Source of the DNA: Waddliaceae bacterium
GTDB lineage: Bacteria; Chlamydiota; Chlamydiia; Chlamydiales; SLOH01
Assembly: GCA_040880105.1 (NCBI GenBank)
Contig: JBBDJA010000015.1
Coordinates: forward strand, 1-27,703
Length of the DNA: 27,703 bases
Reading direction: 5' to 3'
This document shows, one piece after another, positions 1 through 27,703 of this stretch. The position numbers were made by a program, and so were the translations under genes. Under the pieces are notes generated by a model. That model searched no databases. It had not been told where the DNA came from and was given only the letters and a program-made list of their open reading frames with translations. How positions within the stretch are numbered: the first letter of the stretch is position 1; the number at the start of each line of letters is the position of its first letter.

Positions 1-67
1 TCCGCCCCTTGAGGACGACCTTCAAAAAGCGCATAAGGAAATTGAAAAAAGTGAAGTAATAAGCTAA
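1..67 (+). CDS. 3' end of a gene entering from the left edge (unknown product)
   Basis: Frame starting at base 2 reads PPLEDDLQKAHKEIEKSEVIS to TAA at 65-67, co-directional with the next gene; too short to identify. Confidence 0.35.
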   Translation, partial: PPLEDDLQKAHKEIEKSEVIS

Positions 68-101
68 CATCGTTCCTATACATTTATCTAAAAGTTAGTT
101 C

Positions 102-1349
102 ATGCGTATTTTGATCATTTCCACCTTTTTCCCCCCATTGAACTCCATAGCTTCTCATCGACCTCATTCTTTTGCTAAATATTGGACAGAAGCAGGTCAT
201 GATGTCACTGTACTCACAACAAAAAAAGAAATACCCTCCGAAGAAAAGCTGTCACTACCTAATCCTGGATATGAAGTTATTGAGGTCTCTTTACCAAGTA
301 TCTATTACAAAATGAAAAGATCTCGTAAGAAAAACAAAAATTCATCCGATACCCCCTCTTCTTCATCCTTTCAGAAGATGCGAGATAAGTACGGTATATT
401 TAACTCTTGCCGTATGCCTGACTTCACAGACCTCTGGGTTTACCCGGCATTTAAACGCATAAAAAATGAAGAGCCTTGGGATGTGATCCTCAGCTCATCT
501 GGACCATATACTGCGCATCTTGTTGCGTACTTACTTAAGAAAAGAAATAAAGCATCCCGTTGGGTCGCAGATTACCGCGATCCTTGGTGTGATAGCCATA
601 GTTTCCCCGGTCTATTTCCCTTTACATTGATTGAAAGAAGTTTAGAAAGAATCATCTTAAAGCAAGCCGATTTAATCACCCCAAATGGAGATGCCTTAAG
701 TCGGTTTTATGAAAATAAATTTAATAGACCTACAATGACTGTCCCAAATGGATTTGATCCCCCAAATTTGTTACCGGATAGCGAATTCCCTTTTCCTAAG
801 GATAAGAAATTTCGCATTTGTTACACGGGTTCTGTTTATGAGCAGCAAAACCCCGCTCTTCTTTTTCAAGCTATTCGGCAATTAAGGAACGATCCTCTCA
901 TTAATAAACTTGAAGTTAGGTTTTATGGATATTCAAATAGGTTATTATCGCAATTAATTAAAGATCATCAGGTAGAAAAATGGGTGAAAATTTGTGATCC
1001 GGTCTCTTTCCTAGAAAGCGTACGCATACAAAAGGAGAGCGACCTTCTTCTTTTTCTTCCTTGGAATGATCCTAAACGTAAAGAAGTACTGCCAGCTAAG
1101 ATTTATGAGTATCTATATTCTCAAACACCCATCATCTGCATTGGAGCAAAGTCGCTTGATGATTCACAAAAATTAATTATGGAAGCCAAAGCGGGTGAGA
1201 GCTTTCACAACGTCGAAACGGTCGTCAGTTTCTTAAAATGCCAGCTTTGTTCTGAAAAAAGACTCAAAGTCAATATAGATACAAAGTTACTTGAAAAATA
1301 TCACAGAAAAACTATCGCACTTAAGTTATTAGACCGGATTTCCCTTTAA
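102..1349 (+). CDS. Glycosyltransferase family 4 (GT-B fold)
   Basis: 415 aa; MRILIISTFFPP...GHDVTVLT N-terminus, DYRDPW motif, PNGFD, YTGSVY, PAKIYEY. Confidence 0.9.
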   Translation: MRILIISTFFPPLNSIASHRPHSFAKYWTEAGHDVTVLTTKKEIPSEEKLSLPNPGYEVIEVSLPSIYYKMKRSRKKNKNSSDTPSSSSFQKMRDKYGIFNSCRMPDFTDLWVYPAFKRIKNEEPWDVILSSSGPYTAHLVAYLLKKRNKASRWVADYRDPWCDSHSFPGLFPFTLIERSLERIILKQADLITPNGDALSRFYENKFNRPTMTVPNGFDPPNLLPDSEFPFPKDKKFRICYTGSVYEQQNPALLFQAIRQLRNDPLINKLEVRFYGYSNRLLSQLIKDHQVEKWVKICDPVSFLESVRIQKESDLLLFLPWNDPKRKEVLPAKIYEYLYSQTPIICIGAKSLDDSQKLIMEAKAGESFHNVETVVSFLKCQLCSEKRLKVNIDTKLLEKYHRKTIALKLLDRISL

Positions 1350-2396
1350 GTTAGAGCTTGTCTGCTTCGTTGCGAAATATTTTTCTGGAGTCGTCTCTTC
1401 ATTAAGCAGCACAGACTCTTTTAATTTTAGACTTTCTTGTGCGGCAGCTAAAACTTTTAAGACCCTTAATCCCTCTTGTCCATTTGTGCGAGAGGATATG
1501 CGGTTTTCACAACATGTGAGAAAATGAAGACACTCTTCTTTGAGAGGTTCTTTCTGAGGAACTTTTAGATAAGTTGGCTGATTATTTCCTATGCGAGGAA
1601 CTTTCTTCTCATCTGCTACAATATGATTAAGTATCACTGAAAGTTTTTCTTCCCAAGGTTTTGTATCATCAAAAACTGCAATCCCCTTTGAACCGACAAC
1701 AGTCAATTTCTGTTCTTTAAAGGGATGTAGCCAACTAGAGTAAATATGTGCATTCATGCCGGAAGCAAATTCAAGAGATGTAAGGGAAATTCCAGTGACA
1801 CCTTCTGATATAAATCCATTTTCCTGAGCAGTCACCTTGTGAGGGAGATTATTTCCATAAAGAGAAAGTATCATAGAGATATCATGAGGCGCTAAATCCC
1901 AAAGCGCATTTTCTTCGGTGCGATAGGGGCCTAAGTTCATCCGATTAGAGGAGACGTATTGTATCTCACCAAGACTGCCCTGATTGACAAACTCTAAAAG
2001 GTGAATAAAGTGGGGGTGATATTGCAAAAGATGACCCACCATTAAAATCGATTGTGCGTTTTCCGCAAGTGCAATTAACTCATTTCCTTCGCTAATGGAC
2101 ATGCAGAGTGGCTTTTCTACATAGACATCTTTCCCGTTTTCCAGCGCTTTTTTTGCTAACTGAAAATGAGTAAACGGAGGGGTTGCAATCACAACACTTT
2201 GAATCGTTGGATCTTCTAAAAGTGAAATCTCATCAGTAGTAACTAAAACGCCGGGATAAAGAGTGGCGAGTTGTTTTAAATTTTCTTCATTTCGATCGCA
2301 AAGTGTATGCAACGCGCCTAGAGCAAAAAAGTTGCGAGCTAAATTTTTACCCCAACTCCCGATTCCAATAATACCGACTTTTTGACTGTGTTTCAC
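1329..2396 (-). CDS. wbpB: Gfo/Idh/MocA oxidoreductase, WbpB/WlbA-like UDP-GlcNAcA 3-dehydrogenase
   Basis: Rossmann GIIGIGSWG, EKP motif, LWDLAPHDIS; start reassigned to GTG at 2396, which overlaps the upstream TGA (GTGA) and has AGGAG at 2404-2408; specific call rests on gene neighbourhood. Confidence 0.8.
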   Translation of the reverse strand: MKHSQKVGIIGIGSWGKNLARNFFALGALHTLCDRNEENLKQLATLYPGVLVTTDEISLLEDPTIQSVVIATPPFTHFQLAKKALENGKDVYVEKPLCMSISEGNELIALAENAQSILMVGHLLQYHPHFIHLLEFVNQGSLGEIQYVSSNRMNLGPYRTEENALWDLAPHDISMILSLYGNNLPHKVTAQENGFISEGVTGISLTSLEFASGMNAHIYSSWLHPFKEQKLTVVGSKGIAVFDDTKPWEEKLSVILNHIVADEKKVPRIGNNQPTYLKVPQKEPLKEECLHFLTCCENRISSRTNGQEGLRVLKVLAAAQESLKLKESVLLNEETTPEKYFATKQTSSNLKGNPV

Positions 2397-3508
2397 TTTG
2401 TAACTCCTACTGTATTGCCAAGATATGCCTCTTTTACAGCAAGCACGACTCGATCTATTTCTTCTTCTGATATCCAAGGATGCAAAGGTAAACTTAAAAC
2501 TTCACTACACGCAAAATCGGCTTGAGCGAAACTGCCCTTTGATATACCTAAATATGAAAATGCCGGTTGCTCATAAACGCATTTGGAGTAATAGACACCG
2601 ACAGGGATATCTTTCTCAGAGAAAGTTTTCATCCACTGATCACGATTTGGAGTGCGAATTGTATATGGGCTGTACACACTTGTATTTCCCTGCGCGACAA
2701 AAGGCACTGTACAGTATTCTTTTAATCTTTCTGAATATGCAGAAGCAACTTTTTGACGTGCTTCGATCTCTTGAGGAAAAAACGGAAGTTTAGCAAGCAT
2801 GATCGCCGCTTGAAGAGTGTCGCACCTACCATTAATTCCGATCACGGGGTGGTAGTCTCTCTTTTGACTTCCATGGGTGCGGATGTAGCGCATTTTATCT
2901 GCAAGCTCTGCATCATCGGTAAAGAGCGCGCCTCCATCTCCGTAGCAGCCAAAGGGCTTGGCGGGAAAAAAGGAGGTCGATCCGATCGTGGTAACCCCAC
3001 AGCTGCGCTTCCCGTTTTGGGTCGCTCCAAAGCTTTGAGCGCCATCTTCGATGACAGGTAGATTATATTTTGCTGCGATTGCATTGATTCTCGTGTAGTT
3101 AGGCATCTGGCCAAAAAGGCTGACCGGCATGATGGCTTTGGTACGCGGGGTAATGGCGGACTCGATTTGATCGATATCGATATTATAAGTATTAGGCTCA
3201 ATGTCAACAAAGACAGGCTTGGCACCGATAAGTGCAATCACCTCAGCTGTTGCAAAGAAGGTAAAGGGTGTTGTGATAACCTCATCGCCGGGACCAATTC
3301 CAAGTGCCATTAAGGCAATAAGGAGGCTGTCTGTTCCACTTGAGACAGTTAAGCAGTGTTTCACACCGACAAATGCGGCGAGCTTTTCTTCAAGTTCAGC
3401 GACCTCTTCGCCAAGGATGAAGTTACCTTTTTCCAGAACGCGCGCGATGGCTTCATCAATCTCTGTTTTGTAAGATTGGTACTGCTGTTGAATATCAATA
3501 AATCGCAT
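2393..3508 (-). CDS. wbpE: DegT/DnrJ/EryC1/StrS PLP aminotransferase, WbpE/WlbC-like
   Basis: 371 aa; SSGTDSL, GPGDEVIT, IEDGAQSFGA, SFFPAKPFGCYGDGG (PLP lysine), GINGRCDTLQAA. Confidence 0.88.
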   Translation of the reverse strand: MRFIDIQQQYQSYKTEIDEAIARVLEKGNFILGEEVAELEEKLAAFVGVKHCLTVSSGTDSLLIALMALGIGPGDEVITTPFTFFATAEVIALIGAKPVFVDIEPNTYNIDIDQIESAITPRTKAIMPVSLFGQMPNYTRINAIAAKYNLPVIEDGAQSFGATQNGKRSCGVTTIGSTSFFPAKPFGCYGDGGALFTDDAELADKMRYIRTHGSQKRDYHPVIGINGRCDTLQAAIMLAKLPFFPQEIEARQKVASAYSERLKEYCTVPFVAQGNTSVYSPYTIRTPNRDQWMKTFSEKDIPVGVYYSKCVYEQPAFSYLGISKGSFAQADFACSEVLSLPLHPWISEEEIDRVVLAVKEAYLGNTVGVTK

Positions 3509-3523
3509 TTTTAATACCTATTT

Positions 3524-4810
3524 TTATGCGGCGAATACAAGATCGCCATGTGGTAGAAAATTGCGTGAATCTACCACGGGAATTTTATAAGAAAGGATTT
3601 CGTCGGGAGAAAATTGACTGTGCGCGGTTGCAAGCACAAAGCAGTCGTAACCGGAGGAGAGCGGCTGGCTTGTGCGGCCTTCAAGGTCGGCATATTTTCT
3701 CGTTTTACCGATGATGGGGATCATTGGGTCGTGAAAGTCGACCTTTGCCCCTTTTTTTTCAAGTAGATGGATCAGCTCAAAGCTTGGGCTCTCTCGGTAG
3801 TCATCAATGTCTTTTTTATACGCAAGGCCAAGCATTAAGATGCGCGCGCCATTTAGGGGCTTTCCAAAAGTGTTAAGGCAGTCTTGCACTTTATCCACTA
3901 CATATTTCGGCATGGCGCGGTTGATTTCTCCCGCAAGCTCAATAAAGCGTGTATGAATGCCGAACTCTTTTGCCTTCCAGCTTAGGTAGAACGGATCAAT
4001 CGGAATGCAGTGGCCGCCAAGTCCGGGTCCCGGCCAAAACGGCATAAATCCAAATGGCTTGGTTTTGGCAGCTTCAATGACTTCCCATACATCAATACCC
4101 ATCGTGTCGCAGATGATCTTCATTTCATTAGAGAGGGCGATATTGACGCTGCGGAAGATGTTTTCAAAGATCTTTGCGCATTCGGCAACTTTTGCGCTCG
4201 AGACCGGAATCACATTGTCAATGGCAAGCGAGTAAAGGGCGACGGCAATCTCAAGACTTTTCTCATCGACGCCGCCGACAAGCTTGGGAATGCTCTTGGT
4301 GCCGAAGGCTTGATTGCCGGGGTCTTCTCTTTCGGGGCTAAACGATAAAAAGAGGTCTTTGCCGACTTGCAGTTGACTATTTTTCTCTAGAATCGGCTGC
4401 ATGATCTCCTCGGTTGTTCCCGGCCAAGTGGTGCTTTCTAGAGAGACGAGGGTATTTGGCTGCAAAAAAGGGGCAATTGAGTGGCAGGTGTTTTCAATGT
4501 AGGATAAGTCAGGCTCAAGATAGTCGCTAACAGGTGTCGGCACACAAATGATCACAGCATCGCATTCAGAAATTCTCTTCATATCTGTTGTCGCGGTAAA
4601 AAACGGCTTTGCCTTTCCGAGTCTTCCGTGATTGATATGGCGAATATAGCTCTCACCGTTACTGATCGACTTGATCTTCTCGGGATCTATATCGAACCCC
4701 ATCACTTTAATGTTAGATTCTGCAAACACAAGAGAAAGGGGAAACCCGACATATCCAAGACCGATAATGCCGACTGTCAATGATTTAAGTTTAATCTTAT
4801 CTAATAACAT
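3524..4810 (-). CDS. wbpA: Nucleotide-sugar dehydrogenase, WbpA-like UDP-GlcNAc 6-dehydrogenase
   Basis: 428 aa; GLGYVG, CVPTP, ESTTWPGTT, SPEREDPGN, GPGLGGHCIPIDPFYL, GLAYKKDIDDYRESP. Confidence 0.88.
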   Translation of the reverse strand: MLLDKIKLKSLTVGIIGLGYVGFPLSLVFAESNIKVMGFDIDPEKIKSISNGESYIRHINHGRLGKAKPFFTATTDMKRISECDAVIICVPTPVSDYLEPDLSYIENTCHSIAPFLQPNTLVSLESTTWPGTTEEIMQPILEKNSQLQVGKDLFLSFSPEREDPGNQAFGTKSIPKLVGGVDEKSLEIAVALYSLAIDNVIPVSSAKVAECAKIFENIFRSVNIALSNEMKIICDTMGIDVWEVIEAAKTKPFGFMPFWPGPGLGGHCIPIDPFYLSWKAKEFGIHTRFIELAGEINRAMPKYVVDKVQDCLNTFGKPLNGARILMLGLAYKKDIDDYRESPSFELIHLLEKKGAKVDFHDPMIPIIGKTRKYADLEGRTSQPLSSGYDCFVLATAHSQFSPDEILSYKIPVVDSRNFLPHGDLVFAA

Positions 4811-4843
4811 GAAGTAAAAAATTATCAGAAAATCGGTTGCGAC

Positions 4844-5782
4844 TCAAGAAGAAAAACGCAGTTTTCTGTAGGGAAAAGAAAATAAACCCACAATTGTCGC
4901 AAACCATAAAGTGCAGAGGCGAAAAGCAAGGGTGATTGCGATCGCATCGGCAAAAGAGAGGGAGTAGGTGGTCAATAAATGCACCATTGTCGCCTCTGTC
5001 CCGCCAATGCCGCCGGGCAGAAATGTAAGCGAGCCGGCAAGAAGCGAGGCGCCAAGAGTGAGCAAGATAGCAAAAAAGTGGGGCCCGCCGGCAATGACGT
5101 TCGCAATAAAAAAGAGTCCGACCACCTCAAACCCCCAGCTGATAAATCCCATAATGAGGCTAAGTCCAATTGTTTTAAGGGAAAAGCAGATGCGAAAGGT
5201 GGTAAACATCTCAAAAATAAAATCGATCGGTTTGGAAAACTTTTCCGGCAAAAAGCGGTCGCAGAGGCGTTTGATGACGCTAAGCAGCTTCTCGCTTTGA
5301 ATCAAAACCATCATAAAAATAATAAGCCCAAAGGCAACAGAGGCAATGGGGCGAAGACTCGGGTACTGAATCAGGCCGCATGCCGTGATAAGAAAAACAG
5401 TCATCATATCAAAGAGGCGCTCGGAGATAAACACCGCTACGCTCTCTTGGTATTTAACGCCGTGGTTACGCAGCAAGACGCTGCGAATGCCCTCACCTGA
5501 TTTAGCGGGCGTTGCCGATAGAGCAAACCCGGCTAGATAGATCCGAAAATTGGAAAAGATGGGAATGTGGTACCCCAAAAGCGTTAAATAGTAATGCCAG
5601 CGGAGAAATCGAAAGGCGTAGCAACAAAATGAAAGGGCGCAAACAAAAGCAAAACCACTGAACCCAAGCGAGCCAAACGCATAGAGCACCTTGTCCCATC
5701 CGGCCCAAATACCGGCAATAAGATAGAAGAGGATAGCCAGAAGAACACTTGCAAATACAGTAAGAAACGGTTTATTTGTCAT
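4844..5782 (-). CDS. Lysylphosphatidylglycerol-synthase-TM (UPF0104) flippase-like membrane protein
   Basis: 312 aa, multiple hydrophobic helices, RFLRW, TPAKSGEGIR, ERLFD, PGGIGGTEA, FRLCTLW. Confidence 0.85.
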   Translation of the reverse strand: MTNKPFLTVFASVLLAILFYLIAGIWAGWDKVLYAFGSLGFSGFAFVCALSFCCYAFRFLRWHYYLTLLGYHIPIFSNFRIYLAGFALSATPAKSGEGIRSVLLRNHGVKYQESVAVFISERLFDMMTVFLITACGLIQYPSLRPIASVAFGLIIFMMVLIQSEKLLSVIKRLCDRFLPEKFSKPIDFIFEMFTTFRICFSLKTIGLSLIMGFISWGFEVVGLFFIANVIAGGPHFFAILLTLGASLLAGSLTFLPGGIGGTEATMVHLLTTYSLSFADAIAITLAFRLCTLWFATIVGLFSFPYRKLRFSS

Positions 5783-6381
5783 GGGATCTCCCTATAAAAT
5801 GCATGATCGGCAATTGCGAGCATCTCTTGATCTCCTCGACTGTCTCCATAGGCGTAAATTGTCATCTCTTGATAGTTGGGAATCCCCGCTTGCAAGCGTC
5901 TGACTTTTTCTTGACCCCAGCAGTTGATTCCCTCAAGCTTTCCTGTCACTTTTCTCATTGCGTCTTTTTCCAGATGCGTGCAGATAAGGTCTTCAATTCC
6001 AAGCGACTGCGCCCATGGCTCAAGATATAGATTCAAAGAGGCGCTCACAATCACGATGCGATCCCCTCTTTTTTTGTGCCATTCCAATCGTTTTAACGCT
6101 TCGGGTTTAATCATCTTTGGAATTTTGTTCTTTGCAAACGCGCGCCCAAGCAGTCTCATCTTATCGATCGACTCACCGGAAAAAAAACGTGTGAGCACTT
6201 TCTCTTTTGTCTCTTGCCGCGTTTTGAAACCCAAAAGAAATCCAATAAAATAGGGAAGAAGCAAAAATAGGTTGATAACCCCTTTTAGTTTTCCTTCTGA
6301 ATAAAGCAAAAAAGAGCGGAAGGTGTCGCATGTGGTGATTGTCTTGTCAAAATCAAAGAGTGCAAGCGTTTGTTTTTTCAT
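5779..6381 (-). CDS. HAD-IB family phosphatase
   Basis: Motif I FDFDKTIT, motif II VSAS, K in GQEKV, motif IV YGDSRGD; 4-nt overlap with the downstream gene. Confidence 0.9.
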   Translation of the reverse strand: MKKQTLALFDFDKTITTCDTFRSFLLYSEGKLKGVINLFLLLPYFIGFLLGFKTRQETKEKVLTRFFSGESIDKMRLLGRAFAKNKIPKMIKPEALKRLEWHKKRGDRIVIVSASLNLYLEPWAQSLGIEDLICTHLEKDAMRKVTGKLEGINCWGQEKVRRLQAGIPNYQEMTIYAYGDSRGDQEMLAIADHAFYREIP

Positions 6382-6428
6382 TCTGAAGATGATAACAGAA
6401 AATGCTTTAAAGGAAAAAAGCGAATTGT

Positions 6429-7604
6429 TTAAAGCTCCTCCTTTTCATCCCTTGTCTTTAAATTCTCAATAAGCGCATGGACATTTTCTTCTGTAACCCT
6501 TCGGCAATTTAACACTCTCACCTTTCGAAGACTTGGAATCCCTTCTAAAAGGGTAAGCGCATCATCTGTAAGGTCGGGACAGGTCCAAAAACTGATCGTG
6601 TGCAACTGTTTGAGTTCGGAAAAAGAGGCGAGTGCGCGTTCGTTCAGATTGGAACACCATGAAAAGTGGAGCTGCTCAATATTTGGAAGGGTTGAAAGAT
6701 GGCTGTATCCGGCCGCATCCACTTGTGTGCACTGAGAAAGGTATAGTACCTTTAAATTTTTCAATTGAGCAAGCCTATTGATTCCCTTATTCGTCACGCC
6801 TTGGCAATTGCCTAAAAAGAGGGTGTGAAGCACAGACAATTCGCTCAAATAACTAATTTCTAAATCCTTAATAAAATGACAGATGCGCAGTTCAAGTTCA
6901 CCTAATAGTCGCAAATTTCTCACATACCCAAAAGAGCGGAACGTGACATTTCTTGACACCGTCCGAAACTCCTCCACTTCAGGGGTCAGGTAAGAGAGAA
7001 TTCTCACATGATGATCTCTGATCGTATGGCGATAGCATCCAAGGTTCACACGTCTGAGCGCATAGCGTGAAAAGAGACTCTCAATAAAAATAATGGCCTC
7101 GCTTGGATCTTTGCACCCGATCTCTTTAAAATTGAGCTTTCCTTCGTTTAGCAGCTCGACAATCGCGCGGGTCGAAAGCTCTTCGGCTCGCTCTTTTAGA
7201 TCTTCTGTCGAGAGATAGTCGTAAATGATTCTTTTAAGATCGAAAATTTCTATAGCTTCATCACCCTTTTCTATGATGAAGGGAAAGGGTTTTGCTTCCA
7301 TCAGTTTATGAACGTTTTGAGCCGATTCATTAAAAAGGGCAATTTCAGAGAGCCTTTCATTCTTTTCGATAATATGATGAAATTGCATCATGACTCGAGT
7401 GATGAGTCTTGCGTTTTGATCGTCACAATGATGAAAGCGACGGAATATGTGGTATACACCCTCAATGTCTGCAGCCTCCTTCACCCCCTTTAGTATTCTT
7501 AACATTTTCGGATAAGTGGTCCTTGTCTGGAATGGTAAGAGGTGTATTTTAACCTCCTCCTTAACTTCAGACTGTACTGAGGATGGAATGGGGGCAGCAC
7601 TCAT
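6429..7604 (-). CDS. Leucine-rich repeat protein (cysteine-containing, eukaryote-like LRRs); candidate secreted effector
   Basis: C-terminal third has about five 25-aa repeats of the LxxLxLxxCxxVTDxGLxxL type; Ser/Pro-rich N-terminus; GAGG upstream of ATG. Confidence 0.8.
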   Translation of the reverse strand: MSAAPIPSSVQSEVKEEVKIHLLPFQTRTTYPKMLRILKGVKEAADIEGVYHIFRRFHHCDDQNARLITRVMMQFHHIIEKNERLSEIALFNESAQNVHKLMEAKPFPFIIEKGDEAIEIFDLKRIIYDYLSTEDLKERAEELSTRAIVELLNEGKLNFKEIGCKDPSEAIIFIESLFSRYALRRVNLGCYRHTIRDHHVRILSYLTPEVEEFRTVSRNVTFRSFGYVRNLRLLGELELRICHFIKDLEISYLSELSVLHTLFLGNCQGVTNKGINRLAQLKNLKVLYLSQCTQVDAAGYSHLSTLPNIEQLHFSWCSNLNERALASFSELKQLHTISFWTCPDLTDDALTLLEGIPSLRKVRVLNCRRVTEENVHALIENLKTRDEKEEL

Positions 7605-7770
7605 ACGACCTCTTTTACGTTTAGAATTAATCTTTTAATACTCTAAGTATCAAGAGTAAATCTAAATTATTAGGAAATGTTAGAATAATCTCACCAATGA
7701 GATATTTAAATGGTTGTTACATTCTTAGGAATTTTATGCATGTATTTTCCACTATTCGTCTAAGAGTAAA

Positions 7771-7810
7771 TGTTTCATATGTTGAACAATTGTTGTGAAT
7801 ATGATACAAT
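7771..7810 (+). promoter_or_regulatory. Sigma70-type promoter overlapped by an inverted-repeat operator for the TA operon
   Basis: TTGAAC (7782-7787), 17 nt, TACAAT (7805-7810) with TGn extension; imperfect 19+19 nt inverted repeat 7771-7808 centred on the palindrome AACAATTGTT (7785-7794). Confidence 0.65.
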
Positions 7811-7816
7811 TTAAAT

Positions 7817-8146
7817 ATGGGATATGAAATCGAGATCTTCGCTAAATCAAATGGAAAAGAACCTTTTGTTCAATGGCTGGAAACTTTAGATGTTAACACT
7901 CAGGCTTTGGTTCTTCAGAGACTGCAAAGAATTAAATCTGGTAATTTTGGAGACTGTAAACCTATTGCTTCAGGACTTTGGGAGTTTCGTATCCATAGTA
8001 ATTCCGGATTGAGAATATATTACAACCGAAGCGGTGAGAAAATTATTTTAATCCTCGGTGGTGGAATAAAAAGAACTCAAAATCGAGATATCAATCAGGC
8101 CAAAAAATACTTGGAAGAATATAGGAGTAATCAAAATGAAAAATAA
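7817..8146 (+). CDS. Type II toxin, RelE/ParE superfamily (addiction module killer, HI1419-like)
   Basis: GKEPFVQWL, RLQRIKSGNFGDCKPI, GLWEFRIH, GLRIYY, LGGGIKRTQNRDI. Confidence 0.9.
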   Translation: MGYEIEIFAKSNGKEPFVQWLETLDVNTQALVLQRLQRIKSGNFGDCKPIASGLWEFRIHSNSGLRIYYNRSGEKIILILGGGIKRTQNRDINQAKKYLEEYRSNQNEK

Positions 8147-8447
8147 ACTTCGTTCTTATGATGATCTTTTAGAAGAATATCTTCAGAATCCAAAATTCGC
8201 AATCAAGTTTCTTAATCAAGCGTTGGCGGATGAAGATGTTGATGCATTCACAATGTCTTTAAAAGATATTATTCGCATACGCGGTAACATCACCGACTTA
8301 GCAAAAGAGGCTGATGTAAGCCGAGGAACAGTCTATAGGATAATAAATGGTCAGGGGCATGCAGAAATTGGAACTGTGTTAAAACTTATGCACGCATTAG
8401 GTTATGACCTTACGGTTAAAAAAAGACCTAATTCACTGAGTCTGTAA
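8136..8447 (+). CDS. Type II antitoxin with HTH (addiction module antidote, HI1420-like)
   Basis: Overlaps the toxin by 11 nt; FLNQALADED N-terminus and Xre-type HTH ITDLAKEADVSRGTVYR...LKLMHALG. Confidence 0.88.
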   Translation: MKNKLRSYDDLLEEYLQNPKFAIKFLNQALADEDVDAFTMSLKDIIRIRGNITDLAKEADVSRGTVYRIINGQGHAEIGTVLKLMHALGYDLTVKKRPNSLSL

Positions 8448-8540
8448 ATTAAAGAAGGTCTAGTTAAGAATAGGCCTAATAAATCATCTTGAACGAGGCT
8501 TTTCAAAAGGAGTAGCTAACATCTTTAAGCTTAATCAATA

Positions 8541-10469
8541 TTAATCTTTTGAGGCAGCTTTTTTAATGCGATTTAAATTGGATTTAAGGACGCCATTTTC
8601 AGGATTTTCCCGGATCAGCTCTTCGGTCAAAGCAATTGCTGTCTCAAAGTCTTTATCCAGATACGCCTTCTTTGCAAGATAGGACTTTGCCTCACTTGAG
8701 CGATCCTGAATCATGCGGTAAAGAGAGACTGCAAGATCAGTGTTATCCTCTGCGAGCGCGCTGCGGGCAAGCAAAGCGACAGCTTCCGGGTCCGATACAA
8801 ATGAAGGGTTTTCCTCTATGACGGTTTTGACTTTTTCATGCTTGTTTTCTTTCATCAAAAGAGCGGCCGCTTTTTTAGCTGCATTGAGTCCGGTCGGGGT
8901 TTCAAAGCGGGACGCTAAGAGAAGATGCGAAAGCGCTCTCTCTTTATCTCCTCGGCTTAGATAATACTCCGAGAGATAGATGGCAAGTTCGGGATGAGGC
9001 GGCTGATTTTCGGCGTACTGCACGGCAGACTCTGTTCCCTCGACTTCTTCAATTAGGGCGGTAAATTCAGGTGCGACCCAGGAGGGGTAGTTCTCTTGCA
9101 ACTTCTCTCTCTTTGAAAATAGCGCGTAGGCAGCCTTTTTCCAGCCGGAAGCGAGAAGCGCAGCGGAGTAGGCGATCTTGCTCTCAAGTAGGGCACGCAA
9201 TTGCAGATCGTCGCTTGCATTCTTCTGCTCAAGTTGAAGAAAGAGCGGGTGGCGGTTATAAGAGATATTCAAATCTTGAGGATAGTGGGCCGGAAGATCG
9301 AAATTTCCCTCAATCTGATACTGCAAAATGCGTAGCATTCCAAGTTGAAGATCGGGGTCTAACGATTGGGTGGGGAAGGGGTTAAATAGAAGGAGGTTCC
9401 ATGCCTTTTCCGCCTCTTCTCTTTGAAGCGCATCTAAAATTTGAAGCCAAAATACAGATGACTCCTCTTCTTGAATCATCGCGTAGCCTTTAATCTGCTC
9501 AAAAGCGCCTTGATCCCAATAGAGTCCCTCGGGAAGGGAGGCTAGATAGCGGTGATAGTCGCTGAGTTCACCTTCGGGAATCTTTTCGACCTTAATTGTG
9601 GTAGGTTCGGCAACGTGTTCCCAAAAAAGAAGTTGATCCCAAAGAAAGGGGAGATTCTCTTTTGCAATTGCCTCTTGCCAAACGTCGATCGCTTGATCAA
9701 ACTGCCTTTGTCTCACATAGAACTTTGCCAACTGATCTTGAAGATAGGGGTTGTAGGTGTCTAGATCGACGGCGGCAAGATACTCTGTTTGGGCCATCTG
9801 GATCTTGCCGGCGCTCTCAAGAAGAGCAGCGCGCCATAGACGTGTCTTTGGATCTGTAGAATTTTGCTTAAGCGCCTTGGATAAGTGGTCCCACGCCTTT
9901 TTGGGCTGGTCTTGGTTTAGGTGGGCAAGTCGAATCTGTTTTTCCAGATTTAAATCCCCTGTCATTGCAGTTTTGTCCAGTAGCTCTTTAGCCTCTTTTG
10001 TTTTCCCCTTGTACATCAACAGATCAGCATCCAAAAGTGTCCAAGCAGGTTTTTGAATCTCTTTGCCTTTCCAGTGATTGCGAAGGGTGTGATATTGTGA
10101 GGACGAACCTGCGATGAGGTAATGTTTGGCAACTAGGAGGGCTGGATTTTCAAGTTGGGAAAACTGCTGAGGGTACTGTTCATATAGCGCAACAAGCCCC
10201 TCGATATCTTTTTGCTTCTCCTTTGCAATCACCGTCAGATGGAACCATTTCCGACCGGTAATTGACTGGGGGTCAATCGATCCGCTCTGCTTTTCAATAA
10301 TATCAAGTGCACTTTCCGTATGATTTTGCGAAAGCAGAAGGGAGGCGCGCGCAATCTCTTCGCTTTGATTGGATTGGTCATTTTGTGTATTCCCGGGAAT
10401 AAATGTCCAAATAATCAAAAACAAGGCGGCAATGATTATAAAAGTAAAGTAGGAGCGTTCTTTAGACAT
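8541..10469 (-). CDS. Tetratricopeptide-repeat protein with N-terminal membrane anchor
   Basis: Hydrophobic FTFIIIAALFLIIWTF followed by TPR-like helices (AQTEYLAAVDLDTYNP, AIALTEELIRENPEN); ATG at 10469 preferred over GTG at 10481. Confidence 0.75.
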   Translation of the reverse strand: MSKERSYFTFIIIAALFLIIWTFIPGNTQNDQSNQSEEIARASLLLSQNHTESALDIIEKQSGSIDPQSITGRKWFHLTVIAKEKQKDIEGLVALYEQYPQQFSQLENPALLVAKHYLIAGSSSQYHTLRNHWKGKEIQKPAWTLLDADLLMYKGKTKEAKELLDKTAMTGDLNLEKQIRLAHLNQDQPKKAWDHLSKALKQNSTDPKTRLWRAALLESAGKIQMAQTEYLAAVDLDTYNPYLQDQLAKFYVRQRQFDQAIDVWQEAIAKENLPFLWDQLLFWEHVAEPTTIKVEKIPEGELSDYHRYLASLPEGLYWDQGAFEQIKGYAMIQEEESSVFWLQILDALQREEAEKAWNLLLFNPFPTQSLDPDLQLGMLRILQYQIEGNFDLPAHYPQDLNISYNRHPLFLQLEQKNASDDLQLRALLESKIAYSAALLASGWKKAAYALFSKREKLQENYPSWVAPEFTALIEEVEGTESAVQYAENQPPHPELAIYLSEYYLSRGDKERALSHLLLASRFETPTGLNAAKKAAALLMKENKHEKVKTVIEENPSFVSDPEAVALLARSALAEDNTDLAVSLYRMIQDRSSEAKSYLAKKAYLDKDFETAIALTEELIRENPENGVLKSNLNRIKKAASKD

Positions 10470-10530
10470 CTTCGTATACACGCATTTTAAATGAAAAACA
10501 CATATTTACATGATAATAGATTTTTTGCAC

Positions 10531-11967
10531 CTACTTCCCTTCACGAGTGGAAAATCCCGCTGCTCCATCGAATGTACAAAGATTTTCTGTATGAGTAAAA
10601 TCCATTTTGTACTCGGCAAGCGCCCGCAGAAGTTCAATCACCGTTTGGTGGGGATCACGCTCATTTTGAAACATAAAGCGACAACGCCAAGAGTCAACGC
10701 AAAAAGTTTCAGGCATCGGGTTGGGCCACACTTGAACGCCGCGGTTTGCGACCATCTGAAGCTGCCATTTATCGCTTTTTACTTTTTCTAGTTGCTCTAA
10801 AAGCTCCTCAAGGTTGCCTGTGTGATCGATAAAGACATCAACTCCAACTGTCTCTTTTTCTTGATGAGCAGAATGTGTCGGCACTCCTGAAAAGCGCTCT
10901 TTATGATTATATTCAACAGCTTTTAAGTGCTTTGGCACTTGCCCAAGCCTCTTTACAATGGCATCGCCAAATGCATCGGTTTTGACAAGCTCCTTACTGG
11001 TTCCTTGCTTGTAGATATCATACGTATGGATTCCATCTTCAATGGTCTTAAGCCAGGCGTTGTGAATCGTCTCGGCTACCTGCGGCATTCCAAGGTAGAG
11101 TAGCATCTGCACAGCTCCGAGCAGAAGCCCCGATGGGTTTGCCATGTTCTCCCCTGCGCGCTTCGGAGCCGATCCGTGAATCGCCTCAAACATCGCGCCG
11201 TGATCGCCGATATTAGCAGATCCGGCAAGTCCGACAGAGCCTGTAATCTGCGCTGTCACATCGGAGATGATATCGCCGTAAAGATTGGGTAACACAAGTA
11301 CATCAAAAAGTTCAGGGTTAGCTGCGACTTTAGCAGTGCCGATGTCGATGATCCAGTGCTCATTTTCGATGTCTTCATACTCTTTAGCCACTTCATCAAA
11401 GACTTTATGGAATAATCCGTCTGACATTTTTAGAATATTGTCTTTGGTAAAGCAGGTCACTTTCTTCCGACCGTTTGCGCGCGCATACTCAAATGCATAC
11501 CGTATAATCTTCTCGCTTCCGGGCCTGGAGTTCACTTTTAACGCATGCACGACATCTTGAGATTGACGATACTCAATGCCGGTATACAAATCCTCTTCGT
11601 TCTCTCGAATGACCACGATATCCATTTCCGGATGCTTGGTCTCGATATATGGATAGTAAGAGGCGCACGGGCGCACATTGGCATAGAGTCCAAGCTTTCC
11701 ACGGATGGTGACATTTAAGCTGCGGAATCCCCCGCCTTGTGGTGTTGTAATCGGAGCCTTCAAAAACGCCTCGGTGTCCCGTATCGTCTTCCAACTCTTC
11801 TCGCTGATTCCCGTCTCTTCGCCTTGTAAATATACCTTCTCGCCCACCTCAACTTGAATGTATTCAAGCGGGGCGTTAGCCGCTTTTAGAATTTTAAGGG
11901 TTTCGGCCATGATTTCCGGTCCGATTCCATCCCCTTCCGCGTATGCGATCGGTATATTTTTTGTCAT
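10531..11967 (-). CDS. icd: NADP-dependent isocitrate dehydrogenase, long form with C-terminal domain
   Basis: GDGIGPEI, LKAPITTPQGGG, RENEEDLY, KDNILK, NLYGDIISD, FEAIHGSAP, C-terminal NRGVQVWP...DSWRCRF domain. Confidence 0.93.
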   Translation of the reverse strand: MTKNIPIAYAEGDGIGPEIMAETLKILKAANAPLEYIQVEVGEKVYLQGEETGISEKSWKTIRDTEAFLKAPITTPQGGGFRSLNVTIRGKLGLYANVRPCASYYPYIETKHPEMDIVVIRENEEDLYTGIEYRQSQDVVHALKVNSRPGSEKIIRYAFEYARANGRKKVTCFTKDNILKMSDGLFHKVFDEVAKEYEDIENEHWIIDIGTAKVAANPELFDVLVLPNLYGDIISDVTAQITGSVGLAGSANIGDHGAMFEAIHGSAPKRAGENMANPSGLLLGAVQMLLYLGMPQVAETIHNAWLKTIEDGIHTYDIYKQGTSKELVKTDAFGDAIVKRLGQVPKHLKAVEYNHKERFSGVPTHSAHQEKETVGVDVFIDHTGNLEELLEQLEKVKSDKWQLQMVANRGVQVWPNPMPETFCVDSWRCRFMFQNERDPHQTVIELLRALAEYKMDFTHTENLCTFDGAAGFSTREGK

Positions 11968-11998
11968 TGTGGGCTCCTGATTTACTGTCTATTAATTC

Positions 11999-13912
11999 TT
12001 ATCGGGAAGAAAATGTCAAATTTTCCGGAATTTCTTTTAAAAATCGACTCGGTTTCTGAAAGTTGAGATTGCCCCAAATGTAGCGAAAGCGGCAACGGGT
12101 AAGAAAAAGATGCTCTTTTGCGCGCGTCATCCCCACATAGCAAAGGCGTCTCTCCTCTTCAAGAGCGGTCTCGCAATTTAAACTATTGGCGTGTGGCAAA
12201 AGGTTTTCTTCAAGGCCGGCAAGGAAAACAAGCGTAAACTCAAGGCCTTTGCTGTTGTGCAAGGTCATTAGCTGCACGCAGTCATCGCCTTTTGCCTCGT
12301 CAAGCGTTGTTCTCAAGGAGAGCTCTTCTAAGAAAAGGCCAAGGGACGGCGCATCTTCAGAAAATTCCCACTCGGCGGCTTTTGCGATCAATTCCCCTAG
12401 GTTGGCTCTGCGATCTTCAAAGGTCTCCGAGTCTTTTTGAATTTCCTTAAGGTAGCCGCTCAGTTCGATTGTCTCCTCAATGAGTTTTTTCAGCGAGCAC
12501 TGCTGCTCAATTAAACTTAGGTTATTGATCAGTTGCAGATACTCTTTCAGCCCTTGCTTTTGATTTGCAGTCAACCGCACGCGGTGTGTTAGCGTGTCGC
12601 TATCGGAAAGGAGTTTTCGGCAGTAGGTAAGAAGAGGATACATTTCATCGTTTGCGGCCTTCTCGATCTTTGTAAGAGTGGTCGCTCCGATGCCGCGCTT
12701 GGGGAGATTGATCGTTCGAAGAAATGAGATGTAATCATTTTCCGAGTAGACCATGCGTAAAAACGCCAAAATATCCTTGATCTCCTTTCTCTGATAGAAA
12801 GAGATCCCTCCCACAAGGACATGGGGGATGCGATTGATCAAAAATTGATCTTCCAAAGAGCGGGACTGAGCGTTTGTGCGGTAAAAGACGGCGATCTCCT
12901 TTAAGGGGATATGATATCTGTAATGGTAGTCAAGGGCAGTTTCGGCGATAAAACGCGCTTCATCGCGCTCTTGATCGCCTGTCCATCTCTTAATTACACC
13001 GCCTTCCCAATCGCTCCAGAGATGCTTATCATACCGGCCGGTGTTGAGTTGAATAAGCTCATTTGCGGCATTGAGGATATTGCTGCGGCTTCTGTAATTT
13101 TGCTCAAGGCGGATGACCTTGGCGCCTGGAAAGTCATTTTCAAAGTTCAAAATGTTCTGAATATTCGCTCCGCGCCACGAATAAATCGACTGATCGGGAT
13201 CTCCAACAACGCAGAGGTTTCTCGATTTGGCAGTCAATAGGCGGACAATTTCATACTGCGTGGGATTGGTATCTTGATACTCATCGACCATTAAATGGGA
13301 AAAACGCTCTTGGTAATAGGCCAATACTTCGGGGTTTTCCTTCAAAAGGCGAACGGTACAGTAGAGAAGATCGTCAAAGTCAAAAGCGTTATAGCTTTTC
13401 ATTTTTTCCATATACTCTCGATACACACCCGGGAGCATCTTCTCTTCCGGAGAGGTTGCGACTAACGAGAGGTCTTGCGGACCTTCAAGGGCATTTTTTG
13501 CTTTAGAGATCAAGTTGCGCAATTTTTTCACATCGCATTGCTTAGAGGGCACGCAGGTTTTTAAGATTTTAATGACGTCTTCTTCGTCATAAATCGTAAA
13601 GTCGCTTTTGTACCCAAGGAAGGCCGCCGACTCCCGCAGCAGTCTCGCGCCGAGCCTGTGGAAGGTGCAAATTAATACATCTGCTTTTACAAGGCTTCGC
13701 ACCCTCTCTTGCATCTCATCTGCAGCTTTATTGGTAAAAGTCACACCTAAGATTTGAGAGGGTGAGATCCCCTGTTCGATGAGGTAGGCAATCCGACAAG
13801 TCACCACTCGCGTCTTTCCGGAGCCGGCGCCTGCAATGACTAAAAGAGGGCCGTCAAGTGTCGTAATTGCATCACGCTGCTCCTCGTTAAGTTGACTTAA
13901 CCAAGCGCTCAT
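11999..13912 (-). CDS. uvrD: UvrD/PcrA superfamily 1 DNA helicase
   Basis: AGAGSGKT, TFTNKAA, VDEYQD, VGDPDQSIYSWRGA, LEQNYRS, TLHNSKGLEF, EEERRLCYVGMTRA; ends just after PSRFL, with no C-terminal extension. Confidence 0.95.
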   Translation of the reverse strand: MSAWLSQLNEEQRDAITTLDGPLLVIAGAGSGKTRVVTCRIAYLIEQGISPSQILGVTFTNKAADEMQERVRSLVKADVLICTFHRLGARLLRESAAFLGYKSDFTIYDEEDVIKILKTCVPSKQCDVKKLRNLISKAKNALEGPQDLSLVATSPEEKMLPGVYREYMEKMKSYNAFDFDDLLYCTVRLLKENPEVLAYYQERFSHLMVDEYQDTNPTQYEIVRLLTAKSRNLCVVGDPDQSIYSWRGANIQNILNFENDFPGAKVIRLEQNYRSRSNILNAANELIQLNTGRYDKHLWSDWEGGVIKRWTGDQERDEARFIAETALDYHYRYHIPLKEIAVFYRTNAQSRSLEDQFLINRIPHVLVGGISFYQRKEIKDILAFLRMVYSENDYISFLRTINLPKRGIGATTLTKIEKAANDEMYPLLTYCRKLLSDSDTLTHRVRLTANQKQGLKEYLQLINNLSLIEQQCSLKKLIEETIELSGYLKEIQKDSETFEDRRANLGELIAKAAEWEFSEDAPSLGLFLEELSLRTTLDEAKGDDCVQLMTLHNSKGLEFTLVFLAGLEENLLPHANSLNCETALEEERRLCYVGMTRAKEHLFLTRCRFRYIWGNLNFQKPSRFLKEIPENLTFSSR

Positions 13913-16900
13913 AAGACAGGACTTCTCTCCTCGTCTTCTCTTACCCCCAAGTTGCCGTAGCGGTGGTAATCGCGACTAATTGCCATCTCTCGTAAATAAT
14001 GCACAAGCTCCACCCGTCCGTTTGAACAGACCGGTGTCAAAATGGCATTGACGCTATTTTCCGCAAGCCCTGAAAGAAGAGCGTCGGACGGCTCTGAGAT
14101 CAAACGGATATGTGTTAAACCGCAAGACTTAAGGCGATCGACAAATTCCGACTCTGACTCGGCAATGACCGTGACATTTGAGAAGACAGAGAGCCAGTCG
14201 GCGCTTGCGATCAACTCGACTTGCTCTAAATTGCCACTCACAACAATGGGTGTATTGCAGACCTTGCTTGCGGCAAGAACGCGCATGATGTCTGAAAGCG
14301 AGTCGTCTTCCTGCACACGGAATCCCATGCGTTTTCTTGGAAGATAGCGTAAAATGTTATCTTGTCCGACCACTTGGCTCGGATCGTGATCTTTGCTAAA
14401 GTAATGCGCATAGTGATAGAGATAGCTTTTGATTGAAGCTTCCCACTTTTCAAAACACTCGGTTGTGACGCCGGTCTTCTTTAGCTCTAGTGACAAAATT
14501 TTAAGCGGGCTTGTAATTTCCGCATGCTCTTTTGGCAACGTCTTTTCGGTTGGGTCCATAAGAGAGAGCAAGTAATTCGGTCCGCCGGCTTTCGTGGTAC
14601 GGCCAAAACTACTCTCCTTACAGCCACCAAACGGCTGCCTGCGCACAATTGCGCCTGTAACTCCGCGGTTGATGTAGGCATTGCCGACCTCGATTGATTT
14701 TTCCCACTGCTCGATCTCTCTTTGATCAAGTGAAAAAATCCCGGAGGTTAGTCCATACTTTGTTCCATTTGCCAGCTGAATCGCATGCTCAAGGTTATTT
14801 GCGCACATCACAGAAAGGACAGGGCCAAATAGCTCATTGTGGTAGGTGAAGCTTTTCTCGGTGACACCGAATTTAATGCCCGGGGTCCAAAGGTTTGGAT
14901 TGTTATCATCTTGTTTCGGTTGAATGAGCCACTTTTCTCCCTCATCAAGGGTGGTAAGTCCACGCGCCAAGGTTTCATCCGGTATATGGATCAAGGGGTT
15001 GATCTTAGATTGTAAATCCCATGCAGACCCCACTTTCAAACTGGAAAGCCCATCATACAGCTGCCCACGGAAATGCGGGTCTTCATACACCTCTTTTTCA
15101 AGAATGAGCAAGCTACATGCGCTGCACTTTTGACCGCCATGGAAAAAGGCGGACTGCAAAATATGGTTAACAGCAAGATCGCGGTCAGAAAGACTTGTCA
15201 CGATGATCGCATTCTTACCCCCGGTCTCTGCCATCAAGTGAAGACTTGGCCTTTTTTTCAGCATCATCTTGGCAGTCTCTGTCGCTCCGGTTAGAATGAT
15301 GCACTTCACGCGCTCATCTTTAATCAGATTATCGCCAATCTCACTTCCCTTCCCGGTCACAAATTGCAAGACATTCTTCGGAACGCCCGCTTCCCAAAAT
15401 CTTTGCACAAGAGTCCATCCGACTAAGATCGCCTCTCTTGAAGGTTTAAAGATCACTGTGTTTCCGGCGGCAAGTGCGGCAGCGATGCCTCCGACAGGAA
15501 TCGCACATGGGAAATTCCAAGGCGGAGTGATCACCACAGGGCCAATCGGCGACCAGTTAAGATCATTCATTGCATGGAACTCTTCTGCGGATCGTCTGTA
15601 ATACTCAAGGAAGTCGATAGCCTCTGATATTTCAGTATCGGCTTCCGGAATCAGTTTTCCGGTATCGGCAATCATCGCCCCAATCAGCTCGCCCCTATGA
15701 AGGCGCATCTCCTGCGCCACATCGGCAAGGATCTTAGAGCGCTCTTGCAAAGAGACACTCCCCCAGCTCTCTTGCGCCTCTGTTGCCACAGTAATCGCTT
15801 GATCGGCTTGCTCAGGTGTTGCTAACGTATAGCGGTATAGGTCGTGATTCGGTCTTGAAGGATCTTTTTCAACGGCAGACCTCTCTTCGGTGCGGTATTC
15901 TTTGCTACCTATCACAAGTGGGATCTGATCGAATTCTCTCTCTTTCCACTCTTTTAAAATGGAAACTGCCCACTTGCGGTTTTGCTCCAAACCAAAATCG
16001 GTATCCGGTTCGTTTACAAAAGGCGACTGAATTTCCGGCATTTCAATATCTAAAAATCGATTTTGGGTCCGTCTCGGACTGACGCTCACAGCATCGGAGG
16101 CGTGACATGCGAATGAAAAGTAGTTCGCCTGCGTCTGCCATTCACTTGTTCCGGGAAGCATATCAAATAGGTGGCAAAGGAAGTTCTCTTTTTGCGTATT
16201 TTCATCAAGCCGTCTCACAAGATAGGCAAATGCGTACTGAAACTCTTGCTTTGTCGAAACAGGGCAATAGAGTAGCAAGTCGCCGGCAAGATCCTGAACA
16301 ACACGGCGCATATGATCGGCCATGCCCTCAAGCATCTCAAACCCAACATACGGCTCCACTTCATTTTCAGCGCGAAGTAGCATTGCATAGGCAATATCAA
16401 ATAAGTTGTGGCTGGCCACACCGATTCTAACAGCCTTAGCGTGTTCTTTTTTAAAACCGTAATTGATCATTCGTTTGAAATTGGAGTCGACATCGGCCTT
16501 CGTTTTATAAGGCGCTTGCGGCCAATTGTGAATAGACGCGTCGACCTTTTCCATCGCCAGGTTCGCGCCCTTGACAAGACGCATACTCACAGGAGCGCCG
16601 CCATTAGCCACGCGTTTCATTGCCCAGACCGTTAACTCCTGCTGGATAAGGTGGGAATCGGGCAGGTAACTTTGAAGAACAATTCCGGCTGAGTATTGGA
16701 AAAATTCCGGCTGGTCAAGCACGCGGCGAAAGAGGTCAACCGTTAGATGCAAGTCGCGGTACTCTTCCATATCCAGATTGACAAACTTTGCCACCCGCTT
16801 GCCGTCCGGCCGCACAAAGGTATTTTTCTTCGCGGCGCGATAGAGCTGTTTTAACCGCTCTTCCAAAACAGAAAGAGTCTCGTCCCATGCAAGTAAGTTG

Positions 16901-17523
16901 AGCTGGCTTGCGATCGTTGAAATTTTAACCGAAACGTAGTTGATATCGGGGTTCTCAAGATCTTTTAAATAGATCCTCAGACGACTCATCGCCTCTTCTT
17001 CCCCAAGAATCGCCTCGCCGATATGGTTGATATTTAGGCGCACATCGTCTTTTCTGCGCTTGTGAATATGCGAGCTAAGAGCACTTGGATCACCCGGAAT
17101 AATCACAGACTTAGTCTCCTGGCGAATCCCTCGACGGATGAGAGGCACAATTAAACTTGCCATCCCCTTGTTCATCCACTTGAGACTTGAAAGCTGCAGC
17201 TGCTTGGAATAGCTTAAAAATGAGGGCACTCCATATTTGTTAAGGAGGTAGAGGCATTGATCGAAGACCCTAGCGTAATTGGAGCTGCGGAAACATTGGT
17301 CTGCCATACGAACAGTAAAGACCTTTCCCTTTGGGTCTTTCAACATGCGACCGACTTGGTTTTGAATCTTTCTTTCTTTATGAGTCTGTACACGCCTTGC
17401 TTCTTGAAGCAGATATGAGGCAAGCTCAATGGATTTTTCGCGACGTTCTTCCGTTGAAAGCGGCGTTCCTTTCACCGATTGAATCATTTTCTCTGCTTTG
17501 ACGACATACTGAGAATGGTCCAT
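13909..17523 (-). CDS. putA: Bifunctional proline dehydrogenase / P5C dehydrogenase
   Basis: NLDMEEY, RLVKGA, ASHNLFD, YLVRRLDEN (PRODH); PWNFP, AETGGKN, GQKCSA, ELFGP, QPFGG (ALDH); start set at ATG 17523 with AGGAAA upstream. Confidence 0.95.
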   Translation of the reverse strand: MDHSQYVVKAEKMIQSVKGTPLSTEERREKSIELASYLLQEARRVQTHKERKIQNQVGRMLKDPKGKVFTVRMADQCFRSSNYARVFDQCLYLLNKYGVPSFLSYSKQLQLSSLKWMNKGMASLIVPLIRRGIRQETKSVIIPGDPSALSSHIHKRRKDDVRLNINHIGEAILGEEEAMSRLRIYLKDLENPDINYVSVKISTIASQLNLLAWDETLSVLEERLKQLYRAAKKNTFVRPDGKRVAKFVNLDMEEYRDLHLTVDLFRRVLDQPEFFQYSAGIVLQSYLPDSHLIQQELTVWAMKRVANGGAPVSMRLVKGANLAMEKVDASIHNWPQAPYKTKADVDSNFKRMINYGFKKEHAKAVRIGVASHNLFDIAYAMLLRAENEVEPYVGFEMLEGMADHMRRVVQDLAGDLLLYCPVSTKQEFQYAFAYLVRRLDENTQKENFLCHLFDMLPGTSEWQTQANYFSFACHASDAVSVSPRRTQNRFLDIEMPEIQSPFVNEPDTDFGLEQNRKWAVSILKEWKEREFDQIPLVIGSKEYRTEERSAVEKDPSRPNHDLYRYTLATPEQADQAITVATEAQESWGSVSLQERSKILADVAQEMRLHRGELIGAMIADTGKLIPEADTEISEAIDFLEYYRRSAEEFHAMNDLNWSPIGPVVITPPWNFPCAIPVGGIAAALAAGNTVIFKPSREAILVGWTLVQRFWEAGVPKNVLQFVTGKGSEIGDNLIKDERVKCIILTGATETAKMMLKKRPSLHLMAETGGKNAIIVTSLSDRDLAVNHILQSAFFHGGQKCSACSLLILEKEVYEDPHFRGQLYDGLSSLKVGSAWDLQSKINPLIHIPDETLARGLTTLDEGEKWLIQPKQDDNNPNLWTPGIKFGVTEKSFTYHNELFGPVLSVMCANNLEHAIQLANGTKYGLTSGIFSLDQREIEQWEKSIEVGNAYINRGVTGAIVRRQPFGGCKESSFGRTTKAGGPNYLLSLMDPTEKTLPKEHAEITSPLKILSLELKKTGVTTECFEKWEASIKSYLYHYAHYFSKDHDPSQVVGQDNILRYLPRKRMGFRVQEDDSLSDIMRVLAASKVCNTPIVVSGNLEQVELIASADWLSVFSNVTVIAESESEFVDRLKSCGLTHIRLISEPSDALLSGLAENSVNAILTPVCSNGRVELVHYLREMAISRDYHRYGNLGVREDEERSPVL

Positions 17524-17595
17524 AATTTGTATTTCCTTTTTATATAGACAGAGAAAGAGCGTAGCATATATTCTTCTTTCCAAAAAGCGAATTTC

Positions 17596-18831
17596 ATGCT
17601 CCGTTTCATCTTCTGTATTGCCGTTTTTACTACCGCCCTAACTCACGGAGACTTAAGGGTAAAGCCGGGAATTGATCAACTCATCGAGCAGTCGCTTCAC
17701 CTCTTAAAAGGAAAGCGCGTCGGGATCCTGACCAACCACACCGGAATTAACAGCCGTTGCCGCTCCACAATCGATCTACTGAAAGAGAATCAAACAAGAG
17801 GCTCCTATAAAGTCACCGCCCTTTTTGCGCCCGAACACGGACTGAACGGAAGTAAATATGCAGAGCAGGCGATTAACAACTGCGTGGACCCTGACGGAAT
17901 TCCCATTTACGGCTTGCACGGAAAACATTACCGTCCGACCCCCAAGGCACTTGAGACAGTCGATGTGATTGTCTACGACATCCAAGACCTCGGTTCGCGC
18001 ACCTACACCTATCTCAACACCCTTTTTCTTACCATGGAAGAGGCCGCAAAGAAAAATGTAGAGGTGATTGTCTGCGATAGACCCAATCCGATTAACGGCA
18101 TTGTTGTCGACGGGCCCATGGTCGAGAAGAAACATCGCTCCATTATCGGCTATGTGGATATTCCCTATTGCCACGGAATGACAGCCGGCGAACTTGCCAC
18201 CCTCTTTAACCAAGAGGAAAATGTCGGCTGCAAGCTACATGTCATCTCAATGACAGGCTGGAAAAGGGAGATGACATTTGATCAAACAGGGCTTCCTTGG
18301 ATTCCGACAAGTCCGCATATCCCCGAAGCTAAAACCGCATTTTACTACCCAATGACCGGAATTATCGGCTCTTTGAAACTCGTCAACACCGGCGTCTGGT
18401 ACTCAACCCCCTTCCGTCTCATCGGCGCCCCTTGGATCAACGGGAAGGAGCTTGCCGACAATCTGAACAGTCAAAACTACCCGGGAATCCATTTTCAACC
18501 CTTCCACTTTACCCCCTACTTTGGACGGTATCTCAAAGAAGAGTGCGAAGGCATCTACTTAATCGTCACAGACCCGCTGACCTTTAAGCCGGTAAGCACC
18601 CAGTTCCTCATCCTCGGCATGTTAAAGTCGCTATATCCCAAACATTTTCAAGACGCAATCAAAGCTGCCAAGGAACAAGAAGCCTCCATTGCGCGCATAT
18701 GCGGCACAGATCAAGTGACCCACATTATTGCAAACTCACCGTATATCGCCTGGCCGCTGCGCTCTTTACATAAGCAAGAGCGTGAAAACTTCCTCCCGAT
18801 TCGAAAGAAGTACCTTAACCCTCAGTATTGA
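17596..18831 (+). CDS. namZ: Exo-beta-N-acetylmuramidase NamZ (DUF1343/YbbC family) with signal peptide
   Basis: GKRVGILTNHTG, LFAPEHG, YDIQDLGSRTYTY, DRPNP, HGMTAGELA, WIPTSPHIP. Confidence 0.9.
   Translation: MLRFIFCIAVFTTALTHGDLRVKPGIDQLIEQSLHLLKGKRVGILTNHTGINSRCRSTIDLLKENQTRGSYKVTALFAPEHGLNGSKYAEQAINNCVDPDGIPIYGLHGKHYRPTPKALETVDVIVYDIQDLGSRTYTYLNTLFLTMEEAAKKNVEVIVCDRPNPINGIVVDGPMVEKKHRSIIGYVDIPYCHGMTAGELATLFNQEENVGCKLHVISMTGWKREMTFDQTGLPWIPTSPHIPEAKTAFYYPMTGIIGSLKLVNTGVWYSTPFRLIGAPWINGKELADNLNSQNYPGIHFQPFHFTPYFGRYLKEECEGIYLIVTDPLTFKPVSTQFLILGMLKSLYPKHFQDAIKAAKEQEASIARICGTDQVTHIIANSPYIAWPLRSLHKQERENFLPIRKKYLNPQY
18125..18831 (+). repeat. 707-bp direct repeat, copy 1 (3' half of namZ)
   Basis: Matches 22465-23171 at offset 4340; five substitutions found by eye. 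Confidence 0.97.
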
Positions 18832-18872
18832 AGCGAAGACCCGACAGTTTTTTCAACTTTCTCGACTGTTGT
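18831..18872 (-). pseudogene. Diverged 3' fragment of the non-specific endonuclease gene
   Basis: 35 of 42 positions match 23200-23240; reads TTVEKVEK(+1)LSGLRF versus TTFEKVKKLSGLHF. Confidence 0.7.
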
Positions 18873-18949
18873 TAAAACCACACAATATCCTTGTTAATTC
18901 TACCTTCCCAAGCTTTATTCATACTTCCCATAAATTAGAAGTTTCAAAG

Positions 18950-19114
18950 GAAATTATCACGCAATGTGAGAATTCAATTCCACTGAAACGATTTAAACAA
19001 CCAAGTGGAATCGAAAAAACTGCTGTTTTTCTAGCGCCTGATGACTCAAGCTATATGACAGGAGTAGATATGTTTATTGGTGGAGGGGTAATAAACATTT
19101 CTCCTCCTTTATAA
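18950..19114 (+). pseudogene. C-terminal fragment of an SDR family oxidoreductase
   Basis: IPLKRFKQPSGIEKTAVFLAPDDSSYMTGVDMFIGGG matches the SDR C-terminal consensus; no N-terminal TGxxxGxG or YxxxK seen. Confidence 0.75.
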
Positions 19115-19446
19115 TTTCAGAGTCGTTAAACCTTATGACCTTTTCGAAGATAGGTAAATTTGACTTCTGCTATTTGTTCATTAAGCTCACAAGGAAGCTT
19201 TTCTACCCCTTGTATTGATATCCTTGGAAAGGAACTTTAGCTTCGTTCAAGGCGGATTGAACAGACAATGTCTTCATACATTCACTTCAAATTAGGAATT
19301 ACCATGGTCCTCAGTTTATGGGAGAGGCTTCCTGTTACCTCGGTACTTGGCGTGTTTTAACTTCTACAGTACTAAATGAGAGATAATGATAAAGGACTCC
19401 TTAAGCAGGTTCTAAAATAAAGAGCATACCAAAGACAAGTACAGGG

Positions 19447-20346
19447 TCATGTCTGCCCCCGAACCACTGGAGATAAAGTGAGCCAACCCAGTTGTGTCCA
19501 TGATTGAATCCAGATATGGAATTTATTCATCATAGTTTCCTGAACTTGACTGTCTTGAGATTTAATCCAGTCACAAGCCTCTAAAATATTTACTCCTTCT
19601 TTAAAGTACCCTAAAAGGAGGTATTCTGCCTGCCTGACTTTTTTCCATGAAATATTATTATTCATGTTTCTAAAAATGACATAATATAAATTATTTTTTT
19701 GACACATGGAAGAACTGTGTTTTTTTGAATACTCAGGATCATTATTTATTATTATTTCTCTTATGTTGAGCAAATCATATGAAGATTTTAATAAAAAAAC
19801 ATGAGGCTGCAATTTAATATTTTTATTTAAAAAATTCTCCTCTATTACAGCTTCTTTTGATATAGAAGGAAAGTGTGTGGTGATTGAACTTAAATAAAAA
19901 TATAAGTCGGTTTGAGCTGCATCAAATATAAGTTTCCCATCTGTTAATTCATTGTTTTCTTTAATCCACTCAGGATAATTCCTTCCAAGCACTGTTAAAG
20001 ACCAGTAATCAGGTGGGTATTTCATTAAATATTGAATGGTAATTTTTTCAAATTTCGTATAGCCGAGAAGGCTTAAGGTCAATGGAAAGTTTTTTTGCAT
20101 AAAATTAATTAAACGCCACCAATATTGTTTATTATATATTTCAATTCTTTGATGAGGTTTTAATGAATTGCTTGGTGATATATAATATTCTGCTTCTTTT
20201 TTTATGGGATTTCCTCTTGGAGAGATGGGATTAACCTCTTCATTTTCAGTGACAGGCCTTATAATAACACTTGCAAACCACTCTTGTAGATTCTTTACCT
20301 CAGTTGGAATTTCACCTAATTTATCGGAAAATTTATTTTCATTCAT
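19447..20346 (-). CDS. DUF2063-family MNIO partner protein (HvfC/BufC-like)
   Basis: LQEWFASVI, RIEIYNKQYWWRL...FPLT..LLG..KF...YL..YPP signature; directly downstream of the DUF692 gene. Confidence 0.85.
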   Translation of the reverse strand: MNENKFSDKLGEIPTEVKNLQEWFASVIIRPVTENEEVNPISPRGNPIKKEAEYYISPSNSLKPHQRIEIYNKQYWWRLINFMQKNFPLTLSLLGYTKFEKITIQYLMKYPPDYWSLTVLGRNYPEWIKENNELTDGKLIFDAAQTDLYFYLSSITTHFPSISKEAVIEENFLNKNIKLQPHVFLLKSSYDLLNIREIIINNDPEYSKKHSSSMCQKNNLYYVIFRNMNNNISWKKVRQAEYLLLGYFKEGVNILEACDWIKSQDSQVQETMMNKFHIWIQSWTQLGWLTLSPVVRGQT

Positions 20347-20374
20347 GAATAAGCTAAAAGCCTCTTTAAGAAAA

Positions 20375-21220
20375 TTAATTAAAATTATACTGAAATTCTT
20401 TAGCCCTCAAAGCCTCGGCCCACGTCTCTTGAAAAGGTAAAAAGTTGTCATCCCACTCGATCAAGGTCGAAACGCCGCCCGTAAGCGGATAGATTTCGCT
20501 GTATAGCTTCCAAACTTCATCGCATATAGGTTGATCATGAGTATCTAAAACATAGTTTCCCATATCATTATGACCAGCTAAATGAATTTGAATCACTTTT
20601 TCAATTGGTATATTTCTATAATAATCTTGAGGATCAAATCCATGATTTCGACTTGAAACATAAATATTATTTACATCCAACATCATATAAATTCCTGCAC
20701 GCTCTACTACCTCAGAGTAAAATTCCCATTCACTCATTTCATCTAGATTGAAAGAAGCATATGATGATAAATTTTCAAGGGCAAATGGTATTTCTAGAAA
20801 GTCTTGAACTATCCTAGCTCTTTCAGAAACATAGTCAATTACCCCCTTAGTATAAGGAAGTGGCAACAAATCATGAAAATGAGCTCCTGGTAAATGTCCC
20901 CAACAAAGGTGATCCGAGATCCATGGTGTTTTAGTCTTTCTAGAAAGTCTTTTTAATCTCGTTAAATAGTCAAAATCTAAAGGTGCAGGACTTCCTATAG
21001 CCAATGAAACACCATGTTGAACAACAGTATACCTTTCCAAAATTTTTTCAAGACACTCAATCTGTTTACCTCCATCAACCATAAAATTTTCACTGATAAT
21101 TTCAAACCAGTCAACATCGGGTTTTAAATTACAAATTTCATCGTAATACTCGTTTCTGAATCCAATGCCAATTCCTAAATTTGGGATTGGCTTTTTAATT
21201 CCAAGTGATTTTTCAGTCAT
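20375..21220 (-). CDS. DUF692 multinuclear non-heme iron oxidative enzyme (MNIO)
   Basis: GIGFR, WFEIISENF, HGVSLAIG, SDHLCW, DLLPLPY, LENLSSY, LDVNNIY, IHLAGH, DTH, IEWD; expected iron-ligand motifs present. Confidence 0.95.
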   Translation of the reverse strand: MTEKSLGIKKPIPNLGIGIGFRNEYYDEICNLKPDVDWFEIISENFMVDGGKQIECLEKILERYTVVQHGVSLAIGSPAPLDFDYLTRLKRLSRKTKTPWISDHLCWGHLPGAHFHDLLPLPYTKGVIDYVSERARIVQDFLEIPFALENLSSYASFNLDEMSEWEFYSEVVERAGIYMMLDVNNIYVSSRNHGFDPQDYYRNIPIEKVIQIHLAGHNDMGNYVLDTHDQPICDEVWKLYSEIYPLTGGVSTLIEWDDNFLPFQETWAEALRAKEFQYNFN

Positions 21221-21277
21221 AAAAATATGTGTTTGGTAAATGTAATTTTAATAGTATAACTCGATTTTGCAACTTTT

Positions 21278-21310
21278 ACGATCATTAGCTACAGGATAGG
21301 TAATGATCGT
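21278..21310 (-). promoter_or_regulatory. Intergenic stem-loop between the precursor gene and the MNIO gene
   Basis: ACGATCATTA (21278-21287) and TAATGATCGT (21301-21310) form a perfect 10-bp inverted repeat with 3 more pairs after a mismatch. Confidence 0.65.
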
Positions 21311-21350
21311 TATTTTTTACAAATCAAGCTAAATGCAACTTTTCTTTATA

Positions 21351-21563
21351 CTATTGAGATGACCTATCGTCATCATTTACAGAGTATGAAGTTGTAGGTC
21401 TATAAGGTCCTTTGCACTGGCCACAGGTAAGCACATCCTTAAAGGGTGTGACTGTCTCATGTATGCTTGAGTCGTTGTTTTGATCCTGAATAATCGAATC
21501 ATTTGCGCTCAATGCTGAAAGCATAGATGTTGCAACTAAAGTTGCTAGTGTATTTTTCTCCAT
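21351..21563 (-). CDS. Putative RiPP precursor peptide (Sec-type signal peptide, CGQCKG motif)
   Basis: 70 aa; AAGGAG 7 nt before ATG; hydrophobic residues 6-20; only two Cys (C47, C50); immediately upstream of the MNIO gene. Confidence 0.75.
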   Translation of the reverse strand: MEKNTLATLVATSMLSALSANDSIIQDQNNDSSIHETVTPFKDVLTCGQCKGPYRPTTSYSVNDDDRSSQ

Positions 21564-21593
21564 TTTTAAACTCCTTGTTTATGATTTTCAAAG

Positions 21594-22145
21594 TTAATCT
21601 AATATTTTTGAGACATAGAATTCATTTTCATAATTCCCATTGATAAGCACAGCAGATTTCTTAACACCTTCAACTTCATATCCATATTTTTGATAAAAAC
21701 TGATTCCTATGTGATTTGACACTCTTACTTTAGCTTGTATCCTTTTAACCCCCATTTCCTTTGCAAGATTTTCCACTATAAACAGCTTCTGAGTACCAAG
21801 ACCAATAGAGCAGTATTCATTTAGTATTCTTATACCAAATTCTGCGGTGTGCTTTTCGTAAGGATGAAATGGACGAGGTTTATAAAAACTTAAATGTGAG
21901 ACGAGTTTATTTTCATCAAATCCCCCTAACTCTATCTGCCATGCTGATTTTTTTGCATCCTTCCATTTCTCTTTCAAAAAAGTAACATCTGCAAATTGTC
22001 CCGGATAGTGTAATGTATGTGTTGTTTCACTGGATATTTGGTCCGAGAAGCTTGCATAAATATCTGCATCAGCCGGCTCTAAATGACGAACGACAATTTC
22101 TTTATCGCATTTTAATAGGACTTTTTTTGGAAGGTATGTTGTCAT
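21594..22145 (-). CDS. GNAT family N-acetyltransferase
   Basis: HTAEFGIRI, acetyl-CoA loop YCSIGLGT, VSNHIGISFYQKYGYEVEG; ATG 22145 preferred because a TATAAT lies at 22173-22178, inside the longer GTG-started ORF. Confidence 0.85.
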   Translation of the reverse strand: MTTYLPKKVLLKCDKEIVVRHLEPADADIYASFSDQISSETTHTLHYPGQFADVTFLKEKWKDAKKSAWQIELGGFDENKLVSHLSFYKPRPFHPYEKHTAEFGIRILNEYCSIGLGTQKLFIVENLAKEMGVKRIQAKVRVSNHIGISFYQKYGYEVEGVKKSAVLINGNYENEFYVSKILD

Positions 22146-22220
22146 AAATTCACTTAATTTCGACAAATTACTATTATATTGCACAAGTGTAAAAATAAGG
22201 AAAGGTAAAACAATGAAAAA

Positions 22221-22462
22221 TCGTATCTTAATCCAGTGGTAATGAGAAAGGTTGAAGGAATGATAGAAACTTTTTGCGGATTTGAAGCCTCAAAAAATCA
22301 GATTAACGATATTTCCTCTCGATTGGAGGAGGATATAGTAATATAGAAAAACCAAAGAACAGAAAAGAACTACGAATATCTAATTGTAGATGCACGCTAC
22401 GAGAAGGTACGAGAGGGCGGACGGGTATCAGTAAAGCATTTCTTGTGTGTATTGGAATTACC
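22221..22462 (+). pseudogene. IS256-family (Mutator-type) transposase fragment
   Basis: SYLNPVVMRKVEGMIETFCGFEASKNQINDISSRLEEDIVI*KNQRTEKNYEYLIVDARYEKVREGGRV/SKAFLVCIGIT; stop at 22344-22346 where the family has Trp/Phe, plus a frameshift near 22428. Confidence 0.85.
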
Positions 22463-22464
22463 CT

Positions 22465-23171
22465 AGAAGAAACATCGTTCTATTATCGGCTACGTGGATA
22501 TTCCCTATTGCCACGGAATGACAGCCGGCGAACTTGCCACCCTCTTTAACCAAGAGGAAAATGTCGGCTGCAAGCTACATGTCATCTCAATGACAGGCTG
22601 GAAAAGGGAGATGACATTTGATCAAACAGGGCTTCCTTGGATTCCGACAAGTCCGCATATCCCCGAAGCTAAAACCGCATTTTACTACCCAATGACCGGA
22701 ATTATCGGCTCTTTGAAACTCGTCAACACCGGCGTCTGGTACTCAACCCCCTTCCGTCTCATCGGCGCCCCTTGGATCAACGGGAAGGAGCTTGCCGACA
22801 ATCTGAACAGTCAAAACTACCCGGGAATCCATTTTCAACCCTTCCACTTTACCCCCTACTTTGGACGGTATCTCAAAGAAGAGTGCGAAGGCATCTACTT
22901 AATCGTCACAGACCCGCTGACCTTTAAGCCGGTAAGCACCCAGTTCCTCATCCTCGGCATGTTAAAGTCGCTATATCCCAAACATTTTCAAGACGCAATC
23001 AAAGCTGCCAAGGAACAAGAAGCCTCCATTGCGCGCATATGCGGCACAGATCAAGTGACCCACATTATTGCAAACTCACCGTATATCGCCTGGCCGCTGC
23101 GCTCTTTACATAAGCAAGAGCGTGAAAACTTCCTCCCGATTCGAAAGAAGTATCTTAACCCTCAGTATTAA
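22465..23171 (+). pseudogene. namZ: 5'-truncated namZ copy (direct repeat copy 2)
   Basis: Protein identical to the C-terminal half of 17596-18831; lacks signal peptide and the PEHG/DIQD region; in-frame TAG at the junction. Confidence 0.9.
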
Positions 23172-23186
23172 AGGGGCGCAAGGGAT

Positions 23187-23843
23187 TCAAAACTTCCCAA
23201 AGTGAAGGCCCGATAGCTTTTTAACTTTTTCGAATGTTGTCTGGAAATCGTCAAGAGACTTTTTAGGAATAGAGTCACGGTTGGGTAAAATATACGCCTC
23301 TATTTTCTTGCCGACGAAAATCACCTTAAAGAAATGGGTCGGAACGGCGACATTATTTTCACCGATCACTTCATAGATCACTACTTTTTTTCCATTTTTT
23401 GCCTTTACCGGAACAAAGAGCGGACCTGATATCACAGTGACTTTTAAATGTTCCATTGCCAACTTCCGTGTCCGCTCTTCCAGATCACCCCAGAGTCCGC
23501 AATTCAGCCTCATCGCTTGAGGAGAGACATTGGAGAGATAGAAACTCTCTTTCATTGATTCACGGGAGCATTTGTGATTAGCCGCCGCGGACAAATGCCC
23601 CCGAGTGTACCCCGAATGTTTGTAGTCATCAAGAGAGGCGCTGACCTCTTCAGGAAGGTCCGGATCTCTTCTAAAGTTCATATTTTTTCTTGAGACGAAT
23701 CCCTCGAACGCCTCTTTTCTCAAAACTTCAATCACAAACGCCGGCTGCTTTAACCTGCAATCGTAGATGAGAGAATAACGGGAACGAGAAACAAAGAATA
23801 AAGATTTAGGTAACGAACAGAAGCTTCTTGAGACAGTGCTCAT
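23187..23843 (-). CDS. DNA/RNA non-specific endonuclease (NucA/EndoG family)
   Basis: YKHSGYTRGHLSAA, SFYLSNVSPQ, LNCGLWGDLE, VISGP, VAVPTHFFKV. Confidence 0.9.
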   Translation of the reverse strand: MSTVSRSFCSLPKSLFFVSRSRYSLIYDCRLKQPAFVIEVLRKEAFEGFVSRKNMNFRRDPDLPEEVSASLDDYKHSGYTRGHLSAAANHKCSRESMKESFYLSNVSPQAMRLNCGLWGDLEERTRKLAMEHLKVTVISGPLFVPVKAKNGKKVVIYEVIGENNVAVPTHFFKVIFVGKKIEAYILPNRDSIPKKSLDDFQTTFEKVKKLSGLHFGKF

Positions 23844-23844
23844 C

Positions 23845-23874
23845 TTGACAGAAACCTGTTTAAACAGCTAAACT
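23845..23874 (+). promoter_or_regulatory. Putative sigma70 promoter of groES-groEL with a palindrome in its spacer
   Basis: TTGACA (23845-23850), 18 nt, TAAACT (23869-23874); perfect palindrome CTGTTTAAACAG at 23856-23867. Confidence 0.5.
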
Positions 23875-23898
23875 CTTTAATACTAAATTGACAGGAGA

Positions 23899-25892
<1,994 letters not shown>

Positions 25893-25913
25893 TCCCCTAG
25901 CAACCTATCCTTA

Positions 25914-25936
25914 GAAGGGGTGACTCTCACCCCTTC
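25914..25936 (+). terminator. Stem-loop downstream of groEL
   Basis: GAAGGGGTGA-ctc-TCACCCCTTC, perfect 10-bp stem; no poly-U tail, so terminator function is uncertain. Confidence 0.55.
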
Positions 25937-26027
25937 AAATTCATCTAAAGACTTCTATATAACTCAACGCTGAGACTGAACTCTCTTAATCACATTTGAC
26001 CAAACCTAAAATCAGTAAACTAGAAAG

Positions 26028-26301
26028 AGACTGCCCCGCCCGTCCTTTTGTCCAAAGAGACTGCTCGAGGATTATTGGGAGTTTTCAGCTATAAAAAAGT
26101 ACTTTATAACCCAAGTATTTTTAAGATTTCTAGAGATCAAAAAACGTTCATCCATTCTTAAGACATGCTTTGATCTGATTGAAGACATTGAATATTTATT
26201 CTTCTGTAACTCTCTTCTTCATGGCTTGTGATCCTCTTTTGTAGTTAATAGTCTACACAAACCTCTAATATTACTTGGATCGATTCATAGGCGTCAGATC
26301 A
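26028..26301 (-). mobile_element. Internally deleted, degenerate IS3-family element
   Basis: Left end TGATCTGACGCC...GATCCA, RBS AGAGGA and ATG at 26222 giving MKKRVTEE*IFNVFNQ...FYS*K (OrfA-like with stops); right end GGACAAAAGG...GGGGCAGTCT. Confidence 0.55.
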
Positions 26302-26304
26302 CGT

Positions 26305-26544
26305 TCAGTAAAAAGATTGTTTAATATTTTCAATCAATGCTAACAAAAGTATCAGCGAGAACACCATTAGAGCTGAAGTAATCCAGAAAATGAATATTAA
26401 TTTCTGTTTTTTTTTGTAAAAACTTGTATCAACTTTTAAGTGACTCACACACCTAAAAATCAACTCATACAAGTTACTGATTATGCTGAAGACAGCTAAA
26501 ACAATCACAACAACAACAAAAATAGAAAAACGATAATCAGCCAC
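26305..26544 (-). CDS. Small two-helix membrane protein, unknown function
   Basis: 79 aa, two hydrophobic segments, GTG start with GAGGAGG upstream, 8-nt overlap with the upstream ORF. Confidence 0.55.
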   Translation of the reverse strand: MADYRFSIFVVVVIVLAVFSIISNLYELIFRCVSHLKVDTSFYKKKQKLIFIFWITSALMVFSLILLLALIENIKQSFY

Positions 26545-26993
26545 GTTGCCTCCTCACTTCCCTATCTTGCTCAACGTAATCATTGCCTATCATTGTTAAA
26601 CCTGTAGTGATTAATGCGACACCGACAGGCTGAAAATAAGGCAAGCAACAGATCGAGCGTCCACAGAAGCAAGTAACTAATCCCATTGCGACACTGAGTG
26701 GAATTTCTTCATCCTCATCCATGCTTCCAATGGTCATTACTTTACTGAAATTATTGGATTTTTTTGGTTTAGCTAGCTTGTTCATTTTGTAGTATCTCAA
26801 TCTTTAAATGAATGTTTTCGCGTGTTTTGTGCTTAATTTCCCCTCTGATTTTTTTAGAAAAGTAATCAAACCCCTGCTCTAAATAGAACTCTTGTTTATA
26901 TCTATCGCTTACGTGAGCATCAAGAAAAGAACTTTGGAGAATGAGAAAACTACATAGCACGCTAGAAATATTTGGAACATAATTGTTCTGCAT
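26537..26993 (-). pseudogene. Probable frameshifted exported/membrane protein (ORFs 26769-26993 and 26537-26800)
   Basis: Upstream ORF starts with a signal-peptide-like segment, downstream ORF has a hydrophobic hairpin; they overlap by 32 nt in different frames. Confidence 0.4.
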
Positions 26994-27151
26994 TGTTTTC
27001 TTTCCTTTATTGTGAAATCTTTTGAAAGATTATTGATGTTGATCATGTTCTCAATGAGCATAGACAAAAGTTGAGCTAATGCAAAAAAGAAGCCCATGAG
27101 TGTCAATAATTTCAAGGTGTAAAAGACTACTCTAACTTGATCAGCTTCCAT
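26909..27151 (-). CDS. Small hydrophobic protein, unknown function
   Basis: GAGGAAG before ATG at about 27151 (MEADQ...), one or two hydrophobic segments; overlaps the next ORF. Confidence 0.4.
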   Translation of the reverse strand: MEADQVRVVFYTLKLLTLMGFFFALAQLLSMLIENMININNLSKDFTIKERKQCRTIMFQIFLACYVVFSFSKVLFLMLT

Positions 27152-27282
27152 TGTCTTCCTCATCATTTTTCACAGGATCATTAAGTGTTTGTCTCGATAT
27201 TAAATGCAAATCTTTCACCTTATCTTTATCAACTCTTGTATTAAAACAAATTACAGCACCAACCTTGAGCATTTATAGGGAA

Positions 27283-27441
27283 GTGACAGCTCTCCATCGC
27301 TAAATCTAGGGGGCTCCTGACTCAAAGAGAACAAAGCTTGTTTTCGCAAAAATTCGAAAGAAGACTTCTACGCGTTTTGCAACTCATGCCCTCCGACTCT
27401 ACTCTCCCTCCAAAGGCTTTACATCCCGAGTGCCCCTCGGT
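27283..27441 (-). ncRNA. Putative TnpB-associated omega-RNA scaffold / IS200-IS605 or IS607 right end, without tnpB
   Basis: Minus strand ACCGAGGGGCACTCGGGATGTAAAGCCTTTGGAG ... CAGGAGCCCCCTAGATTTAGCGATGGAGAGCTGTCAC resembles tnpB 3' ends; nested hairpins; terminal TCAC. Confidence 0.6.
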
Positions 27442-27616
27442 TAGACCTTAAAAGGTAAAAATAATTTAGATTGATTGGGTATTAAATAGAAAGAAATAAA
27501 CAAAAAAATAACTGACATCCTACACATAAAGACGAGGGTTATGCCATCAACGATAAGGTGTGGGCGCTGTTAAAACAGAACCGTATAGCTTGGGATAAAC
27601 TCCAAGAACGTCAAAC

Positions 27617-27703
27617 TCAATCCCCTTTATATTCGGCTTCTGTAATTCTTGGGTTGATTTCAATCTGAGCTTTTTGGCACTCCTCTTTAGAAAAAGGATT
27701 CGA
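27617..27703 (-). CDS. 3' end of a gene entering from the right edge (unknown product)
   Basis: Open frame SNPFSKEECQKAQIEINPRITEAEYKGD to TGA at 27617-27619. Confidence 0.4.
   Translation of the reverse strand, partial: SNPFSKEECQKAQIEINPRITEAEYKGD

What the first reader, a model, noticed from the sequence alone, without database searches (positions are those of the whole stretch)
19447..22145. Candidate new MNIO (DUF692) RiPP operon: GNAT, precursor, MNIO, DUF2063
Seen: four co-directional AT-rich genes on the minus strand; the MNIO retains its expected metal-ligand motifs and all four frames are open, while the flanking island DNA is decayed (SDR and IS256 fragments). Established: MNIO plus DUF2063 partner pairs modify cysteines of small precursors (HvfBC oxazolins, BufBC bufferins; also MbnBC and ChrHI with other partners), often giving copper-binding peptides. 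Inference: a functional pathway with an atypical layout, having no DoxX-type membrane protein, sigma/anti-sigma pair or transporter, but an acetyltransferase, in a probable intracellular chlamydial symbiont.
Basis: partly seen in the sequence, partly recalled or inferred. Interest (0 to 1): 0.88.

Follow-up and report, generated by a model that had tools for sequence, protein, structure and literature searches.

The report
Mobile chlamydial copper-peptide cassette with acetyltransferase
An environmental Chlamydia-like bacterium has picked up a four-gene cassette in which a known kind of iron enzyme most likely turns two cysteines of a small, so far undescribed peptide into copper-binding rings; what is new is the peptide family and the acetyltransferase gene that travels with it.

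Summary
All four genes are real and intact, on a 34%-GC island between 709-bp repeats of namZ. The MNIO is an ordinary bufferin-2/captophorin-type enzyme: it passes the BufB cut-off, keeps the ligands and the Cys-Lys signature, and has matches in 139 of 401 chlamydial genomes. The scan found chlamydial bufferin loci before, on other DNA. Two things are new. The 70-aa peptide belongs to an unannotated 12-member family ending in T-C-x-Q-C-(N/K)-x-P, not to Buf1, Buf2 or EGKCG. The GNAT travels with it: adjacent in two other DNA loci (one a relic), and sharing contig lengths with peptide and DUF2063 in two more records (indirect), yet absent from 115 other chlamydial MNIO loci. Best model: the MNIO and DUF2063 install 5-thiooxazoles on the CxxC, giving an exported copper chelator, and the GNAT is a fixed accessory. 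Acetylation of the peptide itself is about 30% likely. No complete second cassette was read as DNA.

The parts
21594..22145 (-). GNAT-family N-acetyltransferase, 183 aa; first gene of the cassette
   Evidence: PF00583 38.4 bits; 15 clusters at 53-100% identity; glycine motif G115/G117 invariant; model of homolog P0007 closest to uncharacterised GNATs 2i79 and 2ge3; dN/dS 0.19 against L139
21351..21563 (-). Putative precursor peptide, 70 aa: hydrophobic N-terminal 20 residues, polar spacer, T46-C47-G-Q49-C50-K-G-P53
   Evidence: 12-member family, invariant E2 L6 A7 L9 S13 L18 E36 T46 C47 Q49 C50 P53; no Pfam or NCBIfam family over cut-off; dN/dS 0.46 against L139; starts 30 bases after the GNAT stop behind an AAGGAG
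21252..21355 (-). RNA stem-loop directly after the peptide stop (inner stem about 21261-21329); probable message-stabilising or attenuating hairpin
   Evidence: -31.3 kcal/mol, z = -5.15, 0 of 200 shuffles as stable; inverted repeat I1; function inferred
20375..21220 (-). MNIO (DUF692) maturase of the BufB / Cys-Lys captophorin type, 281 aa
   Evidence: NF050167 321 bits over cut-off 310; HvfB, ChrH, ApyH, MbnB models below cut-off; E-W-D-D motif at 255-258; H25 replaced by Y at a column invariant in 115 others
19447..20346 (-). DUF2063-RRE partner (PME type 1), 299 aa
   Evidence: PF09836 over cut-off; weak HvfC match over residues 64-287; forms an 8-member clade (support 0.98) that holds none of 109 chlamydial genome loci
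18125..18833 (+). Left copy of the 709-bp direct repeat (3' end of the intact namZ gene 17596-18831)
   Evidence: 99.3% identical to the right copy; all 5 differences silent
22465..23173 (+). Right copy of the direct repeat (5'-truncated namZ)
   Evidence: junction contigs in runs X1 and X2
18854..19108 (+). Short-chain dehydrogenase C-terminal fragment (passenger DNA)
   Evidence: PF13561 positions 161-235, E 6e-12
22221..22464 (+). Internal IS256/Mutator transposase fragment with stops and a frameshift, ending about 75 bases upstream of the GNAT
   Evidence: PF00872 E 2.3e-14, 2 TAG inside; pieces; frames

Best explanation
A horizontally acquired, chlamydia-derived captophorin (bufferin-2-lineage) cassette with its own precursor family. 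Shown by sequence: four intact genes, a BufB-type MNIO, a DUF2063-RRE partner, a conserved two-Cys peptide in the precursor slot, and a GNAT inherited with it. Inferred: one transcript runs from the GNAT through DUF2063; the hairpin after the peptide keeps peptide message in excess over the enzymes; in the cytoplasm MNIO plus DUF2063 oxidise C47 and/or C50 to 5-thiooxazoles (-4 Da each); the hydrophobic N-terminus takes the peptide through Sec; one or two peptides then chelate excess copper met in the host cell or sediment. The GNAT is a fixed but accessory member that most likely acetylates a small amine or another protein as part of the same stress response and does not tailor the peptide. 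The cassette entered the chromosome by single crossover into namZ from DNA of a related strain. My odds: peptide is the MNIO substrate with thiooxazole chemistry about 0.7; given that, GNAT not acting on it about 0.6.
For: MNIO over the BufB cut-off only, ligands intact and D257-D258 matching the catalytic base and the Cys-Lys Asp described in PMC13097082. That paper states all characterised MNIO-PME1 clusters install 5-thiooxazole. Gene order precursor-MNIO-partner is strict in bufferins. No other Buf2-like or two-Cys precursor was found in G000 with three home-made profiles, and it has one MNIO. Peptide family keeps T-C-x-Q-C in 12 of 12. Peptide, GNAT and DUF2063 homologs share longest-contig lengths 53,940 and 21,128. 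For an accessory GNAT: no conserved Lys in the core (P0047 has none after residue 10); a Sec-made N-terminus would be out of reach; nearest models are small-amine and uncharacterised acetyltransferases; an 80%-identical GNAT in G284 is followed by a methyltransferase instead. Integration: putA and groES each lie within 1.5 kb of namZ in 9 of 14 relatives; all 7 differences seen between repeat copies are silent.
Against: No second complete cassette was read as DNA; the two shared contig lengths show neither gene order nor the MNIO. In L139 the GNAT and peptide are followed by 229 bases without an MNIO start before the contig ends, and in L140 the peptide is cut before its cysteines with no MNIO in the next 320 bases. 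The N-terminus is a weak signal peptide (net charge 0, best 11-residue hydropathy 1.65, below the 5th percentile 1.78 of 79 chlamydial Buf2-like precursors), and no signal predictor was available. The core shows no homology to chlamydial Buf2 or two-Cys precursors beyond the N-terminus. The MNIO has H25Y at an otherwise invariant column near the substrate-selecting loop, so chemistry or activity may differ. The tight GNAT-peptide link argues for a direct role of the GNAT. Copper function is by analogy only.
Confidence: 0.43

Rival explanations
1. Same thiooxazole chemistry, but the GNAT is a tailoring enzyme that acetylates the peptide: the new N-terminus after cytoplasmic leader removal, the invariant Thr46 hydroxyl next to the ring, or a ring thiol. 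The product would be an acylated captophorin, possibly not Sec-exported.
For: GNAT directly precedes a family peptide in 3 of 4 DNA-read loci of the GNAT clade at 58-100% identity (window, L139, L140 relic; not G284); equal dS for GNAT and peptide against L139 (0.80, 0.79); GNAT family absent from 115 other chlamydial MNIO loci; N-terminal 20 residues more conserved than usual for a signal and barely basic; GNATs acylate N-termini, Lys and hydroxyls in other RiPPs, and the pfl cluster joins a GNAT to an MNIO fusion (PMC12636437 passages).
Against: No protease in the cassette; no conserved Lys; Met-Glu starts also occur in 12 of 156 chlamydial precursor candidates that lack a GNAT; PflB itself showed no activity on full-length peptide; G284 keeps the GNAT without the peptide beside it.
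Confidence: 0.29
2. GNAT plus peptide is a module of its own (for example an unmodified CxxC metal- or redox-binding peptide with its acetyltransferase) that was placed in front of an MNIO-DUF2063 pair which lost its Buf2 precursor; the MNIO does not modify this peptide.
For: L139 and L140 show GNAT plus peptide without an adjacent MNIO; no detectable core homology to chlamydial precursors; 12 peptide and 15 GNAT clusters against 8 DUF2063 in the clade.
Against: Peptide sits in the canonical precursor slot with a hairpin behind it; DUF2063 identities track GNAT and peptide identities across the matched sets (77/88/71 and 71/86/59 per cent); the partner forms its own clade; no other substrate found in G000; L139 ends soon after the peptide and L140 is a relic.
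Confidence: 0.15
3. The MNIO modifies the CxxC by different chemistry, such as a ChrH-like macrocycle joining the two cysteines.
For: ChrA is modified on two Cys spaced CxxC (PMC10214503 passages); long MNIO branch (0.258) and H25Y; short unstructured precursor.
Against: ChrH model scores 62.5 against cut-off 600 while BufB passes; the partner is DUF2063, not ChrI-like DUF1772.
Confidence: 0.08
4. The cassette is silent passenger DNA starting to decay in this genome, or the repeat structure is an assembly artefact.
For: Decayed SDR and IS256 flanks; IS fragment only about 75 bases upstream of the GNAT; no promoter-like site above chance (17 found, 15.0 expected); window peptide lacks a third Cys and a His seen in its three closest homologs; repeat core depth is not doubled in run X1.
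Against: All four frames intact and full length against homologs; the third Cys is not conserved in the wider family; unique junction contigs occur in two runs at depths like the flanks.
Confidence: 0.05

Closest known systems
Bufferin 2 of Caulobacter vibrioides (bufA2B2C2; Buf_6/12Cys; Cys-Lys captophorin group; bioRxiv 10.1101/2024.03.18.585515, PMC12452194, PMC13097082)
   Same: BufB-type MNIO over cut-off, DUF2063-RRE partner, order precursor-MNIO-partner, no DoxX, no sigma pair, no transporter, D-D active-site signature, signal-like precursor N-terminus
   Different: Precursor has two invariant Cys (T-C-x-Q-C), not six or twelve, and no BufA2 match; a GNAT leads the operon; mobile island
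Oxazolin (HvfABC), fontiphorin, gonophorin, bulbicupramide (EGKCG / Lys-Cys captophorins)
   Same: MNIO plus DUF2063 acting on Cys of an unstructured precursor; a Cys-Gly dyad at C47
   Different: No EGKCG repeats; HvfB model below cut-off (245 of 360); Asp in place of the Phe after the catalytic Asp
Chlamydial MNIO-DUF2063 loci of Parachlamydia, Protochlamydia and Neochlamydia (15 rows in Data set S1 of PMC13097082; earlier scan findings)
   Same: MNIO 61-78% identical and nested among them; some carry only two-Cys signal-bearing precursors; similar ME-start N-termini
   Different: Their precursors are mostly 70-440 aa with Buf2-like or GC-xx-GC motifs; none of 156 candidates holds TCxQC; none of 115 loci has this GNAT; partner of the window forms a separate clade
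Chryseobasin (ChrA/ChrH/ChrI; PMC10214503)
   Same: Short precursor with a C-terminal CxxC modified by an MNIO
   Different: Different MNIO subfamily and partner; motif CPACGMG not present
Pseudomonas pfl cluster (PMC12636437)
   Same: Precursor, GNAT and an MNIO domain in one cluster; GNAT role unresolved; no conserved Lys; no protease
   Different: MNIO fused to nitroreductase, HEXXH enzyme and transporters, Cys-independent chemistry, no DUF2063 named

Membership tests
Captophorin / bufferin-type MNIO-PME1 cluster | MNIO of the bufferin mega-cluster with intact iron ligands and catalytic Asp | tested here: met
   NF050167 321 > 310; ligand columns kept; D257 aligned and PMC13097082 section 14
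Captophorin / bufferin-type MNIO-PME1 cluster | DUF2063-RRE (PME type 1) partner right after the MNIO | tested here: met
   PF09836 50.1 > 27.2, 299 aa, 28 bases downstream
Captophorin / bufferin-type MNIO-PME1 cluster | Cys-containing precursor gene immediately upstream | tested here: met
   70-aa ORF, two invariant Cys in 12 of 12 family members
Captophorin / bufferin-type MNIO-PME1 cluster | Sec signal peptide on the precursor | tested here: inconclusive
   Hydrophobic stretch present (1.65 in the window, 1.89-2.9 in homologs) but net charge 0 to +1 and no conserved cleavage motif; no signal predictor available
Captophorin / bufferin-type MNIO-PME1 cluster | Cys converted to 5-thiooxazole | not testable with these tools
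   needs mass spectrometry and NMR
Captophorin / bufferin-type MNIO-PME1 cluster | Copper binding, induction by and protection from copper | not testable with these tools
   needs bench work
Bufferin 2 precursor (Buf_6/12Cys, NF050166) | Six or twelve conserved Cys in a folded domain | tested here: not met
   Two Cys; no NF050166 hit at E <= 1 while 4 of 5 chlamydial neighbours tested hit it below cut-off; own Buf2-core profile misses the window
Bufferin 1 precursor (DUF2282) | DUF2282 domain with four Cys; sigma/NrsF nearby | tested here: not met
   No DUF2282 hit; no sigma gene in the ORF list
Buf_EGKCG / oxazolin | Repeated EGKCG motifs and HvfB-type MNIO | tested here: not met
   No such repeat; NF003818 245 < 360
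Chryseobasin | ChrH-type MNIO, DUF1772 partner, CPACGMG motif | tested here: not met
   NF050165 62.5 < 600; partner is DUF2063; motif absent
Chlamydial two-Cys precursors (unnamed) | Homology of the Cys-bearing core | tested here: inconclusive
   Scores 10.5-12.3 bits beat all 200 full shuffles but not shuffles that keep residues 1-20 (6-74 of 200 as high); best reverse scores E 4e-4 and weaker
RiPP-tailoring GNAT | Acylates the precursor or product | not testable with these tools
   Only linkage, fold and lack of conserved Lys could be examined

The most novel reading that the evidence does not exclude
A dedicated four-gene RiPP pathway that spreads among chlamydial symbionts on plasmid-like DNA and makes a minimal bis-thiooxazole CxxC peptide that is further acetylated by its own GNAT (N-terminus after leader removal, Thr46 hydroxyl or a ring thiol): the first acylated captophorin, with an MNIO whose substrate loop (H25Y) was retuned to it.
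Probability: 0.28. Interest if true: 0.72.

Novelty: new variant of a known kind. Interest (0 to 1): 0.5.

Why it matters
Captophorins are among the largest RiPP classes, and their described cores are precursor, MNIO, partner and at most DoxX. A conserved tailoring enzyme, or a two-Cys minimal precursor, would extend the chemistry and give a short, easily expressed substrate for studying MNIO selectivity. It also shows that these systems move between intracellular chlamydial symbionts, which makes it testable whether modified peptides help such bacteria against host copper. If the GNAT does nothing to the peptide, the finding is a modest addition: one more precursor family for a known enzyme class.

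Tried and rejected
Complex prediction of GNAT with peptide gave no answer (score 0.01); not used as evidence. No RNA holder listed among sequencing runs. Promoter scan at chance level. Peptide as query found nothing in metagenome contigs, viral contigs or plasmids (only chance hits); GNAT found nothing in viral contigs and only 27-32% Bacillota hits in plasmids. The 4-sequence peptide profile matched 2 of 400 genomes (own and one weak hit with a stop); the 12-sequence profile 10 of 401, nine at E 0.002-0.03, of which I inspected one (G124, a frameshifted relic). GNAT profile: 4 of 73, 0 of 129 and 0 of 103 genomes in three families, the four being distant homologs already known; these are samples, plasmids are often unassembled. 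G005 was not scored. Same-genus G401 (57% complete) had no namZ or DUF2063 match, so the empty site could not be read there. ESM Atlas gave only scores under 0.8. The L139 tail matched nothing, so an insertion between peptide and MNIO is neither shown nor excluded. Pairing P0023 with L139 is a guess from shared source labels and is not counted as a cassette. P0049, P0050 and P0055 were dropped from the family as repetitive long proteins (P0050 not viewed). The first HMM test that the peptide descends from chlamydial two-Cys precursors failed its stricter control. My regex classifier of upstream genes missed real precursors, so the HMM count is reported; that profile was built from 50 of the same loci and is partly circular. 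The GNAT count covers this family only: an unrelated GNAT downstream in L006 was not detected by it. The idea that Met-Glu marks an acetylation site was weakened. Rejected: that lacking DoxX, sigma and transporter is unusual.
Full report
Observation. The four minus-strand frames are present and open and match GNAT, no family, MNIO and DUF2063. The block 18834-22464 is 33.9% GC, below all 442 blocks of equal size in the 41.9%-GC genome; third-position GC of the four genes is 0.26-0.34 against 0.48-0.59 in four neighbours. An SDR C-terminal fragment and a broken internal piece of an IS256 transposase flank the genes. The genome (90% complete) holds no second MNIO or DUF2063 by tblastn.

How it got there. 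The island lies between two copies of the last 709 bp of namZ, 99.3% identical. The five differences, and two more in a contig of run X2, are all silent, which fits two working alleles rather than a decaying duplicate. putA and groES each lie within 1.5 kb of namZ in 9 of 14 relatives, so the island interrupts an old gene order. I infer single-crossover integration of a 4,340-base circle made in a related strain. Unique junction contigs exist in runs X1 and X2 (one study; X1 may be the source; the right junction has only 30 letters of overlap in X1, 59 in X2). No contig spans the repeat, and its depth is doubled in X2 (15.9 against 4.6-8.6) but not in X1 (11.9 against 9.2-10.1), so an integrated copy and a free circle cannot be told apart.

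The enzyme is ordinary. It passes the BufB cut-off only. Matches at E <= 1e-20 occur in 139 of 401 sampled genomes of the phylum, own included, most at 61-78% identity; in a FastTree it falls inside the chlamydial group on a long branch with weak local support. All inspected ligand columns are kept. D257-D258 corresponds to the catalytic Asp and the Phe-to-Asp change of Cys-Lys MNIOs (PMC13097082 section 14; alignment to 3bww). One oddity: His25, invariant in 115 others, is Tyr, next to the positions that by alignment match the substrate-selecting FonB Arg15/Arg16. I read the surroundings of 115 other chlamydial MNIO loci (109 best of 138 genomes plus 6 named records; 1.5-4 kb flanks; at least one duplicate pair). 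A Buf2-like six-Cys core was found in 84 (partly circular profile; NCBIfam BufA2 hit 4 of 5 tested neighbours below cut-off); many others carry signal-bearing two-Cys or Gly/Cys-rich proteins. DoxX was found in 7 with one query, and this GNAT family in none. In print, Caulobacter buf2 lacks a bufD-like gene and BufD1 is dispensable (passages), and sigma/NrsF genes are not found in Buf2 clusters (results text). The missing genes are therefore normal.

The peptide is a real, undescribed family. Three homologs at 63-73% came from the word search, one from L139 and seven more from a profile search of 1.84 billion representatives (three long repetitive hits dropped). Twelve aligned sequences of about 57-70 residues (one 93) keep E2, L6, A7, L9, S13, L18, E36 and T-C-x-Q-C-x-x-P. 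No Pfam or NCBIfam model passes. Against L139, dN/dS is 0.46 (Fisher p = 0.039 on rounded counts). The motifs TCGQC, TCNQC, TCQQC, CGQCN, CNQCN and CGQCK do not occur in the 24,106-row precursor table of PMC13097082 (long cells are cut, and the SI PDF could not be read). TCxQC occurs in 0 of 156 chlamydial candidates. Its N-terminus resembles chlamydial precursor signals, the core does not score beyond that. A strong hairpin follows the stop codon (z = -5.15).

The GNAT belongs to the cassette. L139, a 28%-GC metagenome contig with a gene whose only plasmid matches are chlamydial plasmids, has the GNAT (74%) followed 30 bases later by the peptide with a conserved spacer. L140 has a 58% GNAT followed by a peptide relic cut before the cysteines. 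GNAT P0045, peptide P0002 and DUF2063 P0021 share a longest contig of 53,940 bases; P0007, P0004 and P0022 share 21,128; this is indirect and shows neither order nor MNIO. Identities move together (GNAT/peptide/partner 88/71/77 and 86/59/71), dS is equal for GNAT and peptide (0.80, 0.79), and eight DUF2063 clusters form a clade (0.98) that holds none of 109 genome loci and is weakly sister (0.76) to a group rich in two-Cys precursors. Against a strict link: G284 has an 80% GNAT, split over two contig ends, followed by an O-methyltransferase; L139 shows no MNIO in its last 229 bases; more distant GNATs (26-51%) in seven other genomes are not beside an MNIO.

Mechanism. Shown: anatomy, family assignments, selection, co-inheritance. 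From established knowledge: BufB plus BufC suffice to make two thiooxazoles and all characterised MNIO-PME1 pairs make 5-thiooxazole, with products that generally bind copper. Inferred: C47 (Cys-Gly) and C50 (Cys-Lys here, Cys-Asn in 10 of 12) are the targets; export is by Sec, though the signal is weak; copper is the ligand. The genome also has three heavy-metal P-type ATPases over cut-off, which says only that metals matter to it. For the GNAT, sequence and fold point to uncharacterised and small-amine acetyltransferases, with protein N-acetyltransferases close behind, and the core has no conserved Lys. I put acetylation of the peptide at about 0.4 given MNIO action. Precedent for a GNAT in an MNIO cluster exists in pfl, where its role is unresolved.

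Novelty. Chlamydial MNIO-PME1 pairs are listed in print (15 rows) and three earlier scan findings describe chlamydial bufferin loci. Antoine et al. note hundreds of small unclassified precursors beside this MNIO cluster; their main text has no mention of acetyltransferase, GNAT or chlamydiae, and one supplementary file was cut when stored. Seven literature searches gave no report of this peptide family or of a GNAT in a bufferin/captophorin cluster; most subscription papers are outside the library. What I saw of each paper: PMC12452194 abstract, outline, results parts 1-3 of 4, passages, supplement search; 10.1101/2024.03.18.585515 passages; PMC13097082 passages, sections 13-14, two data sets searched; PMC12538549 abstract and first part of section 9; PMC10214503, PMC12636437, PMC13174530, PMC10989515 passages. 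Verdict: new variant of a known kind, interest 0.5.

Noticed in passing
window 18125-18833 and 22465-23173: 709-bp direct repeat of the namZ 3' end with only silent differences, ending at the stop codon; makes the 4,340-base island excisable by recombination.
   Followed up: yes
L082-L110 and L148-L227, upstream of the MNIO: Environmental chlamydiae carry very varied MNIO precursors: Buf2-like six-Cys domains behind a helical module, two-Cys G-C-x(2-4)-G-C proteins with long low-complexity tails, and tandem arrays of up to four genes (L195, L207); those tested fall below the NCBIfam BufA2 cut-off.
   Followed up: partly
G303:C1 (five places): One genome holds five divergent MNIO copies (51-57% identity to the window), one with a stop; not fetched.
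   Followed up: no
L242 1401-1647 (G124:C24): Frameshifted relic of the same peptide family after a transposase remnant, with no GNAT or MNIO in the 15 kb fetched.
   Followed up: partly
L112 1-444 and L120 57-1454 (G284): 80%-identical GNAT split over two contig ends, followed by an O-methyltransferase (PF00891) and preceded by a divergent BrnQ transporter.
   Followed up: partly
L113, L115, L117 (G244, G322, G124): More distant members of the GNAT family lie tail to tail with a multi-pass transporter that looks MATE-like (by eye, not scanned).
   Followed up: no
L139 1-6316: 28%-GC plasmid-like contig with two large Sel1-repeat proteins and a small protein matching Criblamydia and Protochlamydia plasmids.
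   Followed up: partly
window 7817-8447: Two-gene pair that looks like a RelE-type toxin and HTH antitoxin module (by eye, not scanned), in a low-GC dip.
   Followed up: no
window 6429-7604 and 8541-10481: A leucine-rich-repeat protein and a TPR protein of the kinds common in intracellular symbionts (Pfam).
   Followed up: partly
window 26305-27166: Four short, partly hydrophobic minus-strand ORFs in low-GC DNA after groEL with no Pfam hit over cut-off.
   Followed up: partly
window 23187-23843: A non-specific endonuclease gene lies between namZ and groES here and beside groES in same-genus G401, but was not found near namZ in 14 more distant relatives.
   Followed up: partly

Follow-up and report, generated by a model that had tools for sequence, protein, structure and literature searches.

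A TCxQC peptide family as a putative new precursor family of MNIO–DUF2063 pairs in environmental chlamydiae

The locus and its candidate precursor peptide

The window, i.e., the whole stretch of 27,703 nucleotides analysed here (contig JBBDJA010000015.1 of the Waddliaceae bacterium assembly GCA_040880105.1), carries on one strand the gene order GNAT–precursor–MNIO–DUF2063 (Table 1). The 70-aa precursor ORF, hereafter P0001, had been put forward by an earlier sequence-only reading that gave no strand; it is real and lies on the minus strand, the plus-strand frame over the same positions being interrupted by seven stops. With 16 homologues that preserve its frame and motif, and an intact MNIO gene 130 nt downstream, the ORF stands beyond chance. 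The strong ribosome-binding site claimed for it is likewise present, 7 nt before the ATG, as is the claimed tail of 20 residues after Cys50.

Table 1. Features of the window, with coordinates, strand and supporting observations
Feature	Position	Strand	Observation
Precursor peptide ORF P0001, 70 aa	21351..21563	minus (21563 -> 21351)	translation; one of the 17-member TCxQC[N/K]xP family
Ribosome-binding site AAGGAG	21571..21576	minus	sequence; 7-nt spacer, then ATG
Residues 1-20, conserved hydrophobic leader, predicted helix	21504..21563	minus	alignment, hydropathy, AlphaFold2
His35-Glu36, candidate third metal ligand	21456..21461	minus	Glu in 17/17; preceding residue His (7) or Cys (6)
Core motif Thr46-Cys47-Gly-Gln49-Cys50-Lys-Gly-Pro53	21405..21428	minus	T, C, Q, C, P invariant in 17/17
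MNIO (PF05114), 281 aa	20375..21220	minus	342.5 bits; BufB family NF050167
DUF2063 partner (PME type 1), 299 aa, intact	19447..20346	minus	50.1 bits, cut-off 27.2
GNAT acetyltransferase gene	21594..22145	minus	ends 30 nt before precursor
Stem-loop, precursor-MNIO spacer	21257..21331	minus	-27.3 kcal/mol
Direct repeat (namZ 3' half), two copies	18125-18833 and 22465-23173		709 bp, 99.3% identical
Truncated SDR oxidoreductase fragment	18728-19114	plus	C-terminal part alone; overlaps end of namZ
Leucine-rich-repeat protein	6429-7604	minus	
RelE/ParE-type toxin-antitoxin pair	7817-8447	plus	beside leucine-rich-repeat protein gene

Residues 1–20 of P0001 had been described as signal-peptide-like, a description that holds for their hydrophobic character and for a candidate small-x-small site at residue 20 and is weaker for charge and strength. 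Indeed, by a hydropathy and charge heuristic, the N-region has a net charge of 0, and the best 12-residue hydropathy (1.66) is the lowest among the 17 family members, falls short of 1.80, the 5th percentile among the 142 further precursor candidates from chlamydial MNIO loci, and is attained by 24% of the 1033 ORFs of at least 200 aa in the window's genome. Over the family, the mean leader hydropathy (2.20) equals that of the other chlamydial precursors (2.20), a candidate cleavage site is found in 16 of 17 members, the remaining member lacking a small-x-small site, and the leader net charge is 0 in 12 of 17. A leader profile derived from the 142 chlamydial candidates ranked P0001 first of 6298 ORFs with an E-value of 0.21, which is not significant. 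In the AlphaFold2 model of P0001 (pLDDT 63, pTM 0.29), the sole predicted element is an N-terminal helix (residues 2–20). DUF2063-type partners are reported to accompany precursors with Sec signals (PMC12452194), and by analogy Sec export of P0001, with cleavage near residue 20, is likely. The best ESM Atlas feature score for P0001 (0.76) was below the useful range, and a promoter scan was uninformative (17 sites vs. 14.7 expected).

Among the NCBIfam subfamily models, the window MNIO passed BufB NF050167 alone (321 bits, cut-off 310) and stayed under the cut-offs of HvfB (245 vs. 360), ApyH (81 vs. 400), ChrH (62.5 vs. 600) and MbnB (43 vs. 325). An alignment of 50 MNIOs shows no variation at H69, H104, E149, D182, N185, H213, D226, H228, E255, or D257, and we take this His/Asp/Glu/Asn set to be the iron ligands. 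The enzyme reads W-D-D (Asp257-Asp258) where 3BWW reads R-D-F; D258, replaced by Phe in 3BWW, is found in 11 of 11 members of the enzyme's clade. The catalytic Asp is reported to be followed by Phe in enzymes of the Lys-Cys type and by Asp in those of the Cys-Lys type (PMC13097082), and since D258 matches this published signature, with the FonB numbering mapped by inference, the window MNIO appears to be of the Cys-Lys type. Its ten closest MNIO loci in named genomes are 66–77% identical, nine of them from chlamydiae, and the DUF2063 partner is 32–42% identical to 52 chlamydial orthologues. The GNAT gene is probably a passenger outside the pathway; a search of chlamydial MNIO loci yielded a single weak relative (28%, E 8e-4).

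The 130-nt spacer between the precursor and MNIO genes folds with a z-score of −4.7, none of 200 shuffles being as stable, and 37 of 57 other chlamydial precursor–MNIO spacers have z < −2 (median z −3.1). Strong spacer folds are thus common in chlamydial MNIO loci and the window operon has the usual architecture; the recurrence of such stem-loops suggests a shared way of setting the precursor-to-enzyme ratio. The operon has no DoxX gene, two being found on other contigs of the genome, and the Caulobacter buf2 operon is likewise described without DoxX (bioRxiv 2024.03.18.585515).

The two direct repeats bracket a 3.6-kb segment that contains the SDR fragment, the MNIO operon and the GNAT gene and has a GC content of 31–40%, vs. 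48–49% in putA, namZ and groEL. Contigs of two runs from one study span the segment and its edges. The segment looks like an integrated cassette, an assembly artefact being less likely. Elsewhere in the window, the leucine-rich-repeat protein is of a kind typical of host-associated bacteria.

A family of 17 peptides and its association with one MNIO clade

A direct search retrieved three homologues of P0001 (59–71% global identity), and a profile search over 1.84 billion representatives added seven short homologues together with three long proteins (651–2339 aa) matching over merely 17–26 positions. After a second profile search, the family comprised 17 sequences of 57–93 aa (E ≤4e-15), i.e., P0001 and 16 homologues at 32–71% identity. 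Every member bears the motif T-C-[G/N/Q]-Q-C-[N/K]-x-P, and the invariant columns of the alignment are E2, L6, S13, L18, E36, T46, C47, Q49, C50, and P53. Mean column identity is 0.74 over residues 1–19, 0.38 over 20–30, 0.59 over 31–36, 0.36 over 37–45, 0.85 over 46–53 and 0.18 in the tail. No member scored above a Pfam or NCBIfam cut-off (best E 0.009), which bears out the initial claim that no known precursor family fits. A Pfam Zn_ribbon_recom match (14.9 bits, cut-off 25.3) was rejected as a chance CxxC match.

Other features read from P0001 extend to the family unequally. The Cys pair is kept in 17 of 17 homologous sequences, with the first Cys always at position 46–48, so that the sequence-only reading survives its main refuting condition. 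"Exactly two Cys" is right for P0001 (Cys47 and Cys50 in TCGQCKGP) and for four other members, the count rising to three in ten and to four in two. The "internal" position of the CxxC is valid for the sub-branch of P0001 and not for the bulk of the family, in which 13 members end 6–13 residues after the second Cys (19–20 residues in three, 43 in one). CKG is lost as a signature: the second Cys is followed by Asn in 15 members and by Lys in two, so that CKG is incidental.

The residue before the invariant Glu36 is His in seven members, Cys in six, Phe in three and Gln in one, and two of the three members with Phe carry a Cys two places earlier. As metal ligands often show such His/Cys exchange, the His or Cys at this column (13 of 17) suggests a third metal ligand, a role read from the alignment. 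P0001 lacks Cys29 and Met44-His45, which are found in its three closest relatives, and is the least ligand-rich copy of its sub-branch.

The association of the family with a particular enzyme was assessed by a proxy in which a homologue and an MNIO cluster were paired when their longest contigs had identical sizes, adjacency itself being seen in the window alone. Among the 119 best non-self MNIO clusters, matches were obtained for 7 of 16 homologues (shared longest-contig sizes of 53940, 21128, 10674, 3458, 20716, 2933, and 3089), and these include six of the seven MNIOs closest to the window's enzyme. All seven matched MNIOs fall into a single clade of 11 members, the others being the window's enzyme and three further MNIOs (FastTree support 0.99 with 246 sequences; SH-aLRT 86.9 in a 37-sequence subset), and outside this clade the 109 listed MNIOs gave no match. 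The other nine homologues, several on contigs of 1–2 kb, had no matching MNIO among the 119 listed. These pairings suggest that family homologues and clade MNIOs share contigs. The clade nests among chlamydial MNIOs whose loci hold six-Cys or two-Cys precursors; it differs from 215 other chlamydial MNIOs at only two columns (E170 and Q230), with no change in the active-site columns tested.

In named chlamydial genomes, the family is sparse. A search with the family alignment, which scored 400 of 401 genomes of the phylum (G062 being left out), found one intact copy, that of the window's genome (G000), besides a weak match with a stop in G048 (E 0.004) and a weak, frameshifted, stand-alone remnant in G156:C24 (L302, ~7593–7749), within 16 kb of which there is no MNIO or DUF2063 gene. 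No second precursor-like ORF was found by motif scan or family profile in the window's genome, which is 90% complete. The genome G001, of the same genus but 57% complete, yielded no MNIO, namZ or peptide match, a result without bearing on the family's distribution, and its contig stops beside the nuclease gene. A metagenome scan with a four-sequence alignment produced 90 pattern matches with zero confirmed, and one with P0007 produced a best 80 loci that are all ≤74% identical and contain no member by the family profile. Among viral contigs, none of 76 pattern matches was confirmed.

Other chlamydial precursors and known MNIO systems

MNIO matches (E ≤1e-20) occur in 139 of the 401 genomes of the phylum, and 124 distinct chlamydial MNIO loci were examined besides the window. 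In a set of 109 loci with an MNIO of ≥60% identity and ≥700 nt of upstream DNA, 58 have a bufferin-2-like precursor, 36 have only other leader-bearing Cys peptides and 15 have none by the filter. After six ORFs picked by the signal filter had been discarded on inspection as false positives, and with the end of the ORF limited to at most 1700 nt upstream, 142 precursor candidates were counted. They contain 1–21 Cys each (two Cys in 24 of them), and the TCxQC motif is absent from all 142. The family leader is weakly related to that of one group of chlamydial precursors (profile probability 63%, E 7e-5, 18 columns). With the core alone, a profile comparison against two groups of chlamydial precursors gave a probability of 0.3%, and the cores do not align. 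P0001 thus shares with the low-Cys precursors of other environmental chlamydiae its slot and a weakly related leader, but not its core.

The chlamydial loci themselves (L082–L215) show that MNIO precursor candidates have radiated widely, two or three such genes often standing in tandem. Some are six-Cys types that contain a helical insert, others have two Cys and a long low-complexity tail of up to 318 aa, and a poly-Cys type reaches 21 Cys. At L114, a 132-aa precursor ORF that ends ~142 nt short of the MNIO match still has the helical insert and the C-terminal segment of the six-Cys type but has lost all six Cys, an N-terminal two-Cys motif being all that remains. One chlamydial genome (G018:C1) contains five MNIO copies, one with an internal TGA, and the same 70-aa three-Cys peptide precedes at least two of them.

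Among known systems, the closest are the captophorins (PMC13097082), especially the Cys-Lys/bufferin-2 group, with which the locus shares the precursor–MNIO–DUF2063 order, a BufB-type MNIO, an Asp after the putative catalytic Asp and a Cys-containing peptide, hydrophobic at its N-terminus, encoded immediately before the MNIO. However, P0001 is outside the three published categories described there (DUF2282, Lys-Cys repeat and multiple Cys-Lys), and the family differs by its one non-repeated CxxC and by having no predicted fold past the N-terminal helix. With the bufferin 1 (DUF2282) of Caulobacter vibrioides it shares likely Sec export and, by inference, two thiooxazoles; but none of the 17 members matches DUF2282, and two Cys are conserved rather than four. 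With the bufferin 2 (BUF_6/12Cys) of the same species it shares a BufB-type, Cys-Lys-group enzyme, whereas its members have 2–4 Cys instead of six or twelve conserved ones. The family also lacks the flanking structural disulfide pair of bufferins, at a length of 57–93 aa. Buf_EGKCG/oxazolin is remote, since no member contains EGKCG and the enzyme falls short of the HvfB model. ChrA/DybA (chryseobasin-type) peptides have the same CxxC spacing, usually near the C-terminus, and an N-terminal export signal, predicted here; in contrast, the family has neither CPxCGxG nor a lipobox Cys near residue 20, and its enzyme is not of the ChrH type. Compared by description, Adjamnio-7 (PMC12452194) shares the CxxC but has no signal peptide and belongs to a small separate MNIO cluster 7, and the hydrophobic leader and BufB-type enzyme of P0001 argue against membership. 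The CxxxxC family of the same study has x4 spacing, vs. x2 in 17 of 17 TCxQC sequences.

The same study reports hundreds of unclassified signal-peptide ORFs with 1–18 Cys before large-cluster MNIOs, a description (signal peptide, few Cys) that fits P0001 in general terms, and its genome table gives Protochlamydia and Waddlia as having an MNIO and DUF2063 with no classified precursor (PMC12452194). The TCxQC family is unnamed in the results text of that paper and may have been listed earlier in its Table S2 or Fig. S3; the family motif is absent from the rows covered in two of its spreadsheets, which appear to contain accessions and counts, not sequences. A six-Cys precursor from Parachlamydia figures in the captophorin data set (PMC13097082), and TCGQC, TCNQC, and CNQC are absent from the Cys-rich ORF data set of that paper. 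Literature searches found no published description of a TCxQC precursor family and none treating both MNIO and Chlamydiota. The initial proposal of a "new substrate class" is too strong in view of an enzyme that passes the BufB cut-off and is far below that of ChrH; for the same reason, the known thiooxazole (captophorin) class is the default, and the TCxQC family is best called a new precursor family within a known class.

A candidate minimal captophorin and the alternatives

By analogy with bufferins, fontiphorin (PMC13097082), and bulbicupramide (PMC12538549), and with moderate confidence, we propose that P0001 is the substrate of the MNIO–DUF2063 pair and gives rise to a captophorin-class product, a minimal copper chelator that is exported and bears two 5-thiooxazoles. 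The two proteins would oxidise Cys47 and Cys50 by four electrons each, as in related systems, with an expected mass change of −4 Da per Cys and −8 Da in total. The modified peptide would then be exported via Sec and cut near residue 20, and in the periplasm its two ring thiols would bind copper, possibly with His35 (Cys in six relatives) as third ligand. The product would be an unfolded captophorin of ~50 residues without the structural disulfide of bufferins, and the stem-loop after the precursor gene may let the precursor mRNA exceed the enzyme mRNA. All characterised MNIO-PME1 cases are reported to make 5-thiooxazoles and generally to bind Cu (PMC13097082), bufferin 1 to function with two thiooxazoles (bioRxiv 2024.03.18.585515), and a two-Cys cassette of MmrA to have both Cys modified and Cu(I) bound (PMC12538549). 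Several observations run counter to parts of this scheme. The x2 spacing is tighter than that of the modified Cys in the thiooxazole products compared, x4 in MmrA (PMC12538549) and x7 in Buf1 (bioRxiv 2024.03.18.585515), CxxC belonging to the ChrH/DybH macrocycle substrates (PMC13056109). The Cys50 position is followed by Asn in 15 of 17 members, yet the enzyme keeps the Asp proposed to bind Lys. As for export, the signal peptide of P0001 is weak by hydropathy and charge. Also on this side are the link of the homologues to MNIOs through contig size, with nine of 16 unmatched, the loss in P0001 of the Cys29 and Met44-His45 of its closest relatives, and an operon that has no DoxX gene.

The spacing raises the question of whether P0001 could be a substrate for another chemistry, either a Cys–Cys cross-link or macrocycle as made by ChrH/DybH or the conversion of one Cys only. 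The strict x2 spacing, the Thr, Gln and Pro invariant in 17 of 17 and the usual distance of 6–13 residues from the C-terminus speak for it, as do the resemblance of TCxQC to CPxCGxG, turned into a macrocycle by DybH at −4 Da (PMC13056109), the grouping of the enzymes in a clade of their own, and the fact that the thiooxazole as sole MNIO-PME1 product is left open (PMC13097082). Nevertheless, we consider this unlikely: the enzyme scores 62.5 bits on ChrH and 321 on BufB, it is 281 aa long, ChrH-type enzymes carrying an extra C-terminal helical domain (PMC13056109), and its clade, marked off from 215 chlamydial MNIOs by two columns and unchanged in the active-site columns tested, nests among enzymes with ordinary six-Cys precursors. 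We give similarly little credence to a bolder form of the idea, in which a PME1-dependent, bufferin-type MNIO branch of environmental chlamydiae would have switched to a TCxQC macrocycle or another new unit, converging on ChrH/DybH chemistry from a different scaffold, and, with its upstream His/Cys ligand, the product would be an exported metal-binding peptide of a new class, for use within eukaryotic hosts.

It also seems doubtful that thiooxazoles are made without yielding a released periplasmic copper sink, the leader staying uncleaved as an anchor or partner-binding element or the product serving in redox stress, with another metal or at the host interface. Such roles would be in line with the strong conservation of the leader (four invariant residues), its frequent zero net charge, the member without a small-x-small site, the report that the mmr genes are not expressed, their role being left open (PMC12538549), and the wide variation of Cys number among the 142 chlamydial precursors, which suggests more than one role. 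On the other side stand a family hydropathy no different from that of other chlamydial precursors, a candidate cleavage site in all members but one, the pairing of DUF2063-type partners with Sec-signal precursors (PMC12452194) and the dispensability of the BufA1 signal peptide for modification (bioRxiv 2024.03.18.585515). That P0001 is not an MNIO substrate at all, but a CxxC peptide that came along with the operon and binds metal or regulates without being modified, the real substrate being encoded elsewhere, is very improbable. In-trans substrates may occur, given the 15 of 109 chlamydial loci without an adjacent precursor by the filter, and the window's genome is 90% complete; against this, P0001 occupies the usual precursor place immediately ahead of the MNIO gene, the motif scan and family profile disclosed no other precursor-like ORF in the genome, and the family co-occurs with one MNIO clade by longest-contig size. 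Least credible is a form of the shortened-relic idea raised in the sequence-only reading, in which P0001 would be decaying from a longer bufferin-2 precursor with multiple Cys. CKG does occur in bufferin-2 repeats, P0001 lacks the Cys29 of its closest relatives, a frameshifted family remnant seems to exist in G156, and the cassette sits in a low-GC segment between direct repeats. However, 17 members as divergent as 32–71% identity keep the position of the first Cys and the invariant motif, CKG is present in two of them only, the core-only profile comparison separates the family from two chlamydial precursor groups, and neither the ribosome-binding site nor the MNIO or its partner is damaged. 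Among the 1.84 billion representatives, an all-length search turned up no multi-Cys parent of greater length, returning the short family and the three long proteins with their 17–26 matching positions, and the relic reading is largely refuted.

The significance of the family is tempered by the facts that new MNIO precursor motifs are common, that the family is small (17 sequences, with one intact copy in the 400 genomes scored) and that its default chemistry is known. MNIO-DUF2063 pairs are nevertheless among the largest RiPP groups. For these pairs, the thiooxazole as only product is stated to be open (PMC13097082). The TCxQC family offers a short, putative single-site natural substrate with Cys closer together than in the thiooxazole products compared, and is therefore suited to probing both what the product can be and which substrates the Cys-Lys enzymes accept. 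Environmental chlamydiae are intracellular, and the protists that host them reportedly deploy copper against prey. The family draws attention to a wide radiation of MNIO precursors in these bacteria that has apparently gone unstudied.
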